Shown here: one piece after another, positions 1-64,000 of the stretch
Layout: each line of letters starts with the position of its first letter
Position numbering within the stretch: the first letter of the stretch is position 1
DNA from: Thermoanaerobaculia bacterium
GTDB taxonomy: Bacteria; Acidobacteriota; Thermoanaerobaculia; Multivoradales; Multivoraceae
Length of the DNA: 64,000 nucleotides
Assembly: GCA_963666565.1 (NCBI GenBank)
Contig: OY762911.1
Coordinates: 320,001-384,000, forward strand
Reading direction: 5' to 3'
Made by a program: the position numbers and the translations under genes
The notes under the pieces: model-generated
Told to the model about the DNA's origin: nothing
Databases searched by the model: none
Seen by the model: only the letters and a program-made list of their open reading frames with translations

Positions 1-371
1 CCGCCGGCGCCGCCTCGCGCCACCACCAACCGCTCGTCCCCGGTAAGGACCTCGCCGAGAGGCTCGCCGGTGGCAGCGTCGCGGACCTCGGTTCCGAGCG
101 GCACGGGGATCACGAGGTCGCGGCCGCTTCGGCCCGTCTTGTTCGAACCCTCGCCGTGCCGGCCGCGCTCGGCCCGGCAGGAGGCCGGGAAGGTGAGGCG
201 GTAGAGCGTGCCGAGCCCCGGCGAGCCGACCAGGACGACGTCCCCGCCATTGCCGCCGTCGCCCCCGGAGGGACCGCCCTGCGGGACGAACTTCTCGCGC
301 CGGAAAGCCAGGCAGCCGTTGCCGCCCGAACCCGCGAGGACATCGATGACGGCCTCGTCGATGAAGTGCAT
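1..371 (-). CDS. obgE: GTPase ObgE/CgtA, 5' part (runs off window start)
   Basis: Manual translation from ATG at 371: MHFIDEAVIDVLAGSGGNGCLAFRREKFVPQGGPSGGDGGNGGDV, the Gly-rich Obg N-terminus; follows rplU-rpmA. Confidence 0.95.
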   Translation of the reverse strand, partial: MHFIDEAVIDVLAGSGGNGCLAFRREKFVPQGGPSGGDGGNGGDVVLVGSPGLGTLYRLTFPASCRAERGRHGEGSNKTGRSGRDLVIPVPLGTEVRDAATGEPLGEVLTGDERLVVARGGAG

Positions 372-406
372 GGGCCGCTCCCGCGGCGTTGCGCGCCTGG
401 CCGGAG

Positions 407-664
407 TTACACGGCCGGGTGGACGTTGACCACCTTGCCCCGTCGGCCCCGGTCGCGGAACTCCACCACGCCGTCCGCCCGCGCGTAGAGCGTGTCGTCG
501 CCGCCGCGTCCCACGTTCTCGCCGGGGAAGAAGCGGGTGCCGCGCTGGCGCACGATGATCGTGCCGCCGGTCACGCTCTCGCCGGAGTAACGCTTCACGC
601 CCAGGTTCTTGGGGTTCGAATCCCGGCCGTTGCGGCTGGAGCCCTGGCCTTTCTTGTGCGCCAT
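407..664 (-). CDS. rpmA: 50S ribosomal protein L27
   Basis: [24 protein letters not shown]. Confidence 0.99.
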
Positions 665-695
665 CTCTTCGACCTCCGTTGCTCCGGCGAGAGGC

Positions 696-1025
696 TTACG
701 CCCCGCCGTTCCGTTCGATCGCCTCGATCCGGAAGCGCTGCAGCTCCTGCCGGTGTCCGCGGCGCCGGCGGTAGCCCTTGCGGCGCTTGAACTTGAACAC
801 GACGATCTTCGGGCCGCGCAGGTCGGTCACGAGTTGCGCCCGGACCCGGGCTCCCTCGACGTGGGGATCCCCGACCGCGGCTTCGTCCTCGCCGCCGCCG
901 ATCATCAGCACCCGGTCGAAGACCACCTCCGAACCGGCCTCGGCGCCGGCGACGCGTTCCAGGTCGACAACATCGCCTTCCGCGACCCGGACCTGCTTGC
1001 CGCCGGTCTCTATCACTGCGTACAT
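696..1025 (-). CDS. rplU: 50S ribosomal protein L21
   Basis: [14 protein letters not shown]...[15 protein letters not shown]; ATG at 1025 with upstream GGGGGGAG. Confidence 0.98.
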
Positions 1026-1285
1026 GGTGTTCTCCCCCCGCGCCGCCCGCCGCCGGAGCGCCAAGCGACGGCGGACAATAGCACCGGCCTGGCTGCCGGG
1101 TCAATGACGGGCGTGGAGCCGGATGCGCCGCCCGACGCGCCGCTTCAGCGTGCGCCCTGGAACGAGCGGTCCACGGTTTCAGTGTACGCTCCCGGAGTTC
1201 AGCCCGCCCGGCGGCGCGCGTCGCAATCAGGAGAACGAAGACCAGCACCCGCAACGACCAAGCAGACCCGACGTCGGGCAACGGG

Positions 1286-1741
1286 ATGGATTTGGATCGC
1301 CGGCTGGAGGGTTCCGCGCACGACGGCCTGTTCCGGTACTGGGAGCTGGAAGACGTTCTGGTGGGGGGCGAACTTTGGGCCGTGCTGGAGGCTCGCGGCA
1401 TGGATGTGCAGAGGACCTGCGGGGGTCTGCACGTTGAGCGCGACGGCAAGGTGTTCGCCACGGGACCCGTCGCGATGACCAGCAACGAAGTCGTGGCCGT
1501 CTTCCTGGAGACGACCATGCGGCTCGAGTGGATCCAGAACTTCCTGGCCACTTTGTCCAGGCTTCTCCACTGGTGGCCGGCCTACCGAGGCCGGAAGATC
1601 CACGGCGCGCTGGCCTATCTGGATTGCGAGGAAGAGGCGAGGCGGTACGCGGAGCGCGTGGGGTTGTTCCTCATCCGGGTCGTCGACGGCCATGCACGCA
1701 TCGAGAACGGCCCCGGCTTCGAACCGCGCTCCTTCGGCTGA
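1286..1741 (+). CDS. Hypothetical protein, DUF3782/PD-(D/E)XK-like fold, catalytic residues apparently degenerate
   Basis: C-terminal YRGRKIHGALAYL...YAERVGLFLIR...F.PRSF resembles DUF3782-type proteins; the expected D...ExK is not seen. Confidence 0.5.
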   Translation: MDLDRRLEGSAHDGLFRYWELEDVLVGGELWAVLEARGMDVQRTCGGLHVERDGKVFATGPVAMTSNEVVAVFLETTMRLEWIQNFLATLSRLLHWWPAYRGRKIHGALAYLDCEEEARRYAERVGLFLIRVVDGHARIENGPGFEPRSFG

Positions 1742-1750
1742 GCGGCGCTG

Positions 1751-4714
1751 CTACGCGGACGACGTACAGGGAAACGCCGTCACGTCGCTCGCCGCGTCGG
1801 CCGTCTGGCCGAGCCGGTTCGTGTGGGTCCAGCGCTCGCCGCTCGGACTCTCGACGACCAGGTTGAACGCCAGGTCGGTGACCGGGGCCACGAACACCCA
1901 GCGATGGCCGTTGACGCCGCAGGCGTCCAGGACCTTGATGAGGACCTCCGCGTTGTTGCGGTCGAAGAAGTACAGCAGGCCCGACTGGGTTGAGTCGAGA
2001 CCCCAGTCCTTGGCGGCGCCGACGCTTCCCTGAGCCGTCTCGTAGCACATACTCACCGTGTGGCCGCCGCTCAGGGTCAGGGCAGGGCCTGAGGGGATGC
2101 AGTCGGTTGCGGCGCCGGCGGCCAGCCGGGTGGCGGAAGCGGCCGCGGTCGACACCGTCGGCGGACCGCCGCCTGGGGCCAGATTGCCGGCGTCGCCGTC
2201 GGCTTCCGCCAGCCGCGCCTTCGCGGCCGCGACCTCGGCCGTTGTGCAGGGGAAGGCGGTCGTGTCGCTTACCGTGCGGGCGGTACGGCCCTTCGGGTTG
2301 CCCGCGAAGCCCGAGATCTGCTCCTGCGCGCGTCGCTTCGAGTCGTAGCGCCACGACTTACTGCGGCCAGAGATGTATGGACCCGGCTCCGTGATACTCA
2401 GCCGGAACGCCAGGTCGGTGACTGGCGCCACGAACACCCAGCGGTGGCCGTTCACGCCGCAGCCGTCGAGCACCTTGACCAAGATCTCCGCGTTGTCCCG
2501 CTCGAAGAAGTAGAGGAGACCGCTTTGGTCCGCCTCGAGCTGGTAGTCCCACATCCGCCGCCGGGCGCCGTCGGGGGTCTCCAGGCAGGCAGAGACCCGG
2601 TAGCCGTCCAAGTCGATTCCCGTGGATCTCCGGTAGCAGTTCGTTCGCTTCCCGGATGCGGTCACCTCCGGGTGAGGTCCCGGCATGAACTCCAGGTGGT
2701 AGGTCTCACTGGCGTTCCAACCCCTGTCGTTGTAAGCCACGACCACGAACGAGTAGCGGCCTCTCATGGCCGAGCCTGCTCCGCTGTAGGTTATCTCCTC
2801 CGCTGCCAGCTCCTCTATCTCCATGTGGCGGGTGCCGGCCGGGAGCGAACCGCCGTAGCGACTCCAGATCTCGTCCGGCTCTCCGCCCGACCACTTGCGG
2901 TGCCAGATCTTGAAGCCGGACTCGTTGGTCGAGTTGTCGCGCCAGTGCAGACGGACGCTGTCGGGGCCGGTCACCCGGGTACCGACGTTGCTCGGCGCGG
3001 CAGGTGCCCCCGCAGACATTCGCGGCGGCTCAAGCTCGAGTACCGGACCACCCCCGGAAGCACCGATGCTCCTCCTCTTGTGACCGATTGCGACTCGGTA
3101 CCCTCCACCAGGCCGTAGCCCACGAACGTCCACCCCCAATACACGCTCGCCGTTCTTGTCTTCCTCTTTCAGCGGCGTGAGCCACGCGCCCTCAACATAA
3201 GCGTCATTCCATCCTTCGGTCGCGCCACTAAAGTGCACGCTCCCCGCAAAGCTACCAGCGTCCCCCCAAGTTACCCTGACTGTGTCGACATCGGCCCACT
3301 CCGCAACCACCGCTCCGCGGCCATCATTTCGCATTCCACCACCGTTGACTCTCACGACAACGGGTATCGTTTCCTGAAACACACGCTCGTTCTCTCGCTC
3401 GCCGGCAACCCCGATCGTCCAGCCGTTCGGCTTGTGGCGCACAGACGAATAGAACGGCTCACCGAAGGAGATGGTCTTGGAATTGTCGTCCGTGCGTGCC
3501 TCGCTACCGAGGCTCATGATCGTCGCTGGGCATAGCAACTGGTCGCCATAGCCTTCGCGTTTGCTGCACGACGTCAGGTCGGTGTGACCGAAGGCGTAAG
3601 GACGAAGATAGTCGGACGGACCCGGGAAAGACGCTGGCGGATCGTGCCCGCCGCCAAGATTGTGACCGATCTCGTGGGCGAAAACGTGCGGCACTGGCAC
3701 AGACCATCCTGTGTAGACGCTGCCATACAGGCCAGTCCTTATCGTAGCCCGGCCGGCAAAGCCGGACACCCCTACGACCGGAACGAAGTGCACGAGATCC
3801 GGAGCATGCCGTGCAACCAAGCGCCTTACGTCTCTACTGCTAACGAATTCGTAATGCCAGCCGTAGTAGGGGGATCGAGTCACGAAGTGACCGCCTTGTG
3901 TGGAGGGGTGGTTTCGCAGCTCCGGATCCCAACGCACAGCAGTCAGGTTCGCCGTCGCCGGAAGAGCTCCGTTGCGAAACACCATACTCAGATAGTCGCC
4001 GAGCTGCCGGACGCCCACCGCCGGCCCGCCGATCACCCGCCAGTAGCGCTCCGTCCCCTCGGGATACAGCACGAGGATGTCGATGCGGTCGCCGCTCGAC
4101 TCCGAGGCCACGGACGAGGGGCGATCCAGCGTTGCGGCCGCGTCCTGCACCAGGTGGCGAGCCGGCCCGGCCTCGACCCCGCACCAGTCGCCGACGGGCC
4201 CGACTTCCTCGGACAGCGAGCCGCGGCCGTCCGGTCCCGCGTACACCACGTACTTCGGCCCGCCCGGCTCGCCGAACCAGCCCACGAGGTGCCCGTCCTG
4301 CACCGTGAACAGCACGCTCTCGTAGCCGGCGCCCGGCACCTCGCCGCTCCACATCAGGTTGCCGCCGCCCCGGTCCTCGAACACCGCGTTCTCCGCCTCG
4401 ATCGTCAAACCGTCCGGCAGCGGCAGTTCCAGGAAGCCCATGCCAAGACGCAGGTAGTCGTACGTCACCTGGATCTCCACCGACACCCGAGGCAACGCCT
4501 CGCCGACCGGCCCACCAGCGCCGGGCGCCACCCTGGCGCCCTCCATCATCACCGCCGGACCGTCCGGCGCGCGGGTCACATCGCCCACGCTCCACAGCCG
4601 CTGCGCGTTCGCCCCTGCGGACGCGACCGCCTAGGCGAAGATGAACGCCACGATCGCCGTCGTCCAACGCAGACGCCCTTCTCTGCCCTGCGTTCGTTGC
4701 TGCTCTTCACTCAT
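1751..4714 (-). CDS. Secreted reprolysin-like (M12B) Zn metalloprotease with FN3 domain and two C-terminal Cys-containing repeat domains; in-frame TAG at 4631-4633 (possible pseudogene)
   Basis: HEIGHNLGGGHD zinc motif and Met-turn (TIMS); FN3-like PAAPSNV...VRLHWRDNSTNESGF; ATG 4714 preceded by AGGAGGAG gives a signal peptide in frame with the 945-aa ORF but interrupted by one TAG. Confidence 0.8.
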
Positions 4715-4760
4715 CGACTCGCTCCTCCTACGACCTAGCCGGCTTGCAAGCCGTACTCCT

Positions 4761-6131
4761 TCAGGGTCCGTCCGGATTCCTGATACGCCATACAATCTGG
4801 TCACGATGACGGTTCATGTGCTCGTCGACTCTCTCGAAGCTCCTTCTGAGCTCCTCCCTCAAGCGACGCTCCTGCGCCTCCAACTCATCGCTCCTTGCGA
4901 GAACATCCAGCCGGTTAAGCAAGCGCTTCACGCCCTCGCCTTCTGGACGATCCAGCTCTCTCCTCTCTTGGTCAACGCAGGCTTCACCGCCTGCGTGACA
5001 GACCAAGAGGGCGCGGTCCATGACCAATACGCGTCCAGACTGCACATGCCTCGCCCCAACTAAGCCCGAACCGGCTGCGGCTACCACTGTCTCCCGATCC
5101 ACCGACCAATCGGCGGGCCCCCCCCTTTCGCACCTGCCAAGATAGCGTTCGCCGCTCTCCGGCTCCGCCAAACCCCAGTCACAAACCTGTAGAAACGTCG
5201 CCGTTCGAGACGTAGTGCCAACCAAGTACACGTCCCGAAGCACCGTGCCGTCCATGACCGTCGCTACTTCGATCTCTTCGGGACTCATCCGGAAAAACTC
5301 GCCTTGCCTCCCCTTCCCAAGAAACCAGCCCGACAGGCTCGAACCAGCCGTCAACAACAGGAGCGCGCCCGCCGCTACACGAAAGGGGTGGCGGAGGATC
5401 CACCAATGCGTCCTGTATGACCATTCGTGCGACGGATTCTGGAACTTCCGGACAAGCCATAGGATCGCCTCCGCGACAGCCAGAAACGCCACAAACAGAT
5501 AGAGGCCTCGAACTCCCTCGTCAAGGAAGTCCTCGAGCGTGACGAAGCGAAAAACGCTACCCTCGATCGCCGCACGATAGAAGGTCTCCGTGAACGCCGC
5601 CCCAAGGAAGACCAGTAGCCCCGAAAACAGAGTTGCTACCTGCACCCGACCCAACTCCGCGACTCTGAGAAACGCATGGATGAGCAACACGTCGGGGATC
5701 TTCTTCCCGACGCTCTCGCGAACAGCACGCCAGCAGCTTTCTCCGTTCTTGACGATGTCCTCCACTCTGCTACTTGTCTCTTCGTCCCCCAACGCTCTCC
5801 TTATGGGATTGACCAACTCTGCGTAGGTGTCTTCGCTCATCTTGAGTCTGGCAGCTTTGTCGAGAGTCCTCATGACTTCTTCGAGTGCGCGGACTTGTGA
5901 GTCGCACACTTGGTGGATTTCAATTAGTTCACGCCAGGACCTCCACCATTTCTTGCTGTCTAGACCCTTCGAGAGCCCCGCTGCCTCGCTACGTTTCTCT
6001 CTGGCGCAACTCTTCGGACGGAGGATCCGACTGAGGTCAGCAGCGATAAGCACCAACTTTTTTTGTCGCCATCGTCGCCACTGTTGGACCCAGCGGCGCA
6101 CGCGCTTACGAAGGACACGTATTGCCAGCAT
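4761..6131 (-). CDS. Hypothetical membrane protein (about 3 TM segments, C-terminal coiled coil), lower GC
   Basis: 456-aa ORF with hydrophobic stretches; visibly more AT-rich than its flanks. Confidence 0.6.
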   Translation of the reverse strand: MLAIRVLRKRVRRWVQQWRRWRQKKLVLIAADLSRILRPKSCAREKRSEAAGLSKGLDSKKWWRSWRELIEIHQVCDSQVRALEEVMRTLDKAARLKMSEDTYAELVNPIRRALGDEETSSRVEDIVKNGESCWRAVRESVGKKIPDVLLIHAFLRVAELGRVQVATLFSGLLVFLGAAFTETFYRAAIEGSVFRFVTLEDFLDEGVRGLYLFVAFLAVAEAILWLVRKFQNPSHEWSYRTHWWILRHPFRVAAGALLLLTAGSSLSGWFLGKGRQGEFFRMSPEEIEVATVMDGTVLRDVYLVGTTSRTATFLQVCDWGLAEPESGERYLGRCERGGPADWSVDRETVVAAAGSGLVGARHVQSGRVLVMDRALLVCHAGGEACVDQERRELDRPEGEGVKRLLNRLDVLARSDELEAQERRLREELRRSFERVDEHMNRHRDQIVWRIRNPDGP

Positions 6132-6294
6132 CCGCTAGCTTCTGTACTTGGCTAGGGCAGTGAACGGCAGGTAGAGGGCGATCTTCACGTCAATCATTCG
6201 GGAGCAAGAGCTTGCGTCGGGCACCCAAGCAGCAATCGTGCCCGCGGCTTTTCTCCTCTCGGTCTTGCGCTCCGCACCATCACTTCACGGAAGC

Positions 6295-6432
6295 TCATGC
6301 GGTTTCGAGTGTATGGGAGCGCCACATCAAGGGCCCGGACAGAATGACCGTGGCGACGATGGAGAGAAACTGGAGCATAGCGGCCTCGTGGCCAAGTGCT
6401 GCTTGGTGAGGAGAACTGGTGCGGATCTTCAT
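6295..6432 (-). pseudogene. Truncated N-terminal remnant of a third tandem metalloprotease paralog
   Basis: ATGA overlap with the preceding stop; MKIRTSSPHQAALGHEAAMLQFLSIVATVILSGPL parallels MKVVPVSLAEQALTKRFVMLQRVAVVVAAVLLSVPV, then stops. Confidence 0.55.
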
Positions 6433-7775
6433 CGGCCGCACGCGAACGCCGTCAAGTCGGATCTCGTCGACGCCGTGGCGGCGAGCGGGTTCCGGTACGT
6501 CCACCGGCCGCCGTCGATGTCGTCTATGTGCAGGTTGAACGCCAGGTCGGTGACTGGCGCCACGTACACCCAGTGGTGGCCGTTCACGCCGCAGGCGTCC
6601 AGCGCCTTGACCAGAACCTCCGCGTTGCCGCGGTCGAAGAACCACAAGAGGCCGGACTCGCCGTACGAGAAGAGTCCCCCGTTGCCGTCGCCGACCTGCC
6701 CGTCGGAGGTCTCCCAGCACATGCTGACCCTGTAGCCGTCGCGGTACTCGCCGTGCGAGCCGTAGCGGTTCAGCCCCAGCGTGAGGGGAGAACTTCCGGG
6801 AACGCAGTCCGTGAACGCGCCCGGCCGGAGAGGCGGTCGCTGGATCGGACCAACTTTGGACTCACGGTACCTGCTGACGGCGACGATGCTGTACTGCAAC
6901 GCCGCCGACGCTTCGTGGACGCCCGGTTTCCCGACGACAAGACCGTGAAACCGCTCCGACGACGTGCTGAACCTGGGCAGCCAGTTCGCCCCCATGACCG
7001 TGCCGTACGCCTCGGGCTTCTGCGGGATGTTGACGAAGGAGCCGCTCGAGTAGCCCACGGCGCCTCTCCGGAAACCTCCGTTCGGGTCGCCGCCGAATTC
7101 GGGGCTGTGCTGAATGCCCAGGTTGTGGCCGACCTCGTGGCGGAGAATGGTCCGCCACGCGAGGGGATTCACGAAGTTGTTCACCGAGCCGTAGAAGCAC
7201 GATTCCGCGTCGAACCCGGCCTCGGAGCCCGGTTGGCACGCAACGCCGGCGACGCCGGATCGGTCGTCGACCAGTGCGTACACGAGGTCCGCTCCGAGGG
7301 CGTTCCGGCGCTGGATCGCGTGGGCGTCCTGCACGATCATGCGGTGCGCGACGTCCTGATCGTCGGGCATTCCCGGCAGTTGCTCGATTCCGACGATGCG
7401 GAACGTCGCGTTCACCTTGCTGTTCGCCAACGCCGCGTTCAACAAGCTCACCGACTGCCATATCTCGTGAGTCATCGAAGCCCCGAAGTAGGCGAACTCG
7501 TCCTCGAAGCCGTCCGTGTAGAAGAACAGGATGTCGATGAAGTAGGTCCTGTTCGGATCGGCGCGGTCCATCGCTGCGCCCCTTGAGACGCCGATGGCCG
7601 GACCGCCCGCAGTGGCGGGAGCTTCCTCGACCCGGCAGAACCAGGGATCGGCCGGACCCTGGCCAGCCACGGGCACGGACAAGAGAACCGCTGCGACGAC
7701 GACTGCGACACGTTGGAGCATGACGAACCTCTTGGTCAAGGCCTGCTCGGCAAGGGAAACTGGAACCACCTTCAT
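6429..7775 (-). CDS. Secreted reprolysin-like (M12B) Zn metalloprotease with C-terminal Cys domain (paralog B)
   Basis: Signal-like N-terminus; HEVGHNLGIQH; GTVMG Met-turn; ATG 7775 overlaps the upstream TGA. Confidence 0.85.
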   Translation of the reverse strand: MKVVPVSLAEQALTKRFVMLQRVAVVVAAVLLSVPVAGQGPADPWFCRVEEAPATAGGPAIGVSRGAAMDRADPNRTYFIDILFFYTDGFEDEFAYFGASMTHEIWQSVSLLNAALANSKVNATFRIVGIEQLPGMPDDQDVAHRMIVQDAHAIQRRNALGADLVYALVDDRSGVAGVACQPGSEAGFDAESCFYGSVNNFVNPLAWRTILRHEVGHNLGIQHSPEFGGDPNGGFRRGAVGYSSGSFVNIPQKPEAYGTVMGANWLPRFSTSSERFHGLVVGKPGVHEASAALQYSIVAVSRYRESKVGPIQRPPLRPGAFTDCVPGSSPLTLGLNRYGSHGEYRDGYRVSMCWETSDGQVGDGNGGLFSYGESGLLWFFDRGNAEVLVKALDACGVNGHHWVYVAPVTDLAFNLHIDDIDGGRWTYRNPLAATASTRSDLTAFACGR

Positions 7776-9121
7776 CGGCCGCACGCAAACGCCTCCAGGT
7801 CGGACCTCGTCGAGGCGATGGCGCCGAGCCGGTTCCGGTACGTCCACCGGGTGCCGTCGAGGCCATCGATGTGCAAGTTGAAGGCCAAGTCGGTGACCGG
7901 CGCGACGTACACCCAGTGATGCCGGTTCACGCCACAGCCGTTCAGCACCTTGACGAGAACTTCCGCGTTTCCTCGGTCGAAGAACCACAACAGGCCGGAC
8001 TCGCCGTACGAGAAGAGCCCTCCGTTGCCGGCACCGACCTTGCCGTCGTACGTCTCGTAGCACATGCTGACGCGGTAGCCTTCTCGATAATTCAAGTACG
8101 GCCAGCGGCGGATGCCCAGGGTCAGGGGCGTACTTTCGGGGACGCAGTCCGTGTACTGACCCGGCTGGAGAGACGGTCGCTCCGTCGAACCGCTCACGGA
8201 CTCCCGGTAGTTGCTCACGGCAACGACGCTGTACTGCAACGCCGTCGAGGCTTCGTGAACACCCGGTTCTCCGACAACGAGACCGTGGTACCGCTCGGAC
8301 GATGTGGAGAACCTCGGCAGCTCGTTACCTCCCATGGTGCTTCCGTACCACTCGGGGCTGTTCGTCGGGTAGGGACTCGAGTAGCCCACGGCGCCTCGCC
8401 GAAAGCCCCCTTCCGGATCGCCGCCGAATCTAGGGCTGTGCTGAATGCCCAGATTGTGACCGACCTCGTGGCGAAGCACCGTCCTCCAGACCGAGTCGCA
8501 CCCAAAGCCCCCGCCGCCGCAGAAGTTGTTCACCGAACCATAGAAGCAACCGCCGTTGTTGAACGATGCCTCCGAGCCCGGTTGACAGGCGACACCAAGG
8601 TAACCGGCCCGATCGTCAACCAGGGCGTACACCAAATCTGCCCCGAGCGCGTTCCGGCGCGCGATCGCACGCTCGTCCTGCCGGATCATCTCGAGCGCAA
8701 CATCCTGATCGTCGGGCATTCCCGGCAGTTGCTCGACTCCGGCGATACGCGCCGTTGCGTTGACCTTGCTGTTCGCCAGTGCCGCGTTCAGCATGCTGAC
8801 GGATTGCCATATCTCATGGGACATCGAATCTCCCCGCCGAACGAAGTCGTCCGCGAAGCCGTCCGTGTAGAAGAACAGGATGTCGATGAAGTACATCCTG
8901 TTCGGATCGGCGCGCTCCATCGCGGCCTGCCTCGAGACACCGATGGCGGATTCCCCCGCGATCGCGGGCGCTTCCTCGACCCGGCAGAACCGGGGGTCGT
9001 CCGGACCCTGACCGGCCAGGGGCACGGACAGAAGCGTGGCGGCGACAACCGAGGCGGAGCATCGGAGCACGACGGACCTCCTGGTCAATGCGTGCGTGGC
9101 GAGGAGAGCAGGGCTTCTCAT
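7772..9121 (-). CDS. Secreted reprolysin-like (M12B) Zn metalloprotease with C-terminal Cys domain (paralog A)
   Basis: HEVGHNLGIQH, GSTMG; highly similar to 6429-7775 along its length. Confidence 0.85.
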   Translation of the reverse strand: MRSPALLATHALTRRSVVLRCSASVVAATLLSVPLAGQGPDDPRFCRVEEAPAIAGESAIGVSRQAAMERADPNRMYFIDILFFYTDGFADDFVRRGDSMSHEIWQSVSMLNAALANSKVNATARIAGVEQLPGMPDDQDVALEMIRQDERAIARRNALGADLVYALVDDRAGYLGVACQPGSEASFNNGGCFYGSVNNFCGGGGFGCDSVWRTVLRHEVGHNLGIQHSPRFGGDPEGGFRRGAVGYSSPYPTNSPEWYGSTMGGNELPRFSTSSERYHGLVVGEPGVHEASTALQYSVVAVSNYRESVSGSTERPSLQPGQYTDCVPESTPLTLGIRRWPYLNYREGYRVSMCYETYDGKVGAGNGGLFSYGESGLLWFFDRGNAEVLVKVLNGCGVNRHHWVYVAPVTDLAFNLHIDGLDGTRWTYRNRLGAIASTRSDLEAFACGR

Positions 9122-9137
9122 TTCCGGCCGGCGTCCA

Positions 9138-9971
9138 CTACGGATGACATGGAAACGCCGCCACGTCGTTGATCAACGGGTTCGTGCTGTTGCGGTGGTA
9201 GGGCAGCCTCACGCCGGTGGCGTTGTCGGTGACCAGGACGGAGTAGTCGAGATGCGCGGGCGCGGCGCCGGCCGAGGACAAACGGCCCTCCCCGAGGAGC
9301 TTGGCCGCCCTGGTTGACGACTCGCCGGCCCGGAACGCCCCGGCGGTCGCGCCCGCCGGAACCGGGCAGGGGAACGACACGACGTCCCCGATCAGGGGGT
9401 TCGACCGGTTGCGGCGGTACACTCTCTCCCGGCCGGTCGCCATGTCCGTCACGTTGACCGAATAGTTCAGGTCCGTACCGGCCGAGCCGAAGACCCAGTA
9501 CCGGTCGTTGATGGCGCAGCCGTCCAGGACCTTCACCATCAGCTCGGGGTTGTCGAAGGTGAAGAAGTAGAAGAGCGAAGCCGCGTCGCCCACGAGGGCT
9601 TGCCTGATACGGGCCTGCTTGGTCTTGTACTCGCCATCTGCCGAATCCGTATAGGACACGGTCGCCTTGACCTTGATCCTGCCGTCCTGCAGGCACGATA
9701 CATAGGCATTCTCCAGGCATCCGTAGTCCTCCGCCCCCGCCAAGGCCGGCAGCGCCGGCAGGAGCGCCGTCAGCAGGCGCGCAGCCCGGAGCGCACGCCG
9801 CCCGGCACCGGCGCGGCTGCGCCAAGGCGCCGCGGAGGCCCCACGCAGCCACGACCGCCAGCGGCGGGCGGCGCGGGATCTGACTATCCGGCTGTACGAT
9901 TCGGGGGGGGTAACCGAGCGGAAGTCGGCGAGCACCGATTCGGTACCGTGCACCCTGTCGCCAAGCCGCAT
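9138..9971 (-). CDS. Secreted protein consisting of the shared Cys-containing domain plus a duplicated C-terminal segment
   Basis: Signal-like LLTALLPALPALAG; FFTFDNPELMVKVLDGCAINDRYWVF; segment L.YSV.VTD.ATG....Y.RN..NPLI.DV..FPC occurs twice; start uncertain. Confidence 0.65.
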   Translation of the reverse strand: MRLGDRVHGTESVLADFRSVTPPESYSRIVRSRAARRWRSWLRGASAAPWRSRAGAGRRALRAARLLTALLPALPALAGAEDYGCLENAYVSCLQDGRIKVKATVSYTDSADGEYKTKQARIRQALVGDAASLFYFFTFDNPELMVKVLDGCAINDRYWVFGSAGTDLNYSVNVTDMATGRERVYRRNRSNPLIGDVVSFPCPVPAGATAGAFRAGESSTRAAKLLGEGRLSSAGAAPAHLDYSVLVTDNATGVRLPYHRNSTNPLINDVAAFPCHP

Positions 9972-10088
9972 CCTGCCGGTCTCCCCTGCCTGTCGTTCGG
10001 AAGTCACGAATCTAGCGCGCATCGCGCGGGAATGTCAACGCTTTGGTGGCGGTGCAAGACCTGCTCGCGAGCCACGGCGCGCCCGGAT

Positions 10089-10214
10089 GCGGGTCGGAAG
10101 ACCCGCGCACCCAGCGGGCGGGTCGGAAGTCCCGCGCACCCAGCGGGCGGGTCGGAAAGACCCGCGCACCCAGGGCAGGTCAGGAAGACCCGCGCACCGA
10201 CCCGCGCACCCAAG
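10089..10214. repeat. Tandem cluster of about 5 REP-like palindromes (GCGGGTC-GGAA-GACCCGC-GCACCCAG)
   Basis: Copies at 10089, 10118 and 10147, a degenerate copy at 10175 and a partial one at 10199. Confidence 0.9.
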
Positions 10215-10218
10215 GGGT

Positions 10219-11835
10219 TCAGGCGCCCCAGACGGTCACGGGCCAGCCGCCGAGGGACTCCTCGCGACGGTAGAGCTTCTCCTCCCACGGCTTCGACTCG
10301 TCCCGGTCGAAGATCACCAGGTGGCCCGACTCGGCGCCGCACTTGTCCGTGTAGGCCAAGGTCTGCTCCAGGCCTTCGCGGATCGTCGCCTCCAGGCTGC
10401 CGCGGAGGATCTTGCACTCCACGACGTAGCGGCACGCCGGCACGCCGGGCTCGGCGGCGCCGGCGAAGCGGCCCGGCGGCCACACGATCAGCAGGTCCGT
10501 CCGGCGGCTGCCCAGCGCGTACTCCCGCTCGATCCGCCCGCCGCCGTTGACGATCCGCTGCAGGAACGTCTGCAGAATCAACTGCGAACCCGCCTCCTTG
10601 TACTGGAACCGCTCCAGCCAGTGCTCCGAGTGCTCCCGGAAGAAGCGCTGGAACGCCGCCAACAGGCCCTCCACGTCCAGGTCGCCGTCCGGCTTCACGT
10701 ACCACTCCGTCTCCTGGAGGATCTCGTCCTCGCGGGCGTACATGAGCTCCCGCGGGATCACTTCCCGGTAGATGGGATTGGCGATCCGGCGCGGGCGGCG
10801 CCGCGCCAGCAGGCCCAAGTCCCGGACGTACTCCACGTCGTTCGAACTGGCCATGTCCGCGCCACTCGTCGCCCCGCCGCTCAGGACCGGTTCGACGACG
10901 CGCCGCACCCGCTCCTCCTGGAGCTTGTCCGCCAACTGGTGCAGATGGGTCTGGCGGCTGAGGATCAGCTCCTCGCGCGCCTCCATGATCTCTTCCTCGT
11001 CGATCGTCCGGGAGCGGTCCCGGTTCGCCTTGTTCTCGAAGCAGGCCTCGTTGGCCAGCGCGTTCACCAGCCACGGCTGGCCCCGGGACTGGTTCCACAC
11101 CGCGGCGACCGCGCCCTCGGTGAACTCCTGTTCCGTCTCCTCCGCGTGCTGGCCGAGCAGCGCGCGCACGTCCGCCTCGTCGAAGTCGCCCAGCCGCAGC
11201 GACTTCGCCTTGATGTTGAAGGCGCTGCCGCCGGCGATGATCTCGCCCGCCGACTCCGAGTGGATGCGATAGTCCCGCACGTCGCGGATGCCGCACAGGA
11301 TGACGCTCTGGGGAAACGCGGCCGGGCGGTTCGCGTACCCGGCCCGCAACTGGCGAAGCACGGAGATCAGCGTGTCGCCCACCAGGGCGTCGATCTCGTC
11401 GATCATCAACACCAGCGGCCTTGGGTCGTTCAGGGACCATCGCCCCAGCGCCTGCCGCAATGCACCGTGCGGGCCGGCGCGCGACAGCGCCTGCTCCCAC
11501 GTTCCGTCCAGAAAGTCGTCGCCCAGAGTTATGAGCGCCTCCTCCGACAGGCCCGCCAGCACGGCTCGCATTCCCGCGCCGACGTCCCCGCGCGCCGTCT
11601 GCCCGGTCTCGACGTTGGCGTAGACGCACCGGTAGTCGTCGCCCGCGTTCAGGAGGTCGCGCAGCGCCAGCAGCGCCGAGGTCTTCCCCGTCTGCCGCGG
11701 CGCGTGCAGCACGAAGTAGCGCTCGTCCCGGATGAGGCGCAGGACCTCGTCGAGGTCGAACCGCTCGAGCGGCGGGATGCTGTAGTGCTTGGCCGGAACT
11801 ACCGGCCCGGAAGTGTTGAAGAAGCGCTCGGCCAT
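10219..11835 (-). CDS. AAA-like ATPase fused to C-terminal PD-(D/E)XK nuclease
   Basis: Walker A APRQTGKT, Walker B LMIDEID; C-terminal REY...RTDLLI...VVECK. Confidence 0.85.
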   Translation of the reverse strand: MAERFFNTSGPVVPAKHYSIPPLERFDLDEVLRLIRDERYFVLHAPRQTGKTSALLALRDLLNAGDDYRCVYANVETGQTARGDVGAGMRAVLAGLSEEALITLGDDFLDGTWEQALSRAGPHGALRQALGRWSLNDPRPLVLMIDEIDALVGDTLISVLRQLRAGYANRPAAFPQSVILCGIRDVRDYRIHSESAGEIIAGGSAFNIKAKSLRLGDFDEADVRALLGQHAEETEQEFTEGAVAAVWNQSRGQPWLVNALANEACFENKANRDRSRTIDEEEIMEAREELILSRQTHLHQLADKLQEERVRRVVEPVLSGGATSGADMASSNDVEYVRDLGLLARRRPRRIANPIYREVIPRELMYAREDEILQETEWYVKPDGDLDVEGLLAAFQRFFREHSEHWLERFQYKEAGSQLILQTFLQRIVNGGGRIEREYALGSRRTDLLIVWPPGRFAGAAEPGVPACRYVVECKILRGSLEATIREGLEQTLAYTDKCGAESGHLVIFDRDESKPWEEKLYRREESLGGWPVTVWGA

Positions 11836-11927
11836 CGTGCCGCCCTCGCCGTTCGGCGATGCCTGGCGTCATCGTACCGCGCAGTCCGGCGCGAACTCCC
11901 CGGCGCTTTGCGGCTTCACCCCGGAGA

Positions 11928-11953
11928 GCGGGTCAGAAGACCCGCGCACCCAG
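11928..11953. repeat. REP-like palindrome
   Basis: gcgggtcagaagacccgcgcacccag. Confidence 0.85.
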
Positions 11954-11983
11954 CGGCCCGGTCCGCGGCCGATTCGCCGCGAT

Positions 11984-13318
11984 TCAGCCCGACGCCAGCG
12001 GCAGTTCCACTTCGAAGGTGGCCCCCGGGCCGCCGTCGTCCCGCACCCGCGCCTCGCCGCCGTGGGCCACGGCGATGCGGCGGACGATCGCGAGGCCCAG
12101 GCCGGTGCCTCCGCGACGGCCGGAATGGAACAGGTCGAACACCTGCTCCCGCTCCGCGGCATCCACGCCCGGCCCGTTGTCGCTCACCGCGAGCACGACG
12201 GAACCGGGCCGGGCTTCCGCTTCCAGCCGGAGCCGGGGCCGGTCGCAATCGCTCATCGCGGCCACGGCGTTGTCGATCAGGTTGAGCAGCAATTGGTTCA
12301 ACTGTTCGCGGTCGACCTGGAGCGGCGCTCCGCCGGTCCGGTCCTCTATCTCCACCGGGATGCCGGCGGACCGGAGCTTGCCGGCCACGACTTCGGCGCC
12401 GTGGCGCAGCAGTTCGTCGGCGGTGGTCCGTTCGAGCTTCAGTTCGGCCGGGCGCGCGTAGCTCAGGAAATCGGACACGAGCCGCTCCAGGCGGCCGACT
12501 TCGGAGCGCGTGATGGCGACCAGCCGCTGCGAAGAACCGCCGGCGGAGGCTTCGCGGGCCGTCATCTCCTCCTGGAGCATCTGCATGTTCAGGTTCAGCG
12601 AGTTCAGGGGACTGCGGATCTCGTGCGCCAGGCCGGACGCCAGGGTGCCCACATAAGCCATCTGCTCCGCCTCCTGCGCCTGCCGCTCGGCCAGGGCGGT
12701 CCGCCGCGAGAGGCGACCGTACAGAAGGTAGCCCGCCGCGAACAGCGCTACCGTCAGCACCGCGACGATTGCCGTCTGCCGCAACAGTTCGCGGCGCAGC
12801 GTGGCGAGGCGCTGCTGCAGCTCGGTGCTGGAGATTCCGATCTGGAACGTGCCGACGCTTCCCACCGGAACCGAAACGGTTTCGTAAGGCGTCTGGCGGT
12901 TGACCGATTCCGCGACGATGGAAGGCGATTCCAGGTTCGGCGGGCCGTCGCCGTCGGTACGGGTCTCCTCCCGGCGGTTGCGAAACACCAAGTGTCCCTC
13001 GCTGTCGAAGACCTCGACGGTCTCGACGATGTCGCGCTGCACCAGCACGGAGTCGATGTAGCGCCTGGTGTCGGACTCGGTCGCCATCGCCGTGTAGAGG
13101 TCGCGGCCGGTTGCCTCCACCCGGCCGGCGATGCGCTCGGCCAGGTCCTCGGCCTCCGTTCGCGCCTCGACCACGATCCGGGTCACCTCCCGCTCGGACA
13201 GCGACCGGAAGATCAGCCAGCCGAACAGGGCGAGGTCGGCGAGCACGAAGGCGCCGAGCACCGCCGCCCAGATGCGCCGCCGCCGCTGGCGCCGGTCGCT
13301 GCCGATCCAGTCCCACAC
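11984..13318 (-). CDS. Membrane sensor histidine kinase
   Basis: Two TM segments, H-box LAHEIRSPL, N-box NLIDNA, G-boxes DNGPG and GTGLGL; GTG start inferred. Confidence 0.9.
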   Translation of the reverse strand: MWDWIGSDRRQRRRRIWAAVLGAFVLADLALFGWLIFRSLSEREVTRIVVEARTEAEDLAERIAGRVEATGRDLYTAMATESDTRRYIDSVLVQRDIVETVEVFDSEGHLVFRNRREETRTDGDGPPNLESPSIVAESVNRQTPYETVSVPVGSVGTFQIGISSTELQQRLATLRRELLRQTAIVAVLTVALFAAGYLLYGRLSRRTALAERQAQEAEQMAYVGTLASGLAHEIRSPLNSLNLNMQMLQEEMTAREASAGGSSQRLVAITRSEVGRLERLVSDFLSYARPAELKLERTTADELLRHGAEVVAGKLRSAGIPVEIEDRTGGAPLQVDREQLNQLLLNLIDNAVAAMSDCDRPRLRLEAEARPGSVVLAVSDNGPGVDAAEREQVFDLFHSGRRGGTGLGLAIVRRIAVAHGGEARVRDDGGPGATFEVELPLASG

Positions 13319-13358
13319 GCTCGAACGGTACAAGACGGACGCGGTGTACGATGATTCC

Positions 13359-14945
13359 GTGCTTGCGTTGCGGCTTGGCGCCGGATTGGCCGCCGCCCTC
13401 GTTGCGGGCTGCGCCCCGGACGCCCCGCGCGACACGACGCGCCTGACCGTCGGCATGCGGTTCGAGTATCCGACGCCGAACGAACTGATCGTCCCCCCGA
13501 CCCTCGGCCACAAGGCGATCACCTCCCAGTTCCTGCTGCCGCTGATGGACGAGGAACCCGACTACCGCGAAGGCCCGCCTTCCTGGAATCCGGCCCTGGC
13601 CGAGACGTGGGAGTTCTCGGAGGACCGTCTGGCCCTGACCGTCCGGCTCCGCGCCGGCGCACGGTGGAGCGACGGCCAGCCGGTCACGGCGGACGACGTT
13701 CGCTTCTCCTGGCAGGCGCAGACCGACCCGGACGTCGCCTGGACGTTCGCGACCGCCAAGGAAGCCATCGCCGACGTGGAGGCAGTGGACGAGCGCACCG
13801 TGCGGTTCCGTTTCAGCCGGGCCTCGCCCACGCAACTGGCCGACGCGGCGCCGGAGGCCGTGCTTCCGCGTCATGCCTGGGGAGAGCGGCCGTTCGGCGA
13901 GTGGCGGAGCGACCCGGGCTGGTTCTTCGAGAACCCGGTCGCCAGTGGGCCGTTCCTGATCGAGAACCGCACGCCGGGCCGGGAGCTCGTCCTTGGCCGC
14001 AACCCGGAGTACTTCGAAGCGGACCTGCCGCGGCTCGACCGGGTCGTCCTGCGCACCGCCGCCGACGGCGCCGCGCTCGCGACGCAACTCCTCGCCGGCG
14101 AACTCGACGTGGTCACGGGCATCGGCGCCGCGGACGCGGAGCGCATCGAGGGCCGGCCCGACCTCCGGGTCCACGCCTACTCCAGCCGGCAGTACACGTT
14201 CGTCTCCTGGAACACGGGCCGGCCGCAGTTCGAGGACGCGGCGACCCGGCGGGCGCTGGCACTGGCGGTCGATCGCCAGGCGATCGTCGACACCGTCTGG
14301 CGCGGCTATGCACGGGCCGGCAGCAGCCCGATCCCGTCCGACGTCTGGGCGCGCGACCCGGAGCTCGAACCGTGGCGGCACGACCGGGAGGCCGCCCGCG
14401 CCGCGCTGGCCGAGGCCGGCTGGAGCGACGGCGACGGCGACGGCGTCCTCGAGCGCGGCGGCAAGCCGTTCAGCTTCGAGCTGGCGACCTTCGCCGGCGC
14501 CGCGGCGCGCTGGGACGCGATGCAGATGATCCAGGCCGACCTGCGCGCCGTCGGCATCGACGCCCAGCCCCGGCGCTTCGATCCGAACGCGCTGCTGCCG
14601 CGGCTGCTCGGCAACGACTTCGACGCGGCCGTCGCCGGGTTCGCGATCGACACCAGCCTGGACCTCCGCCCCACCTTTCACAGCGAGTCCATCGGTGGCG
14701 GCCACAACTGGGCCGCCTACGCGAATCCCGAGGTCGACGCGCTGATCGAGAGCGTCGCCGGCCGGCTCGATCCCCAGGCGAGCCTGGAGGACCTGCACCG
14801 GCTGCAGCGCATCCTGCACGACGACCAGCCCATGCTGGTGCTGTGGGAACCGCTGAGCCTGGCGGCGTTCGACGCGGAACTGGAATCCGTGACGCCGAAC
14901 GCGCTGAGCCCGCTCGCGAACCTGGAGGAGTGGGCGTGGCGCTGA
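13359..14945 (+). CDS. Peptide/nickel ABC transporter substrate-binding lipoprotein (family 5)
   Basis: Lipobox LVAGC; PALAETW, WSDGQPVTADDVRFS motifs. Confidence 0.9.
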   Translation: MLALRLGAGLAAALVAGCAPDAPRDTTRLTVGMRFEYPTPNELIVPPTLGHKAITSQFLLPLMDEEPDYREGPPSWNPALAETWEFSEDRLALTVRLRAGARWSDGQPVTADDVRFSWQAQTDPDVAWTFATAKEAIADVEAVDERTVRFRFSRASPTQLADAAPEAVLPRHAWGERPFGEWRSDPGWFFENPVASGPFLIENRTPGRELVLGRNPEYFEADLPRLDRVVLRTAADGAALATQLLAGELDVVTGIGAADAERIEGRPDLRVHAYSSRQYTFVSWNTGRPQFEDAATRRALALAVDRQAIVDTVWRGYARAGSSPIPSDVWARDPELEPWRHDREAARAALAEAGWSDGDGDGVLERGGKPFSFELATFAGAAARWDAMQMIQADLRAVGIDAQPRRFDPNALLPRLLGNDFDAAVAGFAIDTSLDLRPTFHSESIGGGHNWAAYANPEVDALIESVAGRLDPQASLEDLHRLQRILHDDQPMLVLWEPLSLAAFDAELESVTPNALSPLANLEEWAWR

Positions 14946-14967
14946 TCGTTGCCGGCCGGCCGCGCCG

Positions 14968-15933
14968 GTGATCCGCTTCGTCCTGCGCCGCCTGCTGGCC
15001 GCGGCGGTCCTCTTCCTCATCGTCCTGACCCTGGCCTTCGCCGCGGTGGCGCTGGCGCCCGGCGACCCGCTCGCGCCCTCCGACCCGCGGATACCGCCGG
15101 AGCAGGCGGAGCGGCTGCGCGCGCTCTACGGGCTCGACCAGCCGGTTCCGGTGCAGTACGTCCGCTGGCTGGGCGCCGTCGGCCTGCGCTGGGACTGGGG
15201 GCAGTCCTACCGGACCGGCCAGCCGGTGGCCGACGTCCTGTTCGAGGCCCTGCCGCCCACCCTGCTGCTGGCCGGCGCGGCCCTGCTCGCGCAGTATCTG
15301 CTCGGGATCGGCCTGGGGCTGCTCGCCGCCTTCCGGCCGAACTCGTGGCTCGACCTGGGCGTGCGGGTGGCGAGCCTGGTCGTCTACGCCCTGCCGACGT
15401 TCTGGGTCGGCCTGATGGCGGTGCTCGTGCTGGCGGTGGGGCTGGGCGTGGCGCCGGCCGGCGGCATGACGTCCGCCGCGGCCTTCGAGCTGGGTCCCGC
15501 GGCGGCGGCGCTCGACGTGCTGGCGCATCTCTGGCTGCCGGCGCTGGTGCTCGGCCTTTCGATGGCCGGCGACATCGCCCGCTACACCCGCACTTCGGTG
15601 ATCGAGTTCCAGGCGACGGAGGCGGGCCGCGCGGCGCGGGCTCGCGGCCTGTCCGAATCCCGGATCCTGCTCGTCCACGGTCTCGCTCACGCGGCGCCGC
15701 GTCTGCTGCAGCTCGCCTCGGTCTCGGCGCCGCTCCTGTTGTCGGGGGCGGTGGTGGCCGAGGTCGTCTTCGCCTGGCCCGGCCTGGGGAGCGCGACGCT
15801 TCTGGCGATCCAGTCGCGCGACATTCCCGTGGTGCTCGCGGCGACCGCCTACGGGGCCGTCCTGGTGATCGCCGCGTCGCTGGCCGCCGATCTCCTGCTC
15901 GCCCGGCTTGACCCGAGGATCCGGGCGGAATGA
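14968..15933 (+). CDS. Peptide ABC transporter permease (DppB/OppB-like)
   Basis: YGLDQPVPVQYVRWL, ARARGL, EVVFAWPGLG. Confidence 0.92.
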   Translation: MIRFVLRRLLAAAVLFLIVLTLAFAAVALAPGDPLAPSDPRIPPEQAERLRALYGLDQPVPVQYVRWLGAVGLRWDWGQSYRTGQPVADVLFEALPPTLLLAGAALLAQYLLGIGLGLLAAFRPNSWLDLGVRVASLVVYALPTFWVGLMAVLVLAVGLGVAPAGGMTSAAAFELGPAAAALDVLAHLWLPALVLGLSMAGDIARYTRTSVIEFQATEAGRAARARGLSESRILLVHGLAHAAPRLLQLASVSAPLLLSGAVVAEVVFAWPGLGSATLLAIQSRDIPVVLAATAYGAVLVIAASLAADLLLARLDPRIRAE

Positions 15934-16973
15934 GGCGTTCCTCCCTGCCGCCGGCGGCGCGCGCCGGCGCCGGCATCCTGGGCTGTCTGGCGCTGCTGGC
16001 GGCGGCCGCTCCGCTGCTCGCTCCGCGCGACCCGGCCGAGCAACTGGACGCCGCCGAATCGAGCCGGCGGCCGCCGCTGTCGTCCCTGCTCGTCGTGCGC
16101 ACGGTGGACGCCGAACCGCGGTTGGCGGAGAGCGTGACGGTCGAGCGGGGCGACCTCGTCCTGGCGCGGCGCTCGGGTTCGCTGCGCGTACCGCTCGGTT
16201 CCGTGACGAACTACGGCGACGACGGCATCGAAGAGCGCCGGCGGAACTGGCTGGGCACGGACGCCCTGGGCCGCGATGTCCTCTCGCGGTTGCTCCACGG
16301 CGCCCGCGTGTCGCTGACGATCGGCCTGCTCGCCGCCGCTCTCGCGCTGACGGCGGGCACCGTGGTGGGAGCGTGCGCGGCGATCGGCGGGCGCTTCGTC
16401 GACCAGGCGCTGATGCGCGCGGTGGACGGCCTGCTCTGCTTTCCCCATCTGGCGCTGGTGCTGCTGCTGGCGGCGCTCTACCGGCCCAGCACGGCGCTGC
16501 TCGTGCTGCTGATCGGCGGCACCGGCTGGATGGGGCTCGCACGGCTCGTGCGGGCCGAGATCCTGCGGCTGAGAGAGGAACCGTTCGCCCTGGCCGCCGC
16601 CGCCGCGGGCCGCTCGCCGGCCGGCGTCCTCGTCCGCCATCTGCTGCCGAACGCAACGACGCCGCTGCTGGTCGACGCGAGCCTGCGGGTGGGCGCCAGC
16701 ATCCTGGTCGAGTCGGCGCTCTCGTTCCTGGGGCTCGGCGTGCAGCCGCCGCAGCCGAGCTGGGGCTCGATGATCGCGGACGGCCAGAGCCACCTGACGA
16801 CGGCATGGTGGATCGCCGCCTTCCCCGGCCTGATGGTCGCCGCCGCCGTGCTCGGTTCGAGCCTCCTCGCCGACGGCCTGAGCGACCGGCTCGCGGGCCT
16901 GCGGGCCGGCCGCCGCGCACCCTGGGCGTTCCGCACCTGGCTGGGAGTCGACGCCGCGGGGTCGCGGCGTTGA
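15930..16973 (+). CDS. Peptide ABC transporter permease (DppC/OppC-like)
   Basis: LGTDALGRDVLSRLLHGARVSL, ESALSFLGLGVQPPQPSWG. Confidence 0.92.
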   Translation: MRRSSLPPAARAGAGILGCLALLAAAAPLLAPRDPAEQLDAAESSRRPPLSSLLVVRTVDAEPRLAESVTVERGDLVLARRSGSLRVPLGSVTNYGDDGIEERRRNWLGTDALGRDVLSRLLHGARVSLTIGLLAAALALTAGTVVGACAAIGGRFVDQALMRAVDGLLCFPHLALVLLLAALYRPSTALLVLLIGGTGWMGLARLVRAEILRLREEPFALAAAAAGRSPAGVLVRHLLPNATTPLLVDASLRVGASILVESALSFLGLGVQPPQPSWGSMIADGQSHLTTAWWIAAFPGLMVAAAVLGSSLLADGLSDRLAGLRAGRRAPWAFRTWLGVDAAGSRR

Positions 16974-16996
16974 CCCGCACGGAAGCGGTCGCCGGC

Positions 16997-17182
16997 CGGT
17001 GCGCGGGTCTTCCGACCCGCCGCCGCCGAAGGCGGCCAGGAGGACGTGCCGGCCGTCAGGCCGGCGCCGCTCGGGTGGGCGTCTCGTCTGGCGCGGTCGC
17101 CGGCCCTGGGCCGGCGGCCCCGTTGTCCGGGCTGCGCCGCTCCGCGGCGCCGCCCGTGAGCGGGTCGGAAGACCCGCGCACC
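16997..17182. repeat. REPIN-like doublet (two inverted REPs around an internal spacer)
   Basis: ggtgcgcgggtcttccgacccgc ... gcgggtcggaagacccgcgcacc; internal sequence shared with 23998-24172 and 28834-28910. Confidence 0.85.
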
Positions 17183-17226
17183 GACACCCGGAGACGTGCC
17201 GACACTCCGGCAGAGGCGGGCGAAGC

Positions 17227-18405
17227 GTGACCGGCAGCGAACTCAGGACCTCGGACTTCGACTACGACCTGCCGCCGGAGGCGATCGCTCAGCACGCCGG
17301 CGAACGCGGCGAGAGCCGGCTGCTGGTCCTGGGCCAGGCCGCCGAGGAACGGCTCTTCGCCGAGCTGCCGGACCTGCTCGATCCCGGCGACCTGCTTGTC
17401 GTCAACGACACTTGGGTCATTCCGGCCCGGCTGCGTGCGCGGCGGCCGACGGGCGGGAGCGTGGAGATCCTGCTGATCGAACCGGCGGACGGCGCGCGCC
17501 AACCGGACGGCGAACCGGACAGCGCGCCCGAGCCGCCAGACGCACGCGAACCGGCAGGCGCCGCTTCCTGGTGGTGCCTGCTCCGTCCCGGCCGCCGGCT
17601 GCCGCCGGGCGCGACTCTCACTGTCGAGGGCGGCCCGGCGGCCCGGGTCGAGGAGCGCGCGGACGGGCGCTTCCGGCTCGCCTTCTCGCAGCCGATCGAA
17701 CCCCTGCTGGAAGAGATCGGCAAGACGCCGCTGCCTCCGTACATCGAACGGCCGGCCGAGCCGCGAGACAAGGAGCGCTACCAGACCGTCTACGCCGCGC
17801 AACCCGGCGCCGTCGCGGCGCCGACCGCCGGCCTCCACTTCACGCCGGAACTTCTCGAGGCGCTCGAACGACGCGGAATCCGGCGGGCGACCGTCACCCT
17901 GCACGTCGGCCCCGGCACCTTCCGGCCGGTCAAGACGGAAGACCCGGCGGTGCACGTCATGGACTCCGAACGCTTCGAGATCCCGGTAGCCACGGCCGAG
18001 GCGATCGCCGCCACGCGCCGGCGCGGGGGACGGGTGGTGGCCGTCGGCACGACGGTCGTCCGCTCGCTCGAGACCGCCGCGACCGACGCCCCGGACTGGG
18101 AGCTCTCGGCCGAGCGAGATACGCCGGAGACGCCGGTACCCTCGCCGACCGGTGCGGGAGGTAGCAGCGACGGACCGGTCGCCGCTGGCGCCGGACGAAC
18201 GGAGCTCTACATCCGCCCCGGCTACCGGTTCCGCGTCGTCGACCGCCTGATCACGAACTTCCACCTGCCTCGCTCGACCCTGCTCATGCTGGTCTGCGCG
18301 TTCGCCGGCCGCCGCCGCACGCTCGACGCCTACCGGCAGGCGGCAGCGAGCGGCTTCCGCTTCGCCTCCTACGGCGACGCGATGCTGGTCGACAGGATGC
18401 GGTGA
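17227..18405 (+). CDS. queA: S-adenosylmethionine:tRNA ribosyltransferase-isomerase
   Basis: SDFDYDLPPEAIAQ, AVAAPTAGLHFT, LITNFHLPRSTL, SYGDAM. Confidence 0.97.
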   Translation: MTGSELRTSDFDYDLPPEAIAQHAGERGESRLLVLGQAAEERLFAELPDLLDPGDLLVVNDTWVIPARLRARRPTGGSVEILLIEPADGARQPDGEPDSAPEPPDAREPAGAASWWCLLRPGRRLPPGATLTVEGGPAARVEERADGRFRLAFSQPIEPLLEEIGKTPLPPYIERPAEPRDKERYQTVYAAQPGAVAAPTAGLHFTPELLEALERRGIRRATVTLHVGPGTFRPVKTEDPAVHVMDSERFEIPVATAEAIAATRRRGGRVVAVGTTVVRSLETAATDAPDWELSAERDTPETPVPSPTGAGGSSDGPVAAGAGRTELYIRPGYRFRVVDRLITNFHLPRSTLLMLVCAFAGRRRTLDAYRQAAASGFRFASYGDAMLVDRMR

Positions 18406-19130
18406 GCGAGCGCCGCCGCGCCGAAGCCGTTGTCGATGTTGACGACGGCGATGCCCGGCGCGCAGGCCGTCAGCATGGTGAGCAGCGGGCCGATCCCCTC
18501 GAAGCTCGCGCCGTAGCCGACGCTGGTCGGCACCGCGACCACCGGACAGGGCGCCAGGCCGGCGATCACCGTGGGCAGGGCGCCGTCCATTCCCGCCACG
18601 ACCACGGCGACGGCGGCCCGGCGGATGGAATCGACCGAGTCGAGCAGGCGCTGGAGCCCGGCGACGCCGACGTCGCGGATCGATTCGACCTCGTGGCCCA
18701 GCCACTCGGCGCAGACGGCCGCCTCCCGCGCAACCGGGAAGTCGGCGGTACCGGCGCTCACGACGGCGATCCGGCGCCCCGAGGGCGGTCCGAAGCGGCC
18801 GGCGCTCCAGACCCTCGCGCGCGGCTCGAAGCGGCCCTCGGGCAGTGCGGCGCCCAGCAGCGCGGCGGCCTCCGGGCCGACCCGCGTGACCAGCACGCGG
18901 CCCGAGTCCGCCACCATCGCTTCGACGATGCCGACCAGCTCGTCCTCGCTCTTGCCCTGGCCGAAGACGACTTCGGGCAGGCCGCTGCGAAGTTCCCGCT
19001 GGAGGTCGAGCTTGGCGGCGCCCAGGTCGAGGTAGGGCAGGCGGGCCACGCGTTCGTGTGCGGCCTCGGGCGAGACGTCGCCGGTGGCGACGTCCCGAAG
19101 CAGATCGAGGAGCTCGTCTCTCGAGGGCAC
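18369..19130 (-). CDS. larB: Nickel pincer cofactor biosynthesis protein LarB
   Basis: PEVVFGQGK, DVGVAGL, PTSVGYG, VVNIDNGFGAA. Confidence 0.93.
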   Translation of the reverse strand: MPSRDELLDLLRDVATGDVSPEAAHERVARLPYLDLGAAKLDLQRELRSGLPEVVFGQGKSEDELVGIVEAMVADSGRVLVTRVGPEAAALLGAALPEGRFEPRARVWSAGRFGPPSGRRIAVVSAGTADFPVAREAAVCAEWLGHEVESIRDVGVAGLQRLLDSVDSIRRAAVAVVVAGMDGALPTVIAGLAPCPVVAVPTSVGYGASFEGIGPLLTMLTACAPGIAVVNIDNGFGAAALAHRILSTSIASP

Positions 19131-19134
19131 CGGC

Positions 19135-20001
19135 CTACACGGCGTCGGCGCCGCCGCTCCGGTAGCCGCGCGGGTCGAGCGCGGCGCTCTCGAAGCCGAA
19201 CTCGCGCAGGCGCGCCTCGATCTCGCCCCACTGCCGCTCGGCCTCGGGAAGTTCGCCCTGCCCTACTTCGACCCGGGCCGCGGCGCCGTCGTGGCGCACC
19301 CTCAGAACGCGGAAGCCCCGCCCCTGGAGTTCCGCCTCGGCGGCCTCGATCCGGCGGAGCTTGGGCAGGGTGACGAGCTGGCCATGCGGTATCCGCGACG
19401 ACAGGCAGGCGTTCGCGGGCCGGTCCCAGACGGTGAGGCCGAGCGACCGCGCCAGCCGGCGTGCGGCCGCCTTCGTCACGCCGTGCGCCAGCAGCGGGCT
19501 GTAGACCCCCCGCTCGCGCACCGCCCGCAGGCCCGGCCGATCCGGGCCCGGATCGGATGCGTTCGTGCCGTCGCAGACGGTGGCGAAACAGCCGGTTTCC
19601 GCCAGTTCCAGCATGCGGTCCATGCGCAGCCCCTGGCACACGTAGCAGCGATGCCGCGGGTTCGCCCGGAACTCCGGTTCGTCCAGCTCGCTGTAGGTCG
19701 TCACCAGGTGGCGGATGCCGATCTCGGCCGCCAGCCGGCGGGCGTGGTCAAGTTCCGAGCCGGCCAGCGTCTCGGCCGCCGCCGTCACCGCCAGGGCCCG
19801 GCCGCCGAGGGCGCGTTGGGCCAGGGCCGCTACCAGCCCGGAATCGACGCCTCCCGAGAAGGCGACCAGCACGGAGCCGCGACTGCCGAGATCCTCCTCG
19901 AGCGCCCGCAGAAGCCCTGCCGAGTGCGCCGGCTGCCGCGCGGGCCGGCGCTGCGCCCCGGTTCCGCCAGCCCCGGCCGGCGCCGCCGTCAAGTCCACCA
20001 T
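19135..20001 (-). CDS. larE: ATP-dependent sulfur transferase LarE
   Basis: PP-loop SGGVDS, RCYVC, RPGLRA, ACLSSRIP. Confidence 0.92.
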   Translation of the reverse strand: MVDLTAAPAGAGGTGAQRRPARQPAHSAGLLRALEEDLGSRGSVLVAFSGGVDSGLVAALAQRALGGRALAVTAAAETLAGSELDHARRLAAEIGIRHLVTTYSELDEPEFRANPRHRCYVCQGLRMDRMLELAETGCFATVCDGTNASDPGPDRPGLRAVRERGVYSPLLAHGVTKAAARRLARSLGLTVWDRPANACLSSRIPHGQLVTLPKLRRIEAAEAELQGRGFRVLRVRHDGAAARVEVGQGELPEAERQWGEIEARLREFGFESAALDPRGYRSGGADAV

Positions 20002-20011
20002 GTCCGCGAGC

Positions 20012-20473
20012 CTATGGTTCCTGGCCCTGATCGTCGCCGCGGCCGAGTTCGAACTTCCGGCGCGGCGCGGCGGTGCCCCGCAGCATGACGGGCACCGCGA
20101 ACAGGGCCGCGTACACGCCGAAGGTCAGAATCGGCACCAGCGGCATCGCCTCGAGCTGTTCGCGCCGGGCCATGGAACGGATCAGGTAGAGCCAGCCCGG
20201 CGGGCCGAACAGGTAGAGCACGAACAGGAGCCGCGTGCGCGCCACCTGCAGGACGAACTGGTCCAGGCTGCGGCCGGCGAAGCGGCGCTCGCGGCCCGAG
20301 CGCTGGACGTAGACGTTGCCGAAGAACCAGCCGGCGAACGCGGCCAGGATGTACAGCGGGTACAGCTCCAGTTCGAAGGTCAGGTTCCACCGCAGGATGC
20401 CGAGTTGGGCCAGGATGCCGACCGACCACGCCGCCAGGCTCGACGACAGGGTGACGGTCTCCAGGCCCTTCAT
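20012..20473 (-). CDS. Hypothetical membrane protein (about 4 TM)
   Basis: Hydrophobic ORF in the gcvH-larE operon. Confidence 0.65.
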   Translation of the reverse strand: MKGLETVTLSSSLAAWSVGILAQLGILRWNLTFELELYPLYILAAFAGWFFGNVYVQRSGRERRFAGRSLDQFVLQVARTRLLFVLYLFGPPGWLYLIRSMARREQLEAMPLVPILTFGVYAALFAVPVMLRGTAAPRRKFELGRGDDQGQEP

Positions 20474-20495
20474 CGACGCGCCTCCGGCCAAGGCC

Positions 20496-20876
20496 CTAGC
20501 CGGCGGCCAACTGCGCCTCGTAGTCGGCGGCGCTCAGCAGATCGTCCGGCAGGTCGGCGCCGTCCAGCCGCAGCCGGACCAGCCAGCCCTCGCCGTAGGG
20601 GTCCTCGTTGACGAGTTCGGGGGCGTCCTCCAGTCCGACGTTCACGGCCAGGACCGCTCCCGCCACCGGCGTGTAGATCTCCGCCACCGCCTTGACCGAC
20701 TCGATCGCGCCGACCTCGGCGCCGGCCGCGAACTCCAGGTCCGGTGCCGGCAGTTCGACGAACACGACGTCTCCCAGCTCCTGCTGGGCGAAGTCCGTGA
20801 TGCCGAGCACGGCTTCGTCGTCCTCGACCTTGAGCCACTCGTGTTGCGCCGTGTACAGGCGGTCGTCGGGGATCAT
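20496..20876 (-). CDS. gcvH: Glycine cleavage system H protein
   Basis: HEW, GITDFAQQELGD, lipoyl motif ESVKA, DPYGEGW. Confidence 0.97.
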   Translation of the reverse strand: MIPDDRLYTAQHEWLKVEDDEAVLGITDFAQQELGDVVFVELPAPDLEFAAGAEVGAIESVKAVAEIYTPVAGAVLAVNVGLEDAPELVNEDPYGEGWLVRLRLDGADLPDDLLSAADYEAQLAAG

Positions 20877-20892
20877 TGGCACCTCGTATTGC

Positions 20893-22017
20893 TCAGGCGC
20901 CCGCCTTCGGACGCCGGTAGAAAGGTAGTTTGACGATACGGCAGTCGAGTTCCCGGCCGCGAACCGCAACCGTGGCCGCGCTGCCGGGAGCGGGCGGCCC
21001 GGCGTCGCCGCAGTCCAGCCGGGCGATGCCGATGGCCCGGCCCAGCGTGGGCGCGAAGGCGCCGCTGGTCACCGGGCCGGCACAGCCCGGAACATCCCGG
21101 AGCGTCAGGCGATGGCCGTGCCGGGCGATGCCGCGACCGTCGACTTCGAAGCCGACCAGCCGGTGGCGGCAGCCGTCCTCCCGCTGGCGGACAAGGGCGT
21201 CGCGGCCGGCGAACTCGCCCTTCTTCCACTTGACGATCCAGGACAGGCCCGCCTCGATGGGGGTCGTCTCCTCGTCGATGTCCTGGCCGCAGAGCATCAT
21301 CCCGGCTTCGAGCCGGAGCGTGTCGCGAGCGCCCAGGCCCGCCGGAACGAGGCCAACGTCGCGGCCGCGCTCCAGCAGTTCGGCCCACAGATCCTCCGCC
21401 CGGCCGGCGGCGACGTAGATCTCGAAGCCGTCCTCGCCCGTGTAGCCGGTGCGCGACACCAGGCGCCGAGCCTCGTCCTCCGCCGGGCGGTCGCGGAGGA
21501 ACGAGTAGTACCGGAGTTCCGCCGCGGCGGCGCCGACGACGTCCGCGACGATCTCCGCCGCGCGCGGCCCCTGCACGGCGATCAGGGCGGTCTCGTCGCT
21601 CCGGTCGTCGACCCGGACGCCGTCGGCCTCCGCCGCGGCCGCCGCCTCGACGAGTTCCAGGTCGCGCGCCCTCGACGCGGCGTTGACCACGAGGAGGTAG
21701 TCCTCCGGGTCGAGGCAGTAGACGAGCAGGTCGTCGATGAAGGTGCCCCGCTCCGTCAGCAGCGCGCTGTACTGGGCGCGGCACGGCTCGAGCGCGGCGA
21801 CGTCGTTCGGGGTCAACCGCTGGAGGAGGGGCAGCGCCCGCGGCCCGCGCACGCGGATCTCCCCCATGTGGGAGACGTCGAACATCCCGGCGCGCTCGCG
21901 CACCGCGCGGTGCTCGGCGAGCACGCCCTCGTACCGGATCGGCATCTCGTAGCCGGCGAAGGGTCCGAAGCGGGCGCCCGCCTCGACGTGACGCCTGTGC
22001 AGCACCGTCCGTTGCAT
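20893..22017 (-). CDS. gcvT: Glycine cleavage system aminomethyltransferase T
   Basis: FDVSHMGE, SRTGYTGEDGFE, GLGARDTLRLEAG. Confidence 0.97.
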   Translation of the reverse strand: MQRTVLHRRHVEAGARFGPFAGYEMPIRYEGVLAEHRAVRERAGMFDVSHMGEIRVRGPRALPLLQRLTPNDVAALEPCRAQYSALLTERGTFIDDLLVYCLDPEDYLLVVNAASRARDLELVEAAAAAEADGVRVDDRSDETALIAVQGPRAAEIVADVVGAAAAELRYYSFLRDRPAEDEARRLVSRTGYTGEDGFEIYVAAGRAEDLWAELLERGRDVGLVPAGLGARDTLRLEAGMMLCGQDIDEETTPIEAGLSWIVKWKKGEFAGRDALVRQREDGCRHRLVGFEVDGRGIARHGHRLTLRDVPGCAGPVTSGAFAPTLGRAIGIARLDCGDAGPPAPGSAATVAVRGRELDCRIVKLPFYRRPKAGA

Positions 22018-22090
22018 GGTCCCTACCTTGTCACCAGTCGGCCTTCGGCGGTAGGCCTCGACCCACCCCGCGGGCCGGGACGCCCGAACG

Positions 22091-23416
22091 TCACGTGCGC
22101 GCGACCGGGCGGCCGCCCTTCGTTGGCAGGTCCCGTTCGCCGTCCCGGGCGGGAAGCCCGACCGTCACCCGCAGGCGATCCGGGTGGATGTGGCGCCGGG
22201 CGGCCTCGAAGACGCCCGCGGGGGTGAGCCGCACGATCCGTTCGAGCCGCCAGGAACGGCGGTGGCTGGGCAGGCCGTGGAGCAACGAGTCCACCAGCAG
22301 GGCGGCCTGGAGAGCGGCGGTCTCGGTGGCGAAGGGCTCGCGGCCGAACATGCCGGTCCTGCACTCCTCGACGACCGGCGCCGCGGGGGGTTCGCTCAAC
22401 ACGAGCCGGAGCGAGTCCCGGACGAGTTCGAGGCCGCGCTCGACGCGGTCGGGATGGGTGCCGAGGTAGACGGAGAGGGCGCCCGGATCGGTTCCGGCGC
22501 CGGCCAGCAGGTCGACGTGGGCGGCGTAGGCGAGTCCCTCCCGCTCGCGGACGCGGTTCGGGATCAGGCCGGCAAGACCGTCGGAACCGAGGAGGATGCC
22601 GAGGGCCCGGAGTTCGGGCAGGTCGGGGTGGGTGCGGTTCACCGTGAAGTGGCCGGCGTAGACGTGGGCCTGCTCGCGCGAGGCGGTGGCGACTTCGATG
22701 CGGCGTTCGGGGCGGCCGGGCGGCGGCGGGGGCGGCGCCGGGGACTCGTCCGCGGACGGAGTGCGGGTCGGAAGACCCGCGCACCCAGTCCCGAAGAGGC
22801 GTTCGAGCCGGGCCAGGACTTCGTGCTCGTCGATGGCGCCGGCGACCGCGACGACGCCGCCCCGCGCGAGGGCGTCCCGGTGGAACCGCCGGCAGTCCTC
22901 CGGCGACAGGCCGGCGAGCGACTCCGGCGTTCCCTGGCTCGGCGCCGCGAGCGGGTGCGGGTGGTAGAGCTGATCGCGGAAGGCCCAGCCGGTGACGACC
23001 TCCGGACGGTCCGCCAGGCTCAGCAGGTCGCCGAGGGTCTGGTCGCGGAGGAGCTCGAACCGGTCGTGCGGGAACGTCGGCGAGAGCAGCAGTTCGGCCA
23101 GCCAGTCGAGGGCGAGGCCGGCATCGGCAGCGAGGGCGTCGACGGACAGGCCGTGGACCTCGGCGGTCGCCGAGCCGTCGACGGAGACGCCGTGCGCCTC
23201 GGCCTGCTCGGCGATCTCGCGCCAGGCGCGCGACTTCGTGCCCTCGACCAGCATCCGGCCGGTGAGCAGCGAGATGCCCGGGGACGGCTCCGTACGGGCG
23301 CCGCCCCGCAACCAGGCGCGCGCGGCGACGACGTCGGCGGCGGGGACGCGCAGAGCGGCCAGGCGGAGGCGGCCGGACCAGAGGTCGAGACGGGAAGGCT
23401 CGCGGTCGGGCGGCAT
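22091..23416 (-). CDS. M16 family peptidase, non-catalytic partner; REP translated in its linker
   Basis: M16 fold, VREREGLAY, no HxxEH; REP at 22763-22788 encodes part of TGCAGLPTR. Confidence 0.85.
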   Translation of the reverse strand: MPPDREPSRLDLWSGRLRLAALRVPAADVVAARAWLRGGARTEPSPGISLLTGRMLVEGTKSRAWREIAEQAEAHGVSVDGSATAEVHGLSVDALAADAGLALDWLAELLLSPTFPHDRFELLRDQTLGDLLSLADRPEVVTGWAFRDQLYHPHPLAAPSQGTPESLAGLSPEDCRRFHRDALARGGVVAVAGAIDEHEVLARLERLFGTGCAGLPTRTPSADESPAPPPPPPGRPERRIEVATASREQAHVYAGHFTVNRTHPDLPELRALGILLGSDGLAGLIPNRVREREGLAYAAHVDLLAGAGTDPGALSVYLGTHPDRVERGLELVRDSLRLVLSEPPAAPVVEECRTGMFGREPFATETAALQAALLVDSLLHGLPSHRRSWRLERIVRLTPAGVFEAARRHIHPDRLRVTVGLPARDGERDLPTKGGRPVART

Positions 23417-23419
23417 TCG

Positions 23420-24832
23420 TTACGGCGCGCCTTCGGGGAGAGACCAGCCGACGACGCGCGTTTCCGGGGCGAGCCAGGCGGCACAGGCGGCGGCGACGTC
23501 GGAGGCGGTTGCGGCCGCCAGGGACTCGAAGGAGTCGCGGCTGAATCCGGGTCGGAACAGGGCGTGTTCGAGGGCCGCCGTCACGGCGCGTTCGGCGATT
23601 CGCTCGTGCAGGAAGACCCAGTCGGCGAAGAGGATTCCCTTTGCGCGCTCAAGTTCTTCGGCCGCCGGCGGATGGCTCGCGAGCGCGTCGACCCGCGAGC
23701 AGAATTCCTGCTCCAGCCGCTCGGGCTCGACCCCGGCCGCGGCCTCCGCGGAGAGGGTCGCCATGCCGCCGAGCCGGTGTCCGGTCACGGCGGCCGAGGC
23801 CCAGAGCGCCAGCGGGTTCTCCTCGACGAGTTCGCGCTGGACGCGGCTGGAGCGTCCGCTGCCGAGGACGGCGAGCGCGAGACGGAGATGAACGTATGCC
23901 GGATCGTCCGGCGCGGGCGCCGGGTGCGCGACGAGCAGCCGCGGCGTCTCGCCGCGGCGCAACGCGACCCGGCGATACCGGGCGCCTTGGGCGCGCCGGG
24001 TGCGCGGGTCCTCCGACCCGCTGCCGCCAGAGGCGGCGTCCAACATCGTCGCCGGCCTTTGGCCGGCGGCCCCTTCGTTCGGGCTACGCCGCTCCGCGGC
24101 GCCGCCCGTGAGCGGGTCGGAAGACCCGCGCACCCAGGGCGGGTCGGAAGACCCGCGCGCCCGGCGCACCCGGCGGACAGCTCCGAGCGCCGCTTCGATC
24201 CGTTCCATCGCATCCGCCGGCACGCCCCCGGCACAGACCAGCACCGCCCGGCCGGGCCGGTAGTGCAGCCGGTGAAACGACCGGAGCGCCGCGGCGTCGA
24301 GCGAGCGCAGGCTCTCCCTCGTGCCGAGTACGGGCCGCGCGTAGGGATGGTCGCCGAAGACGCGCTCGGCGACGGCCTGCCCGAGGGCGTCCCACGGATC
24401 GTCCTCGACCATCCGGATCTCCTCCAGGATCACCTCCCGCTCGAGCTCCAGTTCCTCGGCCAGCAGGCTCAGGCCCCGCATCCGGTCGGCCTCGATCCGG
24501 AGCGCCTCCCGCCAGGATCCGCGCTCGAACTGGAAGTGGTACACGGTCGCGTCGTGCGAGGTGAAGGCGTTGTTCGTGCCGCCCAAACGCTGGGTCAGAC
24601 GGTCGATGGCGCCGGGCTCGTAGTCCGCGGAGCCCTTGAACATCATGTGCTCCAGGAAGTGGGCGAGGCCGGACTCGTCCGGCGCTTCGTCGCGGCTGCC
24701 GGCGCGATAGCAGAGGACGACGGCGACGGACCCGGCGTCCGCCTGAGGCAGCAGGACGACGCGCAGGCCGTTGCCGAGCGTCTCGGTCCGGCCGGCGACC
24801 CGGTCGAACGCGCGCAGATCGATGGCGGTCAT
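23420..24832 (-). CDS. M16 family Zn peptidase (pitrilysin-like); REPIN translated in its linker
   Basis: GLAHFLEHMMFKG, NAFT, REVILEE. Confidence 0.9.
   Translation of the reverse strand: MTAIDLRAFDRVAGRTETLGNGLRVVLLPQADAGSVAVVLCYRAGSRDEAPDESGLAHFLEHMMFKGSADYEPGAIDRLTQRLGGTNNAFTSHDATVYHFQFERGSWREALRIEADRMRGLSLLAEELELEREVILEEIRMVEDDPWDALGQAVAERVFGDHPYARPVLGTRESLRSLDAAALRSFHRLHYRPGRAVLVCAGGVPADAMERIEAALGAVRRVRRARGSSDPPWVRGSSDPLTGGAAERRSPNEGAAGQRPATMLDAASGGSGSEDPRTRRAQGARYRRVALRRGETPRLLVAHPAPAPDDPAYVHLRLALAVLGSGRSSRVQRELVEENPLALWASAAVTGHRLGGMATLSAEAAAGVEPERLEQEFCSRVDALASHPPAAEELERAKGILFADWVFLHERIAERAVTAALEHALFRPGFSRDSFESLAAATASDVAAACAAWLAPETRVVGWSLPEGAP
23998..24172. repeat. REPIN-like element plus an extra REP copy inside the M16 peptidase ORF
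   Basis: Three REP arms; internal sequence nearly identical to about 17098-17182. Confidence 0.85.
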
Positions 24833-25746
24833 GCCAGCGCGCAGTCGTGGACCGCGTCCACTTCGAAGCGCCCGCCCACGTTCGACCAGACCAGTTGTTC
24901 GACCCGGGCCGACCGGCTCTCCGGTCCGGCGTCCAGGACGATCCAGTTGCAACTGTTCCTGCCCTCTTCCGTTCCGCGCCCGCGCCTGGAGGTGGACGTG
25001 CCGCTGTGCACCAGCCAGAGCGGGCGCGGGCAGTTCGGCGCCAAGCCCACGGCGGCAACGTGGACGTGGCCCGACAGGACGAGGTCGACGCCGGCCTCCG
25101 CGAACGCGGCCAGGGCTTCGTCGCTCCGGCACGCGGTGCGCCAACCCATCAACTCCGGCAGGGCCGCCAGCGGGTGATGGGCGATCGCTATCCGTACGGG
25201 CGCCGACGGGTCGCCCGCCGCACTTTCGGCTGTGCCCCCGCCGGCGGCCGCAACCGCCTCGCGGCCTGCAACTCCGGCCGCCGCCGGGGCGGGCGCGCCG
25301 GCCTTCCGGTCCGCGTCGCGCGCGGCCCCGGCGCCGAACCGCGCGCCGACGCCCGCCAACTGCCCGCGGGTGAAGCGGCCGTTGTCGATCGTCAGGTTGA
25401 ACGCCGTGTTGAAGCCGGCGACTTCCATCTCCGCGTCGCGGAAGCCGGGCTCGAGGTCGCGGCTGAAGTGCCGGCGGTAGGCGCCGTAGCGGTCGAGCAG
25501 GCGCTCCCACACCCGGTACATCGGCACGTCGTGGTTGCCCGGAACGGCGAGGAAGGGAGCGCCGAGCCCTTCCAGAAACCGGCGCGCGTCCCGGAACTGG
25601 TCGGCCCTGGCCCGCTGGGTCAGGTCTCCCGACACGACGACGAGGTCCGGCCGCCGCTCCGCGACCAGCGCTTCGACGCCCACGGCCGCCGGCCGGTAGT
25701 GCGGCGGCCCGAAGTGGATGTCGGAGAGGTGAAGCAGACGGCGCAG
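24829..25746 (-). CDS. Metallophosphoesterase (calcineurin-like), probable CTG start
   Basis: LHLSDIHFG lies upstream of the first GTG; SGDLT, PGNHD, HHP, SGHVH motifs. Confidence 0.85.
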   Translation of the reverse strand: MRRLLHLSDIHFGPPHYRPAAVGVEALVAERRPDLVVVSGDLTQRARADQFRDARRFLEGLGAPFLAVPGNHDVPMYRVWERLLDRYGAYRRHFSRDLEPGFRDAEMEVAGFNTAFNLTIDNGRFTRGQLAGVGARFGAGAARDADRKAGAPAPAAAGVAGREAVAAAGGGTAESAAGDPSAPVRIAIAHHPLAALPELMGWRTACRSDEALAAFAEAGVDLVLSGHVHVAAVGLAPNCPRPLWLVHSGTSTSRRGRGTEEGRNSCNWIVLDAGPESRSARVEQLVWSNVGGRFEVDAVHDCALA

Positions 25747-25759
25747 CGGACCAGCGGCT

Positions 25760-25990
25760 CTAGCGGATGAGGAAGCCGCGCACGCTCTCGTCGACCCGCT
25801 CGCCGGCGAGGTCGCCCAGAATGCCGAGGATCTCCCGGCCCCTGGCCCGACCGATCAGGAAACCGACCGAGGCCGCGACCGCCACCGAGGCAAGCGGATA
25901 CGCCCGCACCAGGGCCACCCAGTCGAGACCCGGCGTCAGGCTGCCGACGATCCGGTCTTCGATGGCCTGCCGCTCAGGATCGGCGGTCAC
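25760..25990 (-). CDS. Small hypothetical membrane protein
   Basis: YPLASVAVAASVGFLIG, a YqjD-like TM anchor; overlaps the upstream gene end. Confidence 0.6.
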   Translation of the reverse strand: MTADPERQAIEDRIVGSLTPGLDWVALVRAYPLASVAVAASVGFLIGRARGREILGILGDLAGERVDESVRGFLIR

Positions 25991-26366
25991 GGCGCAGGAG
26001 GAATCCCAGGACGAAGCCCGCCGCGGCGGCGATCAGCACCGCCCGGCCCGGGTTGTCGCGGACGTACACGTTCACGTCGCCGACCAGTTGGTCCAGATCC
26101 TTGCGCGCGCGCTCGTAGCCGTGGCCGAGCTTCTCCCTGGCGACGCCGTAGCCCTCCTTGGCCGCTTCGCCGGCCCGGGACGACGCCTTCTTGACCCGTG
26201 CCGACAGGCGGGAGTCCCTCATCCGCTCGCGGGCCGCGTCGACGCCGTGGCTGACGGCCGAGCGGGCCTTCTCCACCCCTTCGGCGACCGCTTCGCGGGC
26301 CAGATCCATCGACGTCACGTTGCCGCCCCCGTCCTCGTCGCCGTCCTTCTTCCTGGCGTTGCTCAT
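25974..26366 (-). CDS. DUF883/ElaB/YqjD family protein
   Basis: C-terminal YVRDNPGRAVLIAAAAGFVLGFLLRR. Confidence 0.85.
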   Translation of the reverse strand: MSNARKKDGDEDGGGNVTSMDLAREAVAEGVEKARSAVSHGVDAARERMRDSRLSARVKKASSRAGEAAKEGYGVAREKLGHGYERARKDLDQLVGDVNVYVRDNPGRAVLIAAAAGFVLGFLLRRDRRS

Positions 26367-26468
26367 GTCTCGTCTTCTGGTTGTTCGTGAATGGTGCTTC
26401 TCGCCCGCCGATCATACACCCGACGCTGCTACAATCCGCCGCCGCTGGAGGCGCGGCAGCGTTCTCGT

Positions 26469-26544
26469 GGGGCAGTAGCTCAGTTGGGAGAGCACCACGT
26501 TCGCAACGTGGGGGTCGAGGGTTCAAGTCCCTTCTGCTCCACCA
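26469..26544 (+). tRNA. tRNA-Ala(CGC)
   Basis: 76-nt cloverleaf; acceptor GGGGCAG/CTGCTCC with G3:U70; anticodon loop TTCGCAA; GTTCAAG T-loop; encoded CCA. Confidence 0.97.
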
Positions 26545-26549
26545 CTTCC

Positions 26550-27353
26550 TCAGAAGTTCGGATTCTCGCCTTCCGGGTCTTCCTGGGCGCGGCCGACCAT
26601 CGGCACGAAGCGGACGACGTCGACCTGGCGGCGTTCGAGTCCGTCGGGGGTCTTGCGGATGACCACCAGGTCCTGAAGAGCGCCGCCGACCGGCGCCACG
26701 AGGATGCCGTTCACCTTGAGCTGTTCGATCAGCGGCGGCGGCACTTCAGCCGGCGCGGCGGCAACCAGGATGCCGTCGAAGGGCGCCTCTTCCGGCCAAC
26801 CGCGGTAGCCGTCGCCGACCCGGATCTCGACGTTGCCGTACCCCAGGTCGGCCAGCACGTCCCGCGCCCGCTCGGCCAGGCCGTCGATGATCTCGATGGA
26901 ATGGACGCGCCGGGCCAGGCGCGCCAGCACCGCCGTCGTGTAGCCGGAACCGGTGCCGATCTCGAGCAGCTTCTCGTCGCCGTCGAGCTCCAGGAGGTCG
27001 GCCATCAACGCCACCACGTACGGCTGGGAGACCGTCTGGCCGGCGCCGATCTGCACCGGTTCGTCGCCGTAGGCGTCGTCTCGCAGGGAATCCGGCACGA
27101 ACTCGTGGCGGGGCACCGTCCGGAGCGCGTTCAGCAGCCTCGGTTCCTCGATCCCCCGGCCCCGGATCTGCTCCTCGACCATGGCCCGGCGCTGCGCGGC
27201 GAAGAGGTCGCCCTGGCCCGGCGGCTGGGCGGACGCGCCGGCCGCCGCGAACACGCAGACGGCGGCGGCGAGCGCAAGCGCGGTCCGAACCGGCCGCCCG
27301 GGGCGGCCGCCGGTCCGCGGCGCCTTCGACTTCGACTGCCGGACCCGTCGCAC
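26550..27353 (-). CDS. pcm: Protein-L-isoaspartate O-methyltransferase with N-terminal signal-like extension
   Basis: VPRHEFVP, GQTVSQPYVVA, LEIGTGSGY, GDGYRGWPEEAPFD, VRFVPM; start uncertain. Confidence 0.93.
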   Translation of the reverse strand: MRRVRQSKSKAPRTGGRPGRPVRTALALAAAVCVFAAAGASAQPPGQGDLFAAQRRAMVEEQIRGRGIEEPRLLNALRTVPRHEFVPDSLRDDAYGDEPVQIGAGQTVSQPYVVALMADLLELDGDEKLLEIGTGSGYTTAVLARLARRVHSIEIIDGLAERARDVLADLGYGNVEIRVGDGYRGWPEEAPFDGILVAAAPAEVPPPLIEQLKVNGILVAPVGGALQDLVVIRKTPDGLERRQVDVVRFVPMVGRAQEDPEGENPNF

Positions 27354-27476
27354 GGCCGCAATGATAGGCAAACGCCGTACCGGGTCGCTGGGTAATGGGA
27401 TGGTCCGCCCCGCCCTCTACGGCCTCTTGTAGGGCCAGAATGGGTTTTTCCCAACCAACAAGGGAGGAGACGGACC

Positions 27477-28535
27477 ATGAAGAAGGTTACTCGAGTCGGT
27501 ATCGATCTGGGCAAGCGCCTGTTCCAGGTGTGCGCGATGGACTCGTCGGGCGCGGTGGTGTTTCAGCGTCAGGTGAAGGCGTCGGGGCTGATGGAGTTGA
27601 TGGTGCAGCTCGAGCCGTGCCTGGTGGGCATGGAGGCGAGCTGCGGCGCGCACTACTGGGTGGAGAAGCTGAGCGCTCTGGGTCACGACGCGCGGATGAT
27701 GAGTCCTCAGTTCGTGCGGCCTTACGTGAAGTCGAACAAGAGCGACTACCACGACGCGGAGGCGATCTGCGAGGCGGTGTCCCGTCCGACGATGCGTTTC
27801 GTGCCGTACAAGACGAAGGAGCAGCGTGCTCTTCAGCAGGTTCATCGGAGCCGGGAGGCGGCGCTTCGCCGTCGCACGCAGTTGGTGAACCAGTTGCGGG
27901 GATTCCTGGGCGAGTACGGGATCGTGCTGCGTCAGGGCCGGGCGGTGGTCATGCGGGCGGTGCCCGACATCGCGAGCGACGCGGAGCGCGAGCTGCCGGG
28001 TCAGTTTCGCGCGCTGCTGTGGATGCAGTACGAGGCTCTGATGCAGGTCCACAAGGAGGTCGAGGACCTGACCGCGATGCTGGTGCGGGAGTCGAAGGAG
28101 AACCCTCACTGCCAGCGTCTGATGTCGATTCCGGGCATCGGTCCGATCGTGGCGACGGCGATCGTGGCGGCGGTGGGCAACGGCTGGGCTTTCAGCAGCG
28201 GTCGTCAGATGTCGGCCTGGATGGGCTTGGTGCCGCGTCAGGACTCGACCGGGGGTCGCACGGTGCTGCGCGGGATCAGCAAGCGCGGCGACCGTTACCT
28301 GCGCTCGCTCCTGATCCACGGTGCGCGGGCGGTCCTGCGCACGGCGGCGAAGGGCGAGCGAACGCGGCTGAAGGGCTGGGCGCTCGACGTCAAGCGGCGC
28401 CGGGGGCCGAACGTCGCCACGGTGGCACTGGCCAACAAGCTGGGCCGCATCGCCTGGGCGGTGCTTCGCCGCGGCGAGCTGTACCGCGACGACCGCCTCG
28501 CCGGGTCTCGGCAGAAGGTCTCTCGGGCCGCGTAG
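27477..28535 (+). CDS. IS110 family DEDD recombinase/transposase
   Basis: GIDLGK, MEASCG, KSDYHDAEAI, SIPGIG, GLVPRQDSTGG, ISKRGDRYLR. Confidence 0.96.
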   Translation: MKKVTRVGIDLGKRLFQVCAMDSSGAVVFQRQVKASGLMELMVQLEPCLVGMEASCGAHYWVEKLSALGHDARMMSPQFVRPYVKSNKSDYHDAEAICEAVSRPTMRFVPYKTKEQRALQQVHRSREAALRRRTQLVNQLRGFLGEYGIVLRQGRAVVMRAVPDIASDAERELPGQFRALLWMQYEALMQVHKEVEDLTAMLVRESKENPHCQRLMSIPGIGPIVATAIVAAVGNGWAFSSGRQMSAWMGLVPRQDSTGGRTVLRGISKRGDRYLRSLLIHGARAVLRTAAKGERTRLKGWALDVKRRRGPNVATVALANKLGRIAWAVLRRGELYRDDRLAGSRQKVSRAA

Positions 28536-28584
28536 CAGGCGGCTCGATCCACATCGAATCAACCAAGGAGGATTGCCCCACCAA

Positions 28585-28776
28585 GTCGTTGCGAGGACAC
28601 AACGGAGCGATGGCGAAACAGGTCGGACCGGCGCGTCGAGAGCCTGAACCCGCGCAGGGCCATTCAACAGGCCGTCTGGGTGTACAGAAGAGACGACGCG
28701 CGCGTATTCCATCGGGGCCAGGGAGCTCGAAACCACGAGACGCCCAACAACAGGCCGAATACATGCAAGCAACGAC
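28585..28776 (+). ncRNA. Predicted bridge RNA / seekRNA of the IS1111 element
   Basis: Stems gtcgttgc/gcaacgac and gcgcgtcg/cgacgcgc enclose guide segments matching the target (28648-28656, 28676-28682) and donor junction (28706-28712, 28759-28764); ends approximate. Confidence 0.75.
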
Positions 28777-28833
28777 ACCTCTCTCGCCGGAACTCCGGAA
28801 AGTGCCCTTGCACAAGCGGGGCGGACCATACAT

Positions 28834-28910
28834 GCGCGGGTCGGGACGGCCTTCGGCCGGCGCGTTCCTGGCGGCCTTCGGCGGCAGCGGGTCAGAAGAC
28901 CCGCGCACCC
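28834..28910. repeat. Remainder of the REPIN targeted by the IS
   Basis: gcgcgggtc...gcgggtcagaagacccgcgcaccc; supplies the stop codon of the PP2C gene. Confidence 0.8.
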
Positions 28911-30571
28911 GGCGGTTCGGCCACCCGGCGGATCAGGACGACCGTCTGGTCGTCGCCCTGCGGCAGACCGGCGCCGAAGCGGCTGACCTCGGCGTCGATG
29001 GCGTCCACGATCTCGGACAGCGGCCGCTCGCGGCGTTGGCGGAGGAAGTCCTCCAGCCGTTCCTGCCCGTACTCTTCGCCCTCCGGGGACTCGCACTCCG
29101 TGATCCCGTCGCTGTACAGGCAGAGCAGGTCGCCCGGCCCCATCTCCAGCGGCGCCACCCGGTAGCTGGCCTCGGGCAGCAGGCCGAGCGGCAGGCCGCT
29201 CGCCGGCAGCGGCGTCACTTCGCCGTTCGCACGCGCCAGGAGCCCCGGGTTGTGGCCCGCGTTGAGGTAGCGGACGGCCCGGTTCGCCGGATCGATCTCG
29301 GTCAGGATCAGGGTGATGAAGCGGTTGCTGGCGCTCGTCTCGACGATGTGCTTGTTCAGGCGATCGAAGAGTTCCGGCGAGAGCTCGGCGCCGACGCCTT
29401 CGCCGCCGAGCCGGCAGTCGTCGACGAGCAGCCGCAGCGCCGAGTCCAGGGTGGAGACGAGGAGCGCGGCCGGCATGCCCTTGCCGGTCACGTCGGCGAC
29501 CACCAGGCCGCGGCGGTCGCCGGCGAAGCGGAGCGAGCCGTAGTAGTCGCCGCCGACGTGGCGGGAGGGGCGGCTCCAGCCCACCGTCTCGAAGCAGCCG
29601 GCGCCGGGCATCTCGGCCGGCAGGATCCGGCGCTGGATCTCGGCCGCGAGCTCGACCTCCCGTTCCAGGCGCTCCTTCTCCAGCGCGTCCCGATGGAGCT
29701 TCGCGTTGGTCAGCGCGATGGCGGCCTGATTGGCGAACAGCGAGAGCGCCCGGCGGTCCGAGGCCGCGAAGGGGCCCACGCCCGTCCGGCTCTCCTTGTC
29801 GGCGACCACCAGCAGGCCGACGCTGCCGCTGCCCCCGTCGCCCTCGACGGGCACCGCGAGCGAGTGCTCCGCCGCGCGGATGACGCCCGCCGCCACCGCT
29901 TCCACGCCAGCCTCGTCGAAGCCGGAAGCCGGGTTGCCCGGCTCCCTGACCGGCGGCGCCTCGATCGTCTCGCGGGCGCCGCCGCCGATCGTGCCGGCCA
30001 GCGCCAGGCGCCCGTCCTCGTCGGCCAGGTAGAAGGCGCCGCGCCGGGCGTCCAGGAGGGAGACCGCCCGCAGCAGGATCTCCTCGGTCAGTTCCTCCAG
30101 GTTCAGGGTCGAGGCGATCGCCAGTCCCACGTCGTAGACCGCCTGCAGAGTGACGACGTTGTAGTTGTCCTGGAACTTGCGGTCCTTCAGCTCGTCCGCC
30201 AGTTCGCGCAACCGGAGACCGATGGCCAGCACGCCGGCGAGAGCGCGCTCCTCGGCCGCGTCGCCGGCGGCGCCGGCGGCTTCGTCGCCGCCGCCCGCGC
30301 AGTAGAGGACGAGGTCGTGCTCCAGGCGCCGCTCGCTCTTGCCGAGCACGCCCCAGGAGGCCACCGGGCCGCCGTCCCGCCGGTAGATCTGGGCGCCCTC
30401 CAGGCCGCGGGCCCGGCACCAGTGACCCACGAGCAGGGTCTGGGCCGCGCCCGTCTCCCAGTCCGCGACGTCGGCCGCCGCCGCGAGCCGCCAAAGCTCG
30501 GCGCCGATCCCGGCGCCGGTCGCCGCCGCCGACCCCGGCGCCCGCGCGGAACCGGCGGCCGGCGAGGTCAC
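28892..30571 (-). CDS. GAF + PP2C/SpoIIE (RsbU-like) phosphatase
   Basis: AAEIQRRILP, VGGDYY, ADVTGKG, NAGHNP, YSDGITE, DDQT. Confidence 0.92.
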   Translation of the reverse strand: MTSPAAGSARAPGSAAATGAGIGAELWRLAAAADVADWETGAAQTLLVGHWCRARGLEGAQIYRRDGGPVASWGVLGKSERRLEHDLVLYCAGGGDEAAGAAGDAAEERALAGVLAIGLRLRELADELKDRKFQDNYNVVTLQAVYDVGLAIASTLNLEELTEEILLRAVSLLDARRGAFYLADEDGRLALAGTIGGGARETIEAPPVREPGNPASGFDEAGVEAVAAGVIRAAEHSLAVPVEGDGGSGSVGLLVVADKESRTGVGPFAASDRRALSLFANQAAIALTNAKLHRDALEKERLEREVELAAEIQRRILPAEMPGAGCFETVGWSRPSRHVGGDYYGSLRFAGDRRGLVVADVTGKGMPAALLVSTLDSALRLLVDDCRLGGEGVGAELSPELFDRLNKHIVETSASNRFITLILTEIDPANRAVRYLNAGHNPGLLARANGEVTPLPASGLPLGLLPEASYRVAPLEMGPGDLLCLYSDGITECESPEGEEYGQERLEDFLRQRRERPLSEIVDAIDAEVSRFGAGLPQGDDQTVVLIRRVAEPPGARVF

Positions 30572-30927
30572 GAAGCCCCGGCCTGGAGCTCGGCCGCCGC
30601 CGCCTGTTCGTCGGGGAAGATGCTGGCGTACTGCGCCAGGCCCATGATGTGGAAGGTCTTCTCGATCGTCGGCGTCAGGTTGCAGAACGACAGCCGGCCC
30701 TCCACCTCGATCATCTTCTCGATGATCTCGATCAGGATGGAGATGCCGATCGAGTTGACGATCTTCGTGCTGGCGAGGTTCAGCAGCAGCGTCCTGAAGC
30801 CCTCGTCCAGCAGGCCGTAGGCCGCCTCCGCGATCTCCTCGCCGCCCTGGTTGTTGATGTAACCGTCCGTGTAGATCACCGCCAGACCGTCGCGGCGCTC
30901 CACCTTCAACTTCAGACCTTCGGACAT
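30568..30927 (-). CDS. STAS-domain anti-sigma factor antagonist (RsbV-like)
   Basis: LNL...IVNSIGISIL motif. Confidence 0.88.
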   Translation of the reverse strand: MSEGLKLKVERRDGLAVIYTDGYINNQGGEEIAEAAYGLLDEGFRTLLLNLASTKIVNSIGISILIEIIEKMIEVEGRLSFCNLTPTIEKTFHIMGLAQYASIFPDEQAAAAELQAGAS

Positions 30928-30959
30928 CGAACCAACCGTCTTCCTCGCTCAGCCGAGCG

Positions 30960-31403
30960 TCAGAGTACCTTCGACATGACGACGGAGGTGCCGCCCTCGC
31001 CCGAGAGCACGTTCACCTCGTCCATCAGCCCCTCGATGATCTTCAACCCCCAGCCGCGCTTCCGGATCGACTTGAGATTCTCCTCGATGCTGGGCGGCAC
31101 GAGCTTCGCGCGGTCGAAGCCGACCCCCTGATCCTGAATCGTGATCCGGAGCACGCGCGGTTCCTCCGCCTCGGCGGAACCGAGTACCGCGAACTCGAGA
31201 TGGAGTTTGCCGTCTTCCGCGCGGCTGTGCTCGATCGCGTTGATGCACGCCTCGACCACCGCCATGCCCACTTCCTCGACCTTGTCGGTGCTCATCCGGA
31301 TGGACTTCGCCACCTCGCAGGCGCAGGCTCGCACCTCCAGTTCCATCTCAGGCGCGAGCCTGAACGTCAGGTGGGTTTCTTCGAGAACTCCGAGCTCGGA
31401 CAT
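30960..31403 (-). CDS. Anti-sigma factor / serine kinase (RsbW-like)
   Basis: EACINAIEH, DQGVGFD, RGWGLKII..LMDEV. Confidence 0.9.
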   Translation of the reverse strand: MSELGVLEETHLTFRLAPEMELEVRACACEVAKSIRMSTDKVEEVGMAVVEACINAIEHSRAEDGKLHLEFAVLGSAEAEEPRVLRITIQDQGVGFDRAKLVPPSIEENLKSIRKRGWGLKIIEGLMDEVNVLSGEGGTSVVMSKVL

Positions 31404-31455
31404 CGGGGAAGAAGCCAACGCACCTGCAACGCGGATCCCGGTTCCGGCGCGAAAC

Positions 31456-31641
31456 CTAGGCCAGAAGGAACAGCTTGAGGCAGTAGATCACCGCGGGTTG
31501 GATCCGGTCGTTCAGGAGGAGCCATAGGAAACTGGCGACGACCGCGGAGGACCAGAACACGCCGGCGGAGAGACTCGCCGCCCACGAAACCGGCGCGGCG
31601 GCGCCCCCACGGTCCAAAAAACTGAACGGCGACCCTACCAT
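31456..31641 (-). CDS. Small hypothetical membrane protein
   Basis: 61 aa, GAGGAGG RBS, hydrophobic segment. Confidence 0.5.
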   Translation of the reverse strand: MVGSPFSFLDRGGAAAPVSWAASLSAGVFWSSAVVASFLWLLLNDRIQPAVIYCLKLFLLA

Positions 31642-31753
31642 TATGTTCGACCTCCTCGCTCGTGCAGTCCGCCGAGGGAGTCGTGGCCGTCAACGGCGAC
31701 TCGCGTACCGCCGGCATCATGTTCGACCTCCCCGTTGGTGCCCCTCGTTAGAG

Positions 31754-31769
31754 AGCAAGTCCCCTGCCA
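31754..31769 (-). promoter_or_regulatory. Sigma-54 (-24/-12) promoter
   Basis: Minus strand TGGCAGGGGACTTGCT, GG-N10-GC. Confidence 0.75.
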
Positions 31770-31859
31770 ACCGGCGGGATCGCGGGCCGATTCGCCGCAA
31801 ACACCATCTGCACGGGGGTTCTGGCGGTGAGCGGGCTTGCCGTTGCCGGATCGGGTGTC

Positions 31860-31976
31860 GGGTCAATTTGTCCCGTTAGAGTCGAGTCGCTTGCCTGGTG
31901 GACAGGTGGGCGGGACGTTGCGACTACTTCGGACGCCAGACGGGACAGAATGTCCGATATCGGGTCACTATGCCCC
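31860..31976. promoter_or_regulatory. Three palindromic putative enhancer-binding-protein sites GGGWCA-N3-TGYCC
   Basis: gggtcaatttgtccc (31860), gggacagaatgtccg (31942), gggtcactatgcccc (31962). Confidence 0.6.
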
Positions 31977-32080
31977 GCACTCAGCGGAGTCGACCGGCAG
32001 ACGGGTCAGGCACCCGGGTGGCGTGTTTCACGCCAGCCGTGAACCAGTCCACGCGCCCGTCATCGGGCGCGTGGATGGCA

Positions 32081-32138
32081 GACCCGCGCACCCAGTGGGC
32101 GTCAGTCGGCGGGCGGGTCAGAGGACCCGCGCACCCAG
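32081..32138. repeat. REP-like copies (one partial, one full)
   Basis: gacccgcgcacccag and gcgggtcagaggacccgcgcacccag. Confidence 0.8.
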
Positions 32139-32151
32139 TGGGGTTCGACGG

Positions 32152-33660
32152 TCAGTAGCCGCCGCGGGTCAGGGTGCGCCGGTTGACGCCGAGCAGCTTG
32201 GCGGCGGCGCTCTTGTTGCCGCCCGTCATGCCGATGACGCGGCGCACGTGGCGCCGCTTGACCGTGTCGAGATCGAGCGGCTCCGGGCTCTGGGGACCGA
32301 CCGCGTCCCCCATCAGCGACTGCACGAGCGACGCGTCCACGGCACCGTCGGCAAGCGAGACCGCGCCCTCGACGATATTCTGCAGTTCCCGCACGTTGCC
32401 CGGATAGTCGTGCGCCAGCAGCAGGTTGAGCGCCGCCCGGTCGAACTGGGGCAGCTCGATCGACTCCCGCGCGCAGAACCGCTCGCCGAAGTGGCGGATC
32501 AGGTGCGGAATGTCGCGCCTCCGCTCCCGCAACGGCGGCAGTTCCACGCTGATGCCCTTCAGGCGGTAGTACAGGTCCTCCCGGAAACGGCCCTCCTCGA
32601 CCAGCCGTTCGAGCGGCTGGTGGGTCGCCGCGACGACGCGCGTGTCGACCTCGATCGGCCGTTGGCCGCCGACCCGGACGATCTCGCGCTCCTGAAGCGC
32701 CCGCAGCAGCTTCACCTGGAGCGCCACGTCGAGGTCGGCGACCTCGTCCAGGAACAGAGTGCCGCCCGCCGCGAGTTCGAAGCGGCCCAGGCGCGCCCGC
32801 ACGCCGGTCGCCACGCCGCCCTCGATGCCGAACAGCTCGCTCTCCAGGAGGGTCTCGGGGAGCGCGGCGCAGTTGACCGCCACCAGCGGCCCCGCGCGCT
32901 CGGAGCGCTGGTGCAGGAACGCCGCCATGAGTTCCTTGCCCGTGCCGCTCTCCCCGCGCAGCAGGACGCTCACGCCCCGCGGCGCGACCCGGTCGATCAC
33001 CTCCAGGATGCGGCGCATGGCCGGCGCGTGCGCCACGATCCGCCGGCCGCCGACCTCCGCCAGGTCGTCGAGGCGCTCCTTGAGCAGCTTGTTCTCCTCG
33101 GCCAGCCGCTCCCTCGAGACGACCAGCCGCTCCACTTGGCGCAGGCCGTCGAGGGCGACGCCGGCCAACGCCGCCACGGACCGCAGGAAGCGCCGGTCGC
33201 CGTCGCTGAAGCCGGGCTCGCTGCTGCCGCGCGCCTCCTTGTCGAGCACCGCCACGAAGCCCAGCACGGCGTCGCGCGACTTGAGCGGCGCCGCCAGCAG
33301 GGAACGGAACTCGCGGCCGGCCAGCGAGCCGCCGCTGCGCGCCAGGACGTCGTCCCGCGCCAGGAGGTCGTCCCACAGGGGTCCGGCGAGCAGCGTCCCG
33401 GAAGCCGGCGAACCGCTGGCGAAGCCGACCGTCGAGACCGACCGCGCGGCGCCGAAGCGGTCGCGGGTGACGGCCGCCGCCGCCGCCGGGTCCACCGCCG
33501 CGCAGAGCCGCTGCAGCAGGTCGTCCAGCAGGCCCTGCTCGGATTCGTGCGAGTGCAGCGCAACGACCAGGTCGTAGAGCGTCTCGAGCTGCAGCCGCTG
33601 GCGGCGGCCGGCGAGGTCGGCGGACGCCTTCCGGAAGCGAGAGGATTCGCCGGCGGTCAC
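32152..33660 (-). CDS. GAF-domain sigma-54-dependent activator (bEBP) with Fis HTH
   Basis: GESGTGKE, ESELFG, GVATG variant of GAFTGA, FREDLYYRL, YPGNVREL. Confidence 0.92.
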   Translation of the reverse strand: MTAGESSRFRKASADLAGRRQRLQLETLYDLVVALHSHESEQGLLDDLLQRLCAAVDPAAAAAVTRDRFGAARSVSTVGFASGSPASGTLLAGPLWDDLLARDDVLARSGGSLAGREFRSLLAAPLKSRDAVLGFVAVLDKEARGSSEPGFSDGDRRFLRSVAALAGVALDGLRQVERLVVSRERLAEENKLLKERLDDLAEVGGRRIVAHAPAMRRILEVIDRVAPRGVSVLLRGESGTGKELMAAFLHQRSERAGPLVAVNCAALPETLLESELFGIEGGVATGVRARLGRFELAAGGTLFLDEVADLDVALQVKLLRALQEREIVRVGGQRPIEVDTRVVAATHQPLERLVEEGRFREDLYYRLKGISVELPPLRERRRDIPHLIRHFGERFCARESIELPQFDRAALNLLLAHDYPGNVRELQNIVEGAVSLADGAVDASLVQSLMGDAVGPQSPEPLDLDTVKRRHVRRVIGMTGGNKSAAAKLLGVNRRTLTRGGY

Positions 33661-33670
33661 GTCTCGGCCC

Positions 33671-36531
<2,861 letters not shown>

Positions 36532-36535
<4 letters not shown>

Positions 36536-37053
36536 CGCAGGTCCTCCGAGGCGTCGGCGCGCAGCCGGCGGCGGCCGCGGAACACCTCGCCGGCCTCCCG
36601 GTCGAGGGTCCGCTCCCGCTCCCGCTCCCGCTTGTCGTGCAGCTTCCTGCCCTCGGCCAGGGCCAGTTCGACCTTGATCCGGTTCCCCTTCAGGTAGACC
36701 GACAGCGGCACCACCGTCAGGCCGCGGTCGCGGGTGCGCCCGAACAGGCGGTCGATCTCGCGCCGGTTCAGCAGCAGCCGCCGGGGCCGCTCGAGGTCGT
36801 GGTTCTCGCGGTTGCCGTGGCTGTAGGCCGAGACGTGGGAGTGCAGCAACCACGCCTCGTGGTCCCTGAAGCCGACGTAGCTGTCCCGCAACTGGATCTT
36901 GCCGCTCCGGATCGACTTGACCTCAGTGCCCAGGAGTTCGATGCCGGCCTCGAACCGCTCCAGCACGCGGTACTCTCGCCGCGCCTTCCGGTTCACCGCC
37001 AGGGCCTGGCCGCCCGCGAGGGACCGCTGCTTCTGTTTGCTGCGCCTGGCCAT
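36532..37053 (-). CDS. smpB: SsrA-binding protein
   Basis: [30 protein letters not shown]. Confidence 0.97.
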
Positions 37054-37267
37054 CGGTGTTCATTTTCGGCGTAGGGTGCATCTTCCCGGCGAGCGCCGCG
37101 ACGTTCCCGCCGCGGTCGGAAACGGACGCCCTGACGAGTCTACTCTCCGGGCCTCCCCGGCCTTCGCGGGCGCCTGCGGGGCAAAACCGGGCGCGTTGGC
37201 GTCCTCGCCAGCTTCCGCGCCTTCTCCCGCGCGAGGGCGCCGGGATGCGGCCGGGGCGCCACAGAGA

Positions 37268-37373
37268 TGTGGCAAAAGCGCCACACAACGAGCCGCCAAT
37301 GACTCTCCGGTCCTCCCGAAATCGTTGAAAGCAAAGAACTTGCGAAGGAAGCCGCGCTGGCACGAAACGTGCT
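37268..37373 (+). promoter_or_regulatory. Putative sigma-54 promoter with upstream palindrome before lpxC
   Basis: TGTGGC-N6-GCCACA (37268-37285), AT-rich IHF-like tract at about 37319-37341, TGGCACGAAACGTGCT (37358-37373). Confidence 0.55.
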
Positions 37374-37387
37374 GGAGTACCGCTCCG

Positions 37388-38380
37388 ATGGCAAGTAGCG
37401 CCAACGGAACGGGCGGCAGCCTCGACCGACGGTCCAGCGACGTCCGCGACCGCCTGTTCCGCCAGCAGACGATCCGTCGGCCGACGGCCATCTCGGGCGT
37501 CGGCATTCACACCGGCAGGCAGACGAACCTGCGGATCCTGCCTGCGCCGGCCGGCGCCGGCATCCGCTTCCGCCGCACGGACGCCGGCGCCGTGGAGATC
37601 CCGGCCGACCTCGGGAGCGTCAGTTCCCTCGAGCTCGCCACCACCCTGGGCCGCGACGACGTCACGGTATCGACGGTCGAGCACCTGCTCGCCGCCGTCT
37701 ACATCCTCGGCATCGACAACCTGACGGTCGAGATGGACGGCCCCGAAGTGCCGATCCTCGACGGCTCGGCGAGGCCCTACCTGCTGCTGCTGCAGGCCGC
37801 CGGCGTCCGGCGCCAGAACGCCGCCCGGCGGATCGTCGCGATCACGTCGGCGCTCGAGATCGACCGCGACGACAAGTGGCTGCGCGCCTCGCCGTATCCG
37901 GGGCTCCGCCTCGACTACACGATCGACTTCGAGGGTTGCGCCGTGGGGCGGCAACGATTGCAGATCGACGTCGACGCGCGGACCTTCGAGCGGGGTCTGG
38001 CGCCGGCGAGGACCTTCTGCCGGCAGATGGACGTCGAGCAGATGCAGAAGGTCGGGCTGGGACTGGGCGGATCGGTGGACAACTGCATCGTGTTCGACGA
38101 GAACGGCGCCGTGAACACGGACCTTCGCTTCCCGGACGAACCGGTCCGGCACAAGGCGCTCGACGCCGTGGGCGACTTCACCCTGCTCGGAGCGCCGATC
38201 TGGGGCCACTTCGAGGTCCTGCGAGGCGGCCACCAGCTTCACTACGAACTGCTCCGCGAACTCGCCGCCAACCCGACGTGCTGGACCTGGATGCGCGGCG
38301 ACGAACTGCCCCCCGAGGTGGACTTCCCCCTCGATGGCGACCGGCCGCCGGCCTGGCTGCCGGGCCTGGCCGCTTCGTAA
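37388..38380 (+). CDS. lpxC: UDP-3-O-acyl-N-acetylglucosamine deacetylase
   Basis: QQTI, GVGIHTG, TVEHLLAA, PILDGSA, HKALD. Confidence 0.96.
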   Translation: MASSANGTGGSLDRRSSDVRDRLFRQQTIRRPTAISGVGIHTGRQTNLRILPAPAGAGIRFRRTDAGAVEIPADLGSVSSLELATTLGRDDVTVSTVEHLLAAVYILGIDNLTVEMDGPEVPILDGSARPYLLLLQAAGVRRQNAARRIVAITSALEIDRDDKWLRASPYPGLRLDYTIDFEGCAVGRQRLQIDVDARTFERGLAPARTFCRQMDVEQMQKVGLGLGGSVDNCIVFDENGAVNTDLRFPDEPVRHKALDAVGDFTLLGAPIWGHFEVLRGGHQLHYELLRELAANPTCWTWMRGDELPPEVDFPLDGDRPPAWLPGLAAS

Positions 38381-38429
38381 GGCGGCGCCGTGCGGCGGCG
38401 CGGGCGGCGAACGCTGGTAGTGTCGCCGC

Positions 38430-39044
38430 ATGGGAGTCCCGCGGGCGGGACGGCTGATCTGCGCGCTCAGCCTGTCGAGCGTTCTGGGCGGCGACGCACT
38501 CGCGGCCCAGCCGCCGCGAGAGGACGCCGGCCGGTCCGGCAGGGCCGCGATCGCCGGGCTCTCCGCCGTGCGCGAGGGCGCGGCCCTGCTGGTGAGCTTC
38601 CGCCTCGACCGGGCGCTTGACGAGCGCACCTGGGAGAAGATCGAGAGCGGGCTCCCGACCGGATTCACCTACGACATCGAGGTCCGTCGGATCCGGCGGC
38701 GCTGGTTCGACAAGGCCGTCGTCGCCACCCGGCTGCAGGTCGTGGCGATGTACAACGCCCTCACCCGGGAGTACCTCGTCAACTTCAAGCGCGACGGCGA
38801 GCTCTACGCCAGCCGCGTCGTGACGTCGCAGGAAGACCTGGAGCGGGCGCTGACCACCTTCGAGGAGCTGCCGTCGGTCGAGTTCGCCAACGAACCGCCG
38901 GGGCGGCTGGTGCTGCGCGTGCGCGCGGAACTGCGAACCCGGACCCGGCTCGGCCTCATCCCGGACCGCGTCCACACCGCCTGGGCGCAGACGGCGCCCT
39001 TCCGCCCCACCCAGCGCCGGATCGCCGGCGAGACGGCCGAATGA
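38430..39044 (+). CDS. DUF4390-like periplasmic protein
   Basis: Signal peptide, IESGLP..FTY, YNALTREY; typical position before ntrY. Confidence 0.75.
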   Translation: MGVPRAGRLICALSLSSVLGGDALAAQPPREDAGRSGRAAIAGLSAVREGAALLVSFRLDRALDERTWEKIESGLPTGFTYDIEVRRIRRRWFDKAVVATRLQVVAMYNALTREYLVNFKRDGELYASRVVTSQEDLERALTTFEELPSVEFANEPPGRLVLRVRAELRTRTRLGLIPDRVHTAWAQTAPFRPTQRRIAGETAE

Positions 39045-41323
39045 AGCCGCTTCTCACACCGCCCCGCACGCCGGTGCGGGAGCTCATCAAGACGAACCGC
39101 TTCCTGGTCTGGCTCCTGGTTCTCTCCCTGGCGGCGCCGACGGCCGGCTACTACGCGCTCCAGCGCGGGCGCGAGATCGACCCGACGGTGCTGAACAACA
39201 GCATCCTGCTGTTCGCGCTGCGCAACCTGAACGTGGTGCTGATCCTGATCGTCGCCTTCGTGCTCGTCCGCAACCTGACCAAGCTGTGGATCGAGCGCCG
39301 GCGCCAGCGCCTGGGCGCCAAGTTCCGCACGAAGCTCATCCTGACCTACATCGGGCTGTCGCTGATCCCCGGACTCGTCCTGTTCGCCTACGCCACGGAA
39401 CTGCTGCAGGGCTCGATCGACCGGATGTTCCGGACCGACATCGACGACCTGCTGGCGCCGGCGAACCAGGTCTCCCAGGCCCTGACCTCGACCCAGCAGG
39501 ACCAATTGCTGCGCGACGCCGAGCGCTTCCTCGCGGACACCGAGAGCCTGGACCTGGACAGCCCGCGCGGGCGCGGCAGGCTGGCGGGGGCGCTGGGCGA
39601 GGCCCTGGCCGAAGCCGATCTCGACTACCTGGCGGTCTACCGGGACACCGTCTTCCTGCAGGCCACGGTCAACTCGCAGGCTCTCTCCGAGGTGCCCGAA
39701 CCGACCCGCGGCATGCTGCTCGAAGCGGTCCGCACCGGCGCCGCCCGCGCGATCGGCGAAGTGGCGGGCAGCGAGGAGCGCCTGATCCTGGCTGCGGCGG
39801 CCCGAGAGGGCGACGGCGCCGAGGCGGCGGGGGACGGCGCCGAGGCGACGGTCGCCGTCGCCGGCCGGCTGCTCGACGCCGAACTCGCCGGCAGCACGGA
39901 AACCCTGATCGCCGCCTACCAGTCCCGGCGGCAACTGCACGCGCAGCGGGACGAGATCCGCGCGGCGTACTGGCTCCTGTTCCTGACGGTGACGCTGTGC
40001 ATCCTGCTCGTCTCGTGCTGGGTCGGCCTCTACCTCGCCGGCCGGGTGACCGGTCCGATCGAGGCGCTGGCGGACGGCACCCGCCGCATCGCCGGCGGCG
40101 ACCTGGAGCACCGGGTCGAGGCGGCCGCCGACGACGAGGTCCAGGTGCTGGTCGACTCGTTCAACCGGATGACCGACGCGCTCCAGGAGTCGAACCGCGA
40201 CCTGGTGGCGACGAACCGGCGCCTGGACGCCGAGCGCGCCCGCATCGAGGCCGTGCTCGAGAGCGGCCCGGCCGGCGTGCTCTCGCTCGACCGCGACGGC
40301 CGCATCCTGACCTGCAACCGCGCCGCGATGGAGATGCTGGGGCTGCCGGAGCGCGTCTCGCTCGCCGGCGCGCCGCCCGAGGCCCTGAGCGAACTGCTCC
40401 CCGACAAGGGCGTCGAAGCCGTGTTCGCCGACCTGCCGGATTCGACCGTCCGGGGAGCGGGGGGCCCCCGCAGGCCGGCGTCGGCCCCGGCCCGCCGCGA
40501 GGTCAGCCTCGGCGGCCGGGACGACTGGAAGACGCTGGAGGTCAAGACCAGCCCGCTGCGCGCCCCCGACGGCAAGGGCGGCTTCGAGCTGCTCGGCCAC
40601 GTCCTCGTCATCGAGGACCTGACGGCGCTGCTCGACGCCCAGAAGGCCGCGACCTGGACGGAGGCGGCGCGCCGGATCGCCCACGAGATCAAGAATCCGC
40701 TGACGCCGATCAGGCTCGCTTCGGAACGGCTGCTGCGGAAGGCGCGGAACAACGACGCGAGCCTCGGCGCCGCGGTCGAGGAGGGGGCGCGGATCGTCGT
40801 CCGCGAGGTCGGCAACATGCAGAACCTCGTCGACCAGTTCGCCCGCTACGCCCGCATGCGGCGCCCCCAGCCGCGCGAGGTCGACATGGCGAGGCTGATC
40901 GGCGAGACGGTCGACCTCTACCGGGAGTCGAAGCCGGGGGTCGAGGTCGAGGCGCGCATCGAGGCGGGTGAGAACGGCCTCCACGCCAAGCTCGACGGCG
41001 ACCAGATGCGCTCGGCCCTGTCCAACCTGCTCGACAACGCGATCGCCGCCACCAGCGCGCCCGGCCAGGTGACGGTCCGCGCCGGCCGCAGCAACGGCGT
41101 CTTCGACCTCTCCGTCACCGACACGGGCGCCGGGGTGCCGGAGGGAGTCCGGGAGAAGCTCTTCCTGCCGTACTTCTCGACCAAGGGACGCGGTTCGGGG
41201 CTGGGCCTCGCCATCGTCCAGCGCATCGTCAGCGACCACAACGGATCGATCCGGGTCCGGCACCACGACCCTCGCGGCACGACCTTCGCGATCGCGCTGC
41301 CGCAGTCCGAGGCGCAGCAGTAG
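39041..41323 (+). CDS. NtrY-like HAMP/PAS histidine kinase
   Basis: KFRTKL, HAMP, ARRIAHEIKNPLTPI, PYFSTK, GSGLGL. Confidence 0.92.
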   Translation: MKPLLTPPRTPVRELIKTNRFLVWLLVLSLAAPTAGYYALQRGREIDPTVLNNSILLFALRNLNVVLILIVAFVLVRNLTKLWIERRRQRLGAKFRTKLILTYIGLSLIPGLVLFAYATELLQGSIDRMFRTDIDDLLAPANQVSQALTSTQQDQLLRDAERFLADTESLDLDSPRGRGRLAGALGEALAEADLDYLAVYRDTVFLQATVNSQALSEVPEPTRGMLLEAVRTGAARAIGEVAGSEERLILAAAAREGDGAEAAGDGAEATVAVAGRLLDAELAGSTETLIAAYQSRRQLHAQRDEIRAAYWLLFLTVTLCILLVSCWVGLYLAGRVTGPIEALADGTRRIAGGDLEHRVEAAADDEVQVLVDSFNRMTDALQESNRDLVATNRRLDAERARIEAVLESGPAGVLSLDRDGRILTCNRAAMEMLGLPERVSLAGAPPEALSELLPDKGVEAVFADLPDSTVRGAGGPRRPASAPARREVSLGGRDDWKTLEVKTSPLRAPDGKGGFELLGHVLVIEDLTALLDAQKAATWTEAARRIAHEIKNPLTPIRLASERLLRKARNNDASLGAAVEEGARIVVREVGNMQNLVDQFARYARMRRPQPREVDMARLIGETVDLYRESKPGVEVEARIEAGENGLHAKLDGDQMRSALSNLLDNAIAATSAPGQVTVRAGRSNGVFDLSVTDTGAGVPEGVREKLFLPYFSTKGRGSGLGLAIVQRIVSDHNGSIRVRHHDPRGTTFAIALPQSEAQQ

Positions 41324-41333
41324 AGCCCGGAAG

Positions 41334-42701
<1,368 letters not shown>

Positions 42702-42771
42702 GCGGGAGCGCGAGCGAGCGCGGGTCTTCCGGCCCGCGGAGACGAAACCGCGCCGACCGCGGGAGCGGTCC

Positions 42772-44700
42772 GTGACCGGGGCCGCCGCCAAGCGGTTCGT
42801 CGTCGGCACGGCCGGCCACGTCGACCACGGCAAGACCCGCCTGGTGCATGCCCTGACCGGCGTCGACTGCGACCGCTGGGAAGAGGAGAAGCAGCGCGGC
42901 ATCACGATCGACCTCGGCTTCGCGTCGATGGTCGAGGACGGCTGGCAGATCGGCTTCGTCGACGTGCCGGGCCACGAGCGGTTCGTCCACAACGCGCTCG
43001 CCGGGCTGGGCGGGATCCAGATGATGGTGCTGGTGGTGGCCGCCGACGAGGGGGTCATGCCGCAGACCCTGGAGCACCTCGCGATCTGCTCCCTGCTGCG
43101 GATCCCGGCGGGCCTGGCGGTGCTCTCGAAGACGGACCTGGTTTCGGCCGACCTGGTGGAACTCGCCGAACTGGAGCTCGAGGAGGCGCTTGAGGGAACG
43201 CCCTTCGCCGGCGCGCCGATCCTGCCGGTGTCGGCCGAGACCGGCGAGGGCCTCCCGCGGCTCCGGGAGAGCCTGGTGGAGCTGGCCCGCTCGGCGGCGC
43301 CGATCGACCGGCACCGCGGGCTGCCGGCGCGGCTGCCCGTCGACCGCGCCTTCCACCTGCGCGGCCTCGGCGTGCTGGTCACCGGCACGCTGGCCCGCGG
43401 GACAGTGAGCGTCGGCGAGGAGCTCGACATCCTGCCCGCCGGCGGCCGCGCCCGCGTGCGCAGCATCGAGATCCATGGCGACCGCCGCGAACGGGCCGAG
43501 GCCGGCGAGCGGACCTCGCTCCAGCTCGTCGGCGCCGGGCTGGAAGAGGTCGCCCGCGGCCACGAACTGACCGCCCCCGGCGTCTACCGCGCCACGACCT
43601 CCCTGCTGGTGCGGTGCCGGCTGCTCGCGGAAGCGCCCGAGCCGATCGAGGGAAGCTGCCCGGTGCGGGTTCACGTCAACGCCGCGCAGCGGATCGGCAG
43701 GCTGCGAGCGCTCGAAGCCGAGCGGCTGGCGCCCGGCAAGGAGGCGGTAGCGGAGATCAGGCTCGACGAGCCGCTGGTGGCGGTCCGCGGCGACCGCTTC
43801 GTCATCCGCCGGCCCTCGCCCCAGACGACCCTCGGCGGCGGCGAAGTTCTCGACCCGTCCTGGCGGCGTCCGCGCGGCAGGGCGCTCGGAGCGGCGATCG
43901 ACGCGCTGGGTTCCGGCGACGACCGGGCGGCCGCCGTGCAGTGGGCCGTGGACGGCCGCGAGGCGGGGCTGGCGGCAGGCGAACTCGCCCTGCGGCTGGG
44001 CGTCGTGCCCGAGAATGCCGAGGAGGTTCTCAACGGCGCCGCGAAGGACGGCCTGCTGCTGCGAACCGGCGCCGGCGGCCGGTACGTCGCCGCCGCCGCC
44101 GTCCGCCGCGTCACGCGCCGCGCCCGCCGCCTGGTCGAGGCGCACTTCGCCGCCGACCGCCTCTCCCGCGGCATGCCGAAGGCCGAACTGGTGCGCCGGC
44201 TGCTCGGCCCCCGCGCGGGCGACCTCGCCCCCGCCTACCTCGACTGGGCGAGCCGCGGCGGCAAGGACGAGGCCATCCAGGTCGAGGGCGAACTCGTGAG
44301 GCTCCCCGGCCGCGCCAGCGAACTGACCGGCGCCGAGTCGAAGCTGGCGCGGGACATCGTCGAAGGCTTCGAGAGTCAGGGCCTGACGCCCGGCTCGCCC
44401 GAGGAACTCTGCCGCGGCCTGGGCGCCAAGCCCCAGCTCTTCGACGGCGTGCTCCGCTACCTGGTGGACCGCGGCAAGCTCGTCAGGCTGCCGAACGGCC
44501 TCCTGCTGGCCGCGGCGTCCCTGGAGCGGTTCCAGGCCGACCTGCTCGCCAACGGCTGGGACACCTTCACCGTCGCCGACTTCAAGGACCGCTTCGGCCT
44601 GACCCGCAAGTGGGCGATCCCGCTGCTGGAGCACCTGGACCGCCAGCGGCTGACGCGGCGGGAAGCGGACCGCCGGCGGATCCTGCGGCCACGGGACTGA
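42772..44700 (+). CDS. selB: Selenocysteine-specific elongation factor
   Basis: GTAGHVDHGKT, RGITIDLGF, C-terminal GLTRKWAIPLLEHLD. Confidence 0.96.
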   Translation: MTGAAAKRFVVGTAGHVDHGKTRLVHALTGVDCDRWEEEKQRGITIDLGFASMVEDGWQIGFVDVPGHERFVHNALAGLGGIQMMVLVVAADEGVMPQTLEHLAICSLLRIPAGLAVLSKTDLVSADLVELAELELEEALEGTPFAGAPILPVSAETGEGLPRLRESLVELARSAAPIDRHRGLPARLPVDRAFHLRGLGVLVTGTLARGTVSVGEELDILPAGGRARVRSIEIHGDRRERAEAGERTSLQLVGAGLEEVARGHELTAPGVYRATTSLLVRCRLLAEAPEPIEGSCPVRVHVNAAQRIGRLRALEAERLAPGKEAVAEIRLDEPLVAVRGDRFVIRRPSPQTTLGGGEVLDPSWRRPRGRALGAAIDALGSGDDRAAAVQWAVDGREAGLAAGELALRLGVVPENAEEVLNGAAKDGLLLRTGAGGRYVAAAAVRRVTRRARRLVEAHFAADRLSRGMPKAELVRRLLGPRAGDLAPAYLDWASRGGKDEAIQVEGELVRLPGRASELTGAESKLARDIVEGFESQGLTPGSPEELCRGLGAKPQLFDGVLRYLVDRGKLVRLPNGLLLAAASLERFQADLLANGWDTFTVADFKDRFGLTRKWAIPLLEHLDRQRLTRREADRRRILRPRD

Positions 44701-44753
44701 CGGCTGAAACGGGCACTCCCCAGCAGTGCCGCCACCGCTGGGTGCGCGGAGCA

Positions 44754-44782
44754 TTGACGCCGCACCCCTCACCGCCTATCTT
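44754..44782 (+). promoter_or_regulatory. Sigma-70-like promoter of the defence operon
   Basis: TTGACG-N17-TATCTT. Confidence 0.6.
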
Positions 44783-44858
44783 CTACCGTCGTCCTTGAGA
44801 AGCAGTCGCCCCTCGTACGAGGCTGGTCCAGGGTCACGCAGCCAGGATCGCCAGCACG

Positions 44859-47800
44859 TTGAACACCGAGGCCACCATCCGCGAAGGGCAAGTGCTGACC
44901 GGCCCGCTGTTCAGCGAGCCGATGCGGGTCGAGACCGTCCGGCCGAACGGCCCCGGCGTCTGGGTGGCCGGTCTCGTTGGCCAGCAGAGCGAGCAGTTCC
45001 GCCGCGTCACGCTCACGCCGGACGACATCGCCACCCTCGACGTGGCCGACGCGTCCCTCTCCTACGACGGCGACGGGCGGTTGCTGCGCCTGGGTCTCCA
45101 GGCCTACGCGCTCGGCATCGCCTACGAGTTCGACCCCTACTTCGGGCTGTCGATCTCGCGGGTGGATCCGCTGCCGCACCAGTTGGAGGCCGTCTACGAC
45201 CACCTCCTCAAGCTGCCGAGCGTGCGGTTCCTGCTGGCCGACGACGCGGGCGCCGGAAAGACGATCATGGCGGGGCTCCTGCTTCGCGAGCTCAAGCTCC
45301 GCGGACTCGTCGAGCGCGTCCTGGTCGTCTGCCCGGCGAACCTGGCGTTCCAATGGCAGCGCGAACTGAGCGAGAAGTTCGACGAGAAGTTCATCGTCCT
45401 CAAGGGCAGCGACATTCGCGACCAGTTCGGCGTCAACCAATGGATGGAGCGGAACCAGATCATCACCTCGCTCGATCTGGCGAAACGCGACGAGATCCTG
45501 CCCGGGCTCGAACAGGTCCACTGGGACCTGGTGATCGTCGACGAGGCGCACCGCATGTCGGCGCGGGACGAGAGCCACAAGAGCCTCCGCTACAAGCTGG
45601 GAGAATTGCTCCGCGACCGCGCGGACCACATCCTGCTGCTGACCGCGACGCCCCACAAGGGCGACGCGAAGAACTTCAGCCTGTTCCTTCAGCTACTTGA
45701 TCGGGACGTCTACGCCGACGTGACGTCGATTCGAGCCGCCATGAGCCACCGCCGCGCGCCGTTCTACCTCCGCCGCACGAAGGAGGCCATGGTCTACTTC
45801 CCCGAGCGGCAGGAAGACGGTTCATGGGCGGCCAAACCCGTGTTCACGAAGCGCATCCCGCGCACTGCCGACTTCGCCATCGACGGACCGGAATTCGACC
45901 TCTACGACCGCGTGACGCGGTTCGTGAAGCGCCAGAGCCGCCTAGCCGCGGCCCGTGGCGACGATCCCAGGGCGCGCGCCGTCGGCTTCCTGATGGCGTT
46001 GTACCAGAGGCGTCTCGCTTCGAGCACCTACGCCATGCGCCGTTCGCTCGAGAACCGTGCCGCGCGGCTGGAGAAGGCGCTCGCGGAAGCGGAAGACCTC
46101 GTGGTGGCGGCGCCGCCGATTCTCCCCACCGCCGAGGAGCTTGAAGAGTTCGAGGACGCCGCACGCGAAGAACTGGAGCGGCTGCTCGAAGCGATCACGC
46201 TGACCGGCAACGCCGAGCAGGTGCGCGAGGAGATCGACGAACTTCGCCAACTGGCCGACGAGGCGGCGGCTGTCGAAAGCGCGGGGAACGAAGCGAAGCT
46301 GGGACACCTGAGGCAGGTACTGCGGGACGAGGGGTTCTTCGACCGGCCCGACCAGCGGCTCCTGGTCTTCACGGAGTTCAAGGACACCCTGGATCACCTC
46401 CTCGATCACCTGAGAGCCTGGGGCTTCAGCGCCGGCTGCATCCACGGCGGCATGAAGCCCGGCACCCGCGACGAGCCCGGGACGCGGCTCTACACCGAAC
46501 AGCAGTTCCGGGAAGGCGCGATCCAGGTCCTGGTCGCCACTGAGGCGGCCGGCGAAGGCATCAACCTCCAGTGCTGCCACATCCTCTTCAACTACGACAT
46601 TCCGTGGAACCCGAACCGGCTCGAACAGCGAATGGGCCGCATCCACCGCTATGGGCAGAAGCGCGACTGCCTGATCTTCAACTTCGTGGCCACGAACACG
46701 ATCGAAGGCCGGGTGCTCCAGCGGCTGCTTCAGAAGCTCCAGAAGATCCGCGACGCGCTGGACGACGACGCGGTGTTCAACGTCGTCGGCGAGATTCTGC
46801 CGTCGGCCCATGTCGAGCGGACGCTGCGCGACTACTACGCCGGCAAGCTCGGCGATGCCGACCTCGAAGACCGGCTCCTCAGGAACGTGGACGAAGGCCG
46901 CTTCCGCGACATCTGCCAGACGGCGCTCGAAGGACTCGCGTCCAGAAAGCTCAATCTCGACATGCTCATCGAGCGCCAAGCCAGGGCGCGGGAGCGCCGC
47001 GTCGTGCCCGAGACGATCGCCCGGTTCATCGGCGAATCGGCTCGCGACGCCAACCTACCTCTCAGATTCGTCGCCAGCCTGCCGCACACCTTCGACGCCG
47101 GACGTACGCCGCCCGATCTGAAGAGGTACGAGCGCCGGCCCGGTTGGAGACGGCCCGAGCTGGCGGCCCGCTATCCGCGCCTGTCCACGGATCGCGAGAC
47201 GGCGGAACGGAACGACCTCGAATGGGTGACGCCCGGCCACCCGCTCTTCGAGGCCCTGCGGCTACACAGCCTCGACCACGGCCAGGATTCCCTCGCCAGG
47301 GGCGCATGCTTCCACTCCATCGCCCACGAGGCGCCGACGCGCCTCGAGTTCTACCGGGCCCGAGTCGTGGACGGCCTCGGCAAGGTGATCCACGAGCGCC
47401 TGTTCGCTCTGGAACTCCAACCCGACGGTTCCCCCCGGCTTCGGGGGCCGGACGCGCTCGGCAACCTGACGCCTGCGCCTTCCCCGGAATCGCTCCCGGC
47501 AGCGGCGTTCCTCCCGGAGGCCACAGCCTGGCTGGACGAGAACGCGCTACGCCCGTTCCTGCGCGAAGTCCGGGACGAACGCCGGGAAGAAGTCGAGCGG
47601 ATCGCCGAGCACGTCGACCTCTCGCTGACCGCCGCCATCCAGCGAACCGACGACGAGATCGGCCACGCGGCCCAGGAGACGCAGGACGACGTGCAGGGCG
47701 CCCAGGGCCGCCTGGCCCGGGCCGAGAACCGCCATGCCGAGTTGCTGACCCGGCGAGACCAACGCCGAGACGAACTCGACCGGCAGCGAGCCGTGACCCT

Positions 47801-48308
47801 GCAGGCGGTGGAACGCCTGGCGAGCGCGCTCATCCTGCCCCACCCCGACAGGGACGCGCCCGACCTCAGGAACCTCCGCCCCCACCCCGAGACCGAAATG
47901 ACCGCCATGCGGATCGTCATCGAGCACGAAGAGGCGCGGGGCCGCCACGTCGAGGACGTTCACCAGCAGAACCTCGGCTACGACATCACCAGCCTCGACC
48001 TGGAATCGGGTGAACTCCGCCTGATCGAGATCAAGGGCCTTGCGGGCCGGACTGGCAGCATCCTGCTGACACCGAACGAGCGGCGCGTGGCGGAGGATCG
48101 GCGGGACTGCTACTGGCTCTACGTGGTCACCGACTGCGCGACGGAGCCTCAGCTACAGGAACCCGTTCACGACCCCGCCCGGTTTCCGTGGCGCGACGTC
48201 ACGAAGGTGGACCACTACTATCTGGACGTGAACGCGCTCAGAAAACCCATGGAACTGCGGGAGCGCGGCGGTCGCCGCGACGGCCGGAGTTGGGGGCAGT
48301 CGACATGA
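44859..48308 (+). CDS. SNF2-family helicase with C-terminal DUF3883-like nuclease
   Basis: LADDAGAGKT, DEAH, TATPH, EGINLQ, EQRMGRIHR; C-terminal GYDI.S...IEIKG...LTPNE. Confidence 0.88.
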   Translation: MNTEATIREGQVLTGPLFSEPMRVETVRPNGPGVWVAGLVGQQSEQFRRVTLTPDDIATLDVADASLSYDGDGRLLRLGLQAYALGIAYEFDPYFGLSISRVDPLPHQLEAVYDHLLKLPSVRFLLADDAGAGKTIMAGLLLRELKLRGLVERVLVVCPANLAFQWQRELSEKFDEKFIVLKGSDIRDQFGVNQWMERNQIITSLDLAKRDEILPGLEQVHWDLVIVDEAHRMSARDESHKSLRYKLGELLRDRADHILLLTATPHKGDAKNFSLFLQLLDRDVYADVTSIRAAMSHRRAPFYLRRTKEAMVYFPERQEDGSWAAKPVFTKRIPRTADFAIDGPEFDLYDRVTRFVKRQSRLAAARGDDPRARAVGFLMALYQRRLASSTYAMRRSLENRAARLEKALAEAEDLVVAAPPILPTAEELEEFEDAAREELERLLEAITLTGNAEQVREEIDELRQLADEAAAVESAGNEAKLGHLRQVLRDEGFFDRPDQRLLVFTEFKDTLDHLLDHLRAWGFSAGCIHGGMKPGTRDEPGTRLYTEQQFREGAIQVLVATEAAGEGINLQCCHILFNYDIPWNPNRLEQRMGRIHRYGQKRDCLIFNFVATNTIEGRVLQRLLQKLQKIRDALDDDAVFNVVGEILPSAHVERTLRDYYAGKLGDADLEDRLLRNVDEGRFRDICQTALEGLASRKLNLDMLIERQARARERRVVPETIARFIGESARDANLPLRFVASLPHTFDAGRTPPDLKRYERRPGWRRPELAARYPRLSTDRETAERNDLEWVTPGHPLFEALRLHSLDHGQDSLARGACFHSIAHEAPTRLEFYRARVVDGLGKVIHERLFALELQPDGSPRLRGPDALGNLTPAPSPESLPAAAFLPEATAWLDENALRPFLREVRDERREEVERIAEHVDLSLTAAIQRTDDEIGHAAQETQDDVQGAQGRLARAENRHAELLTRRDQRRDELDRQRAVTLQAVERLASALILPHPDRDAPDLRNLRPHPETEMTAMRIVIEHEEARGRHVEDVHQQNLGYDITSLDLESGELRLIEIKGLAGRTGSILLTPNERRVAEDRRDCYWLYVVTDCATEPQLQEPVHDPARFPWRDVTKVDHYYLDVNALRKPMELRERGGRRDGRSWGQST

Positions 48309-48634
48309 GCCGGCGACGCACCGTCGACCAGGAGACGCTGGACGAGATCGTCCGCCGGATCGTGGAGGCGGTCGAACCGGAACGGATCATCCTGTTCGGG
48401 TCGGCGGCGCGATGCGAAATGGGCCCGCACAGCGACATCGACCTGCTGGTCGTCAAGGACTGCGAGAGTCCCCTGAAGGCCATGCAGGAAATCTACAGGC
48501 ACCTCTGGGGCCTCGGCGTCGCGGTCGATGCCCTCGTCGCGTCGCCAGCCCGCGTGGAGCGCTACCGCGACAGCCATCCGCTCGTCTTCAAGCCGGTGCT
48601 GAGGGAGGGGCGCGTGATCTATGAAGCCGCCTGA
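48305..48634 (+). CDS. Minimal nucleotidyltransferase (MNT antitoxin-like)
   Basis: ILFGSAAR...SDIDLLVV, EGRVIYE. Confidence 0.88.
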   Translation: MSRRRTVDQETLDEIVRRIVEAVEPERIILFGSAARCEMGPHSDIDLLVVKDCESPLKAMQEIYRHLWGLGVAVDALVASPARVERYRDSHPLVFKPVLREGRVIYEAA

Positions 48635-48758
48635 GTCTCTGCCGCTGGACGATCCGCGCTCATGGTTGCACCACGCCCACAGCGATCTGTGGATCGCCAA
48701 GGCCGACGCCGTCCAGATTGCCGTGAGCGTCGTCCGACGGGGCGACGAACGCCTGTGA
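48621..48758 (+). pseudogene. HEPN protein with internal in-frame deletion
   Basis: MKPPESLPLDDPRSWLHHAHSDLWIAK joined directly to DAVQIAVSVVRRGDERL, i.e. the first and last helices of MNT-linked HEPN proteins. Confidence 0.65.
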
Positions 48759-51742
48759 TCCCCCGCGAGTGCAAGCGCCTCGCCGAGGTCGACTTCCCAA
48801 TCGCGGACGTTTCTCGACACGCGGTGGGAGAGAACTCAGGGTCCGCCGGTCACCCAGCAACGCTGCACAAGTGGTGGGCACGACGACCGCTAGCCTCCTC
48901 TCGGGCCCTGCTCATGGCACTCCTCTTGCCCGATCCTTGCGACCCGCAGTGCCCTCCGCGTTTCGCACAACAGGCCAAGTCACTCCTTGCAGGAACATCT
49001 GGTCTTCCCAGGAAATGGGACCACGCAGCCCGTTCCAACGAGGAACTTCGGACAGCTCTGCTCCAGTTCACCGCAGAACTCGCTCGCTCCGACAACCTAG
49101 CCGTTGCAAGAGACGACCATGTCCGCCTCGGGCGGGCCCTGGTCGAAGCCGCCTACGGCACCGAACCGCCTCTTGTAGTTGATCCGTTTGCTGGCGGCGG
49201 GTCCATTCCCTTGGAGGCCCTGCGACTCGGCTGCGATGCCTTCGCCAGTGACCTGAACGCCGTTGCATGCTTGATCTTGAAGGTCCTGCTTGAAGACATA
49301 CCTCGTTCTGCCTCCTCCCTGAGAACAGATTTGCTACGAGCCGCCAAGGCGCTCAACAGGCACATCGAACAACAACTCACCTCAATTCATCCGTCACCCG
49401 CGAGCGGACGAGTCCCCCTTGCCTACCTTTGGGCCCGAACCGTGACCTGCGAATCGCCCCAATGCGGCGCGGAGATGCCACTTCTGCGTTCCTTCTATCT
49501 CAGCGACAAGCGGAGTGTGGCTCTCCGCCACTCGATCAAGCGGTCCGACAGAGCTCCTGCCCTCACCTTCGACATCTTCGAACCCACATCCGGCGACACG
49601 GTACACGCAGGAACTGTCTCCTACGCGAAAGCCACTTGCCTATGCTGCGGATCTGTCTTGCCCCCAGAGCGCCTGAGAGCCCAGCTCACTCAGCAGCGAG
49701 GCGGTGCGGATGTCACATTCGACGAGGCTGGTAATCGTACAGGCGGAGCACTTCTCCTTGCCACTGTCGCCCTGAACCCCGACCGTAAGACGCGACACTA
49801 TCGGCTACCGACAGCGGCAGACTACCGTGCGGTGCGACTCTCGCAAGTTCGACTAGCTGAACTGCTGGACGAAGAACGGCCCTTAGGCACCTGCCCTGTG
49901 CCCAACGAACCACTACCGCTGATGAGCGGCACGTTTAACGTGCCTCTCTACGGAATGAACTCATGGGGAGACCTCTTTACCGCGAGACAGAAGTTGACCG
50001 GAGCGCTTCTCTGCGACGCGGTTCGGAACTTGGTCGCCGATCCGAAAGTCCAACTACTCCTTGCGTTATCGTTAGGAAAGCTCCATCGCCACTGCAACGC
50101 AGTCAGCAAGTGGCATCGAGGTAGCGAAACGGTGGCCGGCGCTTTCGCGCTACAGGCACTTCCGATGGCTTGGGACTTCCCGGAGATGCACCCCTTGGCG
50201 CCCTACGCGGGCGGACTAACGCACAGCATCGAGGCCGTGGCGGGCATTCTCGACAAATGGCCTCGGGGCTCGGCCGCGCCCAGGCTTGGGCAAACGGAGA
50301 ATGCGAGCGCGCTCAGGCACCCGCTTGGCGACGAGACCGCCGACGTCTGGTTCACCGATCCACCGTACTACTTTGCCGTGCCGTACGCTGACCTTTCGGA
50401 TTTCTTCTTTGTTTGGCTGAAGCGAGCAGTACCCGAGGAAGTGCTCTGGTCGCACTCACGCTTCTTAGAAGACTCGCTCACGGCCAAGAGCGACGAGCTT
50501 TGCGAGATGGAACGGTGGGACTCTAGGCGGTATGCGCACAAGGACAAGCAGTTCTTCGAGGACGGAATGGCTGCAGCGTTCTCGGAGGGTCGTCGGGTTC
50601 TCCGGCAGAACGGTGTCGGGTCCGTCGTCTTCGCCCACAAGACGACAGAGGGCTGGGAGGCTCTTCTTTCCGGCATGATCCGGGGCGGCTGGACCATCAC
50701 GGGCTCGTGGCCTCTCGTGACAGAGCGGAATGCGCGCCTGCGAGCCCGCGAATCTGCTGCCCTCGCGACAAGCGTCCACTTGGTGTGCCGCCCACGCGCC
50801 GAGGACGCGCCGATCGGCGACTGGGCCGAAGTCCTGCGCGAGCTTCCCGGCCGGGTAGCCGAGTGGATGGAGCGCCTCCAGGGCGAAGGCATCCGCGGCG
50901 CCGACCTCGTGTTCGCCTGCATTGGTCCGGCGCTTGAGATCTTCAGCCGCTACCGCGCCGTCGAAACGGCCGAAGGCCGTACCGTCGAACTCGGAGACTA
51001 TTTGGAGAAGGTATGGGAAGTCGTGGGCCAAGCGGCTCTCCGGCAGGTGCTCGGTGCCGCCGAGGGAGTGACGCAAGATGGCCTTACAGGGCCGCTGGAG
51101 GAGGACGCCCGACTTACCGCGCTGTTCCTGTGGACGCTCCAGAGCACGGAGGTGCCGCCCGAGAGCGGCAACGCTGCCGACGATGCGACCGCCACAACCC
51201 AAGCCGCCGCCAAGAGCTTCACCCTGCCGTTCGACGTCGTGCGGCGCTTCGCCCAGCCGATGGGCGTCGACCTCGACGCCTGGACCGGCCGCATCGTTGT
51301 CCAGAAGAAGGGTGTTGTACGCCTGCTGCCGGTTACGGAGCGGGCCGACGAGCTCTTCGGCGACGAAGGTGCCGCCACCGTTGCCGCCGTCATCGAGCGC
51401 GACCCCATCGGAAGTCTTCAACAGGTTCTGTTCCCGGAAGCGGCCGCCCCGCCGTCCTCTCGGCGAGGCCGCCAGAAGGCCGGCAGCCGCCGTGGCAGGC
51501 AAGTGCGGCTGGACGCCGACCCGAACCTCGACCCGACAGGCGCCACGACGCTAGACCGCGTCCATGCCGCGATGCTGCTGCAGTCCAGCGGCCACACGGC
51601 CGCCCTAAGACGGCTGCTTGAAGCCGAGCAGGAACGCGGCCCCGACTTCCTGCGCCTCGCCAACGCCCTCTCGGCCCTCTATCCTCGCGGCTCAACCGAG
51701 AAACGCCTCCTCGACGCCATGCTGCTGGCGGCGCCAAGGTGA
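48755..51742 (+). CDS. DUF1156-type adenine DNA methyltransferase
   Basis: LHKWWARRPL, DPFAGGGSIPLEA, Cys pairs, TDPPYY, FAHKTTEGWE. Confidence 0.88.
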   Translation: MIPRECKRLAEVDFPIADVSRHAVGENSGSAGHPATLHKWWARRPLASSRALLMALLLPDPCDPQCPPRFAQQAKSLLAGTSGLPRKWDHAARSNEELRTALLQFTAELARSDNLAVARDDHVRLGRALVEAAYGTEPPLVVDPFAGGGSIPLEALRLGCDAFASDLNAVACLILKVLLEDIPRSASSLRTDLLRAAKALNRHIEQQLTSIHPSPASGRVPLAYLWARTVTCESPQCGAEMPLLRSFYLSDKRSVALRHSIKRSDRAPALTFDIFEPTSGDTVHAGTVSYAKATCLCCGSVLPPERLRAQLTQQRGGADVTFDEAGNRTGGALLLATVALNPDRKTRHYRLPTAADYRAVRLSQVRLAELLDEERPLGTCPVPNEPLPLMSGTFNVPLYGMNSWGDLFTARQKLTGALLCDAVRNLVADPKVQLLLALSLGKLHRHCNAVSKWHRGSETVAGAFALQALPMAWDFPEMHPLAPYAGGLTHSIEAVAGILDKWPRGSAAPRLGQTENASALRHPLGDETADVWFTDPPYYFAVPYADLSDFFFVWLKRAVPEEVLWSHSRFLEDSLTAKSDELCEMERWDSRRYAHKDKQFFEDGMAAAFSEGRRVLRQNGVGSVVFAHKTTEGWEALLSGMIRGGWTITGSWPLVTERNARLRARESAALATSVHLVCRPRAEDAPIGDWAEVLRELPGRVAEWMERLQGEGIRGADLVFACIGPALEIFSRYRAVETAEGRTVELGDYLEKVWEVVGQAALRQVLGAAEGVTQDGLTGPLEEDARLTALFLWTLQSTEVPPESGNAADDATATTQAAAKSFTLPFDVVRRFAQPMGVDLDAWTGRIVVQKKGVVRLLPVTERADELFGDEGAATVAAVIERDPIGSLQQVLFPEAAAPPSSRRGRQKAGSRRGRQVRLDADPNLDPTGATTLDRVHAAMLLQSSGHTAALRRLLEAEQERGPDFLRLANALSALYPRGSTEKRLLDAMLLAAPR

Positions 51743-51746
51743 CCCC

Positions 51747-52958
51747 ATGACTGGCCCGGTCCTGAATCGACTTCTTCTTCACCGCTTTCGGAGCCTGTTC
51801 TCCGAAGAAGTGGTCTTCGGCAACCCGATGTTCGTTGCCGGCAGGAATGGCTCGGGCAAGAGCAATTTCGTGGACGCCTTCGCCTTTCTGGCGGAAGCGA
51901 TGGCGACACCGCTCCAAGCCGTGCTCGACCATCGCGGCGGGTTCAGCACCGTCAGCAACCGCGCTTCGGCCCGAGGGCGACCGTCGAATCTGGGGCTCGG
52001 TGTCGTCCTCGAGGCACCGGACTCGCTTACCGCACGGGCGCGCTACGCCTTCGAGTTGCGCGCAGTGAAGGGGCCCGGCTTTGAAGTCGTTCGCGAGCAG
52101 TGCATCGTCGACGCCACCGACGGGATGAGCCATTGGTTCGACCGGCGAACCGTCCGCGGCGAAACGCAGTGGAAGAGCAACGACTCCATCGAACCCGGCG
52201 TCGCATCGAGCGCACTAGCGCTTCCGCTAATCGGAGGGGATCTGCGCTTCAGACCGGTCCTGGAGTTCGTTGCCAACATCCGGGTCTACCGCATCGAGCC
52301 TGCGGCGCTGCGGTCGATGCAGGACCCGGACGGCGGCACGCGCCTGAAGGCCGACGGCGCCAACACGGCGAGTGTGCTGCGAGCGATCCAGCGCGAGTCG
52401 CCCGACGATTGGAACCGCATCCTGGAGCTCCTCGCCACGATCGTTCCAGGCGTCGTCGACGTCAAGCCCAAGCGTCACGCCAACAAGCTGACCCTCCAGT
52501 TCACCCAAGACTGGCAACAACGCGAGCCCGTGAAGTTCGACGCCTTCAGCATGTCGGACGGGACGCTCCGCGTCCTCGGGCTGCTGACCGCGGTCTACCA
52601 GCGACCAGCTCCGTCGCTCCTCGTCATCGAAGAACCGGAAGCGACGATGCACCCGGGAGCCCTCGGGGCGATTCTGGACGTCGTGCGCCATGCGGGACGC
52701 ACGACGCAGATCGTCGCAACGACGCACAGCCCGGACGTGCTGGACGCCGACTGGATCCGGGACGAACACCTCAGAATCGTCAGTTGGGACCGCGGAGTAA
52801 CCCGGATCGCCCGAATCTCCCGCTCCGCGCGCAAGGCCCTTGCCGAGCACCTGATGGGCGCGGGCGAACTGTTGCGTTCGAACGCCTTGACGCCCGTGGA
52901 GCTCTTCACGGACGACCCGCGGCAATACGAGCTCTTCCTGGACGGTGAACCGCTGTGA
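51747..52958 (+). CDS. ABC-type (AAA_21) ATPase
   Basis: GRNGSGKSN, MSDGTLR, IEEPE, TTHSP. Confidence 0.88.
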   Translation: MTGPVLNRLLLHRFRSLFSEEVVFGNPMFVAGRNGSGKSNFVDAFAFLAEAMATPLQAVLDHRGGFSTVSNRASARGRPSNLGLGVVLEAPDSLTARARYAFELRAVKGPGFEVVREQCIVDATDGMSHWFDRRTVRGETQWKSNDSIEPGVASSALALPLIGGDLRFRPVLEFVANIRVYRIEPAALRSMQDPDGGTRLKADGANTASVLRAIQRESPDDWNRILELLATIVPGVVDVKPKRHANKLTLQFTQDWQQREPVKFDAFSMSDGTLRVLGLLTAVYQRPAPSLLVIEEPEATMHPGALGAILDVVRHAGRTTQIVATTHSPDVLDADWIRDEHLRIVSWDRGVTRIARISRSARKALAEHLMGAGELLRSNALTPVELFTDDPRQYELFLDGEPL

Positions 52959-53596
52959 GAATCCAGCCCATCGTGGAGGGCCACGGCGAGGTGGCCGCGC
53001 TGCCTGTGCTTCTTCGCCGCCTCCGCGACGAAGCGGAAGCCTGGAGCGTCGATATCGCACGGCCGATTCGCCGAACCCGCCACCAGCTAGGGCGGGCACC
53101 GGACGTCGAGCGTGCCGTCCGTCTGGCGCTCCTGCAACCGGCCTGCGCCGCAATCCTGATTGTCTTCGACGGAGACCGTGATTGTCCAGCGACCTTGGGC
53201 CCCGAGGTTCAGGCATGGGCCGTCGCGGCGGCGGCTCATGTACCCTGCCAGGTCGTCATCGCGCACCGCGAGTACGAAGCGTGGTTCCTGGCCGCCGTCG
53301 AGTCGCTGCGCGGACAGGGCCTTCGCGACGATGCCCAGCCCCACCCCGAACCGGAAGAGCCACGAGGCGCGAAGGAGGAGCTTGAACGGCTGATGCCGAC
53401 GGGCTCAAGCTACCTTGAGCGCATCGACCAGCCGGCCTTCAGTCACAGATTCAGTCTGCCGACGGCGCACCGGCGCTCCAGGTCCTTTCGCAAGCTGGTC
53501 AAGTCGTTCGGGAACTTGATCCGCTCGATGGACCAAGAGATCGCCGTCTGGCCCCCCGCGTCTTGGTCAGACCTGCATGGAGAGGACCTGGCGTGA
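52955..53596 (+). CDS. DUF4276-like TOPRIM-fold protein (type 1)
   Basis: IVEGHGE, DGDRDCP, EYEAWFLA, SRSFRKL. Confidence 0.8.
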   Translation: MRIQPIVEGHGEVAALPVLLRRLRDEAEAWSVDIARPIRRTRHQLGRAPDVERAVRLALLQPACAAILIVFDGDRDCPATLGPEVQAWAVAAAAHVPCQVVIAHREYEAWFLAAVESLRGQGLRDDAQPHPEPEEPRGAKEELERLMPTGSSYLERIDQPAFSHRFSLPTAHRRSRSFRKLVKSFGNLIRSMDQEIAVWPPASWSDLHGEDLA

Positions 53597-54720
53597 CGGA
53601 TCGAGTCCAGTTGAAGCGCGTTCGAATCCAGGGCTTCCGTTCCCTGGCTCAACTGGAGTTGTCGGACCTTCGCCCAGCCACGGTGCTCATCGGCGCCAAC
53701 GGATCGGGGAAGTCGAACTTCATTCGCTTCTTCGAGATGCTGAGCTGGATGCAGGGGCCGCAACGCCTCGGGGAATTCGTCCAGATGAACGGCGGCGCCG
53801 ACGATCAACTCCACGGCGGCAGCGAGACCACGACGCGGATCGAAGCCGAAGTCTCGCTGAGCACCGGAGCGGGCCGGAACGACTACCGGTTCGTGCTCTC
53901 GCACGCCCACCCGGATCGTCTGCTCTTCACGGAGGAATATCTCCGGTTCCAGAGCAAAGCACTGCCCACCGAACCGGAGTGGCAGCCTCTCGGGAGCGGC
54001 CACGCGGAGACGGAAATCGGCCGAGCGGCCCACGGCGAGTACCCAAACGTCAACCCCACGACGGCCAGGACCATCAGATACCTGCTCCGCACATGCTCGG
54101 TCTTCCAGTTCCATAACACGTCCCGCACCTCCAGCTTCCACAAGAGTTGGGACGCACAGGACACGGCCTACCTTCGCTCCGACGCGGGGAACCTCCCGGC
54201 GGTACTTCGATGGCTCGAAGAAGACGACCTGGCCCGCTACGAGACGATCTGCGACCACATCGGCAGAGTTCTCCCCACCTTCGACAGATTCCAGCTCGCG
54301 GAACGCTACGGCAAGGTATCGCTGCGATGGAAGACCAGGCAGTCGAACAAGACAGTCGGCTCGCATCTCACGTCCGACGGTTCGCTCCGGTTCTTCGCGC
54401 TGGTGACGCTCCTGAATCTCCCGCCCGAGATGCTGCCGAACGTGCTTCTGTTGGACGAACCGGAACTGGGGCTTCATCCGGCTGCGGTGACGCTCGTCGG
54501 AAGCATGCTGAAAGCGGTGGCGAAGGAAAAGCAGGTCGTTGTGGCCACTCAGTCGCCCCTCCTCGTGGACGAGTTCGCCCTTGACGAGATCATCGTGCTC
54601 GAGCTGCGGGACGAGCGGACTGAACCCCAGCGCCTGGACCCGGATCAGTACAGCAGTTGGCTCGAGGAGTTCGCCACCGGCGAGCTCTGGCAGAAGAACC
54701 TCCTCGGAGGCCGCCCTTGA
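53593..54720 (+). CDS. ABC-type (AAA_21) ATPase
   Basis: GANGSGKSN, SDGSLRF, LDEPELGLHP, ATQS, GELWQKNLLGGRP. Confidence 0.88.
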   Translation: MTDRVQLKRVRIQGFRSLAQLELSDLRPATVLIGANGSGKSNFIRFFEMLSWMQGPQRLGEFVQMNGGADDQLHGGSETTTRIEAEVSLSTGAGRNDYRFVLSHAHPDRLLFTEEYLRFQSKALPTEPEWQPLGSGHAETEIGRAAHGEYPNVNPTTARTIRYLLRTCSVFQFHNTSRTSSFHKSWDAQDTAYLRSDAGNLPAVLRWLEEDDLARYETICDHIGRVLPTFDRFQLAERYGKVSLRWKTRQSNKTVGSHLTSDGSLRFFALVTLLNLPPEMLPNVLLLDEPELGLHPAAVTLVGSMLKAVAKEKQVVVATQSPLLVDEFALDEIIVLELRDERTEPQRLDPDQYSSWLEEFATGELWQKNLLGGRP

Positions 54721-55385
54721 ACCGCTTGGCCGTGACCGTGGAAGGCGGCACCGAAGAAGAGTTCGTCAAGCGCGTTCTCGCGGATCACCTGCGCACCGCG
54801 GGTGTCGAGCCCACGCCGATTCTCCTCGGCCGCGCCCGCAGTCGCTTCGGAGGAGGTAACGTCTCTGTCGAGCGACTCGTCTCGGAAATGGTCGAACTGT
54901 CCCGGTCGTTCGACGCCGTCACGTCGTTCGTGGACTTCTACGGTTTTCGCCGCAAGGGCCAGCAGTCCGCGGACGACCTTGAGAACACCCTCGGCCAGCG
55001 GCTCCGCGAGCGAATGGGAGATCGCTGGCGACCGTCGCGCGCGATTCCGTACGTACAGCGGCATGAGTTCGAGAGCCTGCTGTTCTCGAACGTGGACGCC
55101 TTCGGGCGAGTGCTAGGGGCGGCGCCGGAAGCCGTCGGAGAACTGCGGGCGGTCCGCGCGGAGTTCTCGACTCCCGAGGACATCAACGACAGCACCCAGA
55201 CCTGCCCCAGCAGGAGGATCGAGCGCTGCTTGCCCTCGTACGGCAAACGCCGGGACGGGCCGCGTGTGGCCGAGGACATCGGCTTGGCGACGATGTGCGC
55301 CGAGTGTCCCAGATTCCGCGTCTGGCTGACGAGCCTAGAGTCGATGGGAAGCAGTACACCGGCCGGCCACGGGGAGAGAAGATGA
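54717..55385 (+). CDS. DUF4276-like TOPRIM-fold protein (type 2)
   Basis: VEGGTEEEFV, DFYG, HEFESLLFS, PEDINDS...PSRRI, CPRF..WL. Confidence 0.82.
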   Translation: MNRLAVTVEGGTEEEFVKRVLADHLRTAGVEPTPILLGRARSRFGGGNVSVERLVSEMVELSRSFDAVTSFVDFYGFRRKGQQSADDLENTLGQRLRERMGDRWRPSRAIPYVQRHEFESLLFSNVDAFGRVLGAAPEAVGELRAVRAEFSTPEDINDSTQTCPSRRIERCLPSYGKRRDGPRVAEDIGLATMCAECPRFRVWLTSLESMGSSTPAGHGERR

Positions 55386-55401
55386 CCGGGAGAAACAAGC
55401 C

Positions 55402-58167
55402 ATGGCGCTAATGCCCTGGTACAAGGTCGTGACCCCGCGGCGCGAGGTCCGCGAAGGCCGCTCGTTCAGCCCGGACGAGTTCGCCATCGCGCTGGAGCAG
55501 GTCGTCGCCGGCACGGCGCCGGAGGACTACCGGAATCCGGAGCAGTTCTTCTCGCGGACCTGCTTCACGCGCGCGCTCAGGGAGCACGCCGGCATGGCGC
55601 TTCGCCGGCTTGCCGGCGAGACGGGCAACACGGCGCCCGTGCTCACGCTGATCACGCAGTTCGGCGGCGGCAAGACGCACACGCTGACGGCGCTCTACCA
55701 CCTGGCCAGGGCTGGCTCGAAGGCAGCCGAGCTTCCCGGCGTGCCGGAGCTTCTGCGCGATGCCCGGATGGCGTCAGCACCGGAGGCCCGCGTCGGCGTG
55801 TTTGTCGGCAACGCCTGGGATCCCTCGGAAGGGCGCGAAACGCCCTGGATCGACCTCGCGCGCCAGTTGGCGGGCGCCGAGGGAGTCGACGCTCTCGGCA
55901 CTTCGGCACGAACGACTCCGCCCGGCACCGAGGCGCTGGGCCGAGTGTTCGACGCCGCGGGCGGCCCCGTGCTGCTGCTCTTCGACGAAGTGCTGAACTT
56001 CGTCAACCGGCACCGCGGCATGGCGGACAGCTTCCACGCCTTCCTGCAGAACCTGACGGTCGCTGTAACCGGCAGGACGGGCACGGTCGCCGTGATCAGC
56101 CTGCCGCGAAGCCAGGTCGAGATGACGGAGTTCGACCAGGAATGGCAGAACCGGATCACCAAGATCGTCCGGCGCGTCGCCCGCGACCTGATCGCGAACG
56201 ACGAGGCCGAGATCGGCGAAGTCGTCCGGCGACGGCTCTTCGAGCACCTCGGCGGCGAACGCATCCGAAGGAGGGTCGCCGGCGCGTACGCCGAGTGGTG
56301 CTTTGAACGCTCCGCCCGTCTACCGTCCGAGTGGCTGAAGGTAGACACCGCAACCCGTCCAACGAAGGCGAGAGAGTTCCTCAAGAGCCGCTTCGAGGCC
56401 TGCTACCCGTTCCATCCGGCCACACTCTCCGTGTTCCAGCGCAAGTGGAGCGCGCTGCCGCAGTATCAGCAGACCCGCGGCACGTTGGCCATGCTGGCGC
56501 AGTGGATCTCCTGGGCGGCCCGCCGGCAATTCGCTCAGGCGCGGACCGAGCCCCTGATCACGCTCGGATCCGCACCGCTCGACGTTCCGGAGTTCCGAGC
56601 CGGCGTCCTCGGCCAGTTGGGAGAGGCGCGTCTCGGCGCAGCGATCAAGTCCGATCTCGCGGGAAGCACGGCGCACGCCAAAGCCCTCGACGCCGACACG
56701 AGGGGCCCGCTCCGCGACATTCACCGGCGGGTCGGCGCCGCCATCCTCTTCGAGTCGTCAGGCGGGCAGGTGGACAAGGTGGCGCACCTGCCCGAACTGC
56801 GGTTCGCGCTAGGCGAACCGACGGTCGAGACGACGAGCGTGGACAACGCCGCGAGCGCGCTCGAAGCGTCGAGTTTCTTCCTCCGCACCGTGGGAACGGA
56901 CGGCTACCGAATCCACCACCAGGCGACGCTCCGGAAAGTCGTCAGCGACCGGCAGGCGTCGCTCGACGAGGAGACCGAGGTCAAGCCCGCGATCCGCTCC
57001 CTGGTCGAGTCCGAGTTTCGGACCGGGGCCGAACTGCCTCTCGTCCTGTTTCCGGCGGACAGCGCCGCAGTCCCGGATTCTCCCCGGTTGACCGTGGTAG
57101 TGGCCGATCCCGACGCGGGAGCGGGCGACGAGGAGGCGCTCAAGACGATCGAAAGATGGACCGTCGAACGGGGCAACTCGCCGCGTCTGTACCCCGGCGC
57201 TCTGGTCTGGTGCGCCAAGAAACCGGGGCGCGAACTTCAGTCGAAGGTCGAAACCCTGCTGGCATGGCAGCGGGTGGCTCGCGAAGTCGCGGAAGGCGTC
57301 CTCGGCGCCGAGTATGATCGGGCCGACCGGCAGCGAGTCCAAGCCACGGTCAGGGAAGCTCGCGACGCGGCCAAGGACGAGATCTGGGCAGGCTACCGCT
57401 TCGTCACCTTGCGCGACGGCCGGGAGAAGCGCCTGAAGACGATCGATCTCGGCGCCGGCCACGCCAGCGCCAGCGAATCGCTCTGCGGCCGAATCGTCGG
57501 CACCCTGCGAGCCGAAGCGTTACTCAGCAACTCGGTCGGGGCCGGCTACATCGAACGTCACTGGCCGCCGGCCCTGGAGGCGGATGGGGCCTGGCCGCTG
57601 CGAGGTTTGCGTCAGAGCTTCCTCGACGGCGCGTTGACCCGGCTGATCGACCCCGACGCCGTCTTGCGCCGCCAGATTCTCGAATTCGTCGCCCGCGGCG
57701 ACTTCGGCCTCGGATCCGGAAAGGAGAACGGCGCCTTCCGCCGGCTCTGGTACGCGGAAGCAGTGCCGCCCGAAGAGGTGGCTTTCGAGCCAGACGTCTA
57801 CCTCGTGGCAAAGTCGAAGGCGGATGCGCTGCGAACGGCGCCGCCGGTCGGCCCATCGCCGGAACCGACGTCGCCGCTCGAATCCGAACCACCCAGCGCG
57901 CCGCCGAGTAAGCCCGACGCGAAAGGCCACCAAGCCGCGCAGAAGGTCACGCTTCGCCTTGTGGGCGACGTGCCGCCGGAAGTCTGGAACCGGCTTGGCA
58001 CGAAGCTGCTCACCAAGCTCCGCACGGGAAGCGACGTGCGGGTTGGAATCGAGTGCCAGGTTGCGGTCGATCCGGCGTTCGCCGAAGCGCTGGCAAGCGA
58101 CCTGCGGCTGATCCTGGACGATCTCGGACTGACGGAGCGGGTGCGCATCGACCGAACCCCGAGCTGA
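55402..58167 (+). CDS. DUF499-type P-loop ATPase
   Basis: PWYKVVTPR, TQFGGGKTH, LLFDEV, VVRRRLF, YPFHP, QQTRG. Confidence 0.88.
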   Translation: MALMPWYKVVTPRREVREGRSFSPDEFAIALEQVVAGTAPEDYRNPEQFFSRTCFTRALREHAGMALRRLAGETGNTAPVLTLITQFGGGKTHTLTALYHLARAGSKAAELPGVPELLRDARMASAPEARVGVFVGNAWDPSEGRETPWIDLARQLAGAEGVDALGTSARTTPPGTEALGRVFDAAGGPVLLLFDEVLNFVNRHRGMADSFHAFLQNLTVAVTGRTGTVAVISLPRSQVEMTEFDQEWQNRITKIVRRVARDLIANDEAEIGEVVRRRLFEHLGGERIRRRVAGAYAEWCFERSARLPSEWLKVDTATRPTKAREFLKSRFEACYPFHPATLSVFQRKWSALPQYQQTRGTLAMLAQWISWAARRQFAQARTEPLITLGSAPLDVPEFRAGVLGQLGEARLGAAIKSDLAGSTAHAKALDADTRGPLRDIHRRVGAAILFESSGGQVDKVAHLPELRFALGEPTVETTSVDNAASALEASSFFLRTVGTDGYRIHHQATLRKVVSDRQASLDEETEVKPAIRSLVESEFRTGAELPLVLFPADSAAVPDSPRLTVVVADPDAGAGDEEALKTIERWTVERGNSPRLYPGALVWCAKKPGRELQSKVETLLAWQRVAREVAEGVLGAEYDRADRQRVQATVREARDAAKDEIWAGYRFVTLRDGREKRLKTIDLGAGHASASESLCGRIVGTLRAEALLSNSVGAGYIERHWPPALEADGAWPLRGLRQSFLDGALTRLIDPDAVLRRQILEFVARGDFGLGSGKENGAFRRLWYAEAVPPEEVAFEPDVYLVAKSKADALRTAPPVGPSPEPTSPLESEPPSAPPSKPDAKGHQAAQKVTLRLVGDVPPEVWNRLGTKLLTKLRTGSDVRVGIECQVAVDPAFAEALASDLRLILDDLGLTERVRIDRTPS

Positions 58168-59178
58168 CGTTCCGCACCTCCACCAGCTCGAACCATGTAC
58201 TCGATTCCCGGCAAGGTTCCGAGTCGGTGGCGCTCTTGACAACTCCTCCATGCCTACCCAAGTAACCACTGGACGCGGCCTATCACCAGCTGCGGCCTTC
58301 ACCGGGCTCGTCGACCATGGCCTCTTCAGCGAGAAACTCCCACCCTGCTTCACCTCCGAGGGGCTCTCCACGTGTATTCCTCCCGCGCTTCTGCCGGTCG
58401 CCACCGAGGTCGATCCGAAGAAGCTGTGGAAACTCCTTAAGGGCAGGACACACAACTACATCCGATACAGCCTCCTTCGCGACAGCAACGTCCCGCGCCA
58501 ACTCGGCGTGCCGCACCCAGAGAGCTACTTGGCCCAGTGTCTGGCGATTCAGCGCCTCTTCCCCGCCATCAAGAACCACTGCGCGAAGCCGCACCCACCC
58601 GTGAGCCGTATCTTCGTCCGCAGCACGGCCGGGAAACGCGTGTTCCAGATGAACTACCAAGGACGAGAACGCTTCGACAACACCGAACTCGACTTGCCAC
58701 ACATGACGGGCGCCGCCTACGTCGCTAACTCCGATATCTCGAGTTGCTTCCCTTCAATCTACACGCACTCGATTCCCTGGGCTCTCCACGGAAAGGCCAA
58801 CGCCAAGAAAGGCCGCTTCGACTTCTCTGCGGGCAACTTGCTGGACCGCGCCACCCAATGCACTCAGGACGGACAAACGAACGGACTCCTTATCGGGCCA
58901 CACTCGTCCAACCTGCTAGCAGAGATCATCCTCACATCCGTTGACGAGAGAATCCTGAAAAGGGGTTACTCCCGGGTCGTTCGTCACATCGACGACTACA
59001 AGTTCTACGCGAAGACACACGAGGAGGCTGAGCGCTTCCTTCGCGAGCTTTCACTGGAGATGCGCAAGTTCGAGCTGGTACTCAACGACCGGAAGACACG
59101 AATCCTCCGAATGCCCCGTCCCCTCGACAGTGAATGGGTCAGGCAACTCACCGGATCTCAACTGGCGCGAAGCAGAGG

Positions 59179-60517
59179 GGGTCTTCAGGCTGTTGTGTGG
59201 GCAAGAGCGGCGTGTATGGCCGCCCATCGGCCTTAGACTGGCGGGATGAAGAGTGCCAGGACGTTCGAGAGGTTGTTGGGGATCAAGCCGCCTTGGCGGG
59301 TGCGGGAGGTGGTGCTTCGGATGGACGAGCCGCATCCGCGCCGCCGCGGTCCGGTGGTGGGCGGGACGGTGGAGATCCACGTCGAGCATCGCGGGGAGAC
59401 CCGCTGTCCCGAGTGCGGCGTGGCGTGTCCGGGCTACGACAGCAGGCATCGCCGCTGGCGTCATCTGGACACGATGCAGCACCAGACCCGGGTTCACGCC
59501 GAGGTGCCTCGGGTGCGCTGCGCCGAGCATGGCGTTCACCAGTTGAAGGTACCTTGGGCGGACGAGGGTTCGCGGTTCACGGCGCTGTTCGAGGCGGAGG
59601 CCATCGAGTGGTTGCGAGAGGCGAGCGTTCACGCCGTGGCGCGCCGCATGGGCTTGAGCTGGGATGAGACGGCGGGGATCCAGCGTCGCGCCGTGGAGCG
59701 TGGTCTCGCGAGACGCCGGCTGGAGCCGCCTCGGCTGTTGGGCGTGGACGAGACGTCGTTTCGGAGGCGCCACGAGTACGTGACGGTGGTCAACGATCTG
59801 GAGCGTGGCGTGGTGACCCATGTGGCCGACGGTCGCGGCCGGTCGGCCATCGACGGCTACTTCGAGGAGCTGGGCGAAACGAAGTGCGCGGGCATCGAGC
59901 AAGTGGCGATGGACATGTGGCCGGCCTACATCTCTTCGGTGGAGGAGTACACGGACGCGGACATCGTTCATGACCGATTCCACATCGTCGCGCACCTGAA
60001 CCACGCGGTGGACCTGGTTCGGCGCGCCGAGCAGCGGGAGTTGCTCGAAGCAGGGGATCCGAGTCTGAAGCGGAGTCGCTACCTGTGGCTGATGGGGAGT
60101 GGGCGCATGACCCGTTCGCAGCAGCGGCGCTTCGCCGCTCTTCGCGCGAGCCACCTTCGCGTGGCCCGGGCCTGGGCGATCAAGGAGATGGCGCGGGACT
60201 CGTGGGGCTACATGCGCCGCGGGTGGGCCGAGCGGCGCTGGACGCGCTGGTACAACTGGGCGATTCGCAGCCGGCTGAAACCGATCAGGAAGGTGGCCAG
60301 GATGATCAGGAGCCACTGGGACGCCGTCATCAACGCCGCCGTGTCCGGCATCTCCAGCGCCAACGCCGAGGGGATCAACGCGACGATCCAGAAGATCAAG
60401 CGAAGAGCGCACGGCTATCGAAACCGAGAGCACTTCCGGCTCGCCATCTACTTCCATCTCGGCGGACTCGACATGGCTCCCGAGTCACTCCGTGCCCACA
60501 CATAACCCGGAAGCGCC
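59179..60517 (+). mobile_element. ISL3 family insertion sequence
   Basis: 8-bp TSD agcagagg (59171-59178, 60518-60525); imperfect 25-bp IRs starting GG and sharing tgtgtgggca. Confidence 0.93.
59246..60505 (+). CDS. ISL3 transposase
   Basis: CPECG zinc finger, GVDE, DMW, DRFH, AEGIN..I..IKR.AHGYRN. Confidence 0.95.
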   Translation: MKSARTFERLLGIKPPWRVREVVLRMDEPHPRRRGPVVGGTVEIHVEHRGETRCPECGVACPGYDSRHRRWRHLDTMQHQTRVHAEVPRVRCAEHGVHQLKVPWADEGSRFTALFEAEAIEWLREASVHAVARRMGLSWDETAGIQRRAVERGLARRRLEPPRLLGVDETSFRRRHEYVTVVNDLERGVVTHVADGRGRSAIDGYFEELGETKCAGIEQVAMDMWPAYISSVEEYTDADIVHDRFHIVAHLNHAVDLVRRAEQRELLEAGDPSLKRSRYLWLMGSGRMTRSQQRRFAALRASHLRVARAWAIKEMARDSWGYMRRGWAERRWTRWYNWAIRSRLKPIRKVARMIRSHWDAVINAAVSGISSANAEGINATIQKIKRRAHGYRNREHFRLAIYFHLGGLDMAPESLRAHT

Positions 60518-61442
60518 AGCAGAGGGAGGGTCGGAATCGGACCACCGCGCGCCCTCCTCGATCTGGCGTTGAAGCTGGCCCAAGAGAACGGCACGTCCGC
60601 GGTCTTGAACTACGCGATCAAGATGGTCCCGGCGCGTTTGTATCCCAGGGCTCGGCCTCTCTTCGTCCGACAGGTGGTCAACCTTGCGCTTCAGTACCCA
60701 TACCTGGCAACCCTTCTCGACGTCCATCTCTTCCAGAAACACCGCTACGACGGCATCGAGACCATTATCCGGGAGTTCAGCGACGAGCTCGTTGTGATCG
60801 GCACGAGGCGGCTCTTCTCGGACGCGATCTGCCAAGCTCTGTATCTTGCACTGAAGTACGGGTTCGACATCCCCTCTCTTGATGAGCAGCGCGCCAAGCA
60901 GATTCTCGACATGAACGACTGTCTGTCGGACGTTCTTCTCTTCTCCTACTCAGGGCGTCATGGACTCCGACAGACGCGAGGACGCCTTCGGCACCGCGCG
61001 AAACAGCTACGGGGGCACCCGCTTGAGCAGCAGGATCGGTTCTGGCTCCTGCTGTACGAAGTGTCGACTCCGCAAGCTCTGAGGCGGGCGGACCAGGAGT
61101 TCCTTGCGGACTTGAAGGACGGTGGATTCCGCTTCGTGAGGTTCGAGTGAATCTGCGGCGCAGAACGCGGTATGGCCCTCTGGGCCCTGGAGTCCCGGCA
61201 AGGTCTGGGCCGCCTGCGGAGTGCCGCGAGGCTGGCGCTGTTGGAGCTTCTCCGGCACGCGACCACCCCACTGCTGCAGGACAGACGCCACGTTCAGAGC
61301 GACAAAGACGGGAAACCGGGCTAGCTGGCGCATCTGGAGGCGATACGATCACACACTGGACGACCCTAGGAGGCCTCCAGCGACCGCGTAGCGCGTACTG
61401 AGCCGGGCATCGCAGTAGCTGGGAGCGGAGAAAAACCGCGCC

Positions 61443-62630
61443 ATGAACCCTGAATCCAGTCCGTTCAGTCCAGGACAGCCGGTGCCCGCCGAGTTTTTCG
61501 TCGGCCGCACGGCGGAGATCGACTGTCTGCGGGGCATGGTTCGGGGCAGCGCCGAAGGCCGGTTCCGTGTCGGCTTCATCAGCGGCGAGCGGGGCATCGG
61601 GAAGAGTTCGATCGCGGCCTTCGTCCGCCGGCTCGTGGAGCAGGAAGGCGACGCCGTCGGCTGCCACGTCTTCCTGGGAGGAGTGCAGGGCCTTCCGGAG
61701 ATGCTGCGCCGGACGTTCGACCGTCTGCTCAAGGAGAGCATCGACCGGCCGTGGCACGATCAGCTCAAGGGCTACTTCGGAAACCGCGTCAGACAGGTCG
61801 GCCTCTTCGGCGTGACCCTCGAGCTGGATCTCTCCGACGAGGAGTTCTCTACCGTTCAGCACGACTTCGTGCCGGCGATCCGGCGCCTCCTGGACAAGAT
61901 CAAGGACCACAGGAGATCCCTGTTCCTGATCCTCGACGACATCAACGGGTTGGCCCGGTCGGCGGACTTCGCCAACTGGCTCAAGAGCTCGGTGGACGAG
62001 ATCGCCACGTCGGAGCCACCGACGCGGCTTTGCCTCCTCGTGGTCGGGCTGGAGGAACGTCGCGCGGATCTCATCGCCCGCCAACCTTCGCTGGCCCGGG
62101 TGTTCGATCTTGTCGACATCGCGCCTTGGTCGGACGACGAGGCGCGCGAGTTCTACCGCAACTCGTTCGCGGTCGCGGGAGCGCACATCGCCGGGCGGGA
62201 ACTCGATTTGCTGGTCCGCTTCACCGGCGGCCTTCCCGTTCTCGCCCACGAGATCGGCGACGCGGTGTGGCGTGAGTCGAGGACGCGCGAGATCCGATCG
62301 GGCGACGTTGTCAGAGGCGTGGCGGCTGCCGCCGAGGTCATCGGCAGGAAGCTGCTCGAGCCCCGGATCTTCAAGGCGGTTCGCAGCGAGCGCTATCGGT
62401 CGATCCTCCGCCGGATCGCGGAGGAGCCCAGGACCCGTTTCACCCGCGCGGAACTCCTGGAGCGGTTACCGGGCAAGGAGAGGAAGGCGCTCGACAGCTT
62501 CCTGCGGCGCATGAAGGAACTCGGAGCGATCGAGTCCGACCCGGAGGTGAACGGCGGGTACCGATTCCCCAACCGGCTGCACGCGCTGTACTTCTTCACC
62601 GAGGCACAGACGCACCAAACCAGGATCTGA
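61443..62630 (+). CDS. STAND-like AAA ATPase with C-terminal winged helix
   Basis: SPFSPG, FVGR, GERGIGKSS, LILDDI, TGGLP. Confidence 0.8.
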   Translation: MNPESSPFSPGQPVPAEFFVGRTAEIDCLRGMVRGSAEGRFRVGFISGERGIGKSSIAAFVRRLVEQEGDAVGCHVFLGGVQGLPEMLRRTFDRLLKESIDRPWHDQLKGYFGNRVRQVGLFGVTLELDLSDEEFSTVQHDFVPAIRRLLDKIKDHRRSLFLILDDINGLARSADFANWLKSSVDEIATSEPPTRLCLLVVGLEERRADLIARQPSLARVFDLVDIAPWSDDEAREFYRNSFAVAGAHIAGRELDLLVRFTGGLPVLAHEIGDAVWRESRTREIRSGDVVRGVAAAAEVIGRKLLEPRIFKAVRSERYRSILRRIAEEPRTRFTRAELLERLPGKERKALDSFLRRMKELGAIESDPEVNGGYRFPNRLHALYFFTEAQTHQTRI

Positions 62631-62638
62631 GTCACCCG

Positions 62639-63739
62639 CTACGGCGACGTGAACTCCAGCCCGTGTGCGTCGGCGACCGCCTCGTGCGTCACACGCCCAT
62701 CCACCACATTGACGCCCCCGGCCAGGGCCGGGTCGCGTTCGGCCGCGGCGCGCCAGCCGCGGTCGGCGATCTCCAGGGCGTAGGTCATCGTGGCGTTGGT
62801 CAGGGCGTAGGTAGAGGTGTGCGGGACGGCGCCGGGCATGTTCGAGACGCAGTAGTGGATCACGCCCTCCTCGACGTAGCGGGGGTCGCGGTGCGTGGTC
62901 GGACGGCTGGTCTCGGCGCAGCCGCCCTGGTCGACGGCCACGTCGACGAGAGCCGAACCCGGCTCCATCAGCTTGAGATGCTCGCGGGTGACGAGGCGCG
63001 GCGTGCGCGCGCCGGGGATCAGCACGGAGCACACGACCAGGTCGGCCGAGGCGACCGCGCCTTCGATGTTCGCGGCGTTCGACATGAGGGTCGTCACGTG
63101 GCCCTGGACCACGTCGCGGACGTAGCCGAGGCGCTGGGGATCGATGTCGAGGATCGTCACGTCGGCGCCGAAGCCGACGCCGACGACGCAGGCGTTGAGC
63201 CCCACGACGCCGGCGCCCAGGATCGTCACCCGGCCGCGGCGGACGCCCGAGACGCCCGGCAGGAGCAGGCCCTTGCCGCCGGCGAGACACTCCAGCGAGG
63301 CCGCCCCGGCCTGGATCGAAAGCCGGCCCGCGACCTCGGACATCGGCGCGAGCAGCGGCAGCGAACCGTCGGCGAGCTGGACGGTCTCGTAGCCGATGCC
63401 GACTATGCGCCGATCGAGCAGGCTCGCCGTGAGTTCCGCCGACGCCGCCAGGTGGAGGTAGGTGAAGAGGATCTGGCCGCGCCTCATGCGCTCGAACTCG
63501 GGTTCGAGCGGCTCCTTGACCTTGAGGACCATGTCGGAGCGTTCCCACAGTGCGTCCGCGCCTTCGACGACGATGGCGCCGGCGGCCTCGAAGGCGCCGT
63601 CCGGGAACGCGCTGCCGGCGCCGGCGCCCGCCTGGACCGCCACCTCGTGGCCACGCGCCACGAACGCCGCAACGCCGGCCGGGGTGATCGCCACCCGGTG
63701 CTCGTCCGTCTTGATCTCCGTGGGAATGCCGATTTTCAT
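62639..63739 (-). CDS. ald: Alanine dehydrogenase
   Basis: MKIGIPTEIK, KVKEP, PMSEVAGR, DVAVDQGG, NMPGAVP. Confidence 0.96.
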   Translation of the reverse strand: MKIGIPTEIKTDEHRVAITPAGVAAFVARGHEVAVQAGAGAGSAFPDGAFEAAGAIVVEGADALWERSDMVLKVKEPLEPEFERMRRGQILFTYLHLAASAELTASLLDRRIVGIGYETVQLADGSLPLLAPMSEVAGRLSIQAGAASLECLAGGKGLLLPGVSGVRRGRVTILGAGVVGLNACVVGVGFGADVTILDIDPQRLGYVRDVVQGHVTTLMSNAANIEGAVASADLVVCSVLIPGARTPRLVTREHLKLMEPGSALVDVAVDQGGCAETSRPTTHRDPRYVEEGVIHYCVSNMPGAVPHTSTYALTNATMTYALEIADRGWRAAAERDPALAGGVNVVDGRVTHEAVADAHGLEFTSP

Positions 63740-63837
63740 CGTGCCCTCGCTTCCGCCGCCTGACGGCCAGCCGACAAACCGGACATTAGCGAACGCGCGC
63801 CGCCGCCGCCCCGCCGCCCCGCTGGTAGCCTTCGTCA

Positions 63838-64000
63838 ATGAGCGACTCCAACCAGATGTCCTTCGGTGTGGTGCTCCAGCCGGACCCGCCGATCTCCCGC
63901 GTCGTCGAACTCGCAACGATCGCCGAGGCACGCAGCTTCGACCACTGCTGGCTGTTCGACTCCCACGTCCTGTGGCCCGAGCCGTTCGTCATCTTCTCGC
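63838..64000 (+). CDS. LLM-class (probably F420-dependent) oxidoreductase, 5' part
   Basis: MSFGVVLQPDPP...FDHCWLFDSHVLWPEPF; runs off window end. Confidence 0.75.
   Translation, partial: MSDSNQMSFGVVLQPDPPISRVVELATIAEARSFDHCWLFDSHVLWPEPFVIFS

What the first reader, a model, noticed from the sequence alone, without database searches (positions are those of the whole stretch)
27387..28842. IS1111 element whose bridge/seek RNA guides can be read directly and match the host REP repeat
Seen: removing 27394-28833 restores gctgggt|gcgcgggtc, the conserved arm of a REP found many times in this window. In the 3' non-coding region, an 8-bp stem (28631-28638/28694-28701) encloses ACCCGCGCA (28648-28656, reverse complement of the right target half tgcgcgggt) and CTGGGTG (28676-28682, identical to the left target half), separated by a small GGCC hairpin. 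A second region carries ATTCCAT (28706-28712, complementary with one G:U pair to the IS left end atgggat) and ATACAT (28759-28764, identical to the IS right end). Known: IS110/IS1111 recombinases use a non-coding RNA with target- and donor-binding loops, and some target REPs. Inference: this is a complete, apparently intact RNA-guided recombinase with a decodable specificity for this genome's REP family, and a candidate programmable tool. The only base shared by both junctions is a single T.
Basis: partly seen in the sequence, partly recalled or inferred. Interest (0 to 1): 0.85.

Follow-up and report, generated by a model that had tools for sequence, protein, structure and literature searches.

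The report
REP-targeting IS1111 element with readable guide RNA
This is an intact, recently active insertion sequence of the known RNA-guided IS1111 group whose guide RNA sequence matches the host repeat it inserts into, so it is a well-supported but ordinary new member of a known kind.

Summary
Every coordinate and motif in the finding is correct. Window 27394-28833 is a 1,440-bp IS1111-group (IS110 family) element. It has 5 identical copies in the 4.79-Mb genome. All 5 sit at (C/A)TGGGT|GCGCGGGTC, the arm of a REP whose 14-mer occurs 526 times.

The 3' non-coding region folds into two loops, and the helices are supported by compensatory changes in relatives: 91% of cells paired against 31-40% in slid controls.

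The first-loop guides ACCCGCGCA and CTGGGTG covary with targets:
- A sister genome with 0 GCGCGGGT sites and 413 GCGCCGRC sites carries the guide GTCGGCGCA.
- Five elements at 44-51% protein identity carry other guides that match their own flanks.

The second-loop "donor" guides pair in a fixed register with the IS ends across 16 element types. This support is weaker. In ISEc11, published work shows that a short RNA carrying the two target matches is enough for transposition.

No RNA data were available, so expression is inferred. REP-targeting IS1111 elements with a seekRNA/bridge RNA are already described (ISPa11). This is a new member of a known kind, and interest is moderate to low.

The parts
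27388..27393 (+). Left target half CTGGGT. The last T is the single base shared with the IS right end.
   Evidence: Same 6 bases (one copy has ATGGGT) flank all 5 genomic copies. They are identical to the 3' target guide.
27394..28833 (+). IS1111-group insertion sequence, 1,440 bp (alternatively 27393-28832)
   Evidence: 5 of 5 copies are 100% identical over 1-1440. Contig nodes end at 27388 and 28842.
27400..27413 (+). Left subterminal inverted repeat ATGGTCCGCCCCGC
   Evidence: Read. It is the reverse complement of 28816-28829. Homologous sTIRs occur in relatives.
27462..27469 (+). Shine-Dalgarno-like GGGAGGAG, 7 nt before the ATG
   Evidence: Sequence read; function is inferred.
27477..28535 (+). 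tnp gene: 352-aa DEDD recombinase. D10, E53, D90, D93; G250-L-x-P253-x4-T258-G259 motif with S257 invariant.
28536..28833 (+). 3' non-coding region that encodes the predicted seekRNA/bridge RNA
28631..28701 (+). Target-binding loop unit: outer stem 28631-28638/28694-28701, short helix CUG 28644-28646/CAG 28685-28687, inner hairpin 28658-28661/28670-28673
   Evidence: In the outer helix 6 of 9 pairs change on both sides; in the inner hairpin 2 of 4 do. The MFE fold recovers these helices.
28648..28656 (+). 5' target guide ACCCGCGCA, complementary to top strand T+GCGCGGGT (28833-28841)
   Evidence: 9/9 match at 18 of 18 insertions carrying this guide. The guide covaries with the target in 8 guide types.
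28676..28682 (+). 3' target guide CTGGGTG, identical to top strand CTGGG+T+G of the uninterrupted target, so it would pair with the bottom strand
   Evidence: 7/7 match at 17 of 18 insertions and 6/7 at one. Group A elements carry other 7-mers that match their own left flanks.
28706..28714 (+). 5' strand of the second loop, ATTCCATCG: predicted donor guide pairing with T+AATGGGAT (27393-27401), 6 Watson-Crick plus 2 G:U of 9
   Evidence: Fixed-register comparison of 22 elements. Permutation over 16 types: 103/144 against 93.0, sd 3.2.
28716..28756 (+). Helices inside the second loop: GGCC 28716-28719/28753-28756 and the hairpin 28721-28729/28736-28745
   Evidence: The GGCC helix is invariant. 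The inner helix has 3 pairs that change on both sides.
28759..28766 (+). 3' strand of the second loop, ATACATGC: identical to right end ATACAT (28828-28833) plus the first two flank bases GC (28834-28835)
   Evidence: 8 of 9 positions. Permutation: 119/144 against 86.6, sd 6.2.
28808..28813 (+). -35-like TTGCAC of the predicted junction promoter. After a 17-nt spacer, CAT (28831-28833) joins AAT (27394-27396) in a circle to give a -10-like CATAAT.
   Evidence: The same geometry is present in 14 of 14 elements examined. No sigma-70-like site was found in the linear element.
28816..28829 (+). Right subterminal inverted repeat GCGGGGCGGACCAT
28834..28842 (+). Right target half GCGCGGGTC. At this copy the REP hairpin partner is absent.
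   Evidence: the other 4 copies continue TTCTGACCCGC, while this one continues GGGACGG.

Best explanation
Window 27394-28833 is an intact, recently active insertion sequence of the IS1111 group of the IS110 family.

It encodes a 352-aa DEDD (RuvC-like) recombinase. Downstream of the gene it encodes a non-coding seekRNA/bridge RNA.

In the RNA's first internal loop, ACCCGCGCA would pair with the top strand of T+GCGCGGGT. CTGGGTG would pair with the bottom strand of CTGGG+T+G. The element is therefore placed, in one orientation and without target duplication, at CTGGGT|GCGCGGGT, the arm of the host's most abundant REP.

A second loop carries ATTCCATCG and ATACATGC. These probably read the left and right ends of the element.

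By analogy with ISEc11 and IS621, the element is expected to excise as a circle. Joining the ends would create a promoter (TTGCAC, 17 nt, CAT|AAT) that drives the recombinase gene and, by read-through, the RNA.

Shown here: boundaries, target specificity, protein family and fold, conserved RNA helices, and guide-target covariation.
Inferred: transcription and processing of the RNA, the circle, the promoter, and the role of the second loop.
For: Copies and target sites:
- 5 of 5 genomic copies are identical and sit at the same site.
- The genome holds 526 copies of the target 14-mer against 52 of the variant CTGGGTGCGCCGRC. All 5 insertions are in the abundant variant.
- This copy's site lacks the REP hairpin partner, so about 15 bases of sequence suffice rather than the hairpin.

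Protein:
- Pfam PF01548 and PF02371; NF033542 at 341 bits.
- D10, E53, D93, S257 and G259 are invariant in 19 relatives down to 37% identity.
- The model is closest to IS621 and ISCro4.

RNA structure on 14 sequences:
- 91.3% of cells are paired against 31-40% when the partners are slid.
- 12 pairs change on both sides against 0-9 in the slid controls.

Target-guide covariation in a fixed register, 45 insertions and 8 guide types:
- Window-type guide: 9/9 at 18 of 18 insertions.
- Guide GTCGGCGCA: 21 insertions, 7 at 9/9 and 14 at 8/9, where the one mismatch is a U:G wobble.
- Cognate mean 7.88/9 and 6.50/7; non-cognate mean 4.09 and 3.86.
- 0 of 10,000 shuffles reach the observed sum.

Other points:
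- Genome G186, whose element carries GTCGGCGCA, has 0 GCGCGGGT sites and 413 GCGCCGRC sites.
- The guide order, top-strand match 5' of bottom-strand match, is the one reported for IS1111 seekRNAs (PMC11187229).
- The junction-promoter geometry is conserved in 14 of 14 elements.
Against: - No RNA data: no listed sequencing run is on record as RNA. The DNA contigs show neither a circle junction nor an empty site.
- Single-sequence folds are only modestly better than shuffles (z -1.5 to -2.5). The MFE pairs the two guides of each loop with each other.
- Relatives are not independent, so the permutation counts overstate significance.
- Several single-copy relatives match their flanks imperfectly: L064 6/9 and 5/7; L061 and L065 7/9; L066 5/7.
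- One copy in G186 (L059) has a cognate left flank but a 4/9 right flank, which is the interior of another transposase gene.
- Second loop: the cognate excess for the 5' strand is small (103 against 93 of 144). The L013-type variant ACTCCATCG pairs worse, with 5 Watson-Crick pairs.
- In ISEc11 the short 82-nt seekRNA, in which the authors located the two target matches, supported transposition (PMC11187229).
Confidence: 0.88

Rival explanations
1. The first loop is a true target guide. The second region (28702-28770) is not a donor-binding loop. Its conserved motifs would be protein-binding or structural elements, and the element's ends would be recognised by the recombinase through the subterminal inverted repeats and, for excision, through the target-derived flanks.
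For: In ISEc11 the short 82-nt seekRNA, in which the authors located the two target matches, moved a mini-IS at 42% against 15% for the long 154-nt RNA. Altered flanks abolished circle formation (PMC11187229, Results).

The left ends of the elements compared here are all similar (TNATGNNAT). Non-cognate pairing is therefore already high: shuffled mean 93 of 144 against 103 observed.

The L013-type relatives carry ACTCCATCG against an unchanged left end.
Against: In a fixed register, compensatory changes occur between the guide and the left end:
- C:G to U:A where ATGGG becomes ATGAG in group A.
- A:T to C:G at the first position in L073.
- C:G to U:A in L077.

The 3' strand tracks quite different right ends (TACAT, GATAC, TATAG, TACAC): 119 of 144 identities against 86.6 expected.

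Confidence: 0.3
2. Target choice is made by the protein, or by recognition of the REP hairpin structure. The REP-like 9-mer and 7-mer in the NCR would be a captured REP fragment or a chance match.
For: The reverse complement of the REP contains ACCCGCGCA, so a captured piece could in principle give the 9-mer.
Against: - The window's own insertion site lacks the hairpin partner.
- Relatives with non-REP targets carry different sequences at the same structural positions, and these match their own flanks: L063 9/9 and 7/7; L066 9/9.
- Three guide substitutions track three target substitutions between sister genomes.
Confidence: 0.03
3. The element is a silent relic: intact in sequence but no longer mobile, or its RNA is not produced.
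For: No promoter-like site was found inside the linear element. Only 5 of more than 500 available sites are occupied. No circle or empty-site joint appears in contigs of 4 DNA runs.
Against: Five copies at 100% identity over 1,440 bp, an open 352-aa frame and conserved catalytic residues argue for recent activity. A sister genome holds at least 21 copies. A lack of internal promoters is expected in this family, where a junction promoter forms on excision (PMC11187229; PMC12288879, passages read).
Confidence: 0.06

Closest known systems
ISPa11 (IS1111 group, Pseudomonas aeruginosa)
   Same: IS1111-type element that inserts at a fixed position in the host REP. Its 3' NCR gives a seekRNA (96-nt peak) that co-purifies with the transposase, and the top-strand match lies 5' of the bottom-strand match (PMC11187229). 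Durrant et al. list it among their six manually inspected bridge RNAs (PMC11208160).
   Different: Different host phylum: the relatives found here are MAG records titled Thermoanaerobaculia or Candidatus Multivorans. The REP sequence and the guides also differ. I could not fetch the ISPa11 sequence, so no identity figure is given. The best plasmid-borne IS110-family proteins are below 50% identical. No experiment exists for the present element.
ISEc11 / ISXne4 (IS1111 group, Enterobacteria)
   Same: Same layout: subterminal inverted repeats, a 7-nt left extension, no target duplication, a 3' NCR seekRNA, a Pjunc promoter at the circle junction, and natural retargeting between close relatives through changes in the guide bases (PMC11187229).
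   Different: ISEc11 targets a linear, non-REP sequence. Here retargeting follows two variants of one REP family in sister genomes. The short ISEc11 RNA is sufficient for transposition, which leaves the role of the second loop open.
IS621 (IS110 group, E. coli) bridge recombinase
   Same: REP-targeting DEDD recombinase with a two-loop bridge RNA. Each loop reads both strands around a short core. It is the closest solved structure to the model, TM 0.65/0.71. Its handshake guides read the non-cognate DNA (PMC11208158; PMC13626964).
   Different: In IS621 the RNA lies 5' of the gene, the guide order is reversed, only very short sTIRs are present and the core is CT. Here the RNA is 3', the sTIRs are 14 bp and the shared core is a single T. 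Sequence similarity is detectable only in the C-terminal domain (E 2e-9).
ISPpu9 / ISPpu10 (IS110 group, Pseudomonas putida)
   Same: IS110-family elements inserted at a fixed dinucleotide within REPs. They form circles, and ISPpu10 relies on a Pjunc promoter (PMC12288879, passages read).
   Different: They belong to the IS110 group, have no sTIRs and carry the bridge RNA upstream. ISPpu9 has its own promoter and modular ends.

Membership tests
IS110 family (DEDD, RNA-guided recombinases) | N-terminal RuvC-like DEDD domain plus the C-terminal PF02371 domain with the G-x-x-P-x4-(S/T)-G motif | tested here: met
   - PF01548 E 4e-20 and PF02371 E 8e-24.
- NF033542 at 341 bits against a cut-off of 140.
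- D10, E53, D93, S257 and G259 invariant, and D90 at 90% or more, in 19 sequences.
- Motif GLVPRQDSTG at residues 250-259.
- The model's top matches are IS621 and ISCro4.
IS1111 group | Subterminal inverted repeats of 7-17 bp with short terminal extensions | tested here: met
   14-bp sTIR at 27400-27413 / 28816-28829. The extensions are 6 and 4 nt, or 7 and 3 if the shared T is given to the left end. The definition comes from PMC11208160 and PMC11187229.
IS1111 group | The longer non-coding region lies downstream of tnp | tested here: met
   83 nt upstream (27394-27476) against 298 nt downstream (28536-28833).
IS1111 group | Sequence-specific, orientation-specific insertion without target-site duplication | tested here: met
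   5 of 5 own copies and 13 of 13 same-guide copies in relatives lie at CTGGGT|GCGCGGGT, with one own copy at ATGGGT. The uninterrupted 14-mer is present 526 times. Only one T is shared by the two junctions.
seekRNA / bridge RNA systems | An NCR loop with one segment complementary to the top strand and one to the bottom strand of the target, overlapping at the insertion point, top-strand match 5' in IS1111 | tested here: met
   Guides lie at 28648-28656 and 28676-28682 and overlap on T|G. The flanking helices covary. The guides covary with targets: 8 types, 0 of 10,000 shuffles.
seekRNA / bridge RNA systems | A second loop that reads the donor ends | tested here: inconclusive
   Fixed-register pairing is 5-8 Watson-Crick pairs of 9 in 22 of 22 elements. 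The cognate excess is 103 against 93.0 for the 5' strand and 119 against 86.6 for the 3' strand. The elements are related to each other, and the published ISEc11 data show the short RNA is enough.
seekRNA / bridge RNA systems | The RNA is transcribed, processed and bound by the recombinase, and is required for transposition | not testable with these tools
   No RNA run is listed for this sequence. No Rfam family matches the NCR.
IS110/IS1111 life cycle | A circular intermediate with a promoter assembled at the RE-LE junction | tested here: inconclusive
   The sequence allows TTGCAC, 17 nt, CATAAT, and this is conserved in 14 of 14 elements. No circle junction was seen, but only assembled contigs were available.

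The most novel reading that the evidence does not exclude
The second loop is a real donor-binding loop. Its 3' strand reads the right end, the core T and then the first one or two bases of the right TARGET flank (ATACAT+GC here, where the circle junction would give AA). It would then be an IS1111 counterpart of the IS621 handshake guides, tying the donor loop to the target and biasing insertion against excision.

Together with the natural three-base retargeting between REP variants of sister genomes (526/52 against 0/413 sites), this would give a ready-made orthogonal pair of high-GC IS1111 bridge systems.
Probability: 0.3. Interest if true: 0.5.

Novelty: new member of a known kind. Interest (0 to 1): 0.3.

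Why it matters
The finding shows that the target specificity of an uncharacterised IS1111 element can be read directly from sequence and checked by comparative genomics alone.

It adds an Acidobacteriota-type, high-GC lineage to the catalogue of RNA-guided recombinases.

It also provides a natural retargeting pair: ACCCGCGCA with GCGCGGGT, and GTCGGCGCA with GCGCCGAC. That pair is a simple positive control for guide-swap experiments.

For the host genome, it explains five REP-associated insertions. It also marks REPs as landing pads that confine the element to intergenic DNA.

It does not reveal a new mechanism.

Tried and rejected
1. Rfam 15 scan of 27000-29200 at E up to 10. No family matched the NCR; there were only weak chance hits elsewhere.

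2. Expression. No RNA holder was listed for this sequence.

3. Reads. Only Logan contigs of 4 DNA runs from one study could be laid. No joint shows an empty site or a circle.

4. Unrestricted longest-common-substring test of flanks against whole NCRs. It separated cognate from non-cognate only for the 5' target guide (mean 7.93 against 5.89). The other three guides were at background (5.93 vs 5.96, 6.40 vs 6.22, 6.40 vs 5.96). I replaced it with fixed-register tests.

5. Orthologous empty site. The left flank was found in 20 of 20 same-genus genomes, but the alignment stops at window position 27277. In L087 a 464-aa PmbA/TldD-like gene fills the gap, so no empty site could be read.

6. The single-sequence MFE pairs ACCCG with CUGGGU and GUAUUC with GAAUAC. 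I rejected these helices as conserved structure because they are not kept in the group A sequences.

7. phmmer against PDB sequences aligned only the C-terminal domain, so I used a fold search instead.

8. For the more distant TGGACTCC-type elements (36-42% identity) I could not fix the exact ends. Their target guides are described only by example. They enter only the second-loop test, which is anchored on the inverted repeats.

10. Supplementary files of the papers were not opened. The ISPa11 and ISEc11 long-seekRNA folds and the Durrant et al. IS1111 covariance models sit there and may already show a donor loop of this shape.

11. "Not in print" rests on two searches. One search (Thermoanaerobaculia + IS110) returned 0 papers. 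One search (handshake guide + IS1111) returned 3 papers. In one of them (PMC13626964) the IS1111 mentions were seen only in the reference list; I did not check where IS1111 occurs in the other two.
Full report
OBSERVATION

Every coordinate in the finding is exact. The features are:
- the 8-bp stem 28631-28638/28694-28701
- ACCCGCGCA at 28648-28656
- the GGCC hairpin at 28658-28661/28670-28673
- CTGGGTG at 28676-28682
- ATTCCAT at 28706-28712
- ATACAT at 28759-28764

The 1,440 bases 27394-28833 occur five times in the 4,786,144-bp single-contig genome, all at 100% identity. The flanks of the five copies agree only in (C/A)TGGGT on the left and GCGCGGGTC on the right. Contigs of four DNA runs break at 27388 and 28842. 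They give the element about 5-8 times the depth of its unique flanks.

Deleting the element restores CTGGGT|GCGCGGGT. This 14-mer occurs 526 times in the genome. In the window it occurs 11 times with up to one mismatch, against 0.09 expected. It is the 5' arm of a REP hairpin, GCGGGTC-N4-GACCCGC.

A single T is shared by the two junctions, so 27393-28832 is an equally valid description. That version gives the 7-nt left extension that Siddiquee et al. call required for IS1111 members (PMC11187229, Results) and leaves 3 nt (ACA) on the right.

THE ELEMENT

The ORF 27477-28535 encodes a 352-aa protein.
- It matches PF01548 (DEDD_Tnp_IS110) and PF02371.
- It matches NCBIfam NF033542, 'IS110 family RNA-guided transposase', at 341 bits against a cut-off of 140.
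- In an alignment of 19 relatives down to 37% identity, D10, E53, D93, S257 and G259 are invariant, and D90 is nearly so.
- The motif GLVPRQDSTG (residues 250-259) fits the GL-P----S(t)G motif described for IS1111 transposases.
- An AlphaFold model built on that alignment has pLDDT 87.8 and pTM 0.80.
- Its best structural matches are the IS621 and ISCro4 recombinases in their bridge-RNA synaptic complexes: E 3.5e-14, TM 0.65/0.71.

The element has 14-bp subterminal inverted repeats at 27400-27413 and 28816-28829. The leader is 83 nt and the 3' non-coding region is 298 nt. This is the IS1111 layout.

No sigma-70-like promoter was found in the linear element. Joining the ends would place TTGCAC (28808-28813) 17 nt from CAT|AAT. 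The same geometry is present in 14 of 14 related elements examined. It is the junction-promoter arrangement described for ISEc11 and others.

RELATIVES

A scan of one genome per species found 50 loci.
- 35 complete copies at about 76-82% protein identity lie in MAG records titled Thermoanaerobaculia or Candidatus Multivorans.
- A phylum-wide search found matches in 35 of 401 genomes at E <= 1e-30, a count that includes the window's own genome G000.
- Among these are a group at 44-51% identity with nearly the same ends (here called group A: L061, L063-L066), and a more distant group with TGGACTCC-type repeats.

RNA STRUCTURE

I aligned 14 NCRs, 9 distinct close relatives plus 5 group A, and tested a hand-drawn structure on them. 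The structure has an outer stem, a short helix and an inner hairpin around the first loop, and three helices around the second loop.
- It pairs 91.3% of cells, against 31-40% when the partners are slid by 1-3 columns.
- 12 pairs change on both sides, against 0-9 in the slid controls.
- 6 of the 9 outer-stem pairs and 2 of the 4 hairpin pairs show double changes.

Single-sequence folds recover the same helices with modest z-scores of -2.0 to -2.5. They also pair the guides with each other. That extra pairing is not conserved in group A, so I regard the loops as open.

TARGET GUIDES

I used a fixed register. The 5' guide is the 9 nt ending one base before the inner hairpin. The 3' guide is the 7 nt starting two bases after it. 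I scored 45 insertions carrying 8 guide pairs.
- The window-type pair matches its flanks 9/9 at 18 of 18 insertions, and 7/7 at 17 of 18. One own copy has ATGGGT.
- A sister genome's element carries GTCGGCGCA. Its 21 insertions lie at T|GCGCCGAC (7 copies, 9/9) or T|GCGCCGGC (14 copies, 8/9, the difference being a U:G wobble).
- L011 is 8/9 and 7/7.
- Group A elements carry unrelated guides that match their own flanks:

| Element | 5' guide | 3' guide |
|---|---|---|
| L063 | 9/9 | 7/7 |
| L066 | 9/9 | 5/7 |
| L061 | 7/9 | 7/7 |
| L065 | 7/9 | 7/7 |
| L064 | 6/9 | 5/7 |

Cognate means are 7.88/9 and 6.50/7, against 4.09 and 3.86 for non-cognate pairs. None of 10,000 shuffles reaches the observed sum. 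The eight types are related to each other, so this number overstates independence.

Directly on G handles:
- The genome whose element has GTCGGCGCA holds 0 copies of CTGGGTGCGCGGGT and 413 of CTGGGTGCGCCGRC.
- The window's genome holds 526 and 52.
- A further variant guide, GCCCGCGCA, sits at GCGCGGAC (8/9) in G349.

The order of the guides, top-strand match first, and their 2-base overlap on the target are what Siddiquee et al. report for IS1111 seekRNAs. The window's own site lacks the second arm of the REP hairpin. About 15 bases of sequence are therefore enough, and the hairpin structure is not needed.

SECOND LOOP

I anchored on the conserved GGCC helix. The 9 nt ending one base before it (ATTCCATCG, 28706-28714) pair with T+AATGGGAT at the left end, with 6 Watson-Crick and 2 G:U pairs. 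The same register gives 5-8 Watson-Crick pairs in all 22 elements examined. Compensatory changes occur:
- ATGGG becomes ATGAG together with CC becoming UC in group A.
- The first base changes from T to G together with A to C in L073.
- G changes to A together with C to U in L077.

The 3' strand (AATACATGCA from 28758) is identical to the right end plus flank at 8 of 9 scored positions. It tracks different right ends (TACAT, GATAC, TATAG, TACAC).

Over 16 distinct types the cognate sums are:
- 5' strand: 103 of 144 against 93.0 +/- 3.2 shuffled (14 of 10,000 shuffles reach it).
- 3' strand: 119 of 144 against 86.6 +/- 6.2 shuffled (0 of 10,000).

Against it:
- The left ends are all alike, so the excess is small.
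- The L013-type variant pairs worse.
- In ISEc11 the short 82-nt seekRNA, in which the authors located the two target matches, sufficed for transposition.

I put the donor-guide reading at about 0.6-0.7.

AN EXTRA OBSERVATION

After the shared T, the 3' strand of the second loop continues GC. Those are the first two bases of the right target flank, not AA, which the circle junction would give. In the five group A elements the corresponding first base is T, which equals their flank in 5 of 5 and their left end in 0 of 5. The second base agrees with the flank in 2 of 5.

This resembles the handshake guides of IS621, which pair with the non-cognate DNA after strand exchange and set the insertion/excision bias (PMC11208158; PMC13626964). 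I did not see this described for the IS1111 group in the passages I read (search). Supplements were closed.

EXCEPTIONS AND LIMITS

- One copy in G186 (L059) has the cognate left flank. Its right flank is the interior of another related transposase gene (84% identical to window 27929-28048). It matches the guide at only 4/9, which points to a nested or rearranged site.
- Several loci show the element split by about 2 kb of other DNA.
- No RNA run was available.
- The orthologous locus in relatives carries an extra gene, so no true empty site could be read.

VERDICT

REP-targeting IS110/IS1111 elements guided by a seekRNA/bridge RNA are already established: ISPa11, IS621 and ISPpu9/10. Natural retargeting is also known from ISEc11/ISXne4. 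This is therefore a new member of a known kind, from a lineage not mentioned with IS110 in the library searched (0 papers).

Its practical value is a clean natural guide-swap pair and a high-GC orthologue. It is not a new mechanism.

Noticed in passing
window 27278-27393 and 28834-28928; L087 2028-3422: In same-genus genomes a 464-aa PmbA/TldD-family gene (PF19289) lies between the PCMT methyltransferase gene and the GAF-SpoIIE phosphatase gene. In the window's genome that gene was not found with this query. The IS, 6 bases of REP on its left and about 95 bases of REP-like DNA on its right occupy the place. Homology to the relative breaks exactly at CTGGGT. This may be an IS- or REP-associated replacement or deletion.
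   Followed up: partly
window 28765-28766 (GC after ATACAT): The 3' strand of the second loop continues into the right target flank rather than into the left end of the element. This is handshake-guide-like. In group A the first base beyond the T equals the flank in 5 of 5 elements.
   Followed up: partly
L059 1412-2854 and right flank 2855-2974: A copy of the sister element has a cognate left flank. Its right flank is the interior of another related transposase gene, 84% identical to window 27929-28048. The guide match is only 4/9, so the site is nested or rearranged.
   Followed up: partly
L036, L044, L047: Three loci show the element in two pieces separated by about 2.1 kb, as if another element had inserted into it.
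   Followed up: no
L057 (G349): A third natural guide variant, GCCCGCGCA, lies at a GCGCGGAC site (8/9). In that genome both REP variants that were counted are rare, 12 and 46 copies.
   Followed up: no
window 10089-10198; G000 C1 743538-743767: REPs occur as head-to-tail arrays. The window has a period-29 array of 3.8 copies. The genome has runs spaced 36 nt apart just beside another IS copy.
   Followed up: no
window 28887-28912: An inverted REP copy (CCGGGTGCGCGGGT on the minus strand) lies 54 bp right of the IS. Contig depth there rises to thousands, as expected for a high-copy repeat.
   Followed up: no
window 26469-26544: tRNA-Ala (anticodon CGC) lies on the + strand, next to the 3' end of the PCMT gene.
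   Followed up: no
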